Positions 1 through 64,000 of a DNA stretch of 64,000 nucleotides are shown here, piece after piece. Positions within the stretch are counted from its first letter, which is position 1. Every line of letters starts with the position of its first letter. Below the pieces are notes generated by a model. That model was not told where the DNA came from, ran no database searches, and saw only the letters and a list, made by a program, of their open reading frames with translations. A program made the position numbers and the translations under genes. This DNA comes from a virus, in IMG/VR virus record IMGVR_UViG_3300010885_050098, positions 1 to 64,000 of that record. The stretch is one strand, 5' to 3'.

Positions 1-1048
1 TGTTTGAATCAATAAAGCCATCTACAAGAGTAACCTTTACGGCTGTTCCGCCAGTGTTGTAAGCGTTTTCGTTCTCTACAAGTTCTACGGTCCAAGAGAC
101 GTTGTGTGAAGCGTTATCTGAACCTGTTACGCTAATTGTGTCTCCAACGGTAGGTATAAATGTTCGACCAACTATATACATAATTGATTGGTCGCCATTT
201 AATGACCACCCAGGTAATGTAGCTGTACGGTTAAACCCAGAAATAGGACCTGTTGTACAAACCCCAACATAAGCGTACTTAACAAGGTTTACAGAAGAAC
301 CTGTGTTAACAGTTGTTCCTGCTGCAATTGATTGAGTCTTAATCTTGCCATCGTTAATGGCTGTTGCGCCAGCAGCGTTACCTGCTGTGGTTACTACACC
401 CAGAAGAAGACCTGCGTTATTAAGATCGTATGTAGCCGCTGCTTCTGTTAGGCCTACTACGTTAGGTACTTCTGGAGCGTTATAAGTTTGAACTTGAATA
501 TTAACTTCAACTGAAACTTTTGCACCCGCAGTATTGTTTTGGGCTTGAATTGTTCCATCATTTACAGTAGTTGCACCAGCTCTAGTGGTGTTTACTACTG
601 ATACGGTATTTAAAAACCCTAATGGGCTAAGAATGGCGTTTGCTGCCGTAGTTGTAAGACCTACAATATTTGGCATTATTGCAAAAGTTTCAATACCAGT
701 ATCCCCATCACCAGCGTAGTTAGGCTCGTATGCTGGGTAGTTCTGGTATCCAGTCAATGCTGTGCTGTGGTTGTCTGCTGGAACTGAAACTGTGCGATAA
801 CTTACATCGTCCCAGTTCTTATTAATGCTTTGATCTCCTACTGAAAGGCGTTGTTCAACTGCTGAGTAAAGACCTTCGCTTGGGTAAATGAACGTTGCAT
901 CCCAACCAAAGTTACCTTCGCCGTTAGCGGGGTATAAAAGTTCTGAGCCAGATGTAATAACATCACGTTGGTCATCAGGCTGCATAGCCATGTTGCCCCA
1001 TACAAAATCTACACGTGGGTTCCCTAAGTCATCTACTGGATAGGTCAT
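1..1048 (-). CDS. PASTA-repeat virion-type protein (3' end runs off the window)
   Basis: Hand-translated from ATG 1048: MTYPVDDLGNPRVDFVWGNMAMQPDDQR... with two PASTA-like units (MPNIVGLTTTAANAIL..., VPNVVGLTEAAATYDL...). No stop before position 1, so it is absent from the ORF track. Confidence 0.75.
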   Translation of the reverse strand, partial: MTYPVDDLGNPRVDFVWGNMAMQPDDQRDVITSGSELLYPANGEGNFGWDATFIYPSEGLYSAVEQRLSVGDQSINKNWDDVSYRTVSVPADNHSTALTGYQNYPAYEPNYAGDGDTGIETFAIMPNIVGLTTTAANAILSPLGFLNTVSVVNTTRAGATTVNDGTIQAQNNTAGAKVSVEVNIQVQTYNAPEVPNVVGLTEAAATYDLNNAGLLLGVVTTAGNAAGATAINDGKIKTQSIAAGTTVNTGSSVNLVKYAYVGVCTTGPISGFNRTATLPGWSLNGDQSIMYIVGRTFIPTVGDTISVTGSDNASHNVSWTVELVENENAYNTGGTAVKVTLVDGFIDSN

Positions 1049-1214
1049 TATTTGCCGCCTTTTTGAAAGTTAACTGAAATTACATAATCTTTGCCGCACT
1101 CTTTGCAACCGTTGAAGGCCGCTTTAACAGCGTCAACTGGGGATACGGTCTTGATGTCATCGCTACAAGCGCATGAGATTTTTATTCCTGGGTGTTCGTT
1201 ATATGCTTTCATAA

Positions 1215-1913
1215 TTACAACCAATCTGCTGTTTCAAAGCCTAAGGTGTGTGACTGGAAAACTACAAGGTAGAAGTCGTTCTTATCCGCACTTTGATTAC
1301 CACTCTTATAATTAGGGCTTTCAGAACCATACATTATGGTGCCATCAAAATCTGCTCCGTAATACTTAACGTTATTTGCGTCGTATCCCATATCGCTGCT
1401 TGGATCAATGTAGTAGTAGAAAATTCGACCGCTGTTAGTATCGTAAGTTCCTGTTTCATCATCGTATGAGTTTGCTCCGCCAGTCCACTGTGCATCAGTT
1501 AGCCATGATGCTGGAACACCGCAAGCAATAAGTTCTTTCTTAACTGTCTCTAACTGGTTTTCGCCAAGGCCCCAAGTGTTGCAAAGACCAACAGCAGGCC
1601 AGTAAAAAGATTCCCCATCGTCAAGGGTGCGGCCATCATTAATAAGAATGTTAGTAACAGGATCAGCATCTGTAGTTGGGTATGCGTTCCACTCAGTAAG
1701 AGCAATTGCGTGGCTATCACCAGCGCTTAACTTATGGTAGCTTGACCGGTCTTCATTTGGTTGAAGTGGCATATTGCCAAAAACGTAATCAATTGCGACG
1801 TTTCCATCAACAAGGCCTTCACCAGTAGGGAAGTATCCAGAGCGTACGCTTCCGTCAATTTCAGTAATTACTTGGAAGGACTTCTCTTCCCATTGTTCTC
1901 TATCGTATGACAT
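1215..1913 (-). CDS. Hypothetical protein, paralog of the N-terminal domain of 1..1048
   Basis: IDYVFGNMPLQPNEDR...DSHAIALTEWNAYP aligns with VDFVWGNMAMQPDDQR...DNHSTALTGYQNYP. Confidence 0.7.
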   Translation of the reverse strand: MSYDREQWEEKSFQVITEIDGSVRSGYFPTGEGLVDGNVAIDYVFGNMPLQPNEDRSSYHKLSAGDSHAIALTEWNAYPTTDADPVTNILINDGRTLDDGESFYWPAVGLCNTWGLGENQLETVKKELIACGVPASWLTDAQWTGGANSYDDETGTYDTNSGRIFYYYIDPSSDMGYDANNVKYYGADFDGTIMYGSESPNYKSGNQSADKNDFYLVVFQSHTLGFETADWL

Positions 1914-1972
1914 CGCTGCCCTCTCGTACTAGGTGTCTCTAGTATCCAAGAGGAAGCCAATAATGTCAGCGT

Positions 1973-2239
1973 TTATGCTTCGGCTTTATCCTTGCCCCAG
2001 TTACCAATTGGGCATTCAGCCTCAGCCAACTTAACCTTAAGGTGCATCAAGCAGCCGCACTTCTTACATTGCTGCGTGTACTTGGTCAGGAAAGGGCAGT
2101 CATTACACATGGTTAAACGGGCAGTGGCAACCTCATCAGAAACCCTTTGTTGATCGGTCTTAAACAAATCCCAAGGACGAACGTCCCCTAGATTTTGTTT
2201 ATACTTTTGCCAAAGAGATAGGTTTGATTCGCTATTCAT
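1973..2239 (-). CDS. Small Cys-rich metal-binding protein (DUF6171-like)
   Basis: RLTMCNDCPFL...QCKKCGCLM..KVKLAEAECPIGNW pattern. Confidence 0.65.
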   Translation of the reverse strand: MNSESNLSLWQKYKQNLGDVRPWDLFKTDQQRVSDEVATARLTMCNDCPFLTKYTQQCKKCGCLMHLKVKLAEAECPIGNWGKDKAEA

Positions 2240-2964
2240 TAGTTGTAATCTGGCCCAATCCTGTAGCCCTTTTTATAATGGGCAATATTTACGGTTTCTT
2301 TTTCTGCAGCCAAGTCTATTTTAGACTTAAAGAACTCTGGTGTCCGGTTTTCTATTCCAACCCAAGATTCTCTTTTGATTGGAATTATAGACATTAACGG
2401 AGTACCTGCATGGATTACTCCTTCAAAATTATCTTTAATATGAAAACTTACATTTCCCGGTAGCGGGTAAAGATCGTAATCAACATACCCAGAAACTGTA
2501 GAAAACGGAAGATCGTATCGATTAATCGGGTGAGTTAGAAGAACTCCGTAACCTTCTGGCGGTTGAATACCCCAGTACATCTGCCAAGACCAGTGAGATT
2601 GATAGTGACCGTGGGGAACGGGCATTTCAAATAAACCTCTAGGAGCCACTGGGTGCATGGGTGAATCCCATTTAATATCCGCTGATCCATCGTCTTTTCT
2701 GATGACCGTGATATCGGTGTGAAGTAGGTAGTGATAGCCGGTAGCCATTGCATCAAAATAAGGCATGCAATGTTTTAATCCTAAGTAGATGTTACTTCTG
2801 TCAGAGGTTCCGTTTTTTACGCGTTCTTCGTCGCCCTCACCGTGATAAAGGGGTAAGTCTTTCCAGTAAGGGGCAATATTTTTTTTAGCTGGTAGCGGGC
2901 CAATAGCCCCTTGTGCTGCGCCTTCGCCCCAAGGGTAAAACTCAAGAAGTTGTTTGCTGTCCAC
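2239..2964 (-). CDS. Conserved phage beta-fold protein (DUF6065-like)
   Basis: KHCMPYFDAMATGY, PPEGYGVLLTHPINR, GTPLMSIIPIKRESW motifs. Start reassigned to GTG 2964, which has GGAG 7 nt upstream. Confidence 0.6.
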   Translation of the reverse strand: MDSKQLLEFYPWGEGAAQGAIGPLPAKKNIAPYWKDLPLYHGEGDEERVKNGTSDRSNIYLGLKHCMPYFDAMATGYHYLLHTDITVIRKDDGSADIKWDSPMHPVAPRGLFEMPVPHGHYQSHWSWQMYWGIQPPEGYGVLLTHPINRYDLPFSTVSGYVDYDLYPLPGNVSFHIKDNFEGVIHAGTPLMSIIPIKRESWVGIENRTPEFFKSKIDLAAEKETVNIAHYKKGYRIGPDYN

Positions 2965-4015
2965 GTTTTTTCTCCAATTCGTATAGTTGATGGGCAGCAA
3001 AGTACTTGTCGCCCACCTCTTCCACCGTCTCGTACATTTTTCTATAAATTTCTTTGTAATTAATACCAGATGCTTTTTCGTACTCATCTAGTAGTTCTTG
3101 GTTTGGCGCTCCCCAAATACCTAGAACTTTTCCTGTCAAAATATCTTTATTGCGTAAAGTGCCTTGAATAACCTTATCTCTAAAAGATACCCCATTTTCA
3201 TCTTTTACTTCGTATGTGCTTTTCCAAGAGTTGGGGACATCTCTCCCTTGCGTATACATCTCTCGAGTCCAAAGAACGTGGTCTCGCATGTTAAATATCC
3301 TATACCCTCGAGTCCAAGCACGCAAAGGTGCGGTATTTTCTTCGTGGTAAGTGACTAGGGGATCAAAGGGAATTTCTTCTAAGTACTTAGCGGTTGTAAA
3401 CATAAAGTGACCAGCAAAAACATACTGTTCTTCGTAGTTTGAGTTTTCAAAATTTGCTACTGCTGCAGCGGGACTTTCAACAGCCTCTACCCCATAAACT
3501 AAATTTTTATAGTTTTCTTCATCCATATTTAAAGCCCGTAAGTTTCCTTTAGTTACCAATGACCATATGTGATCGCAAGAATAATTAAAATCGTCGGTAC
3601 CAAACATTGTCAGTGCCTGACCAGTTTTTCTGTCTCTAAACCAATAGGGAACATAAGTTGAGATAATTGGTTTTTCTGTTATTTTTTGTAGCTCTTTATA
3701 GTTTGATTTTAATATTTCATCCCAATTTTGTTTAAACATAGTGTGGGCATCAATTTGCAAATAGTAAGTTTCACCTTCATACAAAGAACACGCTAGATCC
3801 CTAGTAACGCTTGTTCCTAAACCAATGGTTTCTGATATAGCAATTACCTTAACATTTGGGTACATTTTTACATCTGGAAAATTACTTTTTGGGTAATGTA
3901 AAACAAGTCCTATATGAACATTTTGAGGTTGTTTTGCTTTACCAAGAGCCGTTCTTATTGTTTCGTGGATATCTTCTTCATTAAAAGCCGGTATACCGAT
4001 AAAAATAGTTTCCAC
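2942..4015 (-). CDS. GT-A glycosyltransferase, GT60/Gnt1-like (GlcNAc transferase family)
   Basis: TIFIGIPAFNE...TIRTALGKAKQPQNVHIG...YYLQIDAHTMFKQNWD (DxH motif)...HEE...LRAWTRGYRIF. Confidence 0.75.
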   Translation of the reverse strand: METIFIGIPAFNEEDIHETIRTALGKAKQPQNVHIGLVLHYPKSNFPDVKMYPNVKVIAISETIGLGTSVTRDLACSLYEGETYYLQIDAHTMFKQNWDEILKSNYKELQKITEKPIISTYVPYWFRDRKTGQALTMFGTDDFNYSCDHIWSLVTKGNLRALNMDEENYKNLVYGVEAVESPAAAVANFENSNYEEQYVFAGHFMFTTAKYLEEIPFDPLVTYHEENTAPLRAWTRGYRIFNMRDHVLWTREMYTQGRDVPNSWKSTYEVKDENGVSFRDKVIQGTLRNKDILTGKVLGIWGAPNQELLDEYEKASGINYKEIYRKMYETVEEVGDKYFAAHQLYELEKKRGQQTTS

Positions 4016-4030
4016 GCAGTGCTCCCATAA

Positions 4031-5542
4031 TTACATCTTGAAGTTGTGGGTAATAATACCATCTGCTAGGAATAAGTCGTTATCCTCAACGTCAATGTCT
4101 ACAACCATGGTTGCATCGTTAACTTTTACTTTTTTAGTAATAAGGATTTCTTCGTCTGATCCATTCTTAAAGTAATCACCAACCTCAAGTTCGTCTACCT
4201 GAGCAAACTGCCAAGTAAGACCCTTTTTAACAAATACGTAGTGATCTCCAGTTACCTTAAACTGTTCATTTATGTGGTAGAAAGCGCTTTCAATAGTGTG
4301 ACGAACCTTAGTGACAATGGTGTCTTCATACTCAAGGTTTTGAATATTTTCTATAGACCACTTTGACGCTGGGTACCATTGAGAAATATCTTCGCCGTTA
4401 GGATATGTAGGAATAATTGGAGCTTTAAGTACGTCTCCGACTACAACATTTTCAATAGGTTTTGTTAAACCATTTGAAAGAGTAACCCTAGTTCCGTATA
4501 CCCAACAACCACCACCGCCACCATAGTAAGTAACAGAAGTACTAGGGCTGTAATAAATAGGAGCAGCGTAGTAAGTAGGAGCTCTGTAATAAGCAGGTGC
4601 TGCGTAGTAAGTAACAGAGGTGTTAGGGGAGTAATAAACAGGAGCAGCATAGTAAGTAGGAATATAACTATAATAAACTGGAGCAGCATAGTAAGTAGGA
4701 GCAGCGTAATAAGTTACAGATGTATTTGGTGCATAATAAACTGGAGCAGCATAGTAAGTAGGAATATAACTATAATAAACTGGAGCAGCATAGTAAGTAG
4801 GAGCAGCGTAATAAGTTACTGAAGTGTTTGGAGAATAATAAGTAGGAGTAGGTGCAGCGTAATAAGAAATTGTAGCGCCCGGACAATTGCCCGGAAACCC
4901 AGACGCAGGAACGCTATAGCCTAATGATGGACAGTAAGTAAGTGCTTGGGCACAACCGCAAGATGATGCGCAAGAAACTTCTTGAGTACCAGTACCATAA
5001 GAAGTAGAACACACGCTTCCATCTGAATCATAGTAAACGGTAACGGGTCTAGACCACAGCTGACCTCCTTGACAATATAACTCTGTAGTTGTGTTGCTTC
5101 CACCGCTACCGCATACAGGTGTTCCTCCACCCGCATATGCGTAGTAAGTAAAGGACACGCTTTGTTGACCTACGTAAAGTCCAGAACTCGGACTTTGTGA
5201 TGCAACCGTACCGTCTAAAGCAGCGTTAGTAGTAGAGGTACCGCTAGTCCCACCTATTAAATTGCCACTACCTGTAATTGAGTTTGTTGCTTGGGAAACA
5301 GTTAGCCCAACAACATTTGGCACTGTGTAATAACTAATTCCGCCTCCGCCACCATAATATTGCGGTGGTGTGTAGTAGGCGGGAGCAGCGTAATAAGAGG
5401 GCGCGGATGGAGTAAGGAATTGTTTCCACACACCATTAACTTTTACATAACCGTTAGTTACGTTTTTCCAAACGCCATTAACTTTTGTGTAATAGTTAGA
5501 TGTAGTTTTCCATACACCATTAACCTTAACGCTACCAGCCAT
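4031..5542 (-). CDS. Tyr/Pro-repeat PASTA protein with C-terminal Hint (intein-like) autoprocessing domain
   Basis: 3x KVNGVWK, PASTA (TVPNVVGLTVSQA...GTVASQSP), Cys-rich segment, YYAAP repeats, GGGGG|CWVYGTRV (Hint block A), VTGDHY (block B), FLADGIITHN (block G). Confidence 0.8.
   Translation of the reverse strand: MAGSVKVNGVWKTTSNYYTKVNGVWKNVTNGYVKVNGVWKQFLTPSAPSYYAAPAYYTPPQYYGGGGGISYYTVPNVVGLTVSQATNSITGSGNLIGGTSGTSTTNAALDGTVASQSPSSGLYVGQQSVSFTYYAYAGGGTPVCGSGGSNTTTELYCQGGQLWSRPVTVYYDSDGSVCSTSYGTGTQEVSCASSCGCAQALTYCPSLGYSVPASGFPGNCPGATISYYAAPTPTYYSPNTSVTYYAAPTYYAAPVYYSYIPTYYAAPVYYAPNTSVTYYAAPTYYAAPVYYSYIPTYYAAPVYYSPNTSVTYYAAPAYYRAPTYYAAPIYYSPSTSVTYYGGGGGCWVYGTRVTLSNGLTKPIENVVVGDVLKAPIIPTYPNGEDISQWYPASKWSIENIQNLEYEDTIVTKVRHTIESAFYHINEQFKVTGDHYVFVKKGLTWQFAQVDELEVGDYFKNGSDEEILITKKVKVNDATMVVDIDVEDNDLFLADGIITHNFKM
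4641..4819. repeat. Tandem 102-bp (34-aa) coding repeat within the YYAAP array
   Basis: 4641-4717 is repeated at 4743-4819. Unit: YYAAPTYYAAPVYYSYIPTYYAAPVYYxPNTSVT. Confidence 0.85.
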
Positions 5543-5555
5543 TTAAGGTCTCCGA

Positions 5556-5699
5556 CTACGCTGTATATTGAAGCCAGACGTCCCCGTCACGGCCTTGAGT
5601 GATTAGGGGGGCCGCTGTTGAAGTTATAATGTTGCGCTGACCCGAGGTGTTATCAACAAGAATAGTTGATCCGTATACGCGAAACGATTCTCTTCCCAT
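5556..5699 (-). CDS. 47-aa tail-fibre-type motif protein
   Basis: Hand-translated MGRESFRVYGSTILVDNTSGQRNIITSTAAPLITQGRDGDVWLQYTA. The STxAP...GxDGDxWxxY motif is typical of phage fibre proteins. ATG overlaps the upstream stop. Confidence 0.65.
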   Translation of the reverse strand: MGRESFRVYGSTILVDNTSGQRNIITSTAAPLITQGRDGDVWLQYTA

Positions 5700-6037
5700 T
5701 ACTGGACCTCGTATCCACTAACTACTACGTTAATTGCGGTTCCTGCAGAGGCTAATGCCCACAAAGAATCTCCTAAATTAAGTACCTGTGTTAGATCTAA
5801 AGTAATAGTTGAGTTTGCGGAAATAACAACCGCTGGAACAATAACGTTTGAATTTCCCGCAGTTCCCCCAGAAGGAACTAGGTAAAGAGTAATGCTAGCG
5901 CTACCTGCGCTGTAATTTGAAACAAGGATTTGTTTAGTAATTCCAGAGCTGGCTGGCGCTGTAACTGTGTAAAGAGCGGTTGCGGATGTTCCAAGGGTTG
6001 TTGGATCAGTAAAACGCTTTAAGTTGTAATTTGCCAC
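5699..6037 (-). CDS. Small beta-sandwich virion protein
   Basis: ALYTV...ITKQILVSN...ITLYLVPSGGTAG...LNLGDSL...VVSGYE, a common phage structural family. Confidence 0.6.
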   Translation of the reverse strand: MANYNLKRFTDPTTLGTSATALYTVTAPASSGITKQILVSNYSAGSASITLYLVPSGGTAGNSNVIVPAVVISANSTITLDLTQVLNLGDSLWALASAGTAINVVVSGYEVQ

Positions 6038-6320
6038 GGGTGTCCTTTCGAGAACTACTAGTCTATCCTTTAATTAGTTTTGGTGCTCTCCTTGAACACC
6101 TCTACCTGGGTTTGCATATGTAAAAATACTAGGAGACTCTTTTGATGCCCATTTTCTTAAACCAAAACGAGAGTCGTTTTTTGCCGGTGGGGTTTTTGCA
6201 TCCTTTAGGCGAAATTCTTTCTTCCTCATGGCGTCCAGCGATCCCACTGAATAGCGTTGGTTTGTTCACCTTCAACGGCTCCTTTCGCCCTTGTTAGTTC
6301 ATCTCTAAATTCTTTATCTC

Positions 6321-6860
6321 TCACTTAATATTGTCCAAGTTTACCGCACCGTTGCTTGGTCGGTTATCTGGCGCTTTATCGTAGTTAATTGCCCCATTGG
6401 ACTGATTTGGAATTGGTTGACCAGCTCGAACACTAGTGAACTGTTTACCTACGTTTGTTCCACCATTTGCCGCAGCATTAGCCGCTGATTTTTTGCTGTA
6501 AGTTGTGCTTAGAGCAGCACTCTTGCCCCACTCGCCACCAGTAGCTTCTTCTGGAGTAATGTAACCAGCAGAAACGGCTTTTTCTACATCCGAAGTAGTT
6601 GCTTGTTTTCCTGTAACCGGTTTAGGTTTTGGACCATCTTGTACAGCAGCGGGTGTTTCCTCAGAATTACCTTTTGTTTTTTTAAACTGTTGACCTTTAG
6701 TTTTTTTACCAAAATTAAATGTGTAGGTTGCTTTTCCCGGAATACCAGAAAATCCCACGGCATCACCAGTGGATACATTAATTCCAAATGAGCCTTTAGA
6801 TTTACGTTCGTTTTTCCACGTAGCGTAATCTTTTGCTTCTTCGTTCATCGCAAATGCCAT
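6321..6860 (-). CDS. Hypothetical low-complexity protein
   Basis: ORF track; ATG 6860 preferred. Confidence 0.55.
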   Translation of the reverse strand: MAFAMNEEAKDYATWKNERKSKGSFGINVSTGDAVGFSGIPGKATYTFNFGKKTKGQQFKKTKGNSEETPAAVQDGPKPKPVTGKQATTSDVEKAVSAGYITPEEATGGEWGKSAALSTTYSKKSAANAAANGGTNVGKQFTSVRAGQPIPNQSNGAINYDKAPDNRPSNGAVNLDNIK

Positions 6861-6903
6861 ACTGCAATTATCCGTCAGAGAAGGCAAATAAACTTAGTAA
6901 AAG

Positions 6904-6934
6904 TGAGCCGTTTACATGGACAATGCTCAGGTCC
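6904..6934 (-). ncRNA. Candidate H-type pseudoknot (copy 1)
   Basis: GGAC-C-UGAGC-AUU-GUCC-AUGUAAACG-GCUCA, same architecture as 19446-19474. Confidence 0.5.
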
Positions 6935-6968
6935 CTTTGACAGGTAGCGAAACGCTGTCAGTTATATA

Positions 6969-7454
6969 TTACTTGATTTTGATGGTTTTTGCTTTGAGTT
7001 CTTCAGGGATCTCGCGCTCAACCTTAATGGTCAAAAGCCCATCTTTTAGGGTAGCGTCCTTTACCAACATCCACTCGCCCAACACAAACTGTTGAGTCCA
7101 TAGGCGCTTGGCAATTCCCTGATGTAGTACTTCAGAGTCCGTCTTGGTGTCTTTTTCAATGCTCTTAACGGTAAGAACATCTTTTTCTACAGTAACCTCG
7201 ATGTCTTCCTTAGTGTAGCCAGCCAAAGCGACTTCAATCACATAGTGATCATCATCAACCTTAGTTAAGTTATACGGAGGAAATGTTGCCACCTTCATGT
7301 TGGTTAAACCGTTCCAGCGAGAAATTTGATCTTGGAATCCTAAAAAGAATTGATCGCTTAGAACTTGATGAAGACTTGGTAACTTGAGAGGTTCTGGAAG
7401 GCCCTTAGGGTATTTTTCGTTGGGCCACTGAGTGTGTGTATAGCCTGATGCCAT
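6969..7454 (-). CDS. hsp20: Small heat-shock protein Hsp20/IbpA family
   Basis: FPPYNL...YVIEVALAGY...LHQGIAKR...ATLKDGLLTI...IPEELK..IKIK. Confidence 0.95.
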   Translation of the reverse strand: MASGYTHTQWPNEKYPKGLPEPLKLPSLHQVLSDQFFLGFQDQISRWNGLTNMKVATFPPYNLTKVDDDHYVIEVALAGYTKEDIEVTVEKDVLTVKSIEKDTKTDSEVLHQGIAKRLWTQQFVLGEWMLVKDATLKDGLLTIKVEREIPEELKAKTIKIK

Positions 7455-7514
7455 AGTTATATCTCCTTAGACGATATAAGTTAATAGGTCCCGGTTGGCG
7501 ACCTGATAAAAGTA

Positions 7515-7544
7515 TAGCCCACCAGCAAAAATGCTGATGGGCTA
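7515..7544. terminator. Hairpin between endolysin and hsp20
   Basis: TAGCCCACCAGCA-AAAA-TGCTGATGGGCTA; overlaps a minus-strand TATACT -10 at 7511-7516. Confidence 0.55.
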
Positions 7545-7650
7545 TATCTCCCGCGTTTTTAGCGCTCTGACCACCAACATCCGAAGATGGTTAACGCGAC
7601 CAAAGAAGAAAGGAATATTCCCTGGAAAGTCACGTGGGTCAGAAAGTACA

Positions 7651-8397
7651 TTACATAAGCCCCATTAGAGCGGCCCAAGTCTTAGGGCCAACTATTCCAT
7701 TGGAGTCTAGATTTGCATGGTTATCTTGAAACGCAACAACCGCTTTCTTTGTAGCTGGGCCAAAGTCACCATCCTCTAAAAGAGTAAGCGCATGCTGGAT
7801 TACCATTACTGCGTCACCTTTATCACCGGGCTTAACTGTTCCTGGAAATGCTGGGACAATTGGCTTCTCAACTACTGCGTTAACTTCGTTACCCTTGTAA
7901 TTAGGGCGACCAAAGCCTTCGATGAATACAGGAATGCCTTTAGCATTCTTCTTATACGCACGGATCTTTTTACAAGCTTCTCCGCCGTTACGTTCGCTAG
8001 TTGACTTTTTCTTTTCTCCAGCAGTATTACCTTCAACGGTAGTGACGGTTCCATCACCATTGTTCTTGATTACAAGGCCTACATGCTCAATTGGAGCACC
8101 GCCTGCCATGAAGTCAAAGTAAACGATATCGCCTGGCTGTGGATCAGCCTCAGTAGCGTCGGTCCAAGTGCCCATCTTCTTGTAAGAAGCCGCACCAGCC
8201 ATTGTGGAGACCGTATTAGGCATTTTAACGCCCGCTTCGTTTGCACAAAACATGATAAAACTTCCGCACCATGGCAAGAAGTTAGCCTTTGTAAAAGCGC
8301 CATACTTAGTTTCGTTGTCTTTTGGACCTTCTACGTAGCCCACCTCTTTGATTGCAATTTCAACCATCAAAGCGGCTGTGCCTTTTGCTGCTGCCAT
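7651..8397 (-). CDS. Endolysin: CHAP amidase plus peptidoglycan-binding domain
   Basis: PWCGSF (catalytic Cys), PGDIVYF, HVGLV, TVEGNT; C-terminal DGDFGPAT...FQ...NGIVGPKTW (PG_binding_1). Confidence 0.92.
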   Translation of the reverse strand: MAAAKGTAALMVEIAIKEVGYVEGPKDNETKYGAFTKANFLPWCGSFIMFCANEAGVKMPNTVSTMAGAASYKKMGTWTDATEADPQPGDIVYFDFMAGGAPIEHVGLVIKNNGDGTVTTVEGNTAGEKKKSTSERNGGEACKKIRAYKKNAKGIPVFIEGFGRPNYKGNEVNAVVEKPIVPAFPGTVKPGDKGDAVMVIQHALTLLEDGDFGPATKKAVVAFQDNHANLDSNGIVGPKTWAALMGLM

Positions 8398-8405
8398 TTT
8401 AACTC

Positions 8406-8777
8406 CTAGTTGTAGTTTGGATCTGATTCAGCGCCTGCTGGAACTGGAACTTCTCCAGTTGCTGCTACCGCTACTGCTGTTGGTGCAATTGTAATTGCTG
8501 TACCTGATTGGTTAGCTTCAACCTGTAGGTCAGCGGCTGTCTTAGAGTTGACGTCAACTGCAGCAAATGCTGAATTGATTTCATCTAGTGATAATTTTCC
8601 GTCATTCATAAAACCACGAGCAAGTTTTTCTACTACGGCTGCAACTGCTGTAAGACCAGCAACCGTTACCGCTTTCATTACTGAGATACCAGCAATAGAG
8701 CCAGCACCGATTACGCCAAGACCGCTAGCTGCAAAAACAGCTACGATGCGAAGCAAAATATTTCCGAAAGTTTTCAT
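8406..8777 (-). CDS. Probable holin
   Basis: Two N-terminal hydrophobic helices, directly upstream of the endolysin. Confidence 0.6.
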   Translation of the reverse strand: MKTFGNILLRIVAVFAASGLGVIGAGSIAGISVMKAVTVAGLTAVAAVVEKLARGFMNDGKLSLDEINSAFAAVDVNSKTAADLQVEANQSGTAITIAPTAVAVAATGEVPVPAGAESDPNYN

Positions 8778-8950
8778 TATTCATCATCCTTTGGGTTGCG
8801 AATCGGATAGGTAACGGCCCATGCAAATAGTGTTCCGACAATTGCGTAGCCAACAATGGTTTTTGCGGAACCATCAAGTACTACCCAAGCAATGAACATT
8901 CCTAGAAGTGTCCACAGTTGATCAATCATGTCTGTTAGTATTTTTTTCAA
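8777..8950 (-). CDS. 57-aa two-TM membrane protein (lysis-associated)
   Basis: Hand-translated (TTG)KKILTDMIDQLWTLLGMFIAWVVLDGSAKTIVGYAIVGTLFAWAVTYPIRNPKDDE; overlaps both neighbours' start/stop codons. Confidence 0.7.
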   Translation of the reverse strand: MKKILTDMIDQLWTLLGMFIAWVVLDGSAKTIVGYAIVGTLFAWAVTYPIRNPKDDE

Positions 8951-11610
8951 GGCTTCCTTCTCCTGACTCCTTTTGTTTCTCCAGACGCGCCTCCGCCTCC
9001 AGAATTTCCTCCACCACTTCCGCCAGAACGACTACCACCTGATGTGGATCCTCCAGCAGCTGCGGCTGCGGCACCAACTGCGTTGATTGCAGCATTACCT
9101 GCAATAACGGCAGCAACTACCATTTTTTGTGCTTCTTCACGTTCTTGTGGGGACATGTCTGCACCAATAGATCCGAGTGCTTGAAGTGCTTGTCCTGGGT
9201 CGCTAAATATTGCGCCAACTAATTCCGATGGGCTCTCTAGTAGAACTAGGGCCGCAGCAACGTCTGCTGTAATTATAACTTCGTTACCCTTTTCATCCTG
9301 CCTAACCTCGACTGGGGTCTCTGGTGGAAGGTCCCCATACTCAATACCAGCGTCTTTAATTTGTTCTTTAGTAAGGGTGTCACCCTCTGCAACAGACTGA
9401 ATAAGGGCTTCGGCTACAAGATCTTTTTCGGCAGCGGTAAGTTTTCCATCAGCCGCTAAAGCATCGGACAGAGAGTTAACTTCTTCTTTACTTACCTCTC
9501 CGTCAGCGTTTAGAGCATCAAGTAACTTCTCACCATCAGCGACAGAGAGTTTTCCGTCCGCTAACAAATCATCTACAGCAGCCGCAACTTCCTCTGCTAC
9601 ACTCGGGGCTTCTACAGGAGGTTCAGGTGAAGGATTTAATTCAGGCTCTGGAGCAGGCTCAGGAGCGGGTTCTTGTTCTGGCTCAGGAGCAGGTTCGGGT
9701 GCTGGGTCTTGCGGCTGCTCAGGTTGAGGCTCTACTACGGGATCAGGAGTAGGTGATGGATCAAGAGAGTCAGGATTTTCAGAAGGTATGGGATCTAGCG
9801 GTAGAGGAGGCTCGTCAGGCTGTGGATCAGTGGTTGGATCAGGGTTCAGAGGAACTTCTGGTGGAACAACTTCTGGAGCAGGAGGACTTGGAACGGGATC
9901 AACTACAGGAGTCGGTTCGCTCGGCTGTTGAGGTTGCTGTGCAGGCGCTGGGGGTGCTGGCGGCACATAAGCTTGAATCGCTTGAACTGCCTGAGACACC
10001 GCAAGAATAGCGTTATCCGCTGATTGATTTGCTGTTGATATTGTTGTTGTAGCAGTTGCTGTGGCAGTTTCTGCGTTGACTGTTGCTGTTGTTAGGTTTG
10101 TGTTGGCAACTGTTAGGTTTTCTTGTGCAACTGTTAAGTTTGCTTGAGCTGTTGTTAAATTTAGTTGTGCGGTTTCATACGCAGCCTGTGCAGCAGCAAT
10201 AGCCTGTGTACCCGCATTTGCAGCGCTCATAGCTGCTGTATAAGAGTCCCAAGCAGCGTTTCTTTCAGCTAGCTTTGAATCATATGCGGCCTGAGCATCT
10301 ACAGCAGCTTGAGCAGTTGTAGGGATAGCAGCTTGTGCGGCTGCTGCGGCAGCGACTAATACTGGGTCTTTAGTTGTAGTTGTTGCACTAAAAGCAGTAG
10401 TTCCCGGATTAGTCCAATAGCCAGTACCGTCAGATCGAGTAATACCCCAACCTAATGTTACGTTAGCGCCACCACCATGTTCGTAGTACCAAAGCACAAA
10501 GTCTTGTTGTTTATCTGTAGTGGTGTTATACGTAGGTGAGTATTGACTCCAAGTAGCGCCTTGGTCTCTCCAGTTATTAATAGCAAGAACACCATCTAAA
10601 TATAGTTTTGCGCCATCATCTGAGTAAACGGCGTATTTAACCGCAACTGCTTCTTCTGGGACAGTAATAGTTCCCTCATATTTAACAATTACATTGTCTA
10701 CTCGTCCTGAATTAAGAACTTGCCCACTTCCCCAGCTAGCTGATATGTAAGGAACTGTTGTTGTTGAAAGTGGTGTTGTTTCTGTTGTAGGTAGTGGTGT
10801 AGCTGTACTTCCACTATATGCGTACGTAGTTGCTTTGACGCCATTAGTTACAACGGTTACTTGAGACGCATCCGCTGCCGCTTGAGCAATGGGTGCTGCA
10901 ATAACTGCCGCATCTGCTGCTGCTTGGGCTGGAGCAATTTGGTCATGCAAAGGGCCTAGTTCAGCGTTTTTGTTATAAAAGTCAACGCAAGCAGATCCCT
11001 GTGTACAAGCAGCATTAGCATCTAAAGCAGGTTGAGCACTCTGTGCTGTAGTTAAAGAAGTTTGAGCATTAGTAACGCTATCCGTCGCTATTGAAACTAC
11101 ATTAGTTTTATCTGCCACTACGGCCGTAGCGCTATCTACAACCGCCTGTGCGGGCGCTACAAGCGCTGTAGCCGCTGTTGCAGCCTGTGCGGATGCTGTT
11201 GCTGTTTCTAATGCGGCAGAGGCTGTGGTAATGGCTGTTTGAGCCGCAGTAATCTGGGTTGCGGCAGAGGTTTCTTGAGCAGGACTCGCAACTTCAATTG
11301 CCGTGTTTAATGTTACAGTAGCCGTCTCAATTTTTTGTGCTACGGAGGTTACTGTTGGAACTACTACTATTGGTGCCGTTTCTGATGGGTTGGGCTGTTG
11401 GTTCGATCCAGTCGTATTATCCTGAGAAGGAGAAGTACCAGAAGTTGTACCAGAATTGGTTAAAGGATCAGGAGAAGATCCAATATCTTGAGTCGGGCCG
11501 CTGGAAACAGGAGTAACTTCATCTGCTTGTGCGGAGGTAGCCAAAGAGAGCGATAGGAATATAATTCCTCCGCTTATTATTAAGTGTAACTTTTTAAAAT
11601 ACCGTCTCAA
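8947..11610 (-). CDS. Large secreted/surface protein with PA14 domain, Ala/Thr coiled coil and Pro-rich stalk
   Basis: Signal peptide ending AQA|DE; PA14 motifs (SDDGAKLYLDG, NNWRDQG, YYEHGGGA); PEPAPEP stalk; ADGKLS repeats; C-terminal hydrophobic segment and RRRKP. Confidence 0.8.
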   Translation of the reverse strand: MRRYFKKLHLIISGGIIFLSLSLATSAQADEVTPVSSGPTQDIGSSPDPLTNSGTTSGTSPSQDNTTGSNQQPNPSETAPIVVVPTVTSVAQKIETATVTLNTAIEVASPAQETSAATQITAAQTAITTASAALETATASAQAATAATALVAPAQAVVDSATAVVADKTNVVSIATDSVTNAQTSLTTAQSAQPALDANAACTQGSACVDFYNKNAELGPLHDQIAPAQAAADAAVIAAPIAQAAADASQVTVVTNGVKATTYAYSGSTATPLPTTETTPLSTTTVPYISASWGSGQVLNSGRVDNVIVKYEGTITVPEEAVAVKYAVYSDDGAKLYLDGVLAINNWRDQGATWSQYSPTYNTTTDKQQDFVLWYYEHGGGANVTLGWGITRSDGTGYWTNPGTTAFSATTTTKDPVLVAAAAAAQAAIPTTAQAAVDAQAAYDSKLAERNAAWDSYTAAMSAANAGTQAIAAAQAAYETAQLNLTTAQANLTVAQENLTVANTNLTTATVNAETATATATTTISTANQSADNAILAVSQAVQAIQAYVPPAPPAPAQQPQQPSEPTPVVDPVPSPPAPEVVPPEVPLNPDPTTDPQPDEPPLPLDPIPSENPDSLDPSPTPDPVVEPQPEQPQDPAPEPAPEPEQEPAPEPAPEPELNPSPEPPVEAPSVAEEVAAAVDDLLADGKLSVADGEKLLDALNADGEVSKEEVNSLSDALAADGKLTAAEKDLVAEALIQSVAEGDTLTKEQIKDAGIEYGDLPPETPVEVRQDEKGNEVIITADVAAALVLLESPSELVGAIFSDPGQALQALGSIGADMSPQEREEAQKMVVAAVIAGNAAINAVGAAAAAAGGSTSGGSRSGGSGGGNSGGGGASGETKGVRRRKP

Positions 11611-11671
11611 TACTACGAATGGACGTGAAGCGTTCAGTTGTCTTCTCCCTCGACAACTTTATTTTACTATA

Positions 11672-11896
11672 TTAGCTATGTTTTAAAGTACTAAAAATCA
11701 GTTCTTCCTCAGGATCATAAACTGAAGCTGATTTTGATTTTATTTCTAATCTTAATTTTCTAGCGTGGTGACCGCAAAACATCAGTTCACCGTTAAGAAA
11801 CGTTGCTACTACTTTTGCCGCAGCAGCGCATGAATCACATCGATCCTCCGCCGTCAGAACCCGATCCGGCTGTACTTCCAGCGTCTGTTCCTGCAT
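11672..11896 (-). CDS. Small actinobacterial Cys/His zinc-binding protein
   Basis: LTAEDRCDSCAAAAKV...ELMFCGHH; start at ATG 11896. Confidence 0.7.
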   Translation of the reverse strand: MQEQTLEVQPDRVLTAEDRCDSCAAAAKVVATFLNGELMFCGHHARKLRLEIKSKSASVYDPEEELIFSTLKHS

Positions 11897-12054
11897 GCTC
11901 AGCTCCCTCACTAGTTGTTGTATCAGCATTAGTTGTTCCAGAGCCCATGCCACCCCACATATACGCAGGATAGTAAGGTATTACAACCCCACCAATTCTA
12001 AGATGACCACGTTCGTTCATAGACACATTATCGTGCTGTCTATGACGTTTCTTT

Positions 12055-12180
12055 TTATTTTTCATAATCGTCATCTTCCTGCAAATGTTTAAGTTCGCAA
12101 TCTCTGGCTAATCCTGGCACTACGTAAATTTTACCGCAGAACTCGCAAGTCCACCGCTTTATGCGTTCTTTATCGTCCAA
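12055..12180 (-). CDS. 41-aa zinc-finger-like protein
   Basis: Hand-translated MDDKERIKRWTCEFCGKIYVVPGLARDCELKHLQEDDDYEK. Confidence 0.6.
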   Translation of the reverse strand: MDDKERIKRWTCEFCGKIYVVPGLARDCELKHLQEDDDYEK

Positions 12181-12187
12181 CTAAATA

Positions 12188-12388
12188 TTAGCTTTTCTTT
12201 TTCTTTTTTGTCTTGCCGTATTGATAGCCACCCTTATTGTAATACTCACTGAGGTCTTGAGTAAGTTTACGACCCGGTGCCATCATGTATTCACTAGTAT
12301 CAGGGCGCTCTGATGACATCTTTTCTTTTTTAACAGGTTCATCGCCCGGAAGTTGATACTCATCAAACTGGCTTGAATCCGATTTCAT
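12188..12388 (-). CDS. Hypothetical protein with N-terminal SSQF tag
   Basis: MKSDSSQFD... Confidence 0.6.
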   Translation of the reverse strand: MKSDSSQFDEYQLPGDEPVKKEKMSSERPDTSEYMMAPGRKLTQDLSEYYNKGGYQYGKTKKKKKS

Positions 12389-12678
12389 TTTTCGTTTTCT
12401 TTTTTACCAGCGCGACGTTTATTTTCTTTAGCGGTGTTTTTACTGCGTGAGATGGCACGAAGGTTGCTTGACTTGTCATTGCTGTGATTGTTGTCTTTGT
12501 GATCCACGGTAATGTCTTTAGATTTGATTTTTCCGTTTTTAGACTCGTAATCAGCGCGGGCTTTATTTTTTGAAGTAGTAACCCATTTACCATCTACTTT
12601 TTTCTTGTAGACATAAATAGGGCGTCCTCCATTAGCGTCAGAGCCCTTGTAAGGTCCAAACTTCTTTGTTTCAGCCAT
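12385..12678 (-). CDS. HNH endonuclease
   Basis: VDHKDNNHSNDKSSNLRAISRSKN. Confidence 0.85.
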   Translation of the reverse strand: MAETKKFGPYKGSDANGGRPIYVYKKKVDGKWVTTSKNKARADYESKNGKIKSKDITVDHKDNNHSNDKSSNLRAISRSKNTAKENKRRAGKKENEK

Positions 12679-12956
12679 TATTCGTTTCCGTATCTGCTTT
12701 TCCGACTACGATCAAGCCAATGCTTAGCATCTGCTCCCATACGAAGTCCTTTAGCGCTTACTGGCATTTCGCCCATGGTCTTAACTTCATCTGTTGTCAT
12801 CTGTGGATTTAAACCAATAATGTATCCGCCACGATCGGCATCAGATTTTACATGTGATTGCTCTTGTTCTTTAGCGCGATTCCACAATGCTGTCTGGTCT
12901 TCACCTCTGCGAAATACTACTTGACGCTTAGGGTCATTTGCTCTGTCTTTAGCCAT
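12678..12956 (-). CDS. Hypothetical protein with N-terminal DRANDPKR tag
   Basis: MAKDRANDPKRQV; leaderless-type -10 TAAGGT 6 nt upstream. Confidence 0.7.
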   Translation of the reverse strand: MAKDRANDPKRQVVFRRGEDQTALWNRAKEQEQSHVKSDADRGGYIIGLNPQMTTDEVKTMGEMPVSAKGLRMGADAKHWLDRSRKSRYGNE

Positions 12957-13280
12957 GTTTAAACCTTACTTTGATTTTGGATAAGTATCAAGTACGGCAG
13001 CAATTCTACCGTCTTTACGAATACGAACAATCTTTCCATCTTTAATTTGGATTGGGTTAAAACGAACTTTAGGCTTAAGTCCCTTAGTCATTATATTCCC
13101 CTTCCACTTTTGTTTAAAGCATCTGTTGCTTGAGTTGAAACTTGATATCTACCATAACTAGCACGAGGACCTGAGTACATGCCCTTCTCTACCTTGCGAG
13201 TTCCGTAAAACTCTTGAGCACGCTTGCTATTAGCATTTTTACCAAAAGCGCGTTCTTCGCGAGTTTTACCTAATGCTGGA

Positions 13281-13490
13281 TCAAACATTTGACTTATCTT
13301 CATCCATTTGAACTTCTTTTCCAGGATTAGCTAACGCACGATCTTCAGAAGGTGCTTCAGTAACTGGTTTTACAAGTTTAGATTGAATAGGACCAAAAGG
13401 AGATTTAGCCGCCATGGCGTCTTGATTTTTTCTTTCTTTCTTTTGTTCAAAACTAACTACGTTATCAAACTGCCCTTGTGATGGATTCAT
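13281..13490 (-). CDS. Hypothetical protein with N-terminal MNPSxxQF tag
   Basis: MNPSQGQFD. Confidence 0.6.
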   Translation of the reverse strand: MNPSQGQFDNVVSFEQKKERKNQDAMAAKSPFGPIQSKLVKPVTEAPSEDRALANPGKEVQMDEDKSNV

Positions 13491-13831
13491 GACTTCTTCT
13501 TTGCACGACGAGCATTAGAGCCTTTATTAGGATTCCACTGTGCCCATGTAATAAAGTCTTTACGGCGCTTTTCTGCACCTTCAGCGCTATCGGCAACACC
13601 AGCTCCGCCTTGTGGCATATTAGCCCTCCACTTTGAAACAACCTCATCACGAGCTGGGGTGTTAGCGGAAGTTGCCGTAGTTGGTTCTGTATTAAATTCT
13701 TTTAGGCGTTCATTTGCATTTGCAATTCGATTAGGGTTTTGCTTAGCCCATGCCGCAAATTCAGCACTAGATGCACCCTCGGGTGGACGGGAGGCTTTCC
13801 AATCCTTATTATCTTTACGCTCTTTAGCCAT
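13487..13831 (-). CDS. Hypothetical protein
   Basis: Internal repeat FAAWAKQNPN / FITWAQWNPN; leaderless -10 TAAACT. Confidence 0.65.
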   Translation of the reverse strand: MAKERKDNKDWKASRPPEGASSAEFAAWAKQNPNRIANANERLKEFNTEPTTATSANTPARDEVVSKWRANMPQGGAGVADSAEGAEKRRKDFITWAQWNPNKGSNARRAKKKS

Positions 13832-13840
13832 AAGTAAAGT

Positions 13841-14062
13841 TTATATGTCTAAAGGCTGGTCGTATGTCTTAAGGGCTTTAGAAAACATACTTAGAACATC
13901 CCAATATACGGATTCGTGTTTTGTAAAGAAATGAAGCCCAATTACTTTTGTATCAGTTATAGAAGGTAAACAACCGTTATTGTAGTCTTTGTACAGCAGT
14001 TTTCTAAGGGCGCCGATTTCATCGTCCCTATCTTCTTGATCCATAAGCCAAACCATAAACAT
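13841..14062 (-). CDS. YozE-like small protein
   Basis: FMVWLMDQEDRDDEIGAL resembles the YozE SAM-like pattern. Start moved to 14062 because 14095 lies inside the tRNA. Confidence 0.5.
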   Translation of the reverse strand: MFMVWLMDQEDRDDEIGALRKLLYKDYNNGCLPSITDTKVIGLHFFTKHESVYWDVLSMFSKALKTYDQPLDI

Positions 14063-14084
14063 GGAATACAGGGTAGAGCATTTG

Positions 14085-14155
14085 CTCCCAGACATGGACT
14101 CGAACCACGATTAGATGCTCCAGAGGCACCCGTCCTGCCATTAGACGATCTGGGA
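14085..14155 (-). tRNA. tRNA-Gln(CTG)
   Basis: TCCCAGA/TCTGGGA acceptor stem, GGTGC-CTCTGGA-GCATC anticodon arm, GTTCGAGTC T-loop; no encoded CCA. Confidence 0.92.
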
Positions 14156-14159
14156 CTAT

Positions 14160-14732
14160 TTAGATGACTTTTTGCACTTTTTTCATATGACCAAGATGTA
14201 CCGTAGGGTCAAGCCAGATATCAAAACCCTGGTCAACTATTTTTTTACAAAACGCTGCATCTTCGCCCTCAATATCATCGAGCACGGTTGGGGTAAACTT
14301 TAGTTCAGTCATGTTTTTCATAACATGAGCCTTAACCGCAAAAAACCCCATACCCGCATATTTTATTTTAAATAAATCTTTTGTTACACAAACCGTGTAA
14401 CCCTCAACAAAGCCCTCGTAAGTTGCGGCAGCAATTTGTCCCTCCCTCATAAAATAACATCCAGATACAGCATCTTTATCAGATTCATAGAGTTTTACTA
14501 CATCTTCAGGTTTCCAAACAATATCGGAGTCAATCCAAAAATAAACCTTGCATTCTTCATCTTTGGCTATATCAAATGTAATCTCACGAGCAACGGCTAC
14601 GTGTGAAGAGAACTCTCCGTAAAAAGCCCAAGTAATCCCTTTACTCTCAAGAACTTGAATAGTTTTAAGCATGCTCTTTAGATAAAGCATCTCTACGTTA
14701 GGACCCGGTGTCAAGAACACGATATCTACCAT
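14160..14732 (-). CDS. GT2-like glycosyltransferase
   Basis: FWIDSDI (DxD), GMGFFAV, GEDAAFC, IWLDPTVHLGH. Confidence 0.85.
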   Translation of the reverse strand: MVDIVFLTPGPNVEMLYLKSMLKTIQVLESKGITWAFYGEFSSHVAVAREITFDIAKDEECKVYFWIDSDIVWKPEDVVKLYESDKDAVSGCYFMREGQIAAATYEGFVEGYTVCVTKDLFKIKYAGMGFFAVKAHVMKNMTELKFTPTVLDDIEGEDAAFCKKIVDQGFDIWLDPTVHLGHMKKVQKVI

Positions 14733-14753
14733 TTACTTCTCCTTTTTCTTGGG

Positions 14754-14826
14754 CTGTCCCACTTGGGCTCGAACCAAGGACCTAGCGATTAACAGTCGCT
14801 CGCTCTGCCAACTGAGCTATGGGACA
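14754..14826 (-). tRNA. tRNA-Asn(GTT)
   Basis: TGTCCCA/TGGGACA acceptor, AGCTCAGTTGGCAGAGC D-arm, AGCGA-CTGTTAA-TCGCT anticodon arm, GGTTCGAGCC; no encoded CCA. Confidence 0.95.
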
Positions 14827-14871
14827 TCAAGCACTTAGCTTAACGCGGGCAAATATAGGTGCGATACACCC

Positions 14872-14994
14872 TTAACTGATTCGGCAATCTTCGCAGACTC
14901 GTTCTGGTATTCCATAGACGATTACTGTCTTGCAATTGTCAGCCCAATTACCACAGGTACTGCAGTAGGCTTTCTCTGTCTTTGTTTGTTGCAT
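14872..14994 (-). CDS. 40-aa zinc-ribbon protein
   Basis: Hand-translated MQQTKTEKAYCSTCGNWADNCKTVIVYGIPERVCEDCRIS. Confidence 0.55.
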   Translation of the reverse strand: MQQTKTEKAYCSTCGNWADNCKTVIVYGIPERVCEDCRIS

Positions 14995-15259
14995 ATTGGC
15001 CGCTTTGCAGATTAAGCGTTACGAAGGATCGATGCAGCATCTTCATACGCTTCTGCAATGACCTCTAGTGCTTCTAATGCGGCTGGATGATTGTCATGCA
15101 AATTCCACTCAATGACTTTATACATCTCATCGGCAATTCCATCAAAATCTTCTGCTGTCATGTTAATGACATTGGTTGAACCGGCCTTAAGCCAATTCCT
15201 AAACTTATTCCACATAGTTCCTCCTAAGGATCTAAACGGAATAGTACTACAGAATGAAA

Positions 15260-15634
15260 CTAGTCGTTTTCATCAATCTTTGGGGTTTTAACTGACATCG
15301 GCTTGTTTCTTGCACGATCTTGCGCTGGGCTTATAACTCTGTCAAAAACAACTGATTCAGGCATGTCACTAGAGACTCGATTGAACTGACGAGACTGTGT
15401 CTTAATCTGACGAGGTTCAGCCTCACCGGGCGCAGTCTGCATCAATGCAGCCAACTCATCACGAGAAAAATCTTTAGTAGGGCGATTAGCAATCTTTTCT
15501 GAAGCGGCTAATCCTTCAGCAATTTCTGCAGGTTTTAATTTAGCTTCACGGCTTCCTCCACCTTTACCCATAGGGGCAACCTTCTTGCCTTTAAGGGGAG
15601 GGAGTTTCTTGTAGCGTTCCTGCTTTTTAGCCAT
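15260..15634 (-). CDS. Hypothetical basic protein
   Basis: ORF track; leaderless -10 TACTCT 6 nt upstream. Confidence 0.6.
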   Translation of the reverse strand: MAKKQERYKKLPPLKGKKVAPMGKGGGSREAKLKPAEIAEGLAASEKIANRPTKDFSRDELAALMQTAPGEAEPRQIKTQSRQFNRVSSDMPESVVFDRVISPAQDRARNKPMSVKTPKIDEND

Positions 15635-16109
15635 GTATAAAGAGTACTAGAGAGGTTCCCCATTTTTGCACGATTCGCATGTGTACTGCTTAGATCCGCA
15701 AATTCTCATTCCGCAGTCGTAGTACCACTGACCCATATCTTCAACTTCTAGGGCTTTACCCATGGATTGAATTAAGTTTTGAAGTTGTATGGACATACCT
15801 GAATGGATCAACTTATCTTCAGGAAGTAGGGTTTGGTAATCCTCTGAATCAAGTTTGTCGTAAGCGGCAGAAAAGATTCCAGCAATTTTGTCTAAATCAA
15901 TCATTAAGGGTATTCACATCTCGATAGGGGCAGAAGGTATCTGCAAGTTTACATTTCAGTTTAGGGTCACATACCTTGCAGACATTCTGCAAATCGTCAC
16001 AATAGCAAGTACAGCACTCTGGATCAGTACAACAATTACAATCTGCCATGGGGAGAACATAGCAGGCGGGCTACTGTGTGGCAAATTTCCCCATGTTAGT
16101 ATTCCCCCT

Positions 16110-16994
16110 ATGAGAGAAGTACAGCCATGTGGGACCGAGGCGGGCTATAAGCGCCATAAGTACTACAAGGAAGAAAAGTGTCAACCATGTAAGGATGCTC
16201 ACAACATCTACCGCAGAGCCCACTACAACAAGGATTCAAACGCGGTAGCGGGTAGAAAATACAAGGAAAAAACAAACGCGCCTAAAAAACTAAAGAAAGC
16301 TAGAAAAGCTCTCCTTATCGATCTTTACAAGTTAATCGAAGTCAAGAGGTACAAGGAGTACCTTCAAATTAAAGAACGAGCTAAGGCTGTTGGTTATCCT
16401 CCAATTATCATCACAGATCGCGAGCCTAAAGAATCTAGAGAAGAAATTACAGAAAGAGCCAATGCTAGACGTCAAGCGCAGATTGAGCGTTCAATTGCTA
16501 TCAAAACTAAACGAGCAATTGCTAGAGCAGAACAAGAAGAGATTTTAAAGCAAAAACGTGCTGAGCGAGTTAAAAAGAAAAACCAGCATGGTGTTGCCAT
16601 GGGTGACTACGATAGGTGTAGAAAATTAAACGGTATTGCGTGTGATCCGTGTAAAGCCTATGTTGCTAAATATATGCGAGAGTATGCTCGTAAGAATCCT
16701 GAGAAGACTCGTGAGTGGAGCAGGGGTCAAAACAGAAGACGTGATAAGCGAATTCAAGCAAATGGCTTTGAGTTTTACAATACTGATGATGTTCTTCGCA
16801 AATGGGGCTATGACTGCCACATCTGCAATGAGCCAATCGATTTCAAGGTTTCACGGCAATGCGGCGATCCCGGTTGGGAAAGAGGACTGCATTTGGATCA
16901 CGTATTGCCAATTAGTAAAGGTGGAGCTGACGTGCTCGAGAATGTAAAACCTGCACATGCCAAGTGCAATGTCTACAAACGCGATCTCGTGTAA
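16110..16994 (+). CDS. HNH endonuclease with two Cys/His zinc-type repeats
   Basis: CGTEAGYKRH...CQPCK and HG..GDYDRC...CDPCK; C-terminal CHIC...LDHVLPISKGG...NVKPAHAKCN; ATG 16110 preceded by TAGTAT at 7 nt. Confidence 0.85.
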   Translation: MREVQPCGTEAGYKRHKYYKEEKCQPCKDAHNIYRRAHYNKDSNAVAGRKYKEKTNAPKKLKKARKALLIDLYKLIEVKRYKEYLQIKERAKAVGYPPIIITDREPKESREEITERANARRQAQIERSIAIKTKRAIARAEQEEILKQKRAERVKKKNQHGVAMGDYDRCRKLNGIACDPCKAYVAKYMREYARKNPEKTREWSRGQNRRRDKRIQANGFEFYNTDDVLRKWGYDCHICNEPIDFKVSRQCGDPGWERGLHLDHVLPISKGGADVLENVKPAHAKCNVYKRDLV

Positions 16995-17109
16995 CGATGC
17001 GCGGCTACTGTATAGACCAAAAATACGTCACCAGTTTTTGATACCTGGTGCCCCCCGCTCTCGGGCGTGTCGTTTAAGGGTGGGGGGGTCTGCTGGGGGG
17101 TAGACCAGC

Positions 17110-17125
17110 TCGAACACCTGTTCGA
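17110..17125. promoter_or_regulatory. Actinobacterial LexA (SOS) box
   Basis: TCGAAC-ACCT-GTTCGA, exact match to TCGAAC-N4-GTTCGA. Confidence 0.8.
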
Positions 17126-17135
17126 ATAACTATCT

Positions 17136-17176
17136 TGCAAACTCTATTGACCCGACCCTATGCGCTCGCGTATGTT
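17136..17176 (+). promoter_or_regulatory. Cassette promoter 1
   Basis: TGCAAACTCTA-TTGACC-N18-TATGTT. Confidence 0.75.
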
Positions 17177-17221
17177 TCTCCTATCGCACACAAGTGCGAA
17201 CGAACCGCAAAGGGGCTGTAT

Positions 17222-17395
17222 ATGACACGCAAGGACTTCGAGTTAATCGCTCAAGTAATCAAAGCACAACGCAAGCCACACAATGACACCGCAACACTCG
17301 ACGAATTAACTCGCGAGTTTGCCTACGCACTAGCCGACACTAACCCACGCTTCGACACTCACCGCTTCATCGAGGCTTGCAAGGTGAGCGCATGA
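17222..17395 (+). CDS. Small early hypothetical protein
   Basis: MTRKDFELIAQVI...LADTNPRFDTHRFIEAC, a common phage family; RBS AAGGGGCTGT. Confidence 0.8.
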   Translation: MTRKDFELIAQVIKAQRKPHNDTATLDELTREFAYALADTNPRFDTHRFIEACKVSA

Positions 17396-17577
17396 AACTC
17401 AACCGACGAGGCGAGCGCGTTCTCGCGTTCTACATATTCTTCACAATGGCGCTGTTCGCTGGCGTTCTAGTAATGGGGGCAAACTTCCTACTTACTCATC
17501 ACCAAGTAATCGACCAATCAACCTGCCACCAAACGGAGGACGGGTTGTCTTGCAAATGGAATTGGGAGGCAAAATGA
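17392..17577 (+). CDS. Small membrane protein
   Basis: MKLNRRGERV followed by one TM helix. Confidence 0.65.
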   Translation: MKLNRRGERVLAFYIFFTMALFAGVLVMGANFLLTHHQVIDQSTCHQTEDGLSCKWNWEAK

Positions 17578-17918
17578 CACAAGGAACCGAATTCAGAAAG
17601 GCGCAAGCCGAAGCACTAGCCAACCGCACCGCGTGTTGGATATGCAAGAACTACTTCGACCGCAAGGCAGGCGAGATGTCCTATCTCCTCGCTTATGTAT
17701 TCGTCGGCAAAGTGGGAACTCTTGAACAAGAGATAACCGCTTACAACTTCGACAAGGTAGAAGACACTCGCAAGCCCGTCTTCGAGAAGCAATCTCACCT
17801 TGTCTGTAATCTGTGCGAGGAGAACCATGTTCTCGCCTACGCTGTGGAGAATATCTACCCTAACGGCGGATACCACTCAACTCGCAAAGCAACCGACCTT
17901 CTATGGGATGAGGCGTAA
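17574..17918 (+). CDS. Hypothetical zinc-binding protein
   Basis: CWIC...CNLC; RBS GGAGG. Confidence 0.65.
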   Translation: MTQGTEFRKAQAEALANRTACWICKNYFDRKAGEMSYLLAYVFVGKVGTLEQEITAYNFDKVEDTRKPVFEKQSHLVCNLCEENHVLAYAVENIYPNGGYHSTRKATDLLWDEA

Positions 17919-18181
17919 TGAAACGCGAGGACTTAGAGAAAATGATTCACTTCATGGCTGGCGGAGTAGAAACCGCAGACGAGATCAAATTCGTAGATAA
18001 ACACCTCGAAGGCTTTAACACCTTCCTACTGGATATGACTACTCACCGATTGGTTCAAGCTGGGATTGAGCTCGAGGAAGCTCAGTCCATGCTGCAAGGC
18101 CTGGTTCAAGTGAGCCGCATGCTCGGAGCTTCTCAGTTCCAAGAGTTCGTGCAGTTTCATCAAATCGTAGACCAAATATAA
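17918..18181 (+). CDS. Hypothetical protein
   Basis: Coupled TAATG start; followed by a terminator. Confidence 0.65.
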   Translation: MKREDLEKMIHFMAGGVETADEIKFVDKHLEGFNTFLLDMTTHRLVQAGIELEEAQSMLQGLVQVSRMLGASQFQEFVQFHQIVDQI

Positions 18182-18187
18182 ATAGAA

Positions 18188-18222
18188 GGGCGTCCGCTGA
18201 TCCTGGCGGGCGCTCTTTTTTT
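18188..18222 (+). terminator. Intrinsic terminator
   Basis: GGGCGTCCGC-TGATCCTG-GCGGGCGCTC followed by a T tract. Confidence 0.8.
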
Positions 18223-18408
18223 ATGCGCCGCGCCGGGGCGCCAAATGTTTGTGTTGGAACCCGCCCTCCCTGTTCCTAATCCCTAAAGGGAAGGGGGAGA
18301 GACGCCGGGCAGAAATTGGTCTGCAAACTCTATTGAATATGTCGGTGGTAGATGATTGAGTTCTCTCATGGCAAGCAACAAGGCAAGCCATTATAGATTG
18401 GGGCTGTT

Positions 18409-18879
18409 ATGGGTCTTGATATGTATCTCCACGCTAAGAAGTATGTTAGCGGTTGGTCGCATGAGAAGGATACGAGCGAGTACCAAAGACTACGCGCTCT
18501 TTATCCTGAAGTCGAGATTGACGAGGGTTCTCCTTCGATTGAACTCGTCTTTACTGTTGGGTATTGGCGCAAGGCTAATGCCATTCATAGTTGGTTCGTT
18601 CAGAATGTCCAAGAAGGGCAAGATGATTGCAAGCCGTACTATGTTGAACCAACCGACTTAATGAAGTTGAAGGAAGCATGCAGTTTGGAACTTCTAGTTC
18701 CTGCTGGTGGTGCTGGTGGTGGTGTTCTTGAACCTACTGCTGGTTTCTTTTTTGGTAATGCCGAACGCGACGATTGGTATTACGAAAATCTTAATCGCAC
18801 AATTCAGATTGTGGATAAGTGCCTAGCACTTCCGCAAGACGGCTGGCATTGGTCTTTCGAATATCAGTCTAGTTGGTAA
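18409..18879 (+). CDS. Conserved phage early protein (MGLDMY...YWRKANAIH...GFFFG family)
   Basis: Recognisable widespread phage family of unknown function. Confidence 0.8.
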   Translation: MGLDMYLHAKKYVSGWSHEKDTSEYQRLRALYPEVEIDEGSPSIELVFTVGYWRKANAIHSWFVQNVQEGQDDCKPYYVEPTDLMKLKEACSLELLVPAGGAGGGVLEPTAGFFFGNAERDDWYYENLNRTIQIVDKCLALPQDGWHWSFEYQSSW

Positions 18880-18921
18880 TCCGTCGAAGGGAAGCGCCTC
18901 AGAAATGGGGCGCTTTTCTTT

Positions 18922-18961
18922 TGCAAACTCTATTGTATTTATTCAGTAGATGATTTAAGTT
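18922..18961 (+). promoter_or_regulatory. Cassette promoter fused to the upstream terminator
   Basis: Hairpin 18889-18918, then TGCAAACTCTA-TTGTAT-N17-TAAGTT. Confidence 0.75.
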
Positions 18962-19007
18962 TCTCTTATCAGCGCAAGTCGCGTTGATATTTTCTTAGGG
19001 GGTTAGC

Positions 19008-19259
19008 ATGGCAAACGATTTTTGGAATAAGTATTACGGCTCTTTCGTTGGAGCAAAGATTGTGAAGTTCGTTGGCATGAATACTGAGGACGATATGGGA
19101 GATGGTTTCCCTGAGTTCGAAGTCAAGTTCGCAGATGGCGAGATTGGGATTATCTCTATCTCACAAGACCCTGAAGGTAATGGTGGCGGATTTATATTCG
19201 GCTTAGCATTACCACAAGACCACCCACAAGGTGGGGAAGTGAGGACACTCAATGCCTAG
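19008..19259 (+). CDS. Hypothetical protein
   Basis: SQDPEGNGGGFIF motif, a common phage family. Confidence 0.75.
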   Translation: MANDFWNKYYGSFVGAKIVKFVGMNTEDDMGDGFPEFEVKFADGEIGIISISQDPEGNGGGFIFGLALPQDHPQGGEVRTLNA

Positions 19260-19440
19260 ATTAGAAATCGGTGACAAGTATGTCACTCAGAAGTCGGGTG
19301 TCGAAGGGATTATCCTTGAGATAGTCCCGAACGATACTGGATCCGTTCGCTTGCGGTTGGTAACACCTGCCCTTGAAACTCGTTGGACAACCTATGTCCC
19401 CGAGCGATTGGGACAAGTAAAGGTTTCATCAGCCCCCTGA
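19252..19440 (+). CDS. Small SH3/KOW-like protein, paralog of 37216..37419
   Basis: GDKYVTQKSGVEGIILEIVPNDTGSVRLRL...RWTTYVP. Confidence 0.75.
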   Translation: MPRLEIGDKYVTQKSGVEGIILEIVPNDTGSVRLRLVTPALETRWTTYVPERLGQVKVSSAP

Positions 19441-19445
19441 TTGAA

Positions 19446-19474
19446 AACTCCTGAGCATGAGTTAAAAGTGCTCA
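19446..19474 (+). ncRNA. Candidate H-type pseudoknot (copy 2)
   Basis: AACUC-C-UGAGCA-U-GAGUU-AAAAG-UGCUCA. Confidence 0.5.
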
Positions 19475-19601
19475 ACCAAAAAGCTCGTGGATCCTGGCAC
19501 CGCGCCGGGAGCTGCGAGCTTTTTTGTTTGTGTTGAGACCCACCCTCCCTGTCTCTGACTTACTTCGTAAGGGAGTTGTTGGAGAGATGCCGGGCGCAAG
19601 C

Positions 19602-19617
19602 TCGAACAGATGTTCGA
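19602..19617. promoter_or_regulatory. Actinobacterial LexA (SOS) box
   Basis: TCGAAC-AGAT-GTTCGA, exact match. Confidence 0.8.
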
Positions 19618-19627
19618 AAAAATAGTT

Positions 19628-19667
19628 TGCAAACTCTATTGAAAGTAGGAGAGCGAGCGCATAATGT
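19628..19667 (+). promoter_or_regulatory. Cassette promoter
   Basis: TGCAAACTCTA-TTGAAA-N17-TAATGT. Confidence 0.8.
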
Positions 19668-19711
19668 TCTACCTATCAGCGCAAGGTGCGTTGATTGAAA
19701 GGGGCTGTAAA

Positions 19712-20167
19712 GTGCTAACGAATAAACAAGCACTTCAGGCTTATACGGAAATCGTAGAAGCCTACGCAAGCAACGAACCCTTGCCGACTACTTCGGTGAA
19801 TATGTTCGTTGAAAGTATCAAAGACTTACAAGTCCGCGATTATCTCCTAGGTCATGCTCCAACGACCTTCGGTGCTCAGGGTGCGATTGAATTCGTAACC
19901 TCTATCCTTCCGCTAGTAGATGAGGGCGCTCGCGCTCCCTTCTACACTGTATTGTCTGCCTTCTATTATGAGGCTGGCGATAGCGAACTCGCGTTCGTAT
20001 CATTAGTTCAAGCACAATTGCTTGACCCACAATATGCTCTAGCAAAATTGTTTGAGCGTGTTTACAAGGCTGGTTGGCCAGCCACCGCACTCGCGCAATT
20101 GCGCGTTGAACTTCACCCAAAGGTTGCAGAAACCTTTGAGGTTGAAACCGAGTTGGAGTTCGCGTAA
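19712..20167 (+). CDS. DUF4192-like protein
   Basis: LQVRDYLL...RAPFYTVLS...GDSELA...DPQYALAKL...GWP; GTG 19712 after AAGGGGCTGT. Confidence 0.65.
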   Translation: MLTNKQALQAYTEIVEAYASNEPLPTTSVNMFVESIKDLQVRDYLLGHAPTTFGAQGAIEFVTSILPLVDEGARAPFYTVLSAFYYEAGDSELAFVSLVQAQLLDPQYALAKLFERVYKAGWPATALAQLRVELHPKVAETFEVETELEFA

Positions 20168-20456
20168 CTTCAGCCCCGAAGCCCCTCGGCAGAAATGCCG
20201 GGGGGCTTTTTTAATTTCCGGATCCTGGCGCCGGCAGCTGAGATCCAGGCAGCTGTTTTTTTAGGGCGCCAAATAATATTTCCCGATGCCTAATGTTTGT
20301 GTTGGACAGCCCTCCCACCCTGTCTAACCCTTTCAGGGAATTAGGAGGAGAGAGTTGCCCAGGAATAGTTCGCAAACTCTATTTACAAGTGGGTGCGCTG
20401 CGTGGGAGAGTTCATCTGTTGGAGAAGCCAAGTATCCGACAAGAAGGGCTGTTGAT

Positions 20457-20873
20457 ATGGCTAGGGCTATGTCTGTGAAAGTGCCAACCGCAAAAGTAAT
20501 TGCCGCGTTGGAAGCAAGACTCGTAAAGACTCAAACCGAGTGGGACAATCGGGGCGAGGCTGAAGCAAAGTTCCAAGATGAACACAAGGCTTGGAGTGAA
20601 GAAATGAAGAAGTGGGCTGTTGCTCGCATCTCTAAAGCAGAGAATCTTCGTGCTAATTATCGTTCGTGGAGTAATCAAGTCAATATCGACTTTGACCTCT
20701 CTACCAAAGATGGGGACTTCCCTATCGAGCCAAATCGCGAACACGAAAGTCGTGCGGAGTGGCAAGTCAAGGCTGAGGTTGAGGAAATCACCAACGCTCT
20801 AAATATCTTGCGTATGACTGACGAGGAATATGTAAATGCCTCGACTATGAAGTCAATCTCGCAATATCTATAA
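20457..20873 (+). CDS. Hypothetical early protein
   Basis: ATG 20457 after AAGGGCTGT, downstream of a cassette promoter. Confidence 0.75.
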   Translation: MARAMSVKVPTAKVIAALEARLVKTQTEWDNRGEAEAKFQDEHKAWSEEMKKWAVARISKAENLRANYRSWSNQVNIDFDLSTKDGDFPIEPNREHESRAEWQVKAEVEEITNALNILRMTDEEYVNASTMKSISQYL

Positions 20874-21174
20874 GTAATCGAAACAGGGGCAGTTTGCGGG
20901 AGTTCTAGCCCAATGTCGTAAGTAAGAACCCGCACCTAGCAAGCGGCAGGGCCTGGGGCAACCCGGGCTCTGTCTGCCGCTGCCCAGGATCCAAGCGGCG
21001 CGGATCGCGCAAATGTTTGTGTTGGCCCTCCCACCCCGTTTATAGGGAGTATGTATGTAAGAGAGACTCAGCTGCCCGGTGGATCCTGGCAAAACTAGTC
21101 TGCAAACTCTATTTACACGAGCACGGCCAGCATGAGAGAGTTCGCCTACACCTCACGAAAGGGGCTGTTTACAT

Positions 21175-21717
21175 ATGGGTTATTACATTGACCTAACTGA
21201 TGCCGATTGGGAAATTCCCGAAACCGCAGAAGTGCTAGAGGCGTTGAAAGAAATGCCTACCAAATATCACGCCATTAAACGTGGCGGTTCATCTAATGGA
21301 GAATCTTGGTTCTCATGGATGAGCGACGAAAGTATCCTCAACGCAGAGAGTGCGGAGAGAATATTCAACGACCTAGGGTTCGAGACTACGTCAACCGACG
21401 GTAGTTTTAAACTCGATGGTTACTCCAGCAAAACGGGCCAAGAAGATTTATTCTTGGCGGTCGTTGCCCCATTCTGCAAAACAGGTTCATACGTGGAATT
21501 CCGCGGTGAAGATGGAGCCGAATGGCAATACTCAGTACGTGATGGTGTCATGCAATATTCAGAAGTTGCTCGTCACTTTCCCGAACCGCATCCGTGGCGC
21601 TACTCCCACTTCCAATTCGATGACGGTAAGACTCAGTCTTTCGCAATCGATATCACAAAACCTCTTCCAGAAGGGGTCCATAACGGCCACGATAAATACA
21701 TCAAGGCCACAGTTTAA
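21175..21717 (+). CDS. Conserved phage hypothetical protein
   Basis: MGYY...APFCKTGSYVEFRGEDGAEW family. Confidence 0.75.
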   Translation: MGYYIDLTDADWEIPETAEVLEALKEMPTKYHAIKRGGSSNGESWFSWMSDESILNAESAERIFNDLGFETTSTDGSFKLDGYSSKTGQEDLFLAVVAPFCKTGSYVEFRGEDGAEWQYSVRDGVMQYSEVARHFPEPHPWRYSHFQFDDGKTQSFAIDITKPLPEGVHNGHDKYIKATV

Positions 21718-21886
21718 AAGCTGAAAAAGCTGAATGCTCTCACCGGGATCACCCTAGCGGATCCTGGTGGGAGCTTTTTTTATTTAATAAATATCCCAAA
21801 GAGGGGAGGGTGGGCCGACACAAACATCTGGCTTTGGGTAATAAAGGCAAACGGAGCCCTCGGAGAGAGAGCGCGAAAAAATTCTT

Positions 21887-21926
21887 TGCAAACTCTATTT
21901 ACACGGAGAGACTGAGCACGTAATGT
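21887..21926 (+). promoter_or_regulatory. Cassette promoter
   Basis: TGCAAACTCTA-TTTACA-N17-TAATGT. Confidence 0.8.
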
Positions 21927-21967
21927 TCTCCTTGTAAGCGGAAGTACCGATTACAGAAGGGCTGAAA

Positions 21968-22213
21968 ATGCGTTCTCTAAGAGAGATTGCAATTGAAATT
22001 GAAAGAGAGTGTGCTGATAAGCAATGGTATTACTATGCCGAAGCCTACGTCACTCCAATGAAGTCGCTTGAATCGCTGAGCGAGCGCTACTACGAAGATA
22101 GTGCTGAATCTATCGTCATGTATGCACTTGCTAATCTCACCTCATGGCGGGGTGATACAGCTCGCCGAATCAAGGCCGAGCTCAACGCAATGCTGAAGGG
22201 GGTAAGCGCATGA
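21968..22213 (+). CDS. Conserved phage hypothetical protein
   Basis: YYEDSAESIVMYALANLTSWRGDTARRIKAEL family. Confidence 0.8.
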   Translation: MRSLREIAIEIERECADKQWYYYAEAYVTPMKSLESLSERYYEDSAESIVMYALANLTSWRGDTARRIKAELNAMLKGVSA

Positions 22214-22584
22214 GCGAATTAACCACGCTCAGCTGCACCGAGCTTATAGCTCGTATCGAATCACTTGAGAATGGCATAACTAACTATAGTCGCCAGCTCT
22301 CACGTATTACCGAAGGCCTAACCGCCGATAGTTGGTACCGCTCTGAGGTGGAAAAATCCACCGTGCTATCAGAGCTCTGCGAGATCCTGGGTGTTCAACC
22401 TACTCAGACCGTCTCCATCACCGCAACCCTTACGGTTTGCATGTCACACGAAGTGCCGCTCGATGAGCTGGAAGACTTCGATGCAGACCAATTGGTCTCA
22501 GACCAACTTTCTATCGATGTCTACGGTGGAGATACCACCCTCGACGATTGGTCGGTAGAGAGCGCTGATTGGGAAGAGCAATGA
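22210..22584 (+). CDS. Acidic hypothetical protein
   Basis: ATGA coupling; D/E-rich C-terminus. Confidence 0.7.
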   Translation: MSELTTLSCTELIARIESLENGITNYSRQLSRITEGLTADSWYRSEVEKSTVLSELCEILGVQPTQTVSITATLTVCMSHEVPLDELEDFDADQLVSDQLSIDVYGGDTTLDDWSVESADWEEQ

Positions 22585-22817
22585 ACGTAGCTCCATCCCA
22601 AGACCTCATGACTCGCTTCAAGGTTCAGGCGGCCATCACGGCCGCTTGGACTGAGTATGGCGAGCTGTACGAAGCTGAAGAGGCCGGTGGCTTCTCCGAC
22701 GCTATGGAATCGATGGAGAGAAAATATGCAGAAGGTGTAGCTGAAGGGCTCAGCTCTGCATACTTCATGATTTATAACGAATCGTTCCCACCATCGGAGG
22801 ATGAAAGTGCCATATAA
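22581..22817 (+). CDS. Acidic hypothetical protein
   Basis: ATGA coupling. Confidence 0.65.
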   Translation: MNVAPSQDLMTRFKVQAAITAAWTEYGELYEAEEAGGFSDAMESMERKYAEGVAEGLSSAYFMIYNESFPPSEDESAI

Positions 22818-23094
22818 CCCAAGAGCTGAAAGAGAAGCGGCGATCCTGGCATACACGGATGAAGACCGGGATGCGATGGACGATACCAACCCGGTTACTC
22901 ATGCAGAGACTGGCCCTAACCGATTCCATCTCATGTCTCTATTCTTCTCAGATACTGACGGTGTTCAGATTCAAGAGGATATGGAGCTCAATGAGATAAC
23001 CGTTACCTACTTCAATGACGCATTAGTTAGCGAGGAGATTACGGAAGGCCCGATGTATGACTGGGCCATCGAGCAATACAACGGCTGGATTTAA
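22801..23094 (+). CDS. Acidic hypothetical protein
   Basis: ORF followed by a terminator at 23098-23130. Confidence 0.6.
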   Translation: MKVPYNPRAEREAAILAYTDEDRDAMDDTNPVTHAETGPNRFHLMSLFFSDTDGVQIQEDMELNEITVTYFNDALVSEEITEGPMYDWAIEQYNGWI

Positions 23095-23207
23095 ACGAGG
23101 CCCCTGCTGCGCTTGCGCGGTGGGGGTTTTGCCATGCCCGAAATGTTTGTGTTGAAGCCCACCCTCCCTCATTATGGGAAATATATATAAAGAGAGATCC
23201 CTGGCCG

Positions 23208-23223
23208 TGTGACGTAGCTCACA
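23208..23223. promoter_or_regulatory. CRP/GlxR-type site
   Basis: TGTGA-CGTAGC-TCACA, exact TGTGA-N6-TCACA. Confidence 0.7.
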
Positions 23224-23301
23224 AGAGAGAGTCTGCAGACTCTATATACATTCGACGGTTGACGTGTCAATATACGGTTAGCAATAAAAGAAAGGGCTGT
23301 C

Positions 23302-24000
23302 ATGAAATTAAAACGTAGTAAGGACCGCAAGGTTGCGAATTCACTCACCGCGGGTGGAAACGTACGTATTGCGAATTCTTTCGGGCTACCGTCCGGGAGA
23401 GAGTACTCATGTCCGGGCGCCACTAGTATATGCGAACGCATATGTTATGCGGGCAAGCTTGAGAAGCTATATCCAGGCGTTAGAGAGAATCTCACACACA
23501 ATTGGGATTTACTTAAGAATGCAGACCATGACACTATGGAGAATCTCCTAATGGAGATGATCGAGGAATTCAAGGCCGAATGCGATAAGTGGAATGCGCC
23601 TAAGTCATTCCGTATCCATTGGGACGGGGATTTCTTTAATGGTGAGTACGCATTCGCGTGGAAACACGTCATCCTTAATAACCCGGATGTTAAATTTTGG
23701 GTATACACACGGGTAGAATCGGCCGCGTACATGCTTAAGGGCATGGAGAATCTTTCTCTCTATTTCTCCGGAGATAGCGAGAATTTCGAGGCCGCAGCAC
23801 GGTTGAAAGAGCACGGGATATTAATCGCTAGTCTCGATGAGACTTTCGATCGGGCCCGTGGAGCGCTTAAACTTATTGGAGAGAAGTCTGCAATATGCCC
23901 TGAGCAACGTAAGCAAATACCTCTAAACGGAGCCTGCATTGCATGCGGGATTTGCGTAGAGGGTAAAGTCAATATATCGTTCTCGATATCTAAGAAATAA
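23302..24000 (+). CDS. GP88-family protein (radical-SAM-like Cys motif)
   Basis: SFGLPSG..SCPGATSICERICYA, FRIHWDGDFF, FWVYTR, C-terminal CP..CIACGIC. Confidence 0.8.
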   Translation: MKLKRSKDRKVANSLTAGGNVRIANSFGLPSGREYSCPGATSICERICYAGKLEKLYPGVRENLTHNWDLLKNADHDTMENLLMEMIEEFKAECDKWNAPKSFRIHWDGDFFNGEYAFAWKHVILNNPDVKFWVYTRVESAAYMLKGMENLSLYFSGDSENFEAAARLKEHGILIASLDETFDRARGALKLIGEKSAICPEQRKQIPLNGACIACGICVEGKVNISFSISKK

Positions 24001-24009
24001 GGAGCAAGA

Positions 24010-24285
24010 ATGGGATCAACACTAGCAAGAGAGCTAGCGGGAGGAGATTTGGGCTTAGATCTACGGGCCCAGATCACCATCCAGCTACGTAGTAATCATT
24101 ACCCACCGGTACCGTATGAGATGGTGGATCCATGCATGGATGCCATCGTGGCATATAACGATGGAGACACCGATCTATTGATCGCGCTACCATCGCCGAT
24201 TAAGTGGAAAGGCCAGGATCACGCACCGGCCTATGCAATAATTGAGTCGCATCACCTTAATGATTGGATCTCATATGAAGAGTAA
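24010..24285 (+). CDS. Conserved actinophage hypothetical protein
   Basis: QLRSNHYPPVP...CMDAI...APAYAIIESHHL. Confidence 0.75.
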   Translation: MGSTLARELAGGDLGLDLRAQITIQLRSNHYPPVPYEMVDPCMDAIVAYNDGDTDLLIALPSPIKWKGQDHAPAYAIIESHHLNDWISYEE

Positions 24286-24633
24286 CCTGCAGATTAAGCT
24301 TGATGCGGCCGCTAAGGCCCTAGAGCCCATCCTATGGGAGACATTGGATGAGATTGATGAAGAATGAATTTCAAGAGCTGATGGATCGGGTCCTTAAGGA
24401 GGGGCTCGATCGCATCGATCAGCTAACTGAAGAAGAGTTGCTCTCCTAACGGATCGAGCATCACGGCGTCCATCCCCACACAGCCCGGGGTTGGGCGCCT
24501 TTTCTTTTGGCGAGCGCCCATTTATTGTTTGGTTGTTTGCCTACACCCATATTTCCAAATGTTTGTGTTGACCCACCCTCCCCTTATCCCTTCGGGATAG
24601 GGTAAGAGAGACATCGATGTCAATAGAGTCTGC

Positions 24634-24649
24634 TGTGATGGCCATCACA
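24634..24649. promoter_or_regulatory. CRP/GlxR-type site next to an inverted promoter motif
   Basis: TGTGA-TGGCCA-TCACA perfect palindrome abutting minus-strand GCAGACTCTATTGACA (24618-24633). Confidence 0.65.
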
Positions 24650-24849
24650 TGGAGAGAGTTGAGTCGGATCGACTCAAGTTTTATGAGCCGGAATGAGCAA
24701 TCTCGAAGAGAGAGAGAGGATCGAAGATCCTGGCACATTCATGCAGAGAGAGAGAGAAGAGAGAGAGGCATGCAAGCTCCGAAGGAGCTGGCTAGGCTAC
24801 TGTCTCAGCATGCGAGACGATGAGCAGTCGTGCCACCAGGTCAAATGCT

Positions 24850-24865
24850 TGTTTCACGTGAAACT
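24850..24865. other. parS: parS centromere-like site
   Basis: TGTTTCACGTGAAACT: exact 14-bp core GTTTCACGTGAAAC, 15/16 match to TGTTTCACGTGAAACA, in a gene-poor stretch. Confidence 0.75.
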
Positions 24866-25036
24866 ATGCGTATATCTTCGATATTGCATATATCTTTGAT
24901 CGCCATCTCAGGCTGTGGAGAGATTAAGGAAGCAGAGATAAGTAATTGGATATCTATCTCTCTTATATCTCTCTCTTGAATATGCTCTCTCTAATTAAAA
25001 CAAGGAAATGTAAAGGGCCGTATTTCCACAGGGCGC

Positions 25037-25104
25037 TGTGTTGTAAGTCACATGGTAAATGTATGCAAACTCACTTGCGCTAGATACTAGCTGAGGAGTA
25101 GGTT
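25037..25104 (+). promoter_or_regulatory. Variant cassette promoter with CRP-like site
   Basis: TGTGT-N6-TCACA (25037-25052), TGCAAACTCAC-TTGCGC-N18-TAGGTT. Confidence 0.6.
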
Positions 25105-25134
25105 GGCCTCCTAAGCCAAACAAGGGAGAAAACT

Positions 25135-25383
25135 ATGGCTATAGATGCTAGAGAGAAAGTCCTATTGGATCTTCTTGAGAAAGGCTATGTACCCGGTATC
25201 AATGGTGAAGGCAGTGCAACATTAACCGTTAAGGGCTTTGTTGGTGCCAATATTGTCGCTGCTCGGGTTGCTCTACGAGAGTTACCTCGTCCATTGAGTG
25301 AGCAAGATATTGTTGAAATTATCGAGTTCCTGCAAACGGCAGAATCCTCACTAACTTACCTAACTGATCCTGAGGATGACTAA
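25135..25383 (+). CDS. Hypothetical protein
   Basis: RBS AGGGAG. Confidence 0.65.
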   Translation: MAIDAREKVLLDLLEKGYVPGINGEGSATLTVKGFVGANIVAARVALRELPRPLSEQDIVEIIEFLQTAESSLTYLTDPEDD

Positions 25384-25751
25384 TGGCTTGGTGGATGAAT
25401 TATATGAATACCACAATGGTATGTATTAACGGCTGTGGTGTATCGCGTTCATACGTCGGAGAAGAATTTGAATTAGCGGAATCATGTCCACAATGTAAAA
25501 AAGAAATGGAAGGGTTACGCATCCTAAAGAAGGGGATTACAAATGACACACAATGAATTAATAGAGGCTGTAAATAGTCCAACGTATATGAGTAGTAGAA
25601 CTTTAGAGCATCCGTATATTGCACTTCGTGCAGTGTTGGAAATACACGCTCCTTTTGAAAGCGGTGTATGCGGATGTGAAATTGATAATCCAGTTCTTTC
25701 TTACATGTATCCATGTGCAACCGTTCGCGCTATTGAAAAGGAGTTGTCAAT

Positions 25752-26042
25752 ATGACAATAAACACATATGAAAAACTAAGACCAATTGCGGATGTATGGG
25801 CGTGGCAACATAAAGGAAACTGCGTTGGTAAAAACACTGAATTGTTCTTTTTAGAAACAAGTGTCCGAGGGCCAAATAAAACTAGACAAGAAAACGAAGC
25901 AAAGGCAATTTGTAAAGGTTGCCCAGTTAAAAATGAATGTTTAAACCACGCTTTAACTACTCCTGAATACTACGGTGTATGGGGCGGTTTAAGCGCCGAT
26001 GAACGTTCTTTTTATAGCGCAAACCGAAGGGAAATTGCATGA
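25752..26042 (+). CDS. whiB: WhiB-family transcription factor
   Basis: WQHKGNC...FF...AKAICKGCPVKNECL...GVWGGLSADER. Confidence 0.95.
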   Translation: MTINTYEKLRPIADVWAWQHKGNCVGKNTELFFLETSVRGPNKTRQENEAKAICKGCPVKNECLNHALTTPEYYGVWGGLSADERSFYSANRREIA

Positions 26043-26908
26043 AAGCAGTATCGTTATTTGCAGGTGTAGGCGGGTTTGATCTCGCACTAGAACGAGCTGG
26101 TGTAACTGTTGTTGCATCATGTGAAATTGATAAGTACGCACAAAAGGTGTTGGCACAACACTTTCCTAATTCAACAATAATCAACGATGTAAAGGATGTA
26201 ACAGGTGATCAACTTAAACAACTCGGATTCGACGGTAGTGACGGAATTATTGTCGGAGGATTTCCATGCCAAGACTTGTCCGTTGCGGGAAAGCGAGCAG
26301 GACTCGCTGGATCTAGGTCAGGACTCTTCTGGGAAATCTGTCGCATCCTCGACGAAACGAAAGCGAAGTGGTTCGTCCTCGAAAACGTCCCCGGTTTGCT
26401 GTCATCTAACGACGGACGAGATATGGGAACCGTCATCCAAGCGTTGGTTGAGCGCGGGTACGGGGTCAGTTACAGGATTTTGGACGCTCAGTACTTCGGA
26501 GTCGCCCAAAGACGTCGCAGAGTCTTCATTGTCGGATGTCTTGGAGATGACGGGCGAGCATCTGCAGAAGTACTCGCTCTCGTTGAAGGCATGCGAGGGC
26601 ATCTTGAGACGAGCAACACGAAGAGGGAAAAAACTTCCCGAGGCTCTTCATCAAGCACTGGAGAATCAGACAAGAAAATAGCACGCATGCGTGGCTTTGG
26701 TGACTACGAGTTAGATCATAAAGCAGGCGCATTAAAAGCACGTGATTGGAAAGATGCTACCGATCTTGTGTATCCCGAAGGAAATGTAGGAACTATAACT
26801 ACAGCCTTTGGCGCAAAGAACTATTCAAATCACCAAGAACTCATGGAAGGAAGCGTGGTTGTATATGACGAACTGGTTCGTGAAAAGTCGCAGAGCGCAA
26901 AACGTTGA
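26039..26908 (+). CDS. C5 DNA cytosine methyltransferase, N-terminal part (motifs I-VIII plus part of the TRD)
   Basis: SLFAGVGG, GGFPCQD, ENVPG, QRRRRVF; lacks motifs IX-X. Confidence 0.9.
   Translation: MKAVSLFAGVGGFDLALERAGVTVVASCEIDKYAQKVLAQHFPNSTIINDVKDVTGDQLKQLGFDGSDGIIVGGFPCQDLSVAGKRAGLAGSRSGLFWEICRILDETKAKWFVLENVPGLLSSNDGRDMGTVIQALVERGYGVSYRILDAQYFGVAQRRRRVFIVGCLGDDGRASAEVLALVEGMRGHLETSNTKREKTSRGSSSSTGESDKKIARMRGFGDYELDHKAGALKARDWKDATDLVYPEGNVGTITTAFGAKNYSNHQELMEGSVVVYDELVREKSQSAKR
26205..26681 (+). CDS. Overprinted +1-frame methyltransferase-associated polypeptide (M.EcoHK31I beta-like)
   Basis: AAAGGA 8 nt before GTG; SSLSDVLE...KYSLSLKACEGILRRATRRGKKLPEALHQAL. Confidence 0.7.
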   Translation: MINLNNSDSTVVTELLSEDFHAKTCPLRESEQDSLDLGQDSSGKSVASSTKRKRSGSSSKTSPVCCHLTTDEIWEPSSKRWLSAGTGSVTGFWTLSTSESPKDVAESSLSDVLEMTGEHLQKYSLSLKACEGILRRATRRGKKLPEALHQALENQTRK

Positions 26909-27416
26909 TGACTTTGAAACATGGGTTGAGGGGGCGGTTACTCCTACATTGAACGCATTCGAAAACAATGGTGATACTCGCGCCACAGTTCTTATCTTCT
27001 ACGGCAATCGTGTTGATGATATAAGAATGCAAGGCGCCGTAATCAATACATTACAAGCCCGCATGGGCACAGGTGGAAACAACATGCCTATGGTGGCAGT
27101 TACAGAACAGGATCAAGATATGGCACAAGCAGGTAACTTTGAGTTGTATGACTTTCCCAAGGAAGAAGTTGCTCCAAGTCTTAACGCTCTTCGTGCTAAA
27201 GACACACTTACATACGAAGAAGGAACTGTTGTAAGGCGGTTAACTCCACGTGAGTGCGAGCGCCTACAAGGATTCCCCGATGATTGGACTGCATCACAGT
27301 CTGATTCACAACGATATAAGCAAATGGGTAATGCTGTTGCAGTGCCTGTTGTTCAATGGATAATAAGTGGATTGGTGGAAGTAAATGCAAGACTTAATGA
27401 AGAATCTAAAGGATAA
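26865..27416 (+). CDS. C5 methyltransferase C-terminal part (TRD repeats plus motifs IX-X)
   Basis: VRRLTPRECERLQGFPDDW, RYKQMGNAVAVPVVQWI. Confidence 0.85.
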   Translation: MTNWFVKSRRAQNVDDFETWVEGAVTPTLNAFENNGDTRATVLIFYGNRVDDIRMQGAVINTLQARMGTGGNNMPMVAVTEQDQDMAQAGNFELYDFPKEEVAPSLNALRAKDTLTYEEGTVVRRLTPRECERLQGFPDDWTASQSDSQRYKQMGNAVAVPVVQWIISGLVEVNARLNEESKG

Positions 27417-27571
27417 GTGCATTGAGATTCATAATGCTGGTGGTATGGATGCTGTTGATCGCTATCTTGATGAACACCACCGCTTAATTCCATGGGAGTC
27501 GTGCTTTGAGTGCGACGCCATAACGCCACGTGATCCACAGACACTTAAATGTTTCTTTGAGGAGGAACTAC

Positions 27572-27979
27572 ATGAAGAAGGATAAGGTGAACCCATACGA
27601 TTTTTGTTTTTGGGATCGTAATGGCAAAGCTATAACCATGAAACAATGGTGCATTGAATCTAGTAGTAAGTATGCGTTTGCTAAAGAAAAACATACAAAC
27701 GGTTTACGTATTCTTACAAAGTGGACAGGCGTTGACATGCCTGAATACGACTGGATGGTTAAAAACAGTTTCAGCGTGGTCAAATGGAAACCAAATTTTA
27801 GGCCTAAAGTTTTTGTTTCATATGTTTGGAACGAGGACGAGGAAATTGTTATCTCTAAACGATACGGAACAATCGAGCAAGCGTACGAAGGTCATCACAA
27901 GTTGATAGCGCAAGTTGAGGCTATGGACTTTGGGGTGTACCATTTTCCAGCAAACCAATTGGAGGAAGTAAATGGCTAA
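27572..27979 (+). CDS. Hypothetical protein
   Basis: RYGTIEQAYEGH; RBS GGAGG. Confidence 0.65.
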   Translation: MKKDKVNPYDFCFWDRNGKAITMKQWCIESSSKYAFAKEKHTNGLRILTKWTGVDMPEYDWMVKNSFSVVKWKPNFRPKVFVSYVWNEDEEIVISKRYGTIEQAYEGHHKLIAQVEAMDFGVYHFPANQLEEVNG

Positions 27980-28271
27980 AAAAGTTACACAGACGCTCAC
28001 TGCTCACCTAGCAAAGAACACCATCTTTGATAAAGGCGGGGCTTGGCTTCTTAATATCTCTATTCAAACTGAAGGTCATAACATTTATGATCTAAATACA
28101 AACACAGCATGGTCTAACCCATCAGCTGCAAAACGTTATCTTAAGTCAGTTGTACTTGATAACACCCCGCGCAAGTCAATTAAGATGGTTGTAACCACAA
28201 AGGATGCAACTACTGATAAGCCGATCACTATTGACGGCGAACTTACATACAAGGTTGACGCGGGACTCTAA
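27972..28271 (+). CDS. Hypothetical protein
   Basis: TAWSNPSAAKR; RBS GGAGG. Confidence 0.7.
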   Translation: MAKKVTQTLTAHLAKNTIFDKGGAWLLNISIQTEGHNIYDLNTNTAWSNPSAAKRYLKSVVLDNTPRKSIKMVVTTKDATTDKPITIDGELTYKVDAGL

Positions 28272-28395
28272 TGGTATTAGACCTAGGAACAATGATTGCA
28301 ATCATCATTGCATTGTCTACATCATGTTTTGTAATGGTTCTATCTCTTTTAGAAAATACGCGTTTGCGTAAAATCATTAAACAGTTAACTAAATA

Positions 28396-28436
28396 AAAAA
28401 TACCCCCAGTCCGCAATATGGCTGGGGGTATTTTTA
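28396..28436. terminator. Bidirectional terminator at the convergent junction
   Basis: AAAAATACCCCCAGTC-loop-GGCTGGGGGTATTTTT. Confidence 0.85.
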
Positions 28437-28443
28437 TGCCTAT

Positions 28444-30480
28444 TTACTGGTTGTCTTTAATCAACCTAACTTCACATGCATCAGTTGTGCAATACATTTC
28501 ACCAATAGCGTCCGCTGCCATGCCTGCGTACACTCCACTAAAATCGATCGGCATCAATTTCATAGTTGCGTCTTCATACTTTTTTTCTGTAATTTGAGTG
28601 TAAGGCATTTGCGGATAAGTCTCGTTCCCCATTGGTAGGAAGGAAACGGTTTTGAGTTGTCCGTCAAACATATGTAGGACTGTTCCTACATCATCCTTTT
28701 CAGTCTCTGCGTTAAAGGATACGGTCACAGATACTGAGTTGTCTGACCAATGTCGTTGAGCTGTAGCGGCTAACGATACTTTCTCATAGATTGATACATC
28801 TTTTTCAGATCGTTTAGCCACGGATTTAATTGGGAAAAATACCACTGACGTAGTCTTTGGTGACTCACTTGCTTTCTCCACTCGGTAGTTTGCCATTCTA
28901 AATAATGGAAGCATTGGATCTTCATTACTAAATCGAATAGCACGATCAAAGTATTCTCCTCCCGGTGTCCAGTGAACGCCAGGGCTTTCACCGGCTAGGA
29001 TTGAAACTGTTCCTGATGGCTTAACTGTTGTGGTCTTGATTGATTCACGAATACCAAGCCATTCTGAATAGGTAGTGTCGTACTTTTTAATGATTGCGTA
29101 ACCTTCGTCCATCCAGTTACGTAAAACGGGTAATCCGTTGATATCCGCAAAGTTAGCTACGCCTGACATTGATGTTCCAATGCGACGGTTGCGCTGCATG
29201 ATCGCGTTGGTCTCTTCCCAATGTGTTGGGAGCAGGGTTACAGTCTTGGCATATAAGTAAGCAAACTTAAGTGTGCGCTTGTAATCCTCTAGGTTGTCGT
29301 GACGATTAAGGTAGGTTTCTACCAGCGTACACATTTCAAATGACTCTAGTGATTGTTCAGCGCATGGGTTGTAACCAGATACACGCCAATCTTTATCGTT
29401 AGCGGGATCAATCAAACGGCCATACTTACGGCTCATGTCCATCCACACAACGCCTGGCTCACCATTGCTGGCAATACCATCGACAATTCCTGATAGATCA
29501 GCACCTACTGATGCTTCTACTGAGTTGTTACTCATCCAAGCCCAACCGGGGCTGGCTGGATCGTATGAGTTGCGCTCTGGGTATACAGATGCGTTCTTTA
29601 AATTTAGGAAATCTTTGTCATCAAGGCGACCAATCAAAAGTTCTGCAGAACGACGAACGTTTCCGCTTACAACGCAAACGCCAATCATGTTGCCAATATC
29701 AGCAATATCTCGTCGAGTTAACGTTTGACCAGCACGGCCTTTAAACAGTTTATGAATATGGTTATGAAGTTTTAAAAGCGGTTCGTGTCCTGCTGCTGTT
29801 CCGCCGAAAGTTTTGATTGGTGTGCCTGACGGGCGGATTTGGCTGTAATCAAAGCCTGCAATCTTCTGATCTGGCCGTAGGTAAGAGCTGATGACGGTTG
29901 TGAGGGAGTCGACCCAACCTTCTCTGGTGTCTGGGATGACTGTAAGTGTTTCTGGTTCTCTTGGTTCATAGATGGTAAATTCCTTATCTGCACCTTTATC
30001 ATCAAAGCCAACGCCTACTCCAAGCATTGATGCTTCCATGAGGAAGGCAAATGGTTTTGCGGGGTCGTTCTTCGTCATTGACGATGTGCTTACGAAAGCA
30101 CAATTCTGTAGGGCGGCAGAATTCTTCTGCTCATTAACAATTGGGGTGCCCATTACCCAAAGCCCACGTCCCGGTGGTGTCCACTTCAAGTTAAACAATC
30201 GGTCATATGCTTCCTTAGCAGAAGCCTGAGCTCGTGAATCATTCCATGGAAGTCTGTTGGACTTGCAATGATCTTTCTGCAATGAATACATGCCGTTGAT
30301 AACGCGCTCGCACACATCAACCCAAGTCTCTTTGGTGCCATCCTCTTTGAGACGGGAATAGGTACGAAGGAAAGTAATCTCTCCCACCGAGTTTCCTGCT
30401 GCATCTTTATAACCCCAAGGAACGGTCTTGCCCTTGTATCCAGCTATAAATTCATCTGCTAGGCGGAAACTCAAATTCAT
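28444..30480 (-). CDS. nrdJ: Class II (B12-dependent) ribonucleoside-triphosphate reductase
   Basis: PPGRGLW, ALQNC, GNVRRSAE, YNPCAEQ, TVKPSGT, C-terminal CTTDAC. Confidence 0.93.
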   Translation of the reverse strand: MNLSFRLADEFIAGYKGKTVPWGYKDAAGNSVGEITFLRTYSRLKEDGTKETWVDVCERVINGMYSLQKDHCKSNRLPWNDSRAQASAKEAYDRLFNLKWTPPGRGLWVMGTPIVNEQKNSAALQNCAFVSTSSMTKNDPAKPFAFLMEASMLGVGVGFDDKGADKEFTIYEPREPETLTVIPDTREGWVDSLTTVISSYLRPDQKIAGFDYSQIRPSGTPIKTFGGTAAGHEPLLKLHNHIHKLFKGRAGQTLTRRDIADIGNMIGVCVVSGNVRRSAELLIGRLDDKDFLNLKNASVYPERNSYDPASPGWAWMSNNSVEASVGADLSGIVDGIASNGEPGVVWMDMSRKYGRLIDPANDKDWRVSGYNPCAEQSLESFEMCTLVETYLNRHDNLEDYKRTLKFAYLYAKTVTLLPTHWEETNAIMQRNRRIGTSMSGVANFADINGLPVLRNWMDEGYAIIKKYDTTYSEWLGIRESIKTTTVKPSGTVSILAGESPGVHWTPGGEYFDRAIRFSNEDPMLPLFRMANYRVEKASESPKTTSVVFFPIKSVAKRSEKDVSIYEKVSLAATAQRHWSDNSVSVTVSFNAETEKDDVGTVLHMFDGQLKTVSFLPMGNETYPQMPYTQITEKKYEDATMKLMPIDFSGVYAGMAADAIGEMYCTTDACEVRLIKDNQ

Positions 30481-30619
30481 TTTCAATCCTCTTCTCATCG
30501 TGGGAAACAGTAATTTTACTCAAGCGGACCATACACTTCATGGGGTGCTGCGGCAACTTTTATGCTTGTTTAGCAAAGGTATAGATTCATGTCTAAAAAC
30601 ACGAACATATACGATATGT

Positions 30620-32080
30620 TTATTCTTCGATTGCTTGCTTAATTATCTTCGTAGTGTCATCTTCGCTAATCCCACCATTTGGGATTTCTTTTAAAATTTG
30701 AGCTTTCTCACCAAAAATTTGAGACAGCACTCCAGCGTTTCCTTGGCGTTCAACGGTCATTCTAATGAACTCCCGTGAGTCATCCAATTCCTTGGTTGTT
30801 TTAATCAATTTAAACAATCTATCAATCTCTTGTGAAACGTTTGGATCAGAGTATCCGCCGTTCATTTCTTCAGCAAAACGCATAAAAGCGACTCTTTGAC
30901 CCTGCATTTCAATAACTGCATTGATCAAACTCTTAAGTTGTTCTTTAGTCTTTACCTCAATTGGTAGCTTAAATGCACAAGTGTTTTGTGGTTTAAAAGC
31001 TGGGCAATTTGATGCAATAAAACATGTATCGCACTGACGTAAACTGGTGTCATGTGATCGAATAACGGGTACATCTTTGAGGACATCATTACCATCCTCA
31101 TCGCGTTCAACAATCGTCTTAACATCGAATCCAAAGACGGGTAAGTTGCCCATTTCCTCTGGATTTCGAGGCTGAACTTTCCGCATCTCTACCCCCAACC
31201 TATCCGATACAACGGGGGTTGTTTCCGCGTAATCATCACCGGCTGGATCTTCGAACATATCGGATATGTTGCCCATTTTACTTAACCTTATCTCTAGTTC
31301 ATTGAACGACCATACGGCCAATTTACAAACTTCTTGTGCATCATCATTTACAATCTTGTCGAACTCTAACCCAGCTTTTTCATAAATTGCTTTATGCCTA
31401 GATCGAGCTTGTTCTTTCATACTCTTGGGGTATCGAACTAGCCTAGTTCCATCCCAAACAATCGTTTCGCCTCTAGTCATTGGGGAAAGCCACGCTAGGG
31501 TTGAGGCGGTCTCCACGGGCACTTGACGAAGGTTATCGGGTCTAGCCGTACCCATGGCATGAAACCTAGTTCCGTTGGTCCGTATGAGCCCCTGAGCGGT
31601 TCCAGGGAGCCACACAGCGTCTTCCAAAGCCTCTCCGGGAAGGGCAATGTCTAAATACCTATCGGTAAGCTCTTGCAGTCCTTTCTTACCAGACTCGTGT
31701 GACCAGACTGGAAGGAACTTGGCTGGGGGCATTGCCGCCCAAACTGTCTCCCTCTGATCTCTAACAAAGTCAGGGCTAACCTGAAAATGGTTAATCTCAG
31801 TGAACTGGGTAATTCTCTCAATATTGTTCATTATAAACTCTTCATAATCTGCGGCAAATTCTTCAAGTTCGGTTCTAGTAATTTCTTGGGTTCTTGGGAT
31901 GCCTGGGTGAACCAGTATTTCCATATCCTCAGGAAAATAATTCTTCAATAGGTACAGTTTAGTTTTGGGAAGACCGCGTTTAGTTAACCGCCAGTAGCTG
32001 ACACCAACGTATTTAGCACCCGCTGATCCTAAAAGGACGCGGTTGCTAGGGACCTCAGCCCCTAGGTAAATTATCTTCAC
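30620..32080 (-). CDS. TGT-fold-like protein fused to a Cys4/helical C-terminal domain
   Basis: LPVWS...RFHAMG...LRQVPVETASTLAW resembles the TGT-family H.LG...S.DS.SW; CDTC...C...C. Confidence 0.45.
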   Translation of the reverse strand: MKIIYLGAEVPSNRVLLGSAGAKYVGVSYWRLTKRGLPKTKLYLLKNYFPEDMEILVHPGIPRTQEITRTELEEFAADYEEFIMNNIERITQFTEINHFQVSPDFVRDQRETVWAAMPPAKFLPVWSHESGKKGLQELTDRYLDIALPGEALEDAVWLPGTAQGLIRTNGTRFHAMGTARPDNLRQVPVETASTLAWLSPMTRGETIVWDGTRLVRYPKSMKEQARSRHKAIYEKAGLEFDKIVNDDAQEVCKLAVWSFNELEIRLSKMGNISDMFEDPAGDDYAETTPVVSDRLGVEMRKVQPRNPEEMGNLPVFGFDVKTIVERDEDGNDVLKDVPVIRSHDTSLRQCDTCFIASNCPAFKPQNTCAFKLPIEVKTKEQLKSLINAVIEMQGQRVAFMRFAEEMNGGYSDPNVSQEIDRLFKLIKTTKELDDSREFIRMTVERQGNAGVLSQIFGEKAQILKEIPNGGISEDDTTKIIKQAIEE

Positions 32081-32523
32081 TTACGTTCGTCTTCCAAGTA
32101 CATGTCGGCCTGTTTATTAAGTTCATTTGTTATATCAGTCCAACTCTTGCGACCTTCAATGCTATCTGGTCGAAACTTGTGGTCTATATAAACTGGATCT
32201 AAGAACAACATAACCCTAAATCCATGCTCTAAAAGTTTGGCGGATAGTGTTGGATCAGAAGTTATTACGTAATCAATAGGGCCTTGGGCTCTGCACCATT
32301 CAGCCTGTCTAAACGGGTCTACTCCACCAGCGGGAACCTCAGCAATTAAGTTATCAACTTTCAACATGTTATTGCTTTTAAGCCAATGGGTCGCTTTATC
32401 TTTATCGTGGCACAAGATAACAACAGCCATAGTTTGCTGCAGGGTGCGTACAAGGCGCATGCCTTCGCTAATTGGCACATGATTTTTTGCCAAAATGCCG
32501 TCTAAATAAACTAAAACTGCCAC
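32077..32523 (-). CDS. Degenerate HAD-fold protein
   Basis: VLVYLDGIL (DxDG variant), KATHWLKSNN. Confidence 0.5.
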   Translation of the reverse strand: MAVLVYLDGILAKNHVPISEGMRLVRTLQQTMAVVILCHDKDKATHWLKSNNMLKVDNLIAEVPAGGVDPFRQAEWCRAQGPIDYVITSDPTLSAKLLEHGFRVMLFLDPVYIDHKFRPDSIEGRKSWTDITNELNKQADMYLEDERK

Positions 32524-32547
32524 AGTTTATGCTCCGTATCTTACTAA

Positions 32548-33480
32548 TTAATTATTGTATGTAGCGGCTCTGCGTATCAAAGTCGAAACATTTGGTAACT
32601 CTATACCATAAGTAGCAGCAGCAAAATCTCTTGCGGACATGTCCGAAATTTCCTTTAATCTACCTAAAGCTTGAACAATTCCTGATTCTTTTCCCGCTTG
32701 CCAACGGTAGTTGTTATAGTCAAGGTAGCCCTGACCTTCTTCGCTAAACGCTAACTTTCGTCCTTGATGTATATCTTCGTACAAAGCGGCCGCTTGATCA
32801 ACCGCAAGTTTTAAAGCACGTTCGGAGTTAATACGCATTGCTGGATTAGTTGAAGAATTAATTGCCGTTAAAGCGGTTGCGTATCTAGCAATAATTTCAG
32901 AAGCCGTACCTTTATCTCTTTCTAAACCTAAAGACCAGTCTTTACCAATTATTGGTTCTGTAATCGTTGGTTCAACTACCCAATTGTCATCAATAAGTGA
33001 GTATGCTGCGTAAGGTTTGATCTTTGTAATGTCTGTCTGAACGTTTACATAAAAAGTAAGTTCAAAAGAATCCATAAAGTTTGCCGTGTTTGGCCAAAGT
33101 TCTGTTCTAAATTCATCGTTAAACATGCTAGAAATTTCTTTATCGCTTAATCCAGAATACTTTTGATTTGATTGTCTAAACTGGTTGTACTGAATACCTA
33201 CTAAACAGTCTAAATCACCGGGATCTCTTTTAGCCGCCCACTGATGAGAAACGCCTGATCCAGCAAGCCATACGTAAGTCCAGTCATAAGGGCTTTGGTA
33301 TTTGCTAGATAAATGATTAAACAACGCTGTTAATACAGAGTTACGAACTGATGGGATTAACTTTCCATCTCTAAATAAACGAGGATCTAAACCAATATCG
33401 GGTTTACTAAAATACGAGGTCTGCGCTGGCTCGATGTTCACGGGAACTGCCTTTGCAGCCAACGCCTCGTAAAAATCCAT
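32548..33480 (-). CDS. Pol-beta-type nucleotidyltransferase
   Basis: WLAGSGVSHQW...GDLDCLV (GS...DxD), ELTFYV. Confidence 0.75.
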   Translation of the reverse strand: MDFYEALAAKAVPVNIEPAQTSYFSKPDIGLDPRLFRDGKLIPSVRNSVLTALFNHLSSKYQSPYDWTYVWLAGSGVSHQWAAKRDPGDLDCLVGIQYNQFRQSNQKYSGLSDKEISSMFNDEFRTELWPNTANFMDSFELTFYVNVQTDITKIKPYAAYSLIDDNWVVEPTITEPIIGKDWSLGLERDKGTASEIIARYATALTAINSSTNPAMRINSERALKLAVDQAAALYEDIHQGRKLAFSEEGQGYLDYNNYRWQAGKESGIVQALGRLKEISDMSARDFAAATYGIELPNVSTLIRRAATYNN

Positions 33481-33494
33481 AGTCTTATTCTAGG

Positions 33495-34061
33495 CTATTC
33501 GTACTGAATATGGGTGTGTATCTTCCCGCCAGAATAGATATCGTGTTTGCAAGCAATCTCAATAGCCTTGCGTAATAGTTTTTCAACCGCTTCTGGTGAC
33601 TTTGCTTTCTTGTACTCAAGGGCTTCAAGGGCTCCAAGAGCTACATCTCCACCACTACCCGCGTAGTAAATACCGCGTTCTTCTCGATCCCATGAGTAAT
33701 CATTAAAAATTGGATAAATTACTCCGCGCAAAGCAACGAGCAAATTGGAATCTTGAAACGCTGCATCACCATCATCTTTAGCGTCATAACCGGCTTTAAT
33801 AAAAGCCTCACGCATTGATGGAATAAATTTTTTAGTCATAAATGTATCTAAGTCTTCTGCGGCACGAGGTTTTGGGGGTTTCCACCCAAATTGAGTTATG
33901 TTTCCACCACGTGATGCACCAGATACGGCGATTAGGACATTGTTATTATTAACAATTTTTGAGGTGGCCAATTCCATAAAACGTCCATCTTCGTCAGAAG
34001 CACGGCTGTCGCAACCTATTACGGCCCAACCATCTCCTTGAACGGCAACAAGTGTTGTCAT
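33495..34061 (-). CDS. Proteasome-beta/HslV-like Ntn threonine protease
   Basis: MTTLVAV (N-terminal Thr), CDSRAS, SKI, AGSGG..ALGAL, DIYSGG. Confidence 0.85.
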   Translation of the reverse strand: MTTLVAVQGDGWAVIGCDSRASDEDGRFMELATSKIVNNNNVLIAVSGASRGGNITQFGWKPPKPRAAEDLDTFMTKKFIPSMREAFIKAGYDAKDDGDAAFQDSNLLVALRGVIYPIFNDYSWDREERGIYYAGSGGDVALGALEALEYKKAKSPEAVEKLLRKAIEIACKHDIYSGGKIHTHIQYE

Positions 34062-34079
34062 TCAAATCCCTCTCTGTAG

Positions 34080-34412
34080 TTACATCAAGTTTCGGTCTTG
34101 CAAAGCCTGTCGCATAGCCTCTGATGTTACTTGGCTTTCTGCTTTATTACTTTCGGAAAGCTTTGTTAACAGCATGTTTACTAGTTCATCTTTCTCAATA
34201 AAACGCGAAAGTTCACCTAAACCATATTTTACGTCACCTCGGTTAGCATCTCTACCCACGCTAAAAGCTATAGATAAATCTGTAATTACACGCCATCCGC
34301 CATCCCAGTCTTTAACAACAATAAATGCGGTTTCAGCATCTGGGCGTGGTTCTTCGTTTGTTTCTTTAGGCGCTTCGTTAATAACTTCCGCGTCTTCAAT
34401 CCAGTCTGTCAT
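34080..34412 (-). CDS. Hypothetical protein
   Basis: ETAFIVVKDWDGGW. Confidence 0.6.
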   Translation of the reverse strand: MTDWIEDAEVINEAPKETNEEPRPDAETAFIVVKDWDGGWRVITDLSIAFSVGRDANRGDVKYGLGELSRFIEKDELVNMLLTKLSESNKAESQVTSEAMRQALQDRNLM

Positions 34413-34951
34413 TTGTATAGTCCTCTCTCTTTGTTGCTTTTCATCATGTTAAAACTTTTAACTGGGCAAAAATCGCATAAGAAAAACGATGGAAGTTTTT
34501 CATCCGATAGTCCTGCATCACGGCGTTCACGTTTCATTATGTCAACTTTAATGACCTTTGATCCAGATTTATAATCAGGACATTGTCCTTCTGGTCGCAA
34601 ATGAACCTGAAAACATTTCATAGCGTCTGCTGAATAATTATCTTTAGCGGCATAAATTTCTTTACCAAGACCTTCGCCGCCAAGACCGTTTAAAACTTGT
34701 GCGTGGATCTGTTTACGCCCAGTGTCGCTATTCCAAACCGCAAAATCAACGTCAAACAAAACGCCTAGATGAGGTTGTGGGCGCTGGTGTTTTTCTAAAG
34801 CAAGCGCAAGAAAAGGGTTATCTTGTTGATGTTTAATTGGATAACGCTCATCAACTGGAACTTCTTCCATTGTAGAACAGTCTTTGCATGCCAAAATAAG
34901 GATGCGATGTTCGTCTTTTTTATTGGCTAACTCGCCTAGGTCAATTACCAT
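34409..34951 (-). CDS. Cys-rich hypothetical protein
   Basis: CKDC, CF..H...CPDY, LCDFCPV; leaderless -10. Confidence 0.65.
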   Translation of the reverse strand: MVIDLGELANKKDEHRILILACKDCSTMEEVPVDERYPIKHQQDNPFLALALEKHQRPQPHLGVLFDVDFAVWNSDTGRKQIHAQVLNGLGGEGLGKEIYAAKDNYSADAMKCFQVHLRPEGQCPDYKSGSKVIKVDIMKRERRDAGLSDEKLPSFFLCDFCPVKSFNMMKSNKERGLYK

Positions 34952-34966
34952 GACCCGAATACTACA

Positions 34967-35548
34967 CTACCCGCGAGGGCGACCTACATTCACGCTTGAT
35001 GAGGCTGTAGAACAACCACCTTCACCACACTCAGTAACACCGTTACCTTGTGTTTTATTACAGCTTGGCCCCGTGCATGGAGTTTCCATACCTTTAGGAG
35101 TTCCGCGGTTCTGTCCGCGTAATGCGTGAAATCCTGCTCTAGCGGCCTCTAGACCAGCGCGGTTCTTACCAGTTTTTCCGTGATCAATGTAATCAGCAAG
35201 GTGTTTTGCCATGCCCGCATGAAGTGGGTTATCTGATTTTTGATATGGGGCTTCAAACGCAGTTGCGTTGTTGCGTCCACCGGGAAGAACGGTGTTCTTT
35301 TCAATATCTGTTACTGCCGCACGAGTTCTAAGTATATTAGTATCTTCTGGTGCTGGGCTAGATTTAGGCTCAGACATAGCCCCAGAAATAGCGCTTGCTT
35401 GTTCTGGTCCTACGTTGCTTTTACGGCTAATTGCTTCATCCGCTGCGGCACGACGAGCGGCTTTTGTGCGTGAGTTTCCAGCACGAATAGTCGATAGTTC
35501 AGCAGCGCTTGGGCCCTTGCTAACTCCAAGGTCAATTTTCTTTGTCAT
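34967..35548 (-). CDS. Hypothetical protein with C-terminal Cys cluster
   Basis: ORF track. Confidence 0.6.
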   Translation of the reverse strand: MTKKIDLGVSKGPSAAELSTIRAGNSRTKAARRAAADEAISRKSNVGPEQASAISGAMSEPKSSPAPEDTNILRTRAAVTDIEKNTVLPGGRNNATAFEAPYQKSDNPLHAGMAKHLADYIDHGKTGKNRAGLEAARAGFHALRGQNRGTPKGMETPCTGPSCNKTQGNGVTECGEGGCSTASSSVNVGRPRG

Positions 35549-36039
35549 TATTTAGCCTTTCCGCTGTCAATCTTAATAACTTCTGCTTTGTTATAGCCAA
35601 GCTTTTTGTTATATCCTATTTGACGATCAGCGCTTGCCATTTGAGCTGGGACGTTTTGAGTTCTTTTCATGCGTAGATCAGAAGCATTGTTAAATGATTT
35701 ATTACGCGCTTCTTCTACGGTCTTTCCTTCACCAATAGCTGAAACCTTTTTAGGCCCAGATTTTTTTGCTGGGGAAATTACGGTTTGAGCGCGGTAAGTA
35801 TCATTCTTTCCGTCGTCTGAATCGTCTGCAATACGCTGTACCCAAGCCGATGATTGGTTAGGGGTTCCGTTGTTGCGATGCTTTAATTGAACCGATTCGC
35901 GATCAACTGGGTTTTCTGAGTCGTAGTCAGTATCGTTATCATTTGATTTGTAAACGCGTTCCATTTTAGATGTGTCAACGCCTTCCTTAGGAAGGACGCG
36001 CACATTACTTGTAGGAAACTGACTAGAACTTGGATTCAT
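35548..36039 (-). CDS. Hypothetical protein with N-terminal MNPSSSQF tag
   Basis: ORF track. Confidence 0.65.
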   Translation of the reverse strand: MNPSSSQFPTSNVRVLPKEGVDTSKMERVYKSNDNDTDYDSENPVDRESVQLKHRNNGTPNQSSAWVQRIADDSDDGKNDTYRAQTVISPAKKSGPKKVSAIGEGKTVEEARNKSFNNASDLRMKRTQNVPAQMASADRQIGYNKKLGYNKAEVIKIDSGKAK

Positions 36040-36250
36040 TAGTTTGAACCTGGGTTAACCTTTGCGGCTTCTTCTGAGTTAATAAATCCGTAGTTCATGT
36101 ATGGATGTAATCCAGCGCGGTTCTTAACCACAATCTGGTCACCCATGCCTGCTGCTACTTCTGTGTTTGGGCGGCGCTGGCGGTATTTACCTTCAGTTGC
36201 GCCCTTATCAAGTGATGCGTTCTGTGAACGAGCTACACGTACTGTCATAG

Positions 36251-36463
36251 TTATTTGTACCTTCTCTTTTTTGGAGGATTTGCGTTTTGAACATCAGAAC
36301 CAGATGCTACAACTCTACTGTGCTTTGGGTCGTTAACAAAGGTTTCCATAGCCTCATTAGTATCTGGTGCTGTGTGAATCATTGATCCGCGATATCCGCC
36401 ACGTTTACCGTAGGCGTCAAAAATAACACGATTAGGATTATTTGATTGATCCTTTGCACTCAT
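36251..36463 (-). CDS. Hypothetical protein with N-terminal DQSNNPNR tag
   Basis: MSAKDQSNNPNRV; ATGA-coupled start at 36463. Confidence 0.65.
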   Translation of the reverse strand: MSAKDQSNNPNRVIFDAYGKRGGYRGSMIHTAPDTNEAMETFVNDPKHSRVVASGSDVQNANPPKKRRYK

Positions 36464-36693
36464 GCCATTCTGCCCTTCACTAAGTTTGCACTTTTGCGAC
36501 GTTTGCATTGTGGGCATAGTCCATTTGAGTGCATTGCCTCGACAGGGTTCATGGTGAGCCCGCATTCGATGCATGGTTTAGACCCATTGTAGTAGGTTTT
36601 CTTCAAATCTTGTTGCGTTTCTAACGATACATCTGACATTCCTGACATACCTTCGCCAGTTGAGTCGGTCAATAGACCAGGATCTTTAGACAT
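36460..36693 (-). CDS. Zinc-ribbon protein
   Basis: CIECG...CPQC. Confidence 0.65.
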   Translation of the reverse strand: MSKDPGLLTDSTGEGMSGMSDVSLETQQDLKKTYYNGSKPCIECGLTMNPVEAMHSNGLCPQCKRRKSANLVKGRMA

Positions 36694-37215
36694 TAATCTG
36701 TCTCCTTGCTTAATCCAGCTCTACGATGAGTTAAAGATTCATCTTTTAAAGACGAGGAGCCGGGCCATGAACCGTAACCTAAATCATCGGCTTCATTTTT
36801 TGTAATTTTTCCTGTTACATAGGCTTTAAGAACGTCAACCTGTGCTGGACGAATTCCAAGGTTAAAATCACTTTTATTACGTGGCATTAGACCTGTCCTA
36901 ACGTATTACGGCTAGTTGACTCTGTTGTAGTCGCTTCGCCTGAAAAATCTTTACGGGTAGCCGCTCTACCAGTAAGTTCAATAATATCTTCAATCCCGTA
37001 CTCTGTTTGGGTGTAACCATACTTATCTGGAAACATCTCAATTTGAGGCAAGTTTGGGCGAACCCAGAGCTGTATATCCTCAGAACTCATAGTAATTGAG
37101 GCTACGGCTTGATGAATTAAACGTGAGTGGTTGCTTTCAAAAGGTCCAATGTAATCTTGTGGCTGTTCATTCCAAGGTTTACGGCCATAAACGCCATCTG
37201 CAAATTTACCTGACA

Positions 37216-37419
37216 TTATTCATCCTTTGATGGAATGTGGGTTGTCCAACGATCTTTTCCGTCGTCTAACTTTAATCTAATTCTGCTGGTACCAGTTTTA
37301 TTTGGAACAATTTCTTCAATTTTTCCTTTAACACCAGAACTGTGTGTTGTGTATATGTCACCCAATTTAGGTGGTGTATATTTTCTTTTAGGATCGTTAG
37401 ATCTATCTGGTGCGGGCAT
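37216..37419 (-). CDS. SH3/KOW-like protein with DRSNDPKR tag, paralog of 19252..19440
   Basis: GDIYTTHSSGVKGKIEEIVPNKTGTSRIRL...RWTTHIP. Confidence 0.75.
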   Translation of the reverse strand: MPAPDRSNDPKRKYTPPKLGDIYTTHSSGVKGKIEEIVPNKTGTSRIRLKLDDGKDRWTTHIPSKDE

Positions 37420-37420
37420 A

Positions 37421-37960
37421 TTATTTCCAAGCTGGTCTCATGCGACCCCATTGATCAGCGCGTTTTCTATTTATTACGCCAGGGGAATCACTTTTTACAG
37501 TTGGTCCCGCTTTTCCATCATTAGGTAGATGTGGTGCTGGAACTAATTCAACTTCATCACGATTCTTTTTAGTTTGAATAACACTACCAACTTGAACGCC
37601 TTTCATTTGGCGTTTAATTCCGCGATCAGGTTCAAATCCTGATGGGTAATAGTAATCACTTGGATCAACACGTTCACCGCGGTGAACACCACGCTGGTAA
37701 GATTTTTGCCCAATACGATTTTTCATTCCATCTAACACACGATCAGATGTTGAACTTGGACGCCCACGATCATCACGACGTGAACGAATTGTTCCTAAAT
37801 AACCATCTGGGTATTCTGCGGAAGGTTGTCGACCAACGCCCATGCGTGAAGTATCAAGCTCGGAACGAGCAACAGGTACGCCACCTCCACCGTATGTAGT
37901 GTTGGTGCCATACATGCCACCTGCGCCAAGTGATTGGACGTTTTGGTGAAGATTAGGCAT
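37421..37960 (-). CDS. Conserved hypothetical protein (possibly virion-associated)
   Basis: PSAEYPDGYLGTIRSRRDDR, SYQRGVHRGERVD; leaderless -10 TACACT. Confidence 0.7.
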   Translation of the reverse strand: MPNLHQNVQSLGAGGMYGTNTTYGGGGVPVARSELDTSRMGVGRQPSAEYPDGYLGTIRSRRDDRGRPSSTSDRVLDGMKNRIGQKSYQRGVHRGERVDPSDYYYPSGFEPDRGIKRQMKGVQVGSVIQTKKNRDEVELVPAPHLPNDGKAGPTVKSDSPGVINRKRADQWGRMRPAWK

Positions 37961-37974
37961 ACGCTAAGTGTAAG

Positions 37975-39147
37975 TTAGCGAACCCCGCCAAGTACGGTTA
38001 ACTCCTTGCGAGGATCAAAACCTTCTCCAACAACCATTGAAATGATTCCGGGTGCTGACTCAAGTCCTGACTTATCTCTAAACCAAGCGGATCCGCCATC
38101 CATTGCTGGGTTTTGTACAAACAAACGTGGTCCAACGCTTTGTGCACGGTAATGGTGATAATGACCAACGTTAAGAATGTCAGCGTTTGCTACGGAACAA
38201 CGTCCCATAATTTGACCTGCCCACCATTTAACCATGTCTCTAGCTTGGTGTCCGTGAGCCATTCCATACATAGCACCGCTTAAGTTAACTGTAAGTGTGC
38301 TGTCATCTGAGGCTGGGAATCTAAACTCAACGCGATCTTTAAGAAAATCGTTCTCAGCGCAAATGTCTGCAACTGATGCAACAACCTCAATCTGCCATGA
38401 ATCTTCTGGGCGACCAACAAGGAATCGTTGAACCTCATCGTGGTTGCCCGGTACTACTGGAACAATAATTTTTTCTGCAAGTGGGGCCATTGCTTTGATC
38501 TGCGCCATAAGAACGCGACGTCCTACGCGCACCTGCTCTGATACACCAATGTCATGGCGACCCATTACTTTACCTTTTTGACTTGTCATACCTTCAATGC
38601 AATCGCCAAGTTGTGGCAATGCAATTTGGTTAATTCCATATTTAGTTGCTAAATACTTATGACGTTCTACTGACTCATCTAATGACTTAAGCATTCTGTC
38701 AATAATTGCGGGTGTGTCATCTTTACCGTATTGGGTATCACCAACGCTATACACGGCAGTTAAATCACCTTTAAAATGTTCAACCTTTTCTGGCTTCCAA
38801 TTATTTACTTGCTCTAAAAGTTTTTCTTGATCGTAATCCGCTTGACCGTGTGGGTGAACTGGAACTACGTTTACTCTGAATGACTCTAGCCAATCTCCGT
38901 CATATTTTTGCCAACGTGATCGACGATGTGAAATAACAGCCCACTCGGCTGGATCTAAGTTTGCTTCTCTTAAAATTTCTTCGGCTCCGGGAGTATTGCC
39001 ATCGGGCCTTGGCGTTGAAATAACAAAACCGCCGTCTGTTCCTATTTCAGAACGTGGTCTCCACGCATCTGGAATATCTTTTACTACGTTATCTGATCCT
39101 TCGTTTCCTGCTTTTATAAATTCGCTAAATTCATCCTTTAGAGCCAC
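37975..39147 (-). CDS. Calcineurin-like metallophosphoesterase
   Basis: GDTQYG, GDCIEG, PGNHD, HGH, GHYHH. Confidence 0.9.
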   Translation of the reverse strand: MALKDEFSEFIKAGNEGSDNVVKDIPDAWRPRSEIGTDGGFVISTPRPDGNTPGAEEILREANLDPAEWAVISHRRSRWQKYDGDWLESFRVNVVPVHPHGQADYDQEKLLEQVNNWKPEKVEHFKGDLTAVYSVGDTQYGKDDTPAIIDRMLKSLDESVERHKYLATKYGINQIALPQLGDCIEGMTSQKGKVMGRHDIGVSEQVRVGRRVLMAQIKAMAPLAEKIIVPVVPGNHDEVQRFLVGRPEDSWQIEVVASVADICAENDFLKDRVEFRFPASDDSTLTVNLSGAMYGMAHGHQARDMVKWWAGQIMGRCSVANADILNVGHYHHYRAQSVGPRLFVQNPAMDGGSAWFRDKSGLESAPGIISMVVGEGFDPRKELTVLGGVR

Positions 39148-39437
39148 ATGAACACCATTTATTTCTGTGAGATTTGAATGCAGTTATTTTGGGAAATTTT
39201 TCATCTTTTCCATATAAAAATCTGTGCAAACTCGCTGTGGAGGCTGAATCATTTGCAAGCAGTAAATCAAAGTCTTTACGTAATTCTTCATCTTTGTCAG
39301 ACAACCAATTAGCAACAGAGCAATAATTTCTTGCGTTAGGCGGGGTTCTTTCCACAAGCCTATTTAATCACAACCGTGTAATTCCCACAAATGAGAAAGC
39401 CCCCCTTTACGTCGGGGGGCGGACGCCTAGTAACTAA

Positions 39438-39767
39438 CTAGGATTGGCTGTTAATGCCGTCGCGAAAGTTAGGCGCGGTTCTTTTAACAGCTGCCTGAAA
39501 CAAACGACCGTTACCCTGAGTTGCCCCAGCTTCTGGTGATTTATATGCAGGAATCTTTGCAGTGATGCCGTATGCGGCTCCACTTGTTGCTTTTACGTTT
39601 TTACGAGCGCCAGTTGTTCCGCCCGCTCCACCTGAAGCAGTGTTCTTCTTTTTTACAAGCGTACCCGTTGTTTCACCTGATGCATTGCGTGCTTTTGTTC
39701 CAACACCGTCTACCGGTGTTGTTGAAGCAGGCGCAATAGGCGCTGGGTTCTTTATTGAATCTGTCAT
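39438..39767 (-). CDS. Basic low-complexity protein
   Basis: ORF track; RBS AAAGGA. Confidence 0.6.
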   Translation of the reverse strand: MTDSIKNPAPIAPASTTPVDGVGTKARNASGETTGTLVKKKNTASGGAGGTTGARKNVKATSGAAYGITAKIPAYKSPEAGATQGNGRLFQAAVKRTAPNFRDGINSQS

Positions 39768-39814
39768 TTAGTTTCCTTTGGCCAAAGGGGTTGGTAAATT
39801 AAAATGTAGCACTA

Positions 39815-40090
39815 TTAACTAGTTTTTACTTCGAATACGATGGCTGAAATTTGACCATCATGGCTTTCAATACTGGCAAAACCGGGTACGCAAACTAGAT
39901 CGATACCTCGTGGCGCTGTATAACCACGTGCGATTGCAATAGCTTTTACGGCCTGATTAACGGCTCCAGCACCTACTGCACGGATCTTGCATCCACGAGT
40001 CTCATAGACGCTGTGGGCGATGGCTGAGGCCACCGACTGAGGGTTAGAACCTGCACCTACACGTAGGATGTTCTCTTCTTGCTCTGACAT
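39815..40090 (-). CDS. spoVS: SpoVS-family protein
   Basis: LRVGAGSNPQSVASAIA...AVGAGAVNQAVKAIAIARG. Confidence 0.9.
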   Translation of the reverse strand: MSEQEENILRVGAGSNPQSVASAIAHSVYETRGCKIRAVGAGAVNQAVKAIAIARGYTAPRGIDLVCVPGFASIESHDGQISAIVFEVKTS

Positions 40091-40141
40091 ATTATGCTCC
40101 TAGGGTTACGAATTATGTTCTCCTAGGGAAAAGTATGGGGT

Positions 40142-40363
40142 CTAGACCAAGTTTGGTCTGTCCAAAGGGGTAGGAGCTTTGGCGTAAGTTCCGCACAAAG
40201 AGCACTCCATATCAAGCAAATATTGGGACAGTTCATAGTCCTGAAAACTGGCTTTAATGTTCCAAAGGGTGGATTCACATACAGGACATTCATGATGGAT
40301 CTCATCGGCATGATCCATATTGCCCGTGTAATCGGGTTTTAATTCCCTAACTGACCTAGCCAT
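40142..40363 (-). CDS. Zinc-ribbon protein
   Basis: HECPVC...MECSLCG..AKAPTPLD. Confidence 0.7.
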   Translation of the reverse strand: MARSVRELKPDYTGNMDHADEIHHECPVCESTLWNIKASFQDYELSQYLLDMECSLCGTYAKAPTPLDRPNLV

Positions 40364-40715
40364 TGGCTTCTTTACGAAGTTTCTCTAAGAGTTCTTCGTT
40401 AGTTTTCATTTCTTTTTCAATAAGGGAACGTTCTTCTTCAGACAACTTATCTTTATTAACCTCATAAAATTCGTTTCCGGCTTTAACCCCAGTCTCAAAA
40501 ATGGTTAACTGCATAATACGACGTTGCTGAATAAAATCTTGTTGTTCCGCAATCCTAAGAGCAATCTTTTCTTGTCGTTTACTCATCTACGTTTTCCTTT
40601 GCCCAGTCTATCCACTCAAACATTAAGTCATTAACATCAATAGTTTCAGAAAAACCTAATTCATGTAAATGCTCAATAAAATCGTCATCCGCTACCAATA
40701 TCGGTAAGTTGTTAG

Positions 40716-40880
40716 TCATGCTTTACCGCCCCATCCTCCACCTTTAAAATGAATTGCAGGCGGTGTAAATACTTTGGTTAAAGTTACATTACATCTTTCA
40801 CATTTTGGAAACGGATTATCCGTAACCAAAATCTCTACAACCGTCTCACAGTTTACGCATTTAAAATCAAATCTTGGCAT
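40716..40880 (-). CDS. FmdB-family zinc-ribbon protein
   Basis: Hand-translated MPRFDFKCVNC...CERC...VFTPPAIHFKGGGW. Confidence 0.8.
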   Translation of the reverse strand: MPRFDFKCVNCETVVEILVTDNPFPKCERCNVTLTKVFTPPAIHFKGGGWGGKA

Positions 40881-41452
40881 TATTTTTCTCTACTATCTGC
40901 GGTCTGTAATTTGTCATAGATTTCTTTTTCATAAGCCATCTTACCCTTTCCTGAGGCAATGTGCGCTAAGCCATATGAATCAGCGGCATTATCATCAGAA
41001 AATTCTACATTCCATTTCTTAAACACGTTTAGAAGCATTTGATTTTTTTGAATGCCGTTACCGCGTCCAGTAACGTATTTCTTTAAAGAAGTGGGAGCAA
41101 CGATCAATGGGTAGTTTCCTTTACCAATGTTGTCCATTTCGTAAAGGGCAAGTTTTACAGCACCCCCTAGTTCTCCTGATTGGGCTACCCCAAATTCACG
41201 ACCATAAGCGTAACCTTCCATAGCAACATCTTTTACAACGCCCCTAACAACAGCATCAGAAAGTGTGCTCCTAAGATGTTCTTGTATTTCGGAAAGCCTT
41301 GAAACACCGCCACTATCAAATTTGGCAACTGTTGTTTCGTAAGAACTATCTGAACCTAAAATAGTTATAGCAAATCCACTATAGGACTGATCAATCCCAA
41401 CATACAAATCAACTTCATTTGAATAACCCGGACCAAAAGTTTTTAATCTCAT
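40880..41452 (-). CDS. ruvC: RuvC-like Holliday junction resolvase
   Basis: VGIDQS, AMEGY, LKKYVTGRGN..K, DDNAADSYGL. Confidence 0.85.
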   Translation of the reverse strand: MRLKTFGPGYSNEVDLYVGIDQSYSGFAITILGSDSSYETTVAKFDSGGVSRLSEIQEHLRSTLSDAVVRGVVKDVAMEGYAYGREFGVAQSGELGGAVKLALYEMDNIGKGNYPLIVAPTSLKKYVTGRGNGIQKNQMLLNVFKKWNVEFSDDNAADSYGLAHIASGKGKMAYEKEIYDKLQTADSREK

Positions 41453-41946
41453 GGGAACATCCGAGTACTGCGATTTACCTGTCCGTTTGATGTTCGTCGG
41501 GTTAGTTCTCGGCTAGTCAATTGAGTGTTGCGCTCTACGTTACCAACCATAACTTCAATTAATTTTTTGTAAGCGTACTTGGCGTTTAATGCCTCACGTA
41601 AATGAATAATTTCTGGATCAGAAGCCATACGAGCTTTCATAATTGTTACAGTTTCTTTTTTATTAGCTTCGTACGCTGAAATATAATTTTTACTTTCCGC
41701 AAAATCTAATGCGTGATCAGCATTTTTTTCGTCTATCAAAGCGCAGGCGTATTGAGCTGATAAAAAGTTAGCGTAAGAAGTTAACTCACCAAATAAATGC
41801 ATGAGACCTTCGTCATCTAGCGTTGTTATATCTGTTGGCATATTAGGAACTTGCAATTCCATTTTTGTGTGGAATTGGAAACCCTGCAATTGCAGGTTAT
41901 CAATTACTGGTTGACTGGTACCAGCATTAATCGCTAACTCGCTCAT
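41449..41946 (-). CDS. Helical protein, possibly a UvsY-like recombination mediator
   Basis: Helical, ends LTSRELTRR; lies in the recombination cluster; start at 41946. Confidence 0.45.
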   Translation of the reverse strand: MSELAINAGTSQPVIDNLQLQGFQFHTKMELQVPNMPTDITTLDDEGLMHLFGELTSYANFLSAQYACALIDEKNADHALDFAESKNYISAYEANKKETVTIMKARMASDPEIIHLREALNAKYAYKKLIEVMVGNVERNTQLTSRELTRRTSNGQVNRSTRMFP

Positions 41947-42805
41947 CCTTCTCCTCCTTGTAATCGCTGCATTTGCCACAGCCTGTAACACCGCTAATGT
42001 TACATATAGGAGGGGTACCTTTGTCAATTGCTGCAATTATGTTAGCCGCTGCTTCAAATAATTCGGAAATGCCCCAATCACTTTTTTGTATTACAAACTC
42101 TTTATGTTCATGCAAACCCTTTGCTTCATATAAAAGTAAAGCTTCTTGAGGAGCATCTGGCTGTCCCATAAGTTCTAACAATTTCATATAAATCTGCGCC
42201 TGGTGAATATGTTCTAAGAACGGAGCTTTAATTGCAGCCCACATTTTCTTAAAATCTCCGTTATGTTCATAAGCAATGTCCGGCGCGTACCACCGAATAC
42301 TTCCCTCGCCAATAGTCTTAACTTCTAAAAGTAATGGATCTCCAAAATTAACCAGCCAACCATCAGCTTTACCTGAAATTCGAAGCGGATCAAAAAATAC
42401 AGGAACCTCATTGTATTTAGTTCTACAACCACCTTGCACATGTTCGCTATGTAAACCAAACCATTCAAGATCGTGGGTGTAACAGTACCAAAGACCTTTT
42501 ATTTGATCCATTTCTTTAAACCAAGTTTGAAACATATCGTGAGTAGCGTGACCAGTTCCAAAAATTGAAGCGCGTCGAAGGCTCATTACATCTGGTTTTG
42601 GTGTTTCTCCCTTTAACCAAAAGTACTGTGCTCTATGACACCAACTAGCGGAAGCCATCTCTGATGGATGAATAACGGTTGTTGAACGAGGATCTTGAGG
42701 TTTAGAAATAAGGTGACGTTCTACCGCTCCTAAAACTCTGGTGCCTTTACCGGCATCTAAAAAGGCTTTCAATGCACCAGTTGGTTTCATTTCTTTTTTA
42801 CCCAT
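41927..42805 (-). CDS. Cas4-like PD-(D/E)XK exonuclease
   Basis: IHPSE...WCHR, GKADG..LLEVKT, HQAQIY, C-terminal CN..GCGKC. Confidence 0.85.
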   Translation of the reverse strand: MGKKEMKPTGALKAFLDAGKGTRVLGAVERHLISKPQDPRSTTVIHPSEMASASWCHRAQYFWLKGETPKPDVMSLRRASIFGTGHATHDMFQTWFKEMDQIKGLWYCYTHDLEWFGLHSEHVQGGCRTKYNEVPVFFDPLRISGKADGWLVNFGDPLLLEVKTIGEGSIRWYAPDIAYEHNGDFKKMWAAIKAPFLEHIHQAQIYMKLLELMGQPDAPQEALLLYEAKGLHEHKEFVIQKSDWGISELFEAAANIIAAIDKGTPPICNISGVTGCGKCSDYKEEKDERVSD

Positions 42806-43113
42806 TCCTCTAATGTTTTTCCATGTTTAGTGGCTTTACGTTTAAGAGCGTTACGCTCTCTATGAGATAAGCCACCCCATATACCGTGTTGTTCGTCGTT
42901 CCCGTCAGCATAAAGTAAACACTCTAGGCGCACGGGACATTCTGCCTTACCATCCTTGCCAAAGCAAACTGCCTTAGCTTTATCAGCAATGGGTTTATAT
43001 AGTTTTTTATCTCGTGGCGGAAACCAATAATCTGTTTCTGGGTTTTCGCACATGCCACGACACTTGGCTTGATAGCGCCACTTTTCTACACCTTCGTCTT
43101 CGTACAAGAGCAC
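42787..43113 (-). CDS. whiB: WhiB-family transcription factor
   Basis: WRYQAKC...AKAVC...CPVRLECL...GIWGGLSHRER. Confidence 0.92.
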   Translation of the reverse strand: MLLYEDEGVEKWRYQAKCRGMCENPETDYWFPPRDKKLYKPIADKAKAVCFGKDGKAECPVRLECLLYADGNDEQHGIWGGLSHRERNALKRKATKHGKTLEEWVKKK

Positions 43114-43424
43114 TCCAATATGGATTGGCGCAGCTCCAGAAAATCATCTTCCGTTAGCATTATGTAGTTTTCACCGTTTAGATGAAACCCGAGGACTGGG
43201 GTACGGCCATCAATAATTGCTTCAGTAACAATTTTTTCTAAAACCGCAGCCTTAACGGATACGGAAGCTTTGCCCGTCCACTTATGCTCTATGAGCAAAT
43301 CTGCGGAACGAACATCGCCTTTACGACTCCAAAATGCTCCGCTGGCTGCTGTTCGTTTGCCACCGACTGCTTTTGCAAGTCTATCCTCGTGCTTCCTTGA
43401 CTCCTTTTGTCCTTTACTCTTCAT
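43086..43424 (-). CDS. Hjc-like PD-(D/E)XK resolvase/nuclease
   Basis: HEDRLA...ASGA...KGDV...LIEHK. Confidence 0.75.
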   Translation of the reverse strand: MKSKGQKESRKHEDRLAKAVGGKRTAASGAFWSRKGDVRSADLLIEHKWTGKASVSVKAAVLEKIVTEAIIDGRTPVLGFHLNGENYIMLTEDDFLELRQSILECSCTKTKV

Positions 43425-44499
43425 CTTCGTCTGCGACTACTACGTACTTAGACCCAGCTCGGACTACTTCAAGAACATCCTTCTCCAGTGTTTCACGGAG
43501 GTCGATCTCCTCCTTGATGGAACTAACCATAGCATCAGATCCTTGCCACTGCCTTTGCTCACCATTGAAGGTGTAGCGGTAGTAAGCACCAGCTCGTGTA
43601 ATAACCTTATTAATAATGCCCATAGCCACAATTTCTTTGGCAAAATCGTATTCGCCAGCAGGAACAGTTCCGCCATCGGCAAAATAAAAGTCCATAAAAG
43701 CAACCTGTGATGGAGGGGCTGATTTATTCTTTAAAGTTCTAGCCTTAATAGTTTGACCTACACGGCGCTTAGAATCTCCTGTACCAACCTCAATCCACTC
43801 GTCGCGCTTAACTTCAACGCGGGTAAAGTAACTGTAGTTCTTTCCCTTACCGCCTGGGGTAGTGCGTGGATCTCCATACATAACTCCAACACGATCACGC
43901 CATTGATTAATCATAATTCCAATAAATGGACGTTCTTCTTCTGTAAGACTGCGCTTTGATGATTTGCCAACCTTACGAAAAAATTTATTGGTTAAGAGCG
44001 CCCCTCGTCCAACGGTGAATTCATCCATTTCTTTTTGATCTTCCGCGCTAGGAACGAGAGCAGGAAGGGAGTCGATAACAATACAATCAACAGACTTGCT
44101 TTCGATGAGTTGAATAACCGCTTCATAAACTTCCTCCATGATATTTGATTCAATGACAAACAGGCGGGATACGTCTACCCCACATAATTCAGCGTATGTA
44201 GGAACCCATTGCTCTGCAGCAACCCATACCGTTGTAAATTCAGGGTTCTTCTTTTGATTTGCTGCAATTGTTTTAAATGCAAGTGCAGTCTTACCGTTAG
44301 ATTCTTCTCCAACAATTTCATGCCATTGATTAATTGGCCAGCCACCACCAAGTGCAACGTCAAGTGAAAGTGAACCCGTGGGGAATCGTTCTGACAAGTC
44401 TCTAATATCTGATCCAAGAACAATAGTGTCTTGACCAAACTTCTTATTTAGTTTTGCAATTACTCGTAATACTTCCGTGTTATGCGCCATTGTTTTCAT
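43414..44499 (-). CDS. recA: RecA/UvsX recombinase
   Basis: TGSLSLDVALGGG, GEESNGKT, VIDSLPAL, INQWR, TPGGKG. Confidence 0.95.
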   Translation of the reverse strand: MKTMAHNTEVLRVIAKLNKKFGQDTIVLGSDIRDLSERFPTGSLSLDVALGGGWPINQWHEIVGEESNGKTALAFKTIAANQKKNPEFTTVWVAAEQWVPTYAELCGVDVSRLFVIESNIMEEVYEAVIQLIESKSVDCIVIDSLPALVPSAEDQKEMDEFTVGRGALLTNKFFRKVGKSSKRSLTEEERPFIGIMINQWRDRVGVMYGDPRTTPGGKGKNYSYFTRVEVKRDEWIEVGTGDSKRRVGQTIKARTLKNKSAPPSQVAFMDFYFADGGTVPAGEYDFAKEIVAMGIINKVITRAGAYYRYTFNGEQRQWQGSDAMVSSIKEEIDLRETLEKDVLEVVRAGSKYVVVADEDEE

Positions 44500-44870
44500 T
44501 ATCCCAATTTCCCGATGATTGTTGTTGGATTCCATCCGCCTGTTGCTACTTGCACTGCTGGTACAGCAGGTCCTGAAGCCTGTGGGCCACCAGTAATTCC
44601 TTTACCTAAACCACTACCGCTTTGAACAATTGGATAACCGCAATCATAACAACGCGCTTTAGTTCCTTCAATTGATCCGTAGTTTCCACTTCCGCAACCG
44701 GGGCATCTTGATGCATTTGCTGATGCTGTTGGGCGAGCGCCTTGTTGTGGTTGAGACGGTGGTGTGTACGCCATTGGGATCTGCGACGGAGGTAAAGGCA
44801 TCTCTTGTCTTGGTTGCGGTGACTGTGGTGCCTGTCCTGCAAGTTTATTTGCCCACCAATTAGTGCTCAC
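44499..44870 (-). CDS. Zinc-ribbon protein
   Basis: CPGCGSGNY...RCYDCGYP. Confidence 0.7.
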   Translation of the reverse strand: MSTNWWANKLAGQAPQSPQPRQEMPLPPSQIPMAYTPPSQPQQGARPTASANASRCPGCGSGNYGSIEGTKARCYDCGYPIVQSGSGLGKGITGGPQASGPAVPAVQVATGGWNPTTIIGKLG

Positions 44871-45312
44871 GTAGTTCTCCTCTGATTGCGTTGGTGCTAA
44901 TAATACCTAATTCTAACGCGGATGCAAAAGCCGAGACTAAGGCTGAGTACCCTACCTGGCGGTACATCTCTTCAATATGTTCGCGTTCACTCTTAAGAGT
45001 TTCCTCATCAATTTGGTTAGTTTCAACATAATGATCAAATTGAAGGTTAGCTATTGATTGTGCATTTATATCCGTAATAGTTTCTAAAAATGGCATTAAA
45101 GGAAGTACGCGAGAAAGCCGAAGATCACTTGCTTCTTCTTCTAAATAATTACCCTCTTCGCTGACGGGAACCATGCCCGCGGACTCAGACAAAACGTTTG
45201 GCTCTTCAAGTCCAGCATCATAGAAATACCATCTTGCTAAAGCATTCAAAGGAATTTCTGTTATTCCATGTTCTGGGTGTGGTTTTTCTTTTTTCCAAAA
45301 TTTCCATGTCAT
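44860..45312 (-). CDS. Hypothetical protein
   Basis: ORF track; ATGA-coupled start. Confidence 0.6.
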   Translation of the reverse strand: MTWKFWKKEKPHPEHGITEIPLNALARWYFYDAGLEEPNVLSESAGMVPVSEEGNYLEEEASDLRLSRVLPLMPFLETITDINAQSIANLQFDHYVETNQIDEETLKSEREHIEEMYRQVGYSALVSAFASALELGIISTNAIRGELREH

Positions 45313-47264
45313 TTGGCCTCTCCCCATCGCTGAACGGTCTTAACGTCAGCAATCAATGGAACATCCAACATCTGAATACCTTCCATTGCTTCTTTAATGG
45401 CGTTCTCCGTCTCCTCAACTAAAGCGTCGGGGGTCAAGGTCACTAGTTCATCGTGAACTGTAAGTATTAGTTTAGCCCCTTTGGGGATTAGTGCATGGGC
45501 TCGAACCATGGCTAGTTTAATGATGTCCGCAGCCGATCCTTGGATCTTGGTATTAAACGCCTGGCGTTCCGCACCAGCCCTATCGTACTTATCTGCTGAG
45601 TTCATTTCTGGCAAATACCGACGTCTTCCCATGATAGTTGTTACATAAGGAACGGGCTTTTCTTTGTCACCAAGTTTCCTAGTAGATACAAGGACTTTAA
45701 ATTTGTAAGAGTTAATGGAGGGAAACCGCTCAGAAAATCGGTCAAGAAGATCTCTGGCCTCTTGTTTTGTGCAATCAATTGAACGAGCAATCTTGTCGGG
45801 ACCAACACCGTATGACATTGCAAGAACAAGAACCTTGCCAGCCTTACGGTCTACTCCCATTTCATTACCAACCGTTGTGTAAATATCTCCGCCGTCCATG
45901 TAGTTTTGCATCATAATTGGGTCTTTTGAAAATGAAGCAATAACTCGCGGTTCAATCTGTGAGTAATCGGCTACAACTAGTTTGTAACCTTCTGGCGCTT
46001 TGAATAAATTTCTGATGGATTTTCCGTGCGTTGTATGCGGAGCTGGGACGTTTTGTAAGTTTGGGTTACGACTTGAGAATCGGCCAGTCTCTGCACCATG
46101 CTGAATGAAATCTCCGTGTATGTGGCCGTTGATGAGTAAACTATTTTTGTGCTCACGTTTTACTTTACCTCCAGTAGTACGGGTTACCTCTCCACCTAGA
46201 TAAGGCACCACGTAAGTTGTATGTAGTTTATTTAAATCTGAATAAGTAAGCAAAGCGTCTACTAGCGGGTCGCTTCCCCTATGGGCTTCTAAAGCCTCAG
46301 CAGATACGGAATCTCCGCCTTTAGCGGTAGTTATCTTTGACTTAAGTCCTCTACCACCCTCTGATTTAGAACCGTAAAGGATCTGTTGTTTTTCTGGGTT
46401 TGAGTTAAGGTTAAATTGTTTTCCAGCAATTTTATAAATTTCAGCTTTGGCTGTTTCAATATCAGCCTTTAAAGTCTCGTCTAATTCTTCTAACGCTTCC
46501 ATGTCAATTGGTGCTCCGGACAATTTCATATCGCAAAGAACCTTTAGAACATCCATCTCAAGTTTCATAACGTTTGTTACTTTATTTTCTTCTAATTTAC
46601 CTATAAGGATTTTCCATAAAAGAAATGTGTATTTAGCGTCAAGGTAAGCGTAATTAGCAACCTCGGTAAATGAATATTTTTCCACCTCTGCCCCAACGCC
46701 CTTTTCCATCTCAAAGCCTAACTCGCGCTTTAAACACGCTGCTAAACCGCAATTATTTTTGTTTCTATTATCATAAAGAAAAGAGGCAATCATGGTGTCA
46801 AAGTAAGGGCCTACAGGATAATTGCCACCGTAATATTTAGCCACTGAAGTTAAATCAAATACCAAGTTGTGACCTATTTTTAGAATTTTGTCGTTAAACA
46901 TAAGAGGTTTAAGGGAAGTAAAAACCTCTGCTGGAAATAACTGTGTCGGTGGTTCAGCAAAAACTTTTGTTGCTTTTTTAGAATCTCGTGAGTAATCACT
47001 GGGCCTAGCTTGCAACCCTTGCTCTACGCGTTTTTCTCCTTGGCCAGTTAAAGGATAGAGCGTATCCACAAGGTCGCCATTAGGATGACCCATAGGAATG
47101 ACATCGCAACGACCGTGAGTAGAAAGACTAATCCAGAGTACTTCATTAACAGGCGTATCGCCTCTACGTTCTCCGACTGTTTCCACATCGTAAGCAAATG
47201 CATCTTGTTCAAGGTAGTAAGCAACCACTTCATCTAATTGATCTTGGGTTGTAATTATATTCAT
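45309..47264 (-). CDS. polA: Family A DNA polymerase with 3'-5' exonuclease
   Basis: YDVET, GHNLVFD, TGRFSSRNPNLQN, ADYSQIEPR, KVLVLAMSYG, TVHDEL. Confidence 0.95.
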   Translation of the reverse strand: MNIITTQDQLDEVVAYYLEQDAFAYDVETVGERRGDTPVNEVLWISLSTHGRCDVIPMGHPNGDLVDTLYPLTGQGEKRVEQGLQARPSDYSRDSKKATKVFAEPPTQLFPAEVFTSLKPLMFNDKILKIGHNLVFDLTSVAKYYGGNYPVGPYFDTMIASFLYDNRNKNNCGLAACLKRELGFEMEKGVGAEVEKYSFTEVANYAYLDAKYTFLLWKILIGKLEENKVTNVMKLEMDVLKVLCDMKLSGAPIDMEALEELDETLKADIETAKAEIYKIAGKQFNLNSNPEKQQILYGSKSEGGRGLKSKITTAKGGDSVSAEALEAHRGSDPLVDALLTYSDLNKLHTTYVVPYLGGEVTRTTGGKVKREHKNSLLINGHIHGDFIQHGAETGRFSSRNPNLQNVPAPHTTHGKSIRNLFKAPEGYKLVVADYSQIEPRVIASFSKDPIMMQNYMDGGDIYTTVGNEMGVDRKAGKVLVLAMSYGVGPDKIARSIDCTKQEARDLLDRFSERFPSINSYKFKVLVSTRKLGDKEKPVPYVTTIMGRRRYLPEMNSADKYDRAGAERQAFNTKIQGSAADIIKLAMVRAHALIPKGAKLILTVHDELVTLTPDALVEETENAIKEAMEGIQMLDVPLIADVKTVQRWGEAK

Positions 47265-47330
47265 AGTTATCCCCTAAAAGCCTAGGAAGTGCTGGGGGGA
47301 TCATCCAGCACCTCCTAGACACCTATTTAG

Positions 47331-48005
47331 TTAAAGCAGGCTCTCTGCAATTTCAAGAAGTGCTGCGTGCGAATCCTCGCGGATTTCAGAACGCTCGAAC
47401 GGTTTGAAATTAACAAGTGCTCCTTCAACTTCGGCTTCGTTAAGTGCCCAATCTTCTGCAAGATCGCGACCCTTAACTGCCATGAGGTTGTACACAGTCT
47501 GTTGCTTTTGCCCTGTGCGACTTAACGCCCAGTAATTACGAGTCAATGGACCCTGAGGTGAAAACTCACCGGCATGCAACGTCTTGTACAAACGTGGGGT
47601 GGCAATTAACATCTGACGCTGGTATGGCTTAGCGGTCAGGTTAACAATAGTGAACGCACGCTTTGTTTCAGGCTTGTCACCAAGCTTTAAGCAAAGAGGG
47701 CAGTTGTCGCCAATGCAAACATAAGAACGACGTCCTTCTGTTTTTTCCTTAAGGAAATGCTGGCGGTAGTTAGCAAATGGTCCAGTTTGATCAATGAAAC
47801 GAACTAACTGAAAAGTTTCAGAATGCTTGTACTCGGTCGGAAATTCCGCCAAGTTTGTTACTAGTTTTTCAGCGGCATCCCAACCTGATTGAACGGCTGT
47901 TGATGTGCTTGTTGTTTGAACTGGACGAGCCTCAATAGTCGATGCTTCGTCTTCTACTTGACCGTATGCTGTTGCATCGGGTGCTTCTGTTTGGTTTACG
48001 CCCAT
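47331..48005 (-). CDS. Probable single-stranded DNA-binding protein
   Basis: LVRF..PFANYRQHF...CIGDNCPLC...YWALSRTG; adjacent to polA; start at 48005. Confidence 0.65.
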   Translation of the reverse strand: MGVNQTEAPDATAYGQVEDEASTIEARPVQTTSTSTAVQSGWDAAEKLVTNLAEFPTEYKHSETFQLVRFIDQTGPFANYRQHFLKEKTEGRRSYVCIGDNCPLCLKLGDKPETKRAFTIVNLTAKPYQRQMLIATPRLYKTLHAGEFSPQGPLTRNYWALSRTGQKQQTVYNLMAVKGRDLAEDWALNEAEVEGALVNFKPFERSEIREDSHAALLEIAESLL

Positions 48006-48037
48006 GGGCGGTTTTCTCCTTTTCGCAGTTATGCAGT

Positions 48038-48490
48038 TTACGCAGTTTCCTCGGCACGGGCTTGTTCCCATGCTTCGGCTATTTCGTCAGTAATTCTACT
48101 GTACTTTACCCAGTCTATTCGCTTTGCGTGCAAAACGCCAAACTTAGTAAAGACTTTGATCGCCGAATCGATCATAGATCTACTGTACAAACGCCTTCCA
48201 GCTCGCTCTTTGCCGTTCTTATCCGTTTTAGTCGGTAAGCGGTAAGGAGATGTTGGAAGGTGTCCTTCATTCATCCATAACTTTAGTGTGATGATTGGAC
48301 GACCTAACGCCTCTGACAACGCACCTATGGTGAACAAATCTATTTCTTTTCCGTTTGGTAATAACGTACTTCGGGGATTTGAATCCCAAGTTGTAGATTT
48401 TGGTTCTACAACTTTTTCTTTACGTCGTTTTCTTTTACTACCGGGGTAATAAAGATCTCCAAACGTTTGCTCTATAAAATCTTCTGTCAT
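48038..48490 (-). CDS. MerR-like HTH DNA-binding protein
   Basis: FTIGALSEALGRPIITLKLWMNEGHLP...RRLYS. Confidence 0.75.
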   Translation of the reverse strand: MTEDFIEQTFGDLYYPGSKRKRRKEKVVEPKSTTWDSNPRSTLLPNGKEIDLFTIGALSEALGRPIITLKLWMNEGHLPTSPYRLPTKTDKNGKERAGRRLYSRSMIDSAIKVFTKFGVLHAKRIDWVKYSRITDEIAEAWEQARAEETA

Positions 48491-48876
48491 AGTAGGAACG
48501 CGTAAGTTACCTTTGTTGGGAACATTTGGTCAACTTCAGCTTCTGTTATTTGATCTTTGTAAACAGCAGCCATGATTGCATCTTCTTGCAAAACTTCTAC
48601 AACTTTAATGCACTCTTGGTAAATGCCTTTTTCTTTAAGAAGGTTAATAGCAAATTCTTCATTAAGCGCTCTAGATTCTTTACGTTGATTTGTAATCTTT
48701 ATATCGTTACCAAGTTCAAGAACAATATGACCACGTCCGTCTACTTCACCGTTTTCGGCAACAGCAGACTTAAGTCTATTTTTGATTTCGGTTTGGCGTT
48801 CCGTTAGGAACTTGATTTGCTCTTTAAGAGCTATGTATTGCTGTGCCTCATTGGTAAGGCTTTTAATGTCTGGCAT
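48487..48876 (-). CDS. Hypothetical coiled-coil protein
   Basis: ORF track. Confidence 0.6.
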   Translation of the reverse strand: MPDIKSLTNEAQQYIALKEQIKFLTERQTEIKNRLKSAVAENGEVDGRGHIVLELGNDIKITNQRKESRALNEEFAINLLKEKGIYQECIKVVEVLQEDAIMAAVYKDQITEAEVDQMFPTKVTYAFLL

Positions 48877-48946
48877 GAGATCCCTCTCTGTAGTGGTTGG
48901 AATCTATACCATACCCGAGGGGACTGACAAATCTAGGAAAACACGC

Positions 48947-49093
48947 CTAGTCGGCTTTAGAGTATTCCTCTAGTGCGTTAATAATCACGCTTGTTACGGT
49001 TACGCCCTCTTTAGCCGCTTTGTACTGAACCTTTTTCCAAAGGTCATCGGCCACACGGATCGTACGTGTAGGGGTCTTAGGTGCGTTAGGCAT
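48947..49093 (-). CDS. Ribbon-helix-helix DNA-binding protein
   Basis: Hand-translated MPNAPKTPTRTIRVADDLWKKVQYKAAKEGVTVTSVIINALEEY; leaderless -10 TAAAAT. Confidence 0.8.
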   Translation of the reverse strand: MPNAPKTPTRTIRVADDLWKKVQYKAAKEGVTVTSVIINALEEYSKAD

Positions 49094-49102
49094 CCCTCAA
49101 TT

Positions 49103-50695
49103 TTAGACTGATTTGCTGAGCAAGAACTGGTTAAGGCTAGTCAAACTGAAGTCTATTCCTCCGGCCTCATTTATACCTTCTCCATCTAAAACAGCGCTTG
49201 CAACAGCGTTTTTATGCTGCAACATCTCATGCTGTCGAACTTCTATTGAACCCTCAACTAAAAAATCTTGAATAACAATGCTGGGCCATTTTGATGATGC
49301 TCGGACTATTCGTCCATTGCGTTGTGTTGCCCCGCCAGACGACCAAGGTAAGTCATAATTGACAAGAAGATTAGCAGCTGGGAGGTCAACGCCATACCCG
49401 CCAGCATCAGAACTAACGAGGACACGGACAGATGGGTCTGTGTTAAGGGCAATTTTATTTTCTTCTTTAGTTTTGGCATCAAGTCTCCCTGTATATGTTT
49501 TAGTTCCGTACTCCGACAGTGCTTCGGCAATCATGTCAGTCATATCTACATACGTTGCAAATATAACTACTTTGTTTTCTTCGTTTTGATCTAAAAATTC
49601 TTTAACGTATTGAATTAAAGCGTTTAGTTTAGGTGACTTGTCTACTCCTTCTAGGTAACCGCCCTCTACTAATTCATTTGCATAAGAAGATCCTTCACCC
49701 GAAACCGTATTGTATTTTTTGGCACTGGTTCTTAATAGATCTGGGTGGGAGCAAAGCATCTTTAAACACCCAACTTTAGACATAATCTTTCCGCGCCATT
49801 CGTTCTCTTGAGCGCTACCACTACCACTTTGAACCCCGTAGTGAGCAAAAATGTTAAAGTTATTACCAAACAGTGCGGTTGCTTCTACTAAATCGTCTAG
49901 TAAGTCTTTTCTAATTTTGTCGTATAACTTTGCGTTTCGTCGATCGAGCGGGATGAGAAACGGTTCATTATGGATGGAATCTGGTAGGTAAGGCGCAACG
50001 TCTGAATCTTTTTGTGACTTTCGGACACTTGCTTCTTTAAGGCGCTCATTAAGAGTAGGCAAATTACGATAACGCTGAACTCCGCCCCAATTATTACGAA
50101 CAATAAATGCTGAATCAAAGATATCAAACCTTCCTAATACGGAGTCATCAACAAATTGCATAATGCTAAATAACTCTTCGGGTTTACCATTTTCAATAGG
50201 TGTTCCAGTAAGGGCAAACTTAAAAGGGGCGTTTGCCATTTTCTTTACTGCTTTAGATCGTTTTGATCTAAAAGATTTAATTGCTGTTGCTTCATCGCAA
50301 ATAATAAAACCTCTTGGTAATTTTTTTACTAAATTCCAATCGTTGACAACTTGTTCATAGTTCATAATCACGTAATCAACTTTTGACTCTTTCCAATTAA
50401 AAGCCTCTTCATACTGCTCAAGTCTTTTTTTTGGTGTTCCATCAATAACTAATGCTTTTGAAGTTCCCCCAGTAAATTTTTCAATTTGATTAGCCCATTG
50501 ATATTTAAGGCTAGATAAACAAATGACCATGCCTGGTTCTTTAATATCACCGCTGTCCATGAGTTGTTCAATTGCAGCAATTGTAAGAACGGTTTTACCC
50601 AACCCAAGGTCATAAGCAACCAGCACCTTATGCCGGTCAACCATCTTGTTTACTGCTTCGGGTTGGTAAGGAAGCAAAGTTCCTTTAAAAGTCAT
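49103..50695 (-). CDS. SNF2-family helicase
   Basis: LGLGKT, CDEAT, LTGTPIEN, SDAGGYGVDL, QRNGRIVR. Confidence 0.9.
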   Translation of the reverse strand: MTFKGTLLPYQPEAVNKMVDRHKVLVAYDLGLGKTVLTIAAIEQLMDSGDIKEPGMVICLSSLKYQWANQIEKFTGGTSKALVIDGTPKKRLEQYEEAFNWKESKVDYVIMNYEQVVNDWNLVKKLPRGFIICDEATAIKSFRSKRSKAVKKMANAPFKFALTGTPIENGKPEELFSIMQFVDDSVLGRFDIFDSAFIVRNNWGGVQRYRNLPTLNERLKEASVRKSQKDSDVAPYLPDSIHNEPFLIPLDRRNAKLYDKIRKDLLDDLVEATALFGNNFNIFAHYGVQSGSGSAQENEWRGKIMSKVGCLKMLCSHPDLLRTSAKKYNTVSGEGSSYANELVEGGYLEGVDKSPKLNALIQYVKEFLDQNEENKVVIFATYVDMTDMIAEALSEYGTKTYTGRLDAKTKEENKIALNTDPSVRVLVSSDAGGYGVDLPAANLLVNYDLPWSSGGATQRNGRIVRASSKWPSIVIQDFLVEGSIEVRQHEMLQHKNAVASAVLDGEGINEAGGIDFSLTSLNQFLLSKSV

Positions 50696-51239
50696 ACGAA
50701 CTCATCCTAGTTTGTATAAGAACTTTAAGATCATCAAGGGAACCATTATTTACAAATATTTGATTTACGGGATAACCATCCATTTCAGATTCTGAAACGT
50801 GATCATTTGTAGCATCAGTTCCTAGGCGTTTAATGCGCCAAATTTGTCCGCTAAATTCTTGAATCCATTTAGCTTCATTTTCAAAACGTACATCAGATAC
50901 AACAACTTTGTCTTGTGGTGCTACATCTGATAATGCTTGATAAATCCAAAATTTATCACCAAACACTTTGCGAGCGCCTACGCCGGTGTCTTGAAGCAAA
51001 CGTCGGACTTCTGGAAACTCAACTTTTAACCTGTCCCAACCATAGGTGTCAACCATGTCTTGTAGTCGGTAATTAATTATGTTGTTTCCGTAGCCTTTGG
51101 GAATCAACGGATCCATTTCATAAATAAGATCACGAATAGGGTCTGCAAAAGCAATACGTTTATAACCATAGTTTTCAACAAGAATGTTGGCAACAGTATC
51201 TTTGCCTGACTGTGCATAACCAGAAAGTCCAATAATCAT
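50685..51239 (-). CDS. Deoxynucleoside monophosphate kinase
   Basis: IIGLSGYAQSGKDTVA, AFADPIR, SDVRFENE, HVSE. Confidence 0.9.
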   Translation of the reverse strand: MIIGLSGYAQSGKDTVANILVENYGYKRIAFADPIRDLIYEMDPLIPKGYGNNIINYRLQDMVDTYGWDRLKVEFPEVRRLLQDTGVGARKVFGDKFWIYQALSDVAPQDKVVVSDVRFENEAKWIQEFSGQIWRIKRLGTDATNDHVSESEMDGYPVNQIFVNNGSLDDLKVLIQTRMSSYDF

Positions 51240-51423
51240 TTGCAAACCGAACAATAAAAAGGAGTACGCATATGTTCTTCGGGAATAATTATATTTTGTG
51301 AACATTTACTGCACTTGGCGTGAATTAACCCGTGTTTTTCTAAATCGTAAAGACTTAACGTTATGGAACGTGTGTAATAAATTTTAGTTGCATACCACGT
51401 ACACAAAATTAAAAATATAGTCA

Positions 51424-52353
51424 TCATGAAAGTGCCCTCTCCCCGTGCAACGCGTGTTTTGCGTGTTCTATTCCATAGACTATCTCAGCCTTGCTCATTC
51501 CGCCAATATCCTTGATTCCGGTACTGGCATAATCAAAAAACCAGCACTCAAACCACATATCCACAGATTTTTTAAGAAAATCTTGAGACGCGCTTCGCCC
51601 AGCTTCGTCATTATCCATGGCCACAATGATTCGATCCGCGCCTTTAATTACATTTAACTGCTCTTTAGACACTGCGGTGCCGTAAGTAGAAACGCCTCCC
51701 ATAACCCCTACAGAAGCCATACGAGCCACATCTAAAGGTGATTCAACTACTACCATCAAACCGCCTGTGTATTGCTGATAGCCGAACAATGAATGGCTTT
51801 TTTGAATACCTGTGGGGTAATTTCTAAAGTAACGGCCATGCGTTCCTTTTTCTTGCCACCCCATTAATTTTCCTGCCATATTACGAATAGGAAGAATCCA
51901 ACACTCTTTACGGGGGTCGTACAAGATTCCGTACAACTCGGCTGCCTCTGTTGTTATTCCACGACCAATAAGTAATTCTTTTGGTGGTGTTACATAAGCG
52001 GCAAGATTTGCTTCGGTGATATCACTTGATATCTCTTCTACTTTTGGCTTTGGATTAAGCGCTCGCTCTAAACGAATTGAAAGATCGCTAACAGTTGTTT
52101 TAACCCACTCATCAGCTTGATCCATGGGAATGCCGTTAACATATGAAACAAGGTACTGCAGTCCCCCACGGAATCCACAAGAGAAACAGTTATGCGCCCC
52201 GGTATCGGCGTTAATTGACCAAGATGGGTTGTGGTCTTCTTTACCAGTTCGATCTAAATGACCTGGGCATAACCCTTTTACCTCAGAACCGCGGGCTCCG
52301 TAAGTTTCGACACCAAGACCTTTAAGAAAATCTTCCATCTCTTCTACTGTCAT
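51424..52353 (-). CDS. dnaG: DNA primase (Zn finger plus TOPRIM)
   Basis: CPGH...CFSCG; VVESPLD; MDNDEAG; KDIG. Confidence 0.9.
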   Translation of the reverse strand: MTVEEMEDFLKGLGVETYGARGSEVKGLCPGHLDRTGKEDHNPSWSINADTGAHNCFSCGFRGGLQYLVSYVNGIPMDQADEWVKTTVSDLSIRLERALNPKPKVEEISSDITEANLAAYVTPPKELLIGRGITTEAAELYGILYDPRKECWILPIRNMAGKLMGWQEKGTHGRYFRNYPTGIQKSHSLFGYQQYTGGLMVVVESPLDVARMASVGVMGGVSTYGTAVSKEQLNVIKGADRIIVAMDNDEAGRSASQDFLKKSVDMWFECWFFDYASTGIKDIGGMSKAEIVYGIEHAKHALHGERALS

Positions 52354-53594
52354 GCATCTTCACCTGACATCTCACGGAAGGTACCTTCGTCCCATGCCCA
52401 TGTTAAGAATGTAGACCCTGGGCCTGAGTTACGGCTTGCAAGAACACTAAGGATACGAGTTTCATCAACACTGTCTTCTGGCTTCTCTAAACCAAACAAA
52501 ACGTCTGCATCTTGGAAGAATGAAGATGAGTAACCAATTGAGTTAGCGGTTAGTCGACCACCCTTGCCTTTTTTCCAATCAAGTGACTGTGTTGTAATAA
52601 TGATAGGAATTTTAAAACTTTGAGCCAAACGTTTAAAACCACGAGTTAAATTGGTTAATGCTTGTGGTGTGTTTTGCTCACCAGTTTGCTCATCTGTCAT
52701 CAAGTACATGCCGTCAATAAATAAAATGCTTGGGTGGTGTAACTGAAGTTTGGCAGTAACGCCGGACAAAGTTGATCCTGAAGATGAGTCAACAAGCCAA
52801 AACTTTTCTTTATCTTCTCTCATGCGGTTAACAACAAGTTTTTGATACCGCGCCTCTTCATCGGGACGTAAAGTTCCTGTGATTAAGCGCTGGTGCGAAA
52901 TACGAGCACGCATTGAGTCATATCGGTCTTCTTGCTCACGGTTGCTCATTTCAAATGAATAGAACATTGGTTTTACTTCAGACTGGGTGTGCACGTTAAT
53001 TGCAATCTGCATCGCAACAGTTGATTTACCTGTCTTTGGGGTTGCTGTAATAACAATTAATTGTTCGTTTTGCAATCCGTTAGTAACCTTATCAATTGTA
53101 GGAAAACCTGTTGGGTAACCAAGTAAACCGTCTGGCAATAACTTACGTTCTTGGTAACGCGCCCATCGTCGATCAAGTTCTTTGTCATTAGTAATATCAA
53201 TGTCGTTAGTTTCGCTAAAGCCAGCCTCGTCCATCTTAAGAACACCGGCTTGAAGAACTTGTAGAGCGCCTTCGTGATCTTGATCGTGGTCAATCTTTTC
53301 AATAGCGTCACGAATTATGTTAGTTGTATAAATCTTACGGCGAGCTGAGGAAAGAGAATCAATTAAGTAGTCAACGCTATCGCTTACCTGTATTACTTCA
53401 TAAGAAGGATAGTTATCTTTAACGGCCTCAAGACTTGGGCATTCGCCATAACGTGCGTAATGCTCTCGTACAAAAATCCAAATCTTTTTATCGGCTTCGT
53501 CTGAAAACCAAGACTGAGTAACGTTACGATCAAATAGGGGAGTTAAGTCGCGGTCAGTAAGGGCTTTACTAAGTAACTTCTTTTCATTGTTCAT
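52350..53594 (-). CDS. dnaB: DnaB-like replicative helicase
   Basis: TGFPTID, ATPKTGKS, SFEMS, IDGMYL, QDAD, SRN. Confidence 0.92.
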   Translation of the reverse strand: MNNEKKLLSKALTDRDLTPLFDRNVTQSWFSDEADKKIWIFVREHYARYGECPSLEAVKDNYPSYEVIQVSDSVDYLIDSLSSARRKIYTTNIIRDAIEKIDHDQDHEGALQVLQAGVLKMDEAGFSETNDIDITNDKELDRRWARYQERKLLPDGLLGYPTGFPTIDKVTNGLQNEQLIVITATPKTGKSTVAMQIAINVHTQSEVKPMFYSFEMSNREQEDRYDSMRARISHQRLITGTLRPDEEARYQKLVVNRMREDKEKFWLVDSSSGSTLSGVTAKLQLHHPSILFIDGMYLMTDEQTGEQNTPQALTNLTRGFKRLAQSFKIPIIITTQSLDWKKGKGGRLTANSIGYSSSFFQDADVLFGLEKPEDSVDETRILSVLASRNSGPGSTFLTWAWDEGTFREMSGEDA

Positions 53595-54001
53595 AGTCGC
53601 GCTAGATCCATTCCCCAGTGTCCGTATCGTAATATTCTTTCAGGCTTATCAATCACCCCGAGCAGTTCAGGTCGATATGGTAACTGACTAATCAAAAATT
53701 CCATAGATTCGTAAGCAACACAATGTCTAAATGGGTTAGTCCCGTATTTATCCATTGTTTCCATTACAACCTCTAATTCTTCCTGCTTAAGTTCAAAAGA
53801 TGCAAGTTCAAGAACATATGGGGTTTGAACTGCCCACAAAAACAGTCTGCTTAAAACTTCTTTTTTAAAAGAAACCTTTTTGCGTGTTCGTTTGATAAGT
53901 TTATACTTACGTGGCAGTTCTTCCAACTCGGTCATAATGAACACGTCAGTGGTCACTATTACCCGTTGAGGTATTGAGTTGCTTAAATCCCCGTATTGCA
54001 T
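53591..54001 (-). CDS. Hypothetical protein (degenerate HAD-like)
   Basis: ORF track; LPYRPELLGVID. Confidence 0.5.
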   Translation of the reverse strand: MQYGDLSNSIPQRVIVTTDVFIMTELEELPRKYKLIKRTRKKVSFKKEVLSRLFLWAVQTPYVLELASFELKQEELEVVMETMDKYGTNPFRHCVAYESMEFLISQLPYRPELLGVIDKPERILRYGHWGMDLARL

Positions 54002-54002
54002 T

Positions 54003-54314
54003 TTAAAATACTTCAATCTTTGCAAATTTAATTACAAATTTCCGAAATTCTTCCGTAGATTCTTTTGCTCTTTCTGCATCTTCTTCTGTAGCTCGTTTAG
54101 ATATCTCCAATGGGTAATTGCCATTATTGGAATCTATGCGTGCTTTAACAAAACGTGTGTGTTTACAAAGGGATCTACCTTTAAACCCAGAACAATTGCA
54201 ATGCAAAGTTCCGTCGGCACTTGATGTTACTTCAAATATATTTGGCCCCGGGGAAGCCGTTGGACTCAAAAAAACTTGGATTAACCTAACTTCATCCACT
54301 GCTCCGCCTTTCAT
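54003..54314 (-). CDS. SWIM zinc-finger protein
   Basis: LHCNCSGFKGRSLCKH. Confidence 0.75.
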   Translation of the reverse strand: MKGGAVDEVRLIQVFLSPTASPGPNIFEVTSSADGTLHCNCSGFKGRSLCKHTRFVKARIDSNNGNYPLEISKRATEEDAERAKESTEEFRKFVIKFAKIEVF

Positions 54315-54991
54315 TTTCTTAGGTCCCCTTCCGTAGATTGTAAATCAATGTTAAAGAACGCTTCATGGGCAAAACTACCAGTTGCTTCCCCATACCAAGT
54401 AGCCCAGTTTTCTAGGGGTATATTGGAGGTAACGATGGTTGGCAATCCATTATTAAACCTAGTCCTTAAAATGTGATGGAGCATGTTTTTATTCCAGCCA
54501 CTATTGCTGGTGTGCTCTCGACCCACATCGTCTAAAACCAATAGCTTAACATTTCTATTTTCGTCATTAGATTCGCCCATAATTCCTGCGTATAACAACT
54601 CCCGTGACTCTTCTACGTATTCGCCCATCATTTCTCCTTTAAGATCTAACAAACCTGCGTAGGTTATAAAGTAACAAGGTCGAACATCGTTTAATGAAAA
54701 TACATCAAGAGAAAAAGTTCTTAAAGCCTCTTGAATAACGGCCGCGACAAGAGTTGTTTTTCCGTGACCTGGCGCTCCATACAAAGCAAGACCTTTGCCA
54801 CAGTTACGGTTACCAATAGCGTTAATGACATCGCCTTTGCCAACCTTAGAAATCCATAATTGAATATCTTCAATATCCTCAGGAGAAATTGCTACGCAAT
54901 CTGAGAGTTCCCAACCAAGAAGATGTTTTGGAATACCAGCAGAACGTATCCAAGTGTTGCGCCGTAACTTTAACTCATCTAATTTAAACAT
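54311..54991 (-). CDS. DnaC/IstB-like helicase loader ATPase
   Basis: GAPGHGKT, LVLDDVGRE, PTIVTSN. Confidence 0.88.
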   Translation of the reverse strand: MFKLDELKLRRNTWIRSAGIPKHLLGWELSDCVAISPEDIEDIQLWISKVGKGDVINAIGNRNCGKGLALYGAPGHGKTTLVAAVIQEALRTFSLDVFSLNDVRPCYFITYAGLLDLKGEMMGEYVEESRELLYAGIMGESNDENRNVKLLVLDDVGREHTSNSGWNKNMLHHILRTRFNNGLPTIVTSNIPLENWATWYGEATGSFAHEAFFNIDLQSTEGDLRK

Positions 54992-55895
54992 CGTTCTCCT
55001 TCAATGCTTTACGGGCTTTGTCTCTAGCTTTGCGGGCAACCTCTTGGGACTGTTCTGTAGGAAGGGACATTACGACCTGCCCAACCAAACTGCCAAATCG
55101 GCTTACGTAAAGTCGCCACAGAACCTCGGCATCTTTGTATTCGCTTATAGAAATCTGTTTAAAAAACAAATCCATAACCGCAACTTCAATTTCTCCGTTA
55201 GTCCCAAGCCTATTGCGTAAACCGCCAAGTGCGCCAGAGAACTGACTCTGCGTAACTTTCCACGGCTCGATGTTCCAGTACTGCTCAATCCTGTCGGCAA
55301 ACTCAAAGCACACGTCTGGAACGGACCACTCCGACTTTAAAAGTTCGGATCTTCTACCAAAACGTTTTTTACCAAGGTCGCGTTTTTTATCTACATAGTC
55401 AGACGCTCTCTTTGCTTTAGCTTTTTCTTTATCAGCCTTAGCGTCGGCTTTGTAGTCTTCGTCCCCGGAACCCGGAGAAAACAATCCGCCCCATCCACTC
55501 ATGTTTTTAACCTCGAACTCTTCTGTCTCTAAGTTTACTTTCGACTTTGTCGAAACCATATTTTTACTTATAACAGTAGAAATAGTATTTCTGCTTATAT
55601 GCTCATTACTGATATCAGAAGTCACGTTATGTGACTCCACAAGTTGTGCCTTCACACTGCCAAAAAAAGCTCTGTTTGCTTTTTCTGTCAGGATTGAAAC
55701 AGTCATGATTCTGTTTCCAATGCGTTGTCTAGTGGTGCGAATGTACTCGTTTTCACGAAGTTCTTTCAGACCACTAAGCGCTGACCGACGACCCACTCTG
55801 AAATGAACCATCATTGATTCAGCTGATATGTTTATATCGTGTTGGTGGATTGCCAAAAGAAACCCATAGGCTTTTGCCGAAAGATCTCCCGTCAT
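54984..55895 (-). CDS. Probable replication initiator (N-terminal wHTH)
   Basis: LSAKAYGFL...GRRSALSGLKELRENEYI; directly upstream of the DnaC-like gene. Confidence 0.65.
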   Translation of the reverse strand: MTGDLSAKAYGFLLAIHQHDINISAESMMVHFRVGRRSALSGLKELRENEYIRTTRQRIGNRIMTVSILTEKANRAFFGSVKAQLVESHNVTSDISNEHISRNTISTVISKNMVSTKSKVNLETEEFEVKNMSGWGGLFSPGSGDEDYKADAKADKEKAKAKRASDYVDKKRDLGKKRFGRRSELLKSEWSVPDVCFEFADRIEQYWNIEPWKVTQSQFSGALGGLRNRLGTNGEIEVAVMDLFFKQISISEYKDAEVLWRLYVSRFGSLVGQVVMSLPTEQSQEVARKARDKARKALKENDV

Positions 55896-56482
55896 CCTGA
55901 AATACCGTACTTCTCAAGAACCTCGGTCACGGCCTTGGCCACAGCCTTGCCTATAGCTTTAGAAAGATCTTCGCTTACTATGACTGGCAGGGTATTGGTT
56001 TCTTGCGGTGTCTCAACAACCTCAACGGGCTCCTTAGAAGCCTCCTGAGGGGTCTCAGGCAGGTTTCCAGCCGAGATCTCTAGTAATCCCTTACAAAGGT
56101 CGTATGACGGCACAGAAGCGTCTTTGAGGCTTGAATGCAAAGATGCTGTAAAAACATCTGCCTCATCCCAAAACATAAATGCCGTAGCCCACTCACCCGA
56201 AACCGCGTCAACGGTTGCCTTAATTGGATCGGGGTCGTTTACAAGACTCGAACTAGTGATGCTCATAAGAACCGCGCCCTCGGGGGCTATTACGGTTGTT
56301 GATATGTCTAATTCTGACGCAAGTTGATGCGCCCATACTTGCCCTTGACTTGGACGGTCTTTAAAAGGCAATAGCAAAATAAAATCTTTGCCGTTACCCC
56401 TAAAGTAATCTTCTAATAGTGCTTCTACGTTTACTCTTGTGGTTTCGCCGTTACCAGCTACAACCAAATGTTTTGATCCCAT
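55892..56482 (-). CDS. Hypothetical protein (possible SLOG-like fold)
   Basis: HLVVAGNG start; weak. Confidence 0.4.
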   Translation of the reverse strand: MGSKHLVVAGNGETTRVNVEALLEDYFRGNGKDFILLLPFKDRPSQGQVWAHQLASELDISTTVIAPEGAVLMSITSSSLVNDPDPIKATVDAVSGEWATAFMFWDEADVFTASLHSSLKDASVPSYDLCKGLLEISAGNLPETPQEASKEPVEVVETPQETNTLPVIVSEDLSKAIGKAVAKAVTEVLEKYGISG

Positions 56483-56539
56483 GTAATCCTCCTAGGCGGG
56501 GGATATTACACAGGTTTAAAAGTTTGCGGCAAATCCGCT

Positions 56540-58834
56540 CTATAAAGAGTCTGGGGAACCTAAAATTAAGTTAAAACTAGTCCCAATAGGAAGATATTTT
56601 GGCAAAGTGGCTATTAAACGTTTTTCTACCGCCACTCGATTTTTGTAATAATGGGCTCGGCTTTGAGCAACCGTTCCTTCCCACAAAAGGTCAGTCGATT
56701 CACTAAATCCCCTTGACCCATCAAAAAATGAACCCATTGAAGAAGATCTTTCAAATAAAACAGAGTCAATCCAAATATTTTGCCCAACAACCGGATTAGT
56801 CCATTCAAAAATTGCTTTTGCATAAACAGCGTTAGTTGGAGCCAACACTGTTGAATAAATTCTATTAAAATCTAATTTTAAATCTTGAATATACGGCTGT
56901 AAATTTAAATCGTTTCCTGAAGTTAGCGGAATATTATCTCCAGTAATTACAATTTGTATTTCATTTTCTAAAACAGCGGTTACTTGGTAAGAACCGTCAA
57001 AATTGTAAGTTACAGGTGCGCCGTTCTGATCAACACTATTAAACTGAAAATGAACTAACCGCATATTTTCACCAGCAACAATACTGGTTCTTTCTTCAAG
57101 AGTTACGTACAAAGTATTGTTTGTTCTATAAAAAGAAACTACTTTATAAAATTCAGTCAAGTTGGAATAGTTATCGTGCTCTGTTGATATTAACGTTTGA
57201 CTTGCGTCATACCACTCAACGTCAAAACCACCAATATAATCATTTTCAAAAGTTCCCGTAAAAGCTGTTCTTACATATCCGCTAAGTGTGTACCATTCAT
57301 CGCCAATTACTTTAATATAATCATTGTAGGTAAGCAGGATAGAAGAACCAGATCCTGAATAAGCCACTTTTGCGGCCCCTACGCTTCCAGTTGCTGTTTC
57401 TGTTAAAGAGTTATCAATCGTCACAGAAGAGTTTGTTGAAACCCACGGGGTTGTGGTTATTTCAAAACAAGGGTTTCCAAGTAAATTGATTCTATTTGCT
57501 TTAAGAATTACATCAATTCCTCTAGCATCCGCAAAATAGGTTGATCCTTCAGAACTTTGTTCAAATTGAGCAGCATCAAAATAATGAACTTCTCCACTTG
57601 AAGCACCTTCAATTCTTAAATACGGAACAGCAAACCAAGCATTTTCTGGAGATGTGCTTGATGCCTCTACACGCGTACCCCAAAGTGTTGTTGTATTTGT
57701 TTTAAATTCTTCACCGGCTCGCGATATTTCAACAGAATCTCGGTCATACCAAATAATGTCTGCGTAAATTTTTCTTCCCGTAGTTTCCGCTTTTGAAAAT
57801 ATGGAAAAAACATAAGACAAGTTTGGGCTAACTGGTATTCCTTTTGTTTTTGGATTTGTTTTTCCGCAAGCAAATTCAAGATCACCGGCACTAGAGGCTG
57901 TAACTTTTAAACTTCCATTTTCACTGTTTGCAAACCCCGAGGTTGCAAGAACAGGGCTTTCATAAGGAGTTATTACACTGTAGTTAACTTGTAAAAGTGT
58001 TGCTTTTGCAATGTTTAACCAAGAACCAACACTGTACTCAAAAGAAGAATCGTTAATGTTTAACATTATATTTTTGTTTGCCGCTACTTCAGAATCCCAG
58101 CCAGTAAACGATTTTACAAAATCTTTAATGCCTTGCAAAGATCCTTTTTTCTTATTAATTAAAGATGCATTTTTAAGAAGAATTCTTGTTTGTTGAACAC
58201 CAAGTTCAGGCTCATATTGAAGCCCAAATTGTTCAAGCATTAGAGGCAGTAATTCTACAGGTATGGTGGATGCGTCGTAAACATTTTTAACCAATTCCGC
58301 ATACGTCTTTGTAAAATCATAATAAGTCTCAAAAATAGATAAAAAGTTTTTTAAATCAGAGTTTTCATTTGCTTCAGTTAAAGTTTTATAATTATCTGTT
58401 TGGTATACAGCGGGCAAAAGTTGAAAAAAATCGTTACCGTTATCAAATTCTTTTGGAGAAATGGAAGAAGCATTTCCAGCTTTAATCCAATACTCCTCTT
58501 GAATTGAAAACACAAATATTGAATAAAAATAAACTATGCCTTCAACCAAACCAATATTTGAAGGAGTTTGCCCTTTATCAATATATTCATTTATTGCATT
58601 TTCTTTTAAAAGCTCAATTAAAATATCTCCATCATCTGAGGCAATGGGATACCCATATCTATTTCTTACTAAACGAACTTTGCTCCAATCACCAGTTGGG
58701 GTAGCCCAACTTAAATTAATAGCAGCATAGTTATATGGCTTAGCAATAAATGGGGTTGCGTCAAAATCAACAAGCGCTAATACTCCAGCGCCGTATCGTC
58801 CAATCCCATAAATGTCTGTGCCATAACGTGCCAT
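56540..58834 (-). CDS. Baseplate/tail protein (P2 gpI-like domain plus carbohydrate-binding-like modules)
   Basis: LLPAVY...LPLMLEQFG...KKGSLQGI; repeated N.SFE...W...FDAAQFE...YFDG. Confidence 0.75.
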   Translation of the reverse strand: MARYGTDIYGIGRYGAGVLALVDFDATPFIAKPYNYAAINLSWATPTGDWSKVRLVRNRYGYPIASDDGDILIELLKENAINEYIDKGQTPSNIGLVEGIVYFYSIFVFSIQEEYWIKAGNASSISPKEFDNGNDFFQLLPAVYQTDNYKTLTEANENSDLKNFLSIFETYYDFTKTYAELVKNVYDASTIPVELLPLMLEQFGLQYEPELGVQQTRILLKNASLINKKKGSLQGIKDFVKSFTGWDSEVAANKNIMLNINDSSFEYSVGSWLNIAKATLLQVNYSVITPYESPVLATSGFANSENGSLKVTASSAGDLEFACGKTNPKTKGIPVSPNLSYVFSIFSKAETTGRKIYADIIWYDRDSVEISRAGEEFKTNTTTLWGTRVEASSTSPENAWFAVPYLRIEGASSGEVHYFDAAQFEQSSEGSTYFADARGIDVILKANRINLLGNPCFEITTTPWVSTNSSVTIDNSLTETATGSVGAAKVAYSGSGSSILLTYNDYIKVIGDEWYTLSGYVRTAFTGTFENDYIGGFDVEWYDASQTLISTEHDNYSNLTEFYKVVSFYRTNNTLYVTLEERTSIVAGENMRLVHFQFNSVDQNGAPVTYNFDGSYQVTAVLENEIQIVITGDNIPLTSGNDLNLQPYIQDLKLDFNRIYSTVLAPTNAVYAKAIFEWTNPVVGQNIWIDSVLFERSSSMGSFFDGSRGFSESTDLLWEGTVAQSRAHYYKNRVAVEKRLIATLPKYLPIGTSFNLILGSPDSL

Positions 58835-58837
58835 TTT

Positions 58838-59311
58838 TTATCCAAAAATGCTTTCAATAATAAGGCGTGTAATTTCAGGTGAAGATACCGCGGATGCAGT
58901 CAATGTTCCATCTGAAGAAACATTAGCAACAATGGTTCCCGTTCCTGATTTCCAATTTTGAAGGTTTGCACTTTGTGATGTTGCGCCTCTGACGGTAAAC
59001 CCAACGTTTGTTGCAATTGCGTTAGTAATTGTTTCGTTTCCAGTACGTTTAATGTATTGAGTATGCGCGTCCGAAACAATTCCTGTTTCTATATTGGCTA
59101 AACGTGCAGTTAACGTGCTAAATGAGGTTGCGTTGGTAGCAAATGTTCCACTAGCGGAAGGAGAAGTAGAGAGCGCTGGACTTACACCAATAGCGCTTTG
59201 AATAGCAATAACTTCTTCTTGCAAACCATTTGGATCTGAAGCATCAATGATGTCAAGCGTATTTCTTTTGGTTGAAAACGATCTAACCGATGCTGGATAA
59301 CTTGCTGTCAT
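58838..59311 (-). CDS. Virion protein
   Basis: ASYP...NGLQEEVIAIQSAIG...ARLANIE; lies in the baseplate cluster. Confidence 0.6.
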   Translation of the reverse strand: MTASYPASVRSFSTKRNTLDIIDASDPNGLQEEVIAIQSAIGVSPALSTSPSASGTFATNATSFSTLTARLANIETGIVSDAHTQYIKRTGNETITNAIATNVGFTVRGATSQSANLQNWKSGTGTIVANVSSDGTLTASAVSSPEITRLIIESIFG

Positions 59312-59319
59312 TTTTTCTC

Positions 59320-60786
59320 CTATGCAATTCCGCCGCTAACGGTTACAGTAATTGTACCCGCCTCAGGCAACTCGTCTACTGCGAATACCGCGTCTGAAGT
59401 ACCGCTTTGTGCCCCGTCTGCTCGGGCTAACAAAATTGGTGTTGCGTAAGAAACTCCCGGTGTTGCCGATAACGCACTTAAAACATAACTTAAAGAAATT
59501 CTTTCTTTAAAGCTAACGTTGTCAAACGCTAAAATTTCGTTGAGTGCTTTTACGGCGTTTATTTGTACAGTAGAGTTTTTCCATTGTGGAAGGGCAACAA
59601 CTACAACTTCAATATTTAAAGGAACAAATGTGGGTGGAAAAATTGTTACGGAAACTCCTGGTGGCATTTTAGGAGTTATAAATTCAATAATTTTATTTGA
59701 TAAAGCCGTAAAAACTTCTGTTAATTCGTTTTCAGAAGTAAGTCCTCTATCTCCAAAAGGAGCCACATATAAATTAATACTGTTTGAAACTTCGGCGTCT
59801 GCAATTGCTTTTGCAACACCAGATATTTGAACAGCAATGGCCGCATAATCGTCTAAAGAAACGGCTCTATTACCAGCAGACAACGTTAATGGAGCATTGG
59901 TTCTAATAGATTCAATAGATTCTGGATCAGTTCCGCCAGATGCGGCAGATACGTTAATCACACTTAACCCAGCTTGATAATTTGTTAAAATATTTTTAAT
60001 AGTTGTTGCTGCAACATTTCCAACAACCCCACCACCGACTCGATAAGTTGCGTAAATTTGAGCATTAGTTGCCGGAACTCGTCCGCCAACTCCGTCGCCA
60101 AATTCAATAAATGTATTTCCATTTGCGTCTGTATATGAAACAAAAACAGCGTCGCTATTTCCGTATTCAACTAGGTATTGAACATGTCGATAGGGCGTAT
60201 TGTTTACCTGAACAGAAATGCTGTCTTGAATAACTGGGGTTTCGTCTAACTGAAATATTTGATTTGCGGTTCCAGTAGATGTACCAACTAATTCAGAAGT
60301 AACTGTATATCCTTGAGTTGCTGTTACAGAAACTCCACTAGGACTAGTTGTATTTGGGGTTACAACAAGATCCTCATCTGTTTCAAAAATAACTTGAGTA
60401 GAAGTTCCATTAACAATGGTTGTGCTTCCAATTTGAGTTCCAGCAACCACCGTTATATTTGAAGAAGTTGAGTTTTTAAAAGTTAAAGTTACAGTAGACG
60501 GAGTTGTGTCTGTTGGTGTATAGCCCAACATTTTAGCAATTCTTAAAATGCTTTCTTTTTGACTAGCTGTGCTAATAAAAGCTTCGTTTGCGGCTCGATC
60601 TATGTAATAGTGCAAAACATCAGACGCATAAGAAAACGCTTCTAACATTGCAATACCTAAATCACCAGGATCTCGACTGGTCCATTTTGGGGCAAGTTGT
60701 GGAATAAGGTTAATTAAGTCTTCTCGAATAGACGCGTAATCTCTAGAGGTGTAATCAATTTGAGGAACGTAGTTAATATCAGCCAT
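59320..60786 (-). CDS. Baseplate wedge, J/gp6-like
   Basis: IDYTSRDY, EFGDGVGGRVP, YRVGGGVVGNV, GGTDPES, RAVSLDDY. Confidence 0.9.
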   Translation of the reverse strand: MADINYVPQIDYTSRDYASIREDLINLIPQLAPKWTSRDPGDLGIAMLEAFSYASDVLHYYIDRAANEAFISTASQKESILRIAKMLGYTPTDTTPSTVTLTFKNSTSSNITVVAGTQIGSTTIVNGTSTQVIFETDEDLVVTPNTTSPSGVSVTATQGYTVTSELVGTSTGTANQIFQLDETPVIQDSISVQVNNTPYRHVQYLVEYGNSDAVFVSYTDANGNTFIEFGDGVGGRVPATNAQIYATYRVGGGVVGNVAATTIKNILTNYQAGLSVINVSAASGGTDPESIESIRTNAPLTLSAGNRAVSLDDYAAIAVQISGVAKAIADAEVSNSINLYVAPFGDRGLTSENELTEVFTALSNKIIEFITPKMPPGVSVTIFPPTFVPLNIEVVVVALPQWKNSTVQINAVKALNEILAFDNVSFKERISLSYVLSALSATPGVSYATPILLARADGAQSGTSDAVFAVDELPEAGTITVTVSGGIA

Positions 60787-60788
60787 TT

Positions 60789-61199
60789 TTATAACTCCTC
60801 AATTAGAACGCCTGTTCGGGTAAATGTCCCGCTTTTTACCCTAGCTACTGTAGTTGTTTTTTCTCCGCTTGGTAATACATAGTTTATCGAAATAACTAGC
60901 GCATTGTCTGTTAATTCGCCAGCTTCTATTGCCGATGTTACGGATAATAGTTTTAGATCAGGCAACCATTGGCCAAAGGCTGACGCTACGGTTAACTCTG
61001 CTTCTTTTAAAGCAACATCTTCTGGCTCAAAAACAAGGCCTGTTGCTCCACTACCATATGAATGACGCATAACTCTTTCGCTAGGTCTGGTAAAAATAGC
61101 ACTTAAAACCCTATCAGACCATATTTTTCTTTCATTAATCGTGGTGTTTACTCCACCAGATTCATTAAAGTTAAAAGGTAAAGAAATTGCTTGTCCCAT
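60789..61199 (-). CDS. Baseplate wedge, gp25/W-like
   Basis: ISLPF...TRPSERVMRHSYGS. Confidence 0.88.
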   Translation of the reverse strand: MGQAISLPFNFNESGGVNTTINERKIWSDRVLSAIFTRPSERVMRHSYGSGATGLVFEPEDVALKEAELTVASAFGQWLPDLKLLSVTSAIEAGELTDNALVISINYVLPSGEKTTTVARVKSGTFTRTGVLIEEL

Positions 61200-61712
61200 T
61201 TAAAACACTCCAATCCAAACAGGGAAATTAGGGTCTCCGCCTTCAAACATAGCCCAGACACCTTGTTCAAGTTTAGGGACTAGTCGGTGCGGAGTATGTT
61301 CTGCGGTCGTATTAACTTCTTGATTATCATTCCATTTTTCATTTTCATCAACGTCAAGAATGTGGTCGTGAAAAAGTTTGCCACTATTTCCTGAATGTGC
61401 TGCATGAGTTAGTGTTTGTGTTGCGCTAAAACTGTGGCTGTGTGCAGGAGAGCCACCACTGCCCGTAGACCCAGAAACTGAAACACTATGACTTGTGTGT
61501 GTATTTAGTAACGCAGCCACTTCTGAAGCCAAATGAGGTAGATGGTCTGGATGATTAGCGTTACTTAAAACAGGCAAACAAGGCCAAGCCCAATCACTAA
61601 GACCCTCACCCAAAACTTGAGGAACTTGTAAACGAATCCTATTTTTTTCCAAAGGATCGTCAACATCCATACAGATACCTCGGTATATACCAAAAAATTT
61701 ATTATCAGTCAT
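61200..61712 (-). CDS. Baseplate spike gp5/gpV OB-fold protein with His-rich insertion
   Basis: GIYRG...DPLEKNRIRLQVP...WAWPC...VP...VWAMFEGGDPNFPVWIG. Confidence 0.85.
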   Translation of the reverse strand: MTDNKFFGIYRGICMDVDDPLEKNRIRLQVPQVLGEGLSDWAWPCLPVLSNANHPDHLPHLASEVAALLNTHTSHSVSVSGSTGSGGSPAHSHSFSATQTLTHAAHSGNSGKLFHDHILDVDENEKWNDNQEVNTTAEHTPHRLVPKLEQGVWAMFEGGDPNFPVWIGVF

Positions 61713-63045
61713 TTTTTGCGTTCCTTGCGTGCGACAAAACAACTGGCGATGGGGAAGATCTTTTTACCGTAGTTTTCATATCTTTAACAGAGTTTTTCCA
61801 TTTGTTAGGGACAATTACTTTTTTTGCAACCAATGGTCTAGGTCGGTTATTTACGGTTCCAAATCCTACAGGATTTTTACTTGACACGCCCACACCTTTT
61901 TTTAAAACAGTGACTGGTTTTTTATTGGTTTGTTTCACCCCTGGCGTAATTTTTCTTTTACCGGTGTTAGTTGGCGCACCAATTGCCGGGGAATTTGGGT
62001 GCGAAACGTCTTGTCCCAAAGAATCGGTTCCTAAATGTAAAATTGTTGTGTATTTATGGTTTAGCAAAGTGTCTAACGTTATTCTGTGTTCTGTTTTTAA
62101 AACAGTCCAAAACCCACTGTGTTCCGGCCCAACTCCGCCAAAATATACTGGCGCATCTGGGTGCAAATCTGGGGTTCCAAGAACCTCAGCAATAGCTTTA
62201 TACGGATAACGAACACGTTCATCAGCAGACTCAGATTCAGATTTTGCAATTTCATAATTATTTGCCACTGTAACTGCGTCAAAACGATCAAAAAATTCTG
62301 GTTCAAAATTACTTCTTGTTGCTTTAGGTCGTTTTTGGTTTGTTACTTGTATAAGTTGACCAGTAAATTTATCTACACCACTAACCGCAACGGCAGCTTT
62401 GTGCTCACCATCTTGATTTAAAGTTTCTCCAACAATAGGTGTAAAAGAGTACAAAGTAGATCCACTTGGGTTTGCTTGATCTCCCATAAAAAAAGACAAA
62501 GCGCTATCTTTAAGTTCGTTATATATTTTTGTAACGGGGTGAAAATATACCTCTGTGTTTTGAACCCTAAAGCTATAACCGCATTTACGCGCTAAATCTT
62601 TAATAAATTCAAGGTCGCTACGCCCCGCTTGAGAAATTTGATCAAAAATACGTGGATGATCTGTTACATCAAAAGCAAATCCATGAAAAGAGGCAATATC
62701 TTTAACAACATCTGAAGCGGAAACATTTCTATAAACTTTTTGTTTTTGTTGTTTTAAATGGTAAGAAGCGCCAATAATTCCAAGTTCAATAGATTTACTT
62801 CCCGGAGTATTGTAGTTTTTAACGTGATAAATGTACCCGTTAAAAGTTTTAGAAGAATTACTACCCGTTAAATTAAGTTCAACTGGAGTTCCTTGTTTTA
62901 ATGAATTATGGGCAACGTCCCAATCTTTAAATTTAACAATAGCTAATTCATGCGCCCCGCGTTCTTGATAAAAAACAAAATCAGAAACTCTTCCGACAGG
63001 GGAAGATTTAGATGCGGGAAAAGATACGTCAATAAAATCAAACAC
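61705..63045 (-). CDS. Baseplate hub (gpD/gp27/VgrG-N-like)
   Basis: FNGYI, SASDVVKDIA, QAGRSDLEFIKDLARKCGY, SGFWTVLKTEH. Confidence 0.85.
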   Translation of the reverse strand: MFDFIDVSFPASKSSPVGRVSDFVFYQERGAHELAIVKFKDWDVAHNSLKQGTPVELNLTGSNSSKTFNGYIYHVKNYNTPGSKSIELGIIGASYHLKQQKQKVYRNVSASDVVKDIASFHGFAFDVTDHPRIFDQISQAGRSDLEFIKDLARKCGYSFRVQNTEVYFHPVTKIYNELKDSALSFFMGDQANPSGSTLYSFTPIVGETLNQDGEHKAAVAVSGVDKFTGQLIQVTNQKRPKATRSNFEPEFFDRFDAVTVANNYEIAKSESESADERVRYPYKAIAEVLGTPDLHPDAPVYFGGVGPEHSGFWTVLKTEHRITLDTLLNHKYTTILHLGTDSLGQDVSHPNSPAIGAPTNTGKRKITPGVKQTNKKPVTVLKKGVGVSSKNPVGFGTVNNRPRPLVAKKVIVPNKWKNSVKDMKTTVKRSSPSPVVLSHARNAKND

Positions 63046-63319
63046 GAGGTATCCTTAAAACAGTTCCAGCAGGTATATTTGATGGATCTTCAATTTCAGG
63101 GTTGTTGTCTAAAATATACCACCAAAGGTCTGTTTTTCTGTAAAAATTATACGAAACAAGGTCTAGTCGATCTTGTTCTTGCCAAATGTACTCGCTGTAT
63201 GTAATTGTTCCAATATTAGGAAATTCATAAAAAACAATTGGGTTTTCATCACCATCTGGATACACAGAGATAAAATCAATTGTTGAATACTCATACCTAG
63301 ATCCTTGGTAAATACTCAT
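63038..63319 (-). CDS. LysM/tail-X baseplate protein
   Basis: DRLDLVSYNFY...LWWYILDNNP...GTVLRIP. Confidence 0.85.
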   Translation of the reverse strand: MSIYQGSRYEYSTIDFISVYPDGDENPIVFYEFPNIGTITYSEYIWQEQDRLDLVSYNFYRKTDLWWYILDNNPEIEDPSNIPAGTVLRIPRV

Positions 63320-64000
63320 TGTGTAGCCCCCGGTGCATTATTTCCCGTGTTTGTAAAATCTTGTCCAGCAGAGGCCATTAAATTCATTGAAATAGAAACA
63401 TCTGTTCTAATTGGGGTCATATCTTGACTAAAACCAACATGATTTACGCTCAATGACAATATATATCCAATATATGACAAAGGACCAATGTCTACGCGCA
63501 AAAGGGTTGCCGCTAAATAACCAATATCGGAAGTTCTTCTTCCAGAGGCGTTGTGCCACCCATCCCCGTTAACCGCTTTGTACAAATACTCTAAATCTGC
63601 AACAGTTCCCAGCTCCATAAGATCTTTAATTTTTTTAACTTTCTCAGTGGCAGCGCTATCTCCTAGACCAGTTGCATAATAAGGAAGCAAATCAGTAAAG
63701 ACGTTTGGATCAGTAGTACTGGCTTTGTAAACACCTTTTCCAGTTTTGTCATTAAATGTTGGAAGAGCAGCGTAATCTTTTTTTAGTAAATGCCTAGCTG
63801 CCGCAAAATCATTTGTTCTATCTAATCGTAAATTAAAACTAATGGTTTCACCGCTAGGGAACGCTCCAGCAACACCCACAAATCGGTCATTTACGTTAGG
63901 AGTAACATCTGTGTTTAATGAAACCCCAGTTGTGTAACTATCAGGGTTCCAAATAAATTGAAAACCAAAAGTTCTATCAGCCAATTCTTTTCTAGGATCT
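63316..64000 (-). CDS. Tail tube initiator-like protein (5' end beyond the window)
   Basis: GFQFIWNP...YIGYILSLSVNH..F...MTPIRTDV; frame is open to the window edge. Confidence 0.7.
   Translation of the reverse strand, partial: DPRKELADRTFGFQFIWNPDSYTTGVSLNTDVTPNVNDRFVGVAGAFPSGETISFNLRLDRTNDFAAARHLLKKDYAALPTFNDKTGKGVYKASTTDPNVFTDLLPYYATGLGDSAATEKVKKIKDLMELGTVADLEYLYKAVNGDGWHNASGRRTSDIGYLAATLLRVDIGPLSYIGYILSLSVNHVGFSQDMTPIRTDVSISMNLMASAGQDFTNTGNNAPGATQ

Follow-up and report, generated by a model that had tools for sequence, protein, structure and literature searches.

The window, by which we mean the whole 64,000-nt stretch of viral DNA that was analyzed, carries a gene for a fibre-like repeat protein that ends in a Hint domain, followed by genes for a glycosyltransferase (GT), a DUF6065-like protein (C) and a DUF6171-like protein (D) (Table 1). 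The four genes are translationally coupled, and the tight downstream arrangement described in an earlier note on this DNA holds: GT starts 15 nt past the stop of the Hint gene with a GGAG ahead of it, C (ORF 2239-3087) has its likely start at the GTG at 2964, behind a GGAG and with a 23-nt overlap with the GT gene, and D and C overlap by 1 nt. In loci L001, L005 and L148, homologues of p112 immediately precede the gene of a Hint-capped fibre, and p47 weakly matches (E 0.003) a tail-fibre PHROG at its C-terminal end.

Table 1. Features of the Hint-capped fibre gene and its neighbours (positions in the window)
Feature	Positions	Strand	Basis or remark
p112, small conserved protein, directly upstream of fibre gene	5699..6037	-	phrog_1276, function unknown
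p47, 47-aa ORF, 1-nt overlap with p112	5556..5699	-	84% identical in L001
Fibre-like repeat protein, C-terminal Hint, 503 aa	4031..5542	-	ORF
KVNGVWK x3 module, N-terminal, residues 1-42	5417..5542	-	phrog_25859, 3e-11
PASTA domain, residues 72-121	5180..5329	-	Pfam PF03793
8-Cys beta domain, residues 144-220	4883..5113	-	Cys positions and AF2 strands
Tyr/Pro hexapeptide repeat array, residues 227-340	4523..4864	-	YY-x-x-P-x units
Gly5 linker, residues 341-345	4508..4522	-	sequence
Hint domain, A-type BIL kind, residues 346-500	4043..4507	-	Cys346, T431-x-x-H434, H499-N500
F-K-M tail, three residues after Asn500	4034..4042	-	Lys502 conserved feature
GT-A glycosyltransferase, Pfam GlcNAc family PF11397, Q-I-D-A-H metal motif	2942..4015	-	Pfam 2e-25
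C, 241 aa, DUF6065-superfamily, dUTPase-like beta-barrel fold	2239..2964	-	start site, homologues, AF2
D, 88 aa, DUF6171-like 6-Cys mini-protein	1973..2239	-	C-x2-C-x9-C-x2-C-G-C-x12-C-P

The layout that had been read in the 503-residue protein was confirmed in every feature. Copies of KVNGVWK lie at residues 6, 20 and 34, the PASTA match scores 26.9 bits against a Pfam cut-off of 23.2, eight cysteines lie between residues 144 and 220, and the Tyr/Pro array contains 18 YY dipeptides, including 10 of the 13 YY-x-x-P motifs of the whole protein; YYGGGGG (residues 339-345) leads directly into Cys346 (codon 4505-4507), and the C-terminus reads H499-N500-F-K-M. At the DNA level there is a tandem repeat with a period of 102 nt (2.5 copies, 87% matches, score 399), and the protein super-repeat is 34 residues long, with units of 6+6+7+6+9. 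AF2 predicts beta strands in the 8-Cys domain (pLDDT 60-75) and six short strands, at low confidence, in the KVNGVWK module, and gives a pLDDT of about 25 over the array. The gene is judged to be real because full-length homologues exist (40-87% identity) in which the catalytic residues are invariant, namely C346, T431, H434, H499 and N500, together with G345. Most relatives keep a KVNGVWK-type N-terminus and a stretch of three to five glycines before Cys1, and K-x-x-G-x-W repeats resembling KVNGVWK occur in loci L004, L123 and L149; this module is probably the virion-attachment end. Gene context and PHROG labels suggest that the protein is located on the virion, in that a PHROG labelled "virion structural protein" has a C-terminal Hint in common with it and baseplate genes are found in the genome.

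The GT60/Gnt1-like transferase of the earlier note is borne out by a match of GT to PF11397, the family of Skp1 Gnt1 and CAZy GT60, at 90 bits against a cut-off of 21; the PHROG match is phrog_24687 (glycosyltransferase), and D89, H91, W98, D99 and E226 are invariant among homologues. For C, the label "DUF6065-like" holds transitively, through the 17 of 57 aligned homologues that match PF19541, and not directly, since no Pfam match was found for the protein of the window. For C there are 1255 representative clusters, and K64-x-C66 is invariant. VIA compared the AF2 model of C (pLDDT 94) most closely with dUTPases, giving Z 9.1 to ASFV dUTPase and 22 top structures that all belong to the dUTPase superfamily, and on account of this fold C was rejected as a candidate hydroxylase. 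The small Cys-rich protein, D, is DUF6171-like at 24.3 bits, below the profile cut-off of 27; in L094 D is fused with a PF11397 GT, and in L082 with a sulfotransferase-like domain. Our literature search found no paper on GT60, DUF6065 or DUF6171 in phages.

Gene neighbourhoods were surveyed in 60 Hint-centred and 79 GT-centred loci, with near-identical loci grouped by us into lineages. The linkage counts that follow are not phylogenetically independent, because the linked loci come from related aquatic phages: in the Hint-centred set, each of the five PF11397 genes immediately follows a gene with a terminal Hint, and all the 2OG oxygenase genes but one (5 kb upstream, in L008) are downstream of such genes; of the 10 lineages in which the Hint protein carries a short repeat with Pro, 9 have a GT or oxygenase within about 4.5 kb, as against none of the three without such a repeat; and the nearest GTs (31-79% identity, tblastn) have a short-repeat protein just upstream in all 14 loci, representing 12 distinct contigs. 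Where other proline-repeat proteins carry a Hint cap, the genes that follow are for the same type of GT or for prolyl-hydroxylase-like oxygenases. The genes D-GT-C are also kept next to (YYAAPQ/YYAPPV)8-15 proteins, which have a Cys knot at the end and no Hint, in L141, L142, L152, L143 (whose contig stops within the C gene), L149 and L151, and the enzymes therefore travel with the repeat and not with the Hint. The notion of one integrated system of Hint and glycosylation has to be given up. The conserved neighbourhood of enzymes and repeat suggests that fibre glycosylation is the likeliest role of GT, and the way in which the three genes trail such repeats in related phages points to their probably modifying the fibre.

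The adjacency of GT and repeat protein outlasts a reordering of GT-C-D into D-GT-C, the replacement of the Hint by a Cys knot and a change of N-terminal domains; the oxygenase genes of the sister cassettes belong to PF13640, the prolyl-hydroxylase type in Pfam, rather than to the Tet/JBP type; and PF11397 is a protein-glycosylating family. All of this speaks against the alternative, to which we would give perhaps half the credence of our own reading, that GT, C and D are accessory genes of a variable fibre region with other targets (the host envelope, a small molecule or peptide, a nucleotide or DNA), the fibre staying unmodified and only trimming its Hint. That alternative would nevertheless accommodate the nucleotide-enzyme fold of C, the presence of C-family genes in more than 590 viral stretches, mostly without a Hint protein, and the farther GT homologues (25-29% identity, about 65 loci), none of which has a repeat protein nearby, as well as the reading of related cyanophage arrays as metabolite or peptide tailoring by Iyer et al. 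2010 (PMC2938197).

If the fibre is the substrate of GT, the core repeat YYAAPQ of the nearest Hint-less relatives, which has no Ser or Thr, implies that the acceptor there would be Tyr or hydroxy-Pro. Gnt1 acts on hydroxyproline, which is also Pfam's description, and we know of no precedent in the PF11397 family for Tyr as acceptor. With our local profile no 2OG oxygenase was detectable in this genome, so hydroxyproline-GlcNAc is unsupported here; as the DUF6065-like protein has a dUTPase-like fold, the extensin-like route of the earlier note, or a Skp1-like one, would have no hydroxylase.

The Hint domain is complete, and no positions in it are better conserved than the catalytic ones: relatives at 30-90% identity show no change in Cys1, the block-B T-x-x-H or the terminal H-N, and the other columns average 37% identity. 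By profile and by fold it is nearest to the A-type bacterial intein-like (BIL) domains, and above all to Tetrahymena BIL2. The profile search against the PDB returned BIL2 (6Y75) at 9e-16 and the C. thermocellum BIL (2LWY) at 7.5e-11, and with the AF2 model (pLDDT 83-95 over residues 350-500 and 70 for block 341-350) Foldseek returned 6Y75 at 9e-10 (TM 0.77) and 2LWY with a TM of 0.84 and an rmsd of 2.1. A conserved lysine stands no more than two residues from H-N; in the 17 terminal Hints, K or R stands at +2 in 11 and K at +1 in 3, and in alignment A1 of the relatives the +2 residue is K or R in 14 of 17. BIL2 has been reported to use a lysine as resolving nucleophile, forming an isopeptide by which its N-flank is conjugated to other proteins without ATP (PMC8616854), and the expectation of cleavage only, drawn from the Phe at +1, was therefore too narrow. 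The literature search yielded no paper on a Hint-capped fibre, nor on a Hint clade that sits at the C-terminus of phage fibre-like proteins, follows a Gly linker and ends in H-N-x-K.

The explanation that we favour as a whole, at a probability of about one half, is that of a self-processing fibre with a separate tailoring cassette; the earlier interpretation is partly supported. The 503-residue protein would be a virion protein of the tail-fibre type, from a freshwater myovirus-like phage, built of an N-terminal anchor, PASTA, a Cys-rich domain, a YY-x-x-P-x array of ~115 residues, Gly5 and an A-type-BIL-like Hint. Judging from the chemistry of the family, an N-S acyl shift at Gly345-Cys346 would follow translation and the Hint would remove itself, with Gly345 as the residue acylated; the thioester would then be hydrolysed to leave a Gly5 end, or be resolved by an amine, either the side chain of Lys502 or the alpha-amine of F-K-M freed by cyclisation of Asn500. 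The GT, the dUTPase-fold DUF6065-like protein and the 6-Cys DUF6171-like protein would constitute the tailoring cassette, independent of the Hint, and the likeliest substrate of this cassette would be the Tyr/Pro repeat region or the adjoining Ser/Thr-rich segments. Domain identities, catalytic-residue conservation and gene linkage are results of the analysis; the self-processing, the choice of modified residue and the place of the product on the virion are inferred.

Ligation by this Hint is possible, and the likeness to BIL2, its nearest solved relative, with an ATP-free conjugation of the N-flank, is what suggests that Gly345 might become attached to a virion or cell-envelope acceptor. The thioester would pass to a lysine or other amine on a different molecule, which might be a partner in the virion, an adjacent fibre subunit or some component of the host envelope, and the glycosylated fibre would be covalently attached in a ubiquitin-like manner without E1/E2. 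We consider this improbable, although the Gly-rich C-terminus is reminiscent of ubiquitin and the nearby lysine is conserved: that lysine belongs to the protein's own three-residue tail, suggesting an intramolecular reaction, the anchor-like N-terminal module implies that the Gly end is probably a free distal tip, a Cys knot takes the place of the Hint in relatives whose repeat and enzymes are the same, and no acceptor can be named. Least probable of all is a Hint retained without self-processing as a structural or receptor-binding tip of the mature fibre, for while some related (TPFGF)n proteins have a degenerate Hint that lacks Cys1 and ends in H-D-S, so that a non-catalytic cap does exist in this class of proteins, the catalytic residues here are the most conserved of an otherwise divergent domain.

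A putative self-processing fibre of this kind has partial counterparts in several known systems. BIL2, from the BUBL1 polyubiquitin-like locus of Tetrahymena thermophila (PDB 6TMM, 6Y75), shares with the phage Hint the Cys1, the block-B His and the terminal His-Asn, an N-flank that ends in Gly and the want of a +1 Cys, Ser or Thr, but it lies between two ubiquitin-like domains in a eukaryote, whereas the phage Hint, as read from the sequence, has a fibre repeat as its N-flank and three residues as its C-flank. The A-type BILs (Amitai 2003; Dassa 2004; 2LWY) likewise have a Hint fold of ~155 residues without endonuclease, a C-terminal His-Asn, no +1 nucleophile and a variable, non-housekeeping host protein; those described are in bacterial secreted or variable proteins, whereas the phage clade is C-terminal on fibre-like proteins. 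In the available passages of Iyer et al. 2010 (PMC2938197), the tandem dioxygenase array of Synechococcus phage Syn9 is read as secondary-metabolite machinery, and related cyanophage arrays include a dUTPase-fold protein with a conserved cysteine, to which the C family, with its invariant C66 and dUTPase-like fold, may be likened by description. Unlike the cassette described here, the Syn9 array is tied to no fibre repeat protein in those passages of PMC2938197, and the word "glycosyltransferase" is absent from the paper. The Skp1 pathway of Dictyostelium and Toxoplasma (PhyA, then Gnt1, GT60) also employs a GT in PF11397, and sister phage cassettes pair GT with PF13640 oxygenases and Pro-rich repeats; the genome studied here differs in having no oxygenase by our local profile and a repeat array as likely substrate rather than the single Pro of Skp1, and nothing in that pathway corresponds to the dUTPase-fold C or the 6-Cys D. 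The Peptidase S74 chaperone domains of tail spikes and fibres, C-terminal domains that remove themselves by a Ser-Lys dyad protease, are a functional analogy for the loss of a C-terminal domain from a phage fibre after synthesis, with an unrelated fold and a chemistry that differs from the Hint thioester.

Virus-encoded tailoring of a virus's own structural proteins is exemplified by the prolyl 4-hydroxylase of PBCV-1, with its Pro-rich repeats, by the collagen hydroxylase/glycosyltransferase of Mimivirus and by the glycosylation of mycobacteriophage virions. The enzyme families and the chemistry of the repeats differ from those seen here, and none of these cases is known to involve a Hint cap; as in all of them, however, one virus would encode a repetitive structural protein together with the enzymes to decorate it.

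In the related aquatic phages compared here, the enzyme genes of the cassette, i.e., those for the PF11397 glycosyltransferase (GT), the DUF6065-like protein C and the DUF6171-like protein D, are linked to the short repeat of a fibre-type protein, and the Hint domain that closes this protein in the window can be exchanged for at least one other type of C-terminal ending. The reading we favor, with a probability of about 0.5, is that the fibre-type protein would trim or re-cap its own Gly5 end through a Hint domain of the bacterial intein-like (BIL) type, and that its Tyr/Pro repeat region would be the probable target of the conserved GT/DUF6065/DUF6171 cassette.

The genome, of which the window comprises the first 64 kb, is that of a 76,357-bp single-contig phage and encodes baseplate wedge and hub proteins, a ribonucleotide reductase, a family-A DNA polymerase, helicases and a DpdA-like transglycosylase; tRNA-Gln (CTG; 14084-14155) and tRNA-Asn (GTT; 14752-14826) are both on the minus strand. 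Freshwater metagenomes from several studies contain the same sequence as the window, and gaps in cover by low-depth runs carry no meaning. None of 50,697 phage records matched the region by blastn, and the single, weak tblastn match of the fibre protein was to a "large intein domain protein" of phage NCTB. Since the fibre-protein alignment found no relatives in 185,579 bacterial and archaeal species genomes, there is no host or prophage clue from this source. The genes from p112, a small ORF upstream of the fibre gene, to D form a tightly packed run with gaps or overlaps of 1 to 23 nt. A promoter and terminator scan of 1000-7600 found no more sites than in shuffles, except for a strong terminator-like hairpin (7513-7546) upstream of the block. 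This hairpin lies between minus-strand ORFs of 161 aa (6969-7454) and 248 aa (7651-8397) just upstream of the fibre block, which by eye only resemble a small heat-shock protein and a CHAP-type lysin, respectively; both are kept in viral locus L001 and the lysin-like one also in L002. Farther upstream, an 887-aa protein (8947-11610, minus strand) has a signal-like N-terminus, Ala/Thr-rich repeats, a Pro-rich stretch, one segment that is PA14-like by eye only, and a Gly-rich C-terminus that ends in R-R-R-K-P; in L068, L069 and L121, ORFs in the neighborhood of C-family genes have similar Gly-rich, Arg-ending tails. Downstream of D, two minus-strand genes (2-1048 and 1215-1913) share the N-terminal motif V-D-F/Y-V-W/F-G-N-M-x-x-Q-P, which is also found in one post-cassette gene of L151. 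The former has two PASTA domains and extends past the contig start, and both probably encode further fibre or receptor-binding proteins.

Table. Coordinates of the fibre block, of features within the 503-aa fibre protein, and of proteins with a degenerate Hint domain in other viral loci
Feature	Position	Strand	Remark
p112	5699-6037	(-)	small ORF upstream of the fibre gene
p47	5556-5699	(-)	small ORF upstream of the fibre gene
Fibre protein	4031-5542	(-)	503 aa
KVNGVWK	residues 6, 20, 34		three copies
PASTA domain	residues 72-121		above Pfam threshold
Eight Cys	between residues 144 and 220
18 YY dipeptides	residues 227-340		YY-x-x-P-x units in a 34-residue super-repeat; 102-nt period in the DNA
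Gly linker	residues 341-345
Cys346	codon 4505-4507
C-terminal end			H499-N500-F-K-M
GT	2942-4015	(-)	PF11397 glycosyltransferase
C	ORF 2239-3087	(-)	likely start GTG 2964 behind GGAG, giving 241 aa
D	1973-2239	(-)	DUF6171-like
(TPFGF)n proteins	L077:2984-4291; L086:672-1958; L090:2876-4165; L106:2986-4317		degenerate Hint

All of the features that the earlier note described in the 503-aa protein are present where it had placed them, and the existence of full-length homologues at 40-87% identity establishes that the fibre gene is real. The repeat array is modeled by AlphaFold at a pLDDT of ~25, a level that permits no statement on its structure. A contig from a freshwater run of another study skips 295 nt of the YY array (window 4579-4875), with four other letters in between; it represents a strain ~95% identical at a depth of ~50, and either the array is shorter in this allele or it was collapsed during assembly. 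In one metatranscriptome run, two short contigs are identical to 5232-5382 and 5586-5699, which is not proof of transcription. The likeness to extensins suggested earlier proved to be one of composition only: extensins and other hydroxyproline-rich glycoproteins carry Ser-Pro(3-5) motifs that are hydroxylated and arabinosylated, whereas the fibre protein is built on YY-x-x-P-x units and has no Ser-Pro(n) runs.

Evidence that the enzymes travel with the repeat comes from scans centred on the Hint, GT and C families. The Hint-centred scan comprised 60 viral loci, 16 of them with a terminal Hint. The 60 loci contain five GT genes, each of them directly after a terminal-Hint gene (L001, L002, L003, L005 and L009), and prolyl-hydroxylase-type oxygenases of PF13640 follow the terminal Hint in L004, L006/7, L008 and L010/11. 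The terminal-Hint proteins with such neighbors all have short repeats that contain Pro (YYAAP, SPVGV, YVPPP, IIATP or FSVFSFTP) ahead of the Gly linker, and the three terminal-Hint lineages that lack repeats of this kind (L014, L015 and L028) have neither a GT nor an oxygenase neighbor. Counted by lineage, i.e., with near-identical loci grouped by us, a GT or oxygenase accompanies 9 of 10 lineages with such a repeat versus 0 of 3 without one (Fisher p ~0.014, calculated by hand with relatedness ignored). The (YVPPP)n-Gly-Hint gene of L006 is followed by eight genes in a row (1632-6944). Three of these encode PF13640 oxygenases and two encode clear DUF6065 proteins (1e-38 and 1e-41); the others encode a JmjC-like cupin, a C-family protein and an unknown protein.

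The GT-centred scan, with a profile from an 8-sequence GT alignment, covered 79 loci. Among those closest to the window GT (31-79% identity by tblastn; 12 distinct contigs), a short-repeat protein is encoded just upstream in 14 of 14; distant GT homologues (25-29% identity) have no repeat-protein context. Six loci (L141, L142, L152, L143, L149 and L151) share the order D-GT-C, the contig of L143 ending inside the C gene, and in all six the upstream protein has 8-15 YYAAPQ/YYAPPV units and a Cys-knot end, with no Hint. In L141, L142, L149 and L151, a ~150-aa ORF separates the repeat-protein gene from D, and the window's genome has no equivalent of this ORF. Because the enzymes are kept with the repeat when a Cys knot replaces the Hint, the link to the repeat is separate from Hint chemistry. 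The C-centred scan (79 loci) found an oxygenase at 36 loci, D at 26, GT at 25 and a Hint protein at 11, often with collagen-like or aromatic/Pro repeat proteins near. The linked loci are from related aquatic phages and the counts are not independent events. The earlier proposal of the repeat protein as the substrate of the neighboring enzymes is thus supported by gene linkage, and is no longer tied to Hint chemistry; that they act instead on something other than the fibre is a rather unlikely alternative, though one we take seriously.

As for the enzymes themselves, the GT scores 90.4 bits against PF11397 (cut-off 21), and its metal-binding motif Q-I-D89-A-H91 (D-x-H, GT-A type) is invariant in both GT alignments (A3 and A4). 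C has no match to Pfam DUF6065 (PF19541) even at E 10. Its homologues do match in 17 of 57 aligned members (best 1.7e-10), DUF6065 paralogues adjoin C-family genes in L006 and L150 (1e-32 to 1e-41), and the Atlas score of C is 0.98 to clusters that have DUF6065 in only 12-21% of their members. In its predicted structure (pLDDT 94), the fold of C is dUTPase-like by two independent aligners: VIA aligned 127 residues to 6KZ6 (Z 9.1, rmsd 2.9), its top 22 matches all being dUTPases, dCTP deaminases or viral dUTPase-like proteins, and Foldseek, in weak agreement, returned dUTPases only. Neither the single sequence nor a profile of C matched a dUTPase or any other PDB sequence. A stretch G-[IV]-V-D-x-D, which we take to recall dUTPase motif III, is a lead only; K64-x-C66 is invariant. 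In related cyanophage gene arrays, Iyer et al. (2010; PMC2938197) described a protein with a dUTPase fold and a conserved cysteine. A role for C as a hydroxylase was considered and rejected, the fold being dUTPase-like and not that of a cupin or 2OG enzyme. D falls just below the cut-off for DUF6171 (PF19668; 24.3 bits, E 4e-5, cut-off 27), has an Atlas score of 0.94 to DUF6171 clusters, matches phrog_13558 at 7e-16 and has six invariant Cys. Its fusions, to a PF11397 GT in L094 (8609-10051; GT at residues 9-269, D at 411-473) and to a Sulfotransfer_2-like domain in L082 (3242-4240; 20.6 bits versus a cut-off of 22, with the whole profile aligned), give D the look of a module that assists group-transfer enzymes. 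In L008, an APS-kinase-like gene (10690-11442; PF01583, 3e-17) directly follows the (IIATP)n-Gly-Hint gene, with a 2OG oxygenase ~1 kb on; together with the L082 fusion, this gene hints that some cassettes may carry out sulfation. Our literature search found no paper on DUF6065, DUF6171, PF19541 or PF19668 and nothing relevant on GT60 in phages.

A Skp1- or extensin-like route to hydroxyproline-GlcNAc would lack its first enzyme here, since a local profile found no 2OG oxygenase at E <= 1 among the ORFs of the 76-kb genome. Sister cassettes do have prolyl-hydroxylase-type oxygenases. In the core unit of the Hint-less relatives, Tyr and Pro are the only conceivable acceptors; to judge from its residues, the window's protein may offer alternatives in recurrent S-P-N-T-S-V-T inserts and a Ser/Thr-rich stretch (96-120).

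The Hint domain, 155 residues long, is complete. Among 17 relatives in the fibre alignment, G345, C346, T431, H434, H499 and N500 are invariant, Cys346 being the first Hint residue in 17 of 17, and the block B motif T-x-x-H (T431, H434) is present. When 17 Hint regions of viral contigs are aligned (mean column identity 37%), full invariance is confined to H-N (H499-N500); Cys1 and the block-B His come close to it, the sole Cys1 exception being the incomplete L148 row. No Pfam Hint family reaches its threshold (Intein_splicing, 22.9-27.7 bits versus 35.8), so that membership in the Hint superfamily rests on the PDB profile and on the fold. The profile places the Tetrahymena BIL2 domain (6Y75/6TMM, ~1e-15) and the Clostridium thermocellum BIL domain (2LWY, 7.5e-11) above all inteins. 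The AF2 model (residues 350-500, pLDDT 83-95) yields the same order by Foldseek, from BIL2 and 2LWY to inteins and Hedgehog 1AT0, with 49 matches at E <= 1e-3. Splicing and auto-cleavage of BIL domains without a +1 nucleophile are reportedly the subject of a 2004 paper by Dassa. A-type BIL domains are characterized by a conserved His-Asn, absence of a +1 nucleophile and a variable host protein (PMC7765530). The fibre Hint has these defining features, as seen in profile, fold and His-Asn, in its +1 Phe and in N-flanks that differ widely among relatives, and at 155 residues it contains no homing endonuclease. A canonical intein was rejected because the +1 residue is Phe, not Cys/Ser/Thr, and just three residues follow H-N. 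A Hedgehog-type Hog domain, which has a similar Gly-Cys junction, was also rejected: there is no sterol-recognition region and the protein ends three residues after H-N. Searched in the literature together with phage tail fibers, the Hint domain returned intein reports only.

The expectation that this domain can only cleave was too narrow, as BIL2 reportedly makes a Lys isopeptide and needs no ATP to pass its N-flank on to other proteins (PMC8616854). In the 17 terminal Hints, Lys/Arg is at +2 after H-N in 11 and Lys at +1 in three more, and +1 is Lys in 44 of 44 loci of a related clade with a C-flank of ~100-107 aa; basic residues so near H-N would be compatible with an amine-resolved reaction. 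In this clade (L016-L060) the Hint lies inside ~437-aa proteins (...YDGNS-x-A-L-Cys ... T-H-N-K-G-G-N-S-H), and our profiles detected neither the cassette genes GT, C and D nor an oxygenase gene in its vicinity. Other proteins, FN3-like with (TPFGF)n, have a degenerate Hint without Cys1 that ends in H-D-S instead of H-N, and looks like an inactivated cap; downstream of their genes lie two C-family genes as well as oxygenases.

Ligation of the fibre to an outside acceptor, for which the BIL2 analogy speaks, would be quite improbable. Equally speculative, and a long shot in our estimate, is a fibre tip with two chemistries, in which the GT60-type enzyme, aided by six-Cys D and dUTPase-fold C, would place sugar on Tyr or unhydroxylated repeat residues, and the Hint would act as an ATP-free acyl-transferase, joining Gly345 by an isopeptide to the protein's own Lys502 or to a Lys or amine of another fibre subunit or of the host wall; if true, the tip would be covalently stapled or covalently adsorbing. 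The earlier interpretation is partly supported, by the enzyme-repeat linkage and the complete Hint; its restriction to cleavage was too narrow, and a hydroxyproline route lacks support in this genome.

A cassette that acts on the fibre repeat would bear on the very many unexplained oxygenase, GT, DUF6065 and DUF6171 genes of aquatic phages, the C family alone comprising 1255 representative clusters (50% identity). The window is an unusually small test case, with one substrate gene, three enzyme genes and no oxygenase array, and the nearest solved relative of its Hint cap, BIL2, reportedly performs ATP-free protein conjugation. A self-removing or self-ligating Gly-Hint module could also serve as a protein-engineering tool. 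Should the cassette genes turn out to decorate the fibres of the phage itself, this would fill an annotation gap of long standing and add a chemical layer to host recognition by uncultured phages.

Follow-up and report, generated by a model that had tools for sequence, protein, structure and literature searches.

The early-gene region of the IMG/VR record IMGVR_UViG_3300010885_050098 is built as an array in which about ten promoter copies serve small early genes. With moderate confidence, we read the palindromes ahead of several of these copies as host LexA sites and host Crp activator sites, and the apparent slot that holds them as the junction between a newer promoter module and older upstream sequence. 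This reading draws on the anatomy and statistics of the array, on its conservation among related phages, on the use of the same motifs and regulators by candidate hosts, and on the absence of recognisable equivalents from the record itself and from three of its complete relatives. The stretch is the early region of an uncultured freshwater (lake) actinophage, signs of an actinobacterial host being its WhiB and GP88 genes, a polA nearest to Streptomyces phages and an RNR nearest to Micrococcales. It was set against over 100 related stretches from IMG/VR (the complete relatives measure about 96-98 kb) and against streamlined freshwater Actinomycetota taken as candidate hosts.

Anatomy of the promoter array

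In the window, that is, the whole stretch of 64,000 nt analysed, GCARACTC has 19 matches when 3.8 are expected, and the ten GCA(A/G)ACTC cores listed in the first-pass annotation were all found in place. On the plus strand the core G lies at 17137 (P1), 18323 (P2), 18923 (P3), 19629 (P4), 20372 (P5), 21102 (P6), 21888 (P7), 23235 (P8) and 25065 (P10), and a single inverted copy (P9) occupies 24626-24633 on the minus strand. The longer form GCAAACTCTATT occurs seven times in the 76-kb record, always inside the array, and the copy at 25065 lacks the TA. The cores had also been placed directly ahead of a -35 hexamer. In fact, a TTGACA-like hexamer does start 10 bp past the core G, with a mean match of 4.33/6 against a background of 3.02, but a strict sigma-70 scan is passed by P1 only. 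The -10-like hexamers are odd, several of them missing the A2, and lie 17-18 bp from the -35, a housekeeping-sigma promoter having TTGACA-like and TATAAT-like hexamers at 16-18 bp.

The cassettes run in the order terminator, GTTTGTGTTG/hairpin/GAGAGA element, operator zone, promoter module, leader hairpin and shared ribosome-binding sequence, and this composite of terminator/stem-loop and early promoter recurs between the small genes of the array. The promoter module is homogenised and consists of 11 A-rich bp, GCAAACTCTA, a TTGACA-like hexamer, 17-18 bp and a TAnGTT-like -10. In P1 (17126..17176, +), aligned with the other copies, the 11-bp A-rich extension and the core GCAAACTCTA are followed by TTGACC, 18 bp and TATGTT. 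The hairpin element, present in at least 119 IMG/VR stretches, is exemplified at 18243..18310 (+) by AAATGTTTGTGTTG, a C-rich hairpin and GAGAGA between terminator and promoter; further copies begin at 19526, 20291, 21011, 23141 and 24557 on the plus strand, with one at 21816-21829 on the minus strand. P3 (18912..18961, +) lies directly 3' of a terminator, without the GTTTGTGTTG element, which is inverted upstream of P7 (21877..21926, +; TTTACA, 17 bp, TAATGT). P5 (20361..20412, +) and P6 (21091..21142, +) likewise carry TTTACA.

P2 (18312..18362, +) has a spacer with TGTCGGTG-N8-TTGAGT. A PafBC-type (RecA-NDp) promoter, with TGTCGGTG, 8 bp and TAnnnT replacing the -35, was considered and rejected for the array, the 8-mer being found in P2 only and with 2-5 mismatches in eight other copies; the record holds two exact copies of it, that of P2 being the sole one inside a promoter. 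The pattern does appear in some relatives (L155, L158).

LexA-type boxes and the SOS boxes of candidate hosts

The two LexA boxes of the first-pass annotation are exact: TCGAAC-N4-GTTCGA occurs twice in the window (0.00 expected), as TCGAACACCTGTTCGA at the array-entry promoter P1 (17110..17125) and as TCGAACAGATGTTCGA (19602..19617) ahead of P4 (19618..19667, +; TTGAAA, 17 bp, TAATGT), whose downstream gene (19712-20167) matches DUF4192; here and below, boxes given without a sign have no strand. The exact copies, like those of the Crp-type box described below, are confined to the array and far above expectation; the boxes are not due to chance. In both LexA-type boxes position 7 is A and position 10 is T, the extended form seen in host boxes, and the 16-mer at 19602 is identical to a host SOS box of streamlined Actinomycetota. 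Among genomes of one streamlined order, which serve here as candidate hosts, 31 of 31 carry 1-4 exact SOS boxes each, and in one of them (G013) these precede lexA and a DUF6504/dnaE2 cassette.

Conservation points the same way. The entry box adjoins a TTAAGGG..GGGGG boundary module also found in L155, L168, L169, L171 and L192, the LexA-type box beside this module being conserved in six lineages, and a P4-type box precedes the orthologous DUF4192 gene in L218, L219 and L109. On this sequence evidence the LexA of the host is the most likely reader of the LexA-type boxes, which would then be genuine sites. No overlap with the core promoter was found: the boxes stop 11 bp short of the core on its upstream side, and their centres fall at about -65 relative to the predicted start. 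So distant a position, -65 or beyond, is atypical of repression by LexA. Host LexA would tie P1 and P4 to the SOS state, and near -65 it would hinder an upstream contact (an activator or the C-terminal domain of the alpha subunit) rather than the polymerase core.

Crp-type boxes in this phage and its relatives

The Crp boxes fared similarly, TGTGA-N6-TCACA being exact at two places in the window (0.08 expected), both in the array. The first, TGTGACGTAGCTCACA (23208..23223), lies 11 bp upstream of the core GCAGACTCTA of P8 (23224..23273, +; TATACA, CAATAT), ahead of a gene (23302-24000) that matches Pfam GP88. The second, TGTGATGGCCATCACA (24634..24649), abuts the inverted core of P9 (24618..24633, -), which together with TTGACA points left into the hairpin element. 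A third copy, confirmed as 9/10 (25037..25052), lies 12 bp upstream of the core GCAAACTCAC of P10 (25053..25104, +; TTGCGC, TAGGTT), which heads an operon containing whiB (25752-26042, E = 4e-23), so that this phage has two LexA-type and three Crp-type boxes in all. From box end to core G the gaps are 11, 11, 11 and 12 bp, not the 10-11 bp previously given, and the inverted copy has a gap of 0, the usual layout of the family.

In most relatives a Crp-type box adjoins almost every early promoter, with its centre near -54 from the predicted start and a poor -35. Its offset from a lineage-specific core is fixed in L171 (9/9), L158, L160, L219 and L109; all 11 exact boxes of record G002 fall inside 7 kb, all three of the complete relative G001 inside the array, and a Crp-type box with at most one mismatch follows the hairpin element in 71 of 183 distinct instances. 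Boxes recur at fixed offsets in related phages; two complete relatives have no Crp-type box. The half-sites are constant while the N6 varies, with a symmetric Y6/R11 preference in the family logo that was not imposed by the search. The P9 layout is also seen in L108 and L109, the ortholog of the P8 box abuts the core in L219, L109, L171 and L158 ahead of the same GP88-family gene, and the L109 ortholog of P10 has an exact box abutting its core. Mean TTGACA matches are 2.0-3.3 in four box-bearing relatives and 4.0 in L160, against 4.33 in this phage and the background of 3.02.

Compared with L219, the Crp-type box is in this phage replaced by an insert of 11-12 bp or, at P8, pushed upstream by it, and compared with L109 the box of P10 is likewise displaced. 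With the newer module, the box was lost at six or seven promoters and shifted one helical turn upstream at two, the predicted centres being about -54.5 (gap 0) and -65.5 (gap 11), which differ from textbook Crp positions when counted, as here, from predicted starts. We hypothesize that the newer module, with a UP-like A-tract and a better -35, took the place of the box at most promoters of this phage, those of P8 and P10 being retained one turn further up; what looks like a fixed slot would then be the junction with older upstream sequence.

This comparison bears on the proposal of a standard promoter with a swappable slot for LexA or Crp. Equivalent positions do hold different types of site according to lineage, yet LexA and Crp boxes are not two fillings of a single designed slot: in L218, L219 and L109 they stand in tandem at the same promoter, the LexA box upstream and 7-8 bp away from the Crp-type box. 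By default a promoter of this family includes a Crp-type box, which this phage has mostly lost, and the 11-bp offset is the edge of the homogenised module, which reaches 11 bp upstream of the core. The quasi-palindrome GCCCGG-N5-CCTGGC (21074..21090) upstream of P6 is present, but it is no slot occupant, since its L219 counterpart precedes a Crp-type box, which makes it conserved upstream sequence. In view of the turnover, the tandem boxes and the default Crp-type box, the slot idea finds partial support, in the form of evolutionary turnover where the module meets its upstream sequence.

Who reads the boxes

The sites match the actinobacterial LexA and Crp consensus, as first proposed, and the candidate hosts share the SOS box and a matching Crp. 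Each of 13 candidate-host genomes encodes a Crp that matches M. tuberculosis Crp at E = 1e-78 and whose recognition helix does not differ from the M. tuberculosis one. Exact TGTGA-N6-TCACA, the only form scored, occurs in 2 of the 13 (0-1 each), no more often than a control pattern.

Such scarcity also counts in favour of a phage-encoded reader. The palindromes might be operators of phage regulators with an unrecognised fold, working in the manner of the phiC31 CIR operators or L5 stoperators, their likeness to Crp and LexA sites being coincidence or mimicry, a reading we think unlikely. Virtually all early promoters of a lineage do have a near-consensus copy, and other lineages have ATAAC-N6-GTTAT, CGTTAY repeats or long ATTCTA palindromes at the equivalent position, partly in the same 5-N6-5 geometry; these operators and the two box-free relatives would suit readers that are specific to a lineage and possibly encoded by the phage. 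The cores of the promoters vary with lineage as well, which is unexpected if the host's main sigma factor is their sole reader. Nevertheless, six-frame searches, run on this record and on three complete relatives, revealed no Crp HTH, cNMP, LexA, HTH_3 (Cro-type) or sigma region 4 domain, and among the array proteins Pfam and PHROGs named no regulator except WhiB. Host SOS boxes have the very sequence of the LexA-type boxes, the TGTGA box is unchanged between lineages with diverged cores, and its presence on the entry promoter in L160 and L109 argues against a phage-made activator. We keep to host regulators as the predicted binders: the TGTGA-N6-TCACA boxes are, judging from their sequence and placement, most likely host Crp sites acting as upstream activators, and in most relatives Crp would activate from a box that co-occurs with a poor -35. 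The binders, the sign of their effect and the start points are here all predictions.

The same counts could suggest that the boxes are decoys, replicating phage DNA titrating LexA and Crp and so reprogramming the host. A candidate-host genome has 1-4 exact SOS boxes and at most one perfect Crp box, so that a few phage sites would outnumber those of the host once replicated, and relatives bear up to 11 perfect Crp-type boxes. This we regard as improbable, because the present phage has so few boxes and because in relatives they keep a fixed offset and helical phase to promoters and are tied to particular genes, while a sponge needs neither phase nor gene linkage.

Another reading takes the repeats as mainly recombination points that shuffle early cassettes, the boxes being passengers with little regulatory effect. 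T4-type phages offer a precedent in their PeSL (promoter-early stem-loop) cassettes, which recur among the small genes of a plastic region (PMC2839356, PMC4122927). In L219 the P3 cassette comes after P4 and P5, unlike in this phage; hairpins, boxes and genes have been re-assorted, the P2 hairpin of the window being the P4 hairpin of L219; and the module is homogenised within each genome. Passengers, however, would not be expected to preserve half-sites amid drifting spacers and flanks, to stay with the same gene across lineages, or to be displaced by exactly one helical turn, and we consider this account quite doubtful, although shuffling and regulation are compatible.

Host-regulated sites at a module junction remain our preferred reading. 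A broader version is possible, and we offer it tentatively: in this large freshwater actinophage family the entire early programme may depend on global regulators of the host, with Crp as the default obligatory activator at each early promoter and LexA as an SOS input at two fixed promoters, whole lineages having swapped Crp for other host regulators or, as here, for a UP-like element and a real -35, giving autonomous promoters. If true, the array would amount to a natural promoter chassis, rewired at its inputs through cassette recombination.

Comparison with known systems

The CIR operators of the Streptomyces phage phiC31 and the stoperators of mycobacteriophage L5 are present in many copies across early-gene intergenic regions and are read by a phage repressor. 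The present array resembles them in having repeated operators beside repeated promoters in an actinophage early region, but no repressor of that type, with an HTH_3, Crp, LexA or sigma region 4 domain, was recognised in this record or its complete relatives.

As in actinobacterial LexA operators, the phage 16-mers are identical to boxes at lexA and dnaE2 of streamlined freshwater Actinomycetota. The P1 promoter region of phage GIL01 also carries host SOS boxes and is controlled by LexA (PMC4551915). In contrast to both, the boxes described here lie at least about 65 bp upstream of the predicted start, off the core promoter; compared with GIL01, no phage LexA co-factor or homologue was recognised, and the parts of the phage genome read gave no sign of lysogeny control.

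Likeness to Crp/GlxR sites (M. tuberculosis Crp, PDB 3d0s and 3mzh) extends to the exact TGTGA-N6-TCACA, to the same helix in candidate-host Crp and to an upstream position that would fit activation, whereas the predicted centres near -54 and -65 depart from the classic -41.5 or -61.5, and the density of perfect copies is far higher on the phage than in the genomes of candidate hosts. Marine cyanomyoviruses likewise have multiple sites for NtcA, a Crp-family regulator, and are thought to exploit in this way the stress response of their host (PMC3037559). Both cases appear to involve many phage sites of a host-global-regulator type; here the regulator and host phylum are others, and the site is built into nearly all early promoters of many lineages at a fixed offset.

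In architecture there is a parallel with PeSL cassettes, in that repeats of terminator/stem-loop and early promoter coincide with cassettes re-ordered and swapped between relatives, a difference in gene order and in hairpin/box combinations seen against L219 alone and at the level of cassettes rather than of junctions. The host phylum, promoter sequence and hairpin element are all different, and, unlike PeSL cassettes as described, those of this phage bear operators of host-regulator type.

Architecture of the early promoter array

The core GCARACTC was found at every coordinate listed for it in the first-pass annotation, from the core G at 17137 (promoter P1) to that at 25065 (P10), with 19 matches in the window against 3.8 expected. 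The reported cores and boxes are confirmed. The exact LexA-type box TCGAAC-N4-GTTCGA occurs twice (17110 and 19602; 0.00 expected) and the exact Crp-type box TGTGA-N6-TCACA also twice (23208 and 24634; 0.08 expected), while a further Crp-type copy at 25037 matches at 9/10 positions. The distance from the box end to the core G is 11, 11, 11 and 12 bp in four boxes, and the box at 24634 directly adjoins the inverted core of P9. All seven copies of GCAAACTCTATT in the whole record lie inside the array. An exact-core scan of viral contigs gave about 100 single matches, apparently due to chance; the 2-3 exact-core copies of L056 lie within coding-looking sequence.

In an alignment of the nine plus-strand promoter copies, conservation starts about 11 bp 5' of the core, with the consensus AAAAATAGTTT, and is followed onward by GCAAACTCTA, a TTGACA-like hexamer, 17-18 bp, a TAnGTT-like hexamer and TCTC. 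Downstream of the promoter a small leader hairpin precedes a common AAGGGGCTGT ahead of the start codon, and most promoter copies have, on their 5' side, a terminator and another conserved element, composed of AAATGTTTGTGTTG, a C-rich hairpin and GAGAGA. AAGGGGCTGT, located at 17210-17221 and at the equivalent place ahead of every cassette's first gene, is reminiscent of the start-associated sequences of cluster K mycobacteriophages. Since a strict sigma-70 scan accepts P1 alone, the -10 is assigned provisionally. On inspection, ECF-type and sigma-54-type interpretations of the core were set aside, as no GTT or GC element lies at a fitting distance. The conserved TAGTYT in the 11-bp extension could also be the -10 hexamer of another promoter further upstream, which LexA would cover; this is a less likely reading, since relatives lack the hexamer. 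The shape of PafBC-dependent (RecA-NDp) promoters fits P2 alone in this phage (18340-18361; exact TGTCGGTG, 8 bp, TTGAGT) and is seen at several promoters of the relatives L155 and L158.

Other elements were noted in the array. The sequence GATCCTGGC, which includes CCTGG, has about 8 copies, mostly in or near array terminators. The gene-poor panel at 24.45-25.1 kb carries a parS-like palindrome, TGTTTCACGTGAAAC (24850-24864), also present in the matching panel of L108, L109 and L169. P9 (within 24480-24633, minus strand) is directed into the last hairpin element, toward a two-way terminator at about 24483-24496, and could give rise to an RNA of about 100-130 nt antisense to the GTTTGTGTTG/CCCACCC element of every other cassette; an inverted promoter is kept in L108 and L109, and in L155 and L119 with each lineage's own core. 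Immediately after the stop codon of the gene at 20457-20873, some 55 bases (20876-20929) display a strongly raised depth: about 70 in an RNA run, and 777 against about 12 around them in one DNA run. Loose ends flanking this segment differ, and some enter the promoter core of another phage lineage, ATGTCAGACC, as in L116. The segment looks like a short element common to several abundant phages. The metatranscriptome X12 contains eight contigs at 100% identity and X20 contigs of a relative, all of them restricted to coding parts of the array and silent on starts, strand and transcription; a distance of 4 bp separates the end of one X20 contig from the P4 start as predicted, which was not counted as evidence.

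The phage and its family

The whole record, whose first 64 kb form the window, comprises 76,357 bases, with a completeness of 79% as estimated by CheckV, and is read as an uncultured freshwater actinophage. Its products include a baseplate protein, DNA polymerase I, helicase, ribonucleotide reductase, a DpdA-like protein and a GP88-family protein, as well as a true WhiB (25752-26042, E = 4e-23). The polymerase is nearest to those of Streptomyces phages such as BRock (about 40% identity) and the reductase to those of Micrococcales (61-64%). Near-identical DNA is present in freshwater metagenomes of several studies; megablast of the stretch gave no match to deposited phages, and Rfam returned only tRNAs and weak terminator-like matches. 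Plus-strand genes occupy 17.2-28.3 kb, flanked by minus-strand blocks. Within this region a C5 cytosine methylase is divided between two overlapping frames (26039-27416), the first ORF (26039-26908) covering profile positions 1-169 and the second (26808-27416) positions 269-320, which could reflect a frameshift, an insertion or a two-part enzyme.

Relatives were retrieved in two ways, the GP88-family protein leading to ten loci and the GTTTGTGTTG..CCCNCCC element to at least 119 stretches, and constitute one large family with several complete records of 96-98 kb bearing terminal repeats. The cassette plan is common to every member and the promoter core varies by lineage. In L171, L158, L160, L219 and L109 nearly every promoter has a Crp-type box whose offset is fixed, either right at the lineage's core or a few bp 5' of it. 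A Crp-type box with at most one mismatch follows 71 of 183 distinct instances of the GTTTGTGTTG..CCCNCCC element. All exact Crp-type boxes of the related record G002 (11/11) are confined to 7 kb and all those of the complete G001 (3/3) fall inside the array, with no matches for a reversed control pattern; whole-record searches of two complete relatives found no Crp-type box. Among 82 distinct boxes the N6 is variable, with a symmetric Y/R preference at positions 6 and 11 that was not imposed by the search. Other operators occupy the Crp-type position in further lineages: L155 and L119 carry ATAAC-N6-GTTAT, L172 and L125 have CGTTAY units, direct or inverted, that recur every 11 bp, and L192 has long ATTCTA palindromes (roughly 30-bp ATTCTAGCCAAC). 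DNA contigs from other lake samples end at intergenic repeats and are uninformative on box variation.

LexA-type boxes number one or two per phage and, in whole-record searches, are always at the array. The box TCGAACAGATGTTCGA stands ahead of the ortholog of a DUF4192 gene in this phage, L218 and L219, with a 15/16 match in L109, and is kept although flanks and hairpins vary. In L218, L219 and L109 it lies 7-8 bp 5' of a Crp-type box within one promoter, which makes the site types stacked rather than alternative, and the proposal of a slot filled by either LexA or Crp does not hold for relatives with both sites in tandem. At the array entry the other LexA-type box adjoins TTAAGGG..GGGGGGG, a conserved boundary module. 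This module is flanked by a LexA-type box in six lineages, by Crp-type boxes in others, and by the DnaA-box-like words TTATCCACA/TGTGGATAA in L128, L133 and L216, and also in L120, L184 and L229.

Promoter turnover

Promoters ahead of orthologous genes were compared base by base with L219. At P4, P6 and P7 the Crp-type box of L219 is absent and an A-rich segment of 11-12 bp belonging to the homogenised module is found instead. At P8 the orthologous box is retained, with an 11-bp stretch inserted between box and core, and at P10, compared with L109, the box is retained with 12 bp inserted before the core; the P6 ortholog of L109 already has the order box, 11 bp, core. The displacement amounts to one helical turn, taking the box centre from about -54.5 to about -65.5 if the start is, as predicted, about 46 bp after the core G. 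The match of the -35 position to TTGACA averages 4.33/6 in this phage against a background of 3.02, and ranges from 2.0 to 3.3 in four box-bearing relatives, with 4.0 in L160. This phage is a derived member of the family in which most Crp-type boxes have been lost. We hypothesize that the ancestral early promoter depended on an upstream activator, and that here an UP-like A-tract together with a real -35 may have largely taken the place of this dependence.

The first-pass annotation had also described a fixed and swappable slot. As the idea of a designed slot this is only partly right: equivalent positions across the family hold different operator types, and inputs have therefore been exchanged in evolution; the constant offset, however, is the edge of a homogenised module.

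Putative readers of the boxes

Within 25037-26042, the phage whiB belongs to the operon headed by P10, a promoter that retains its Crp-type box; in M. tuberculosis, whiB1 is under Crp control. As candidate hosts we considered one order of streamlined Actinomycetota with genomes of 1.2-2.2 Mb, reached via the reductase match. Exact SOS boxes are present in 31/31 of these genomes, 1-4 in each, the control pattern being absent from 27; in the candidate-host genome G013 they precede lexA and a DUF6504/dnaE2 cassette, and both phage LexA-type 16-mers are found among the candidate-host SOS boxes. A Crp of 227-230 aa with E = 1e-78 to M. tuberculosis Crp, and with the same recognition helix, is encoded in 13/13 genomes examined. 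The genomes of this candidate-host order show no enrichment of perfect Crp boxes, which argues against a simple host-Crp reading. The main rival, a phage-encoded reader of unknown fold, appears rather improbable to us: six-frame searches of this record and three complete relatives gave no Crp HTH, cNMP-binding, LexA, HTH_3 or sigma region 4 domain, and Pfam and PHROGs scans of 30 proteins encoded in and around the array identified no regulator besides WhiB. The boxes look functional and are conserved, and we lean slightly towards the most economical interpretation, which has host LexA and host Crp as their putative readers.

Should the boxes indeed be bound by host Crp and LexA, abundant lake phages would rely, for infecting streamlined actinobacteria, on the host's cAMP and DNA-damage state, which would tie phage success in nature to host physiology in a concrete and testable way. 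The array and its orthologs also form a natural promoter series, in which the box abuts the core, is shifted by one helical turn, or gives way either to an A-tract plus a better -35 or to other operators; the series is well suited to dissecting actinobacterial upstream activation and could serve as a source of regulatory parts. Literature searches found no description of cassettes of this kind. The closest described systems are the promoter-early stem-loop (PeSL) cassettes of T4-type phages (PMC2839356, PMC4122927), whose idea of mobile regulatory cassettes would here be extended to actinophages, LexA-controlled phage promoters such as those of GIL01 (PMC4551915), and the NtcA sites of cyanophages (PMC3037559).
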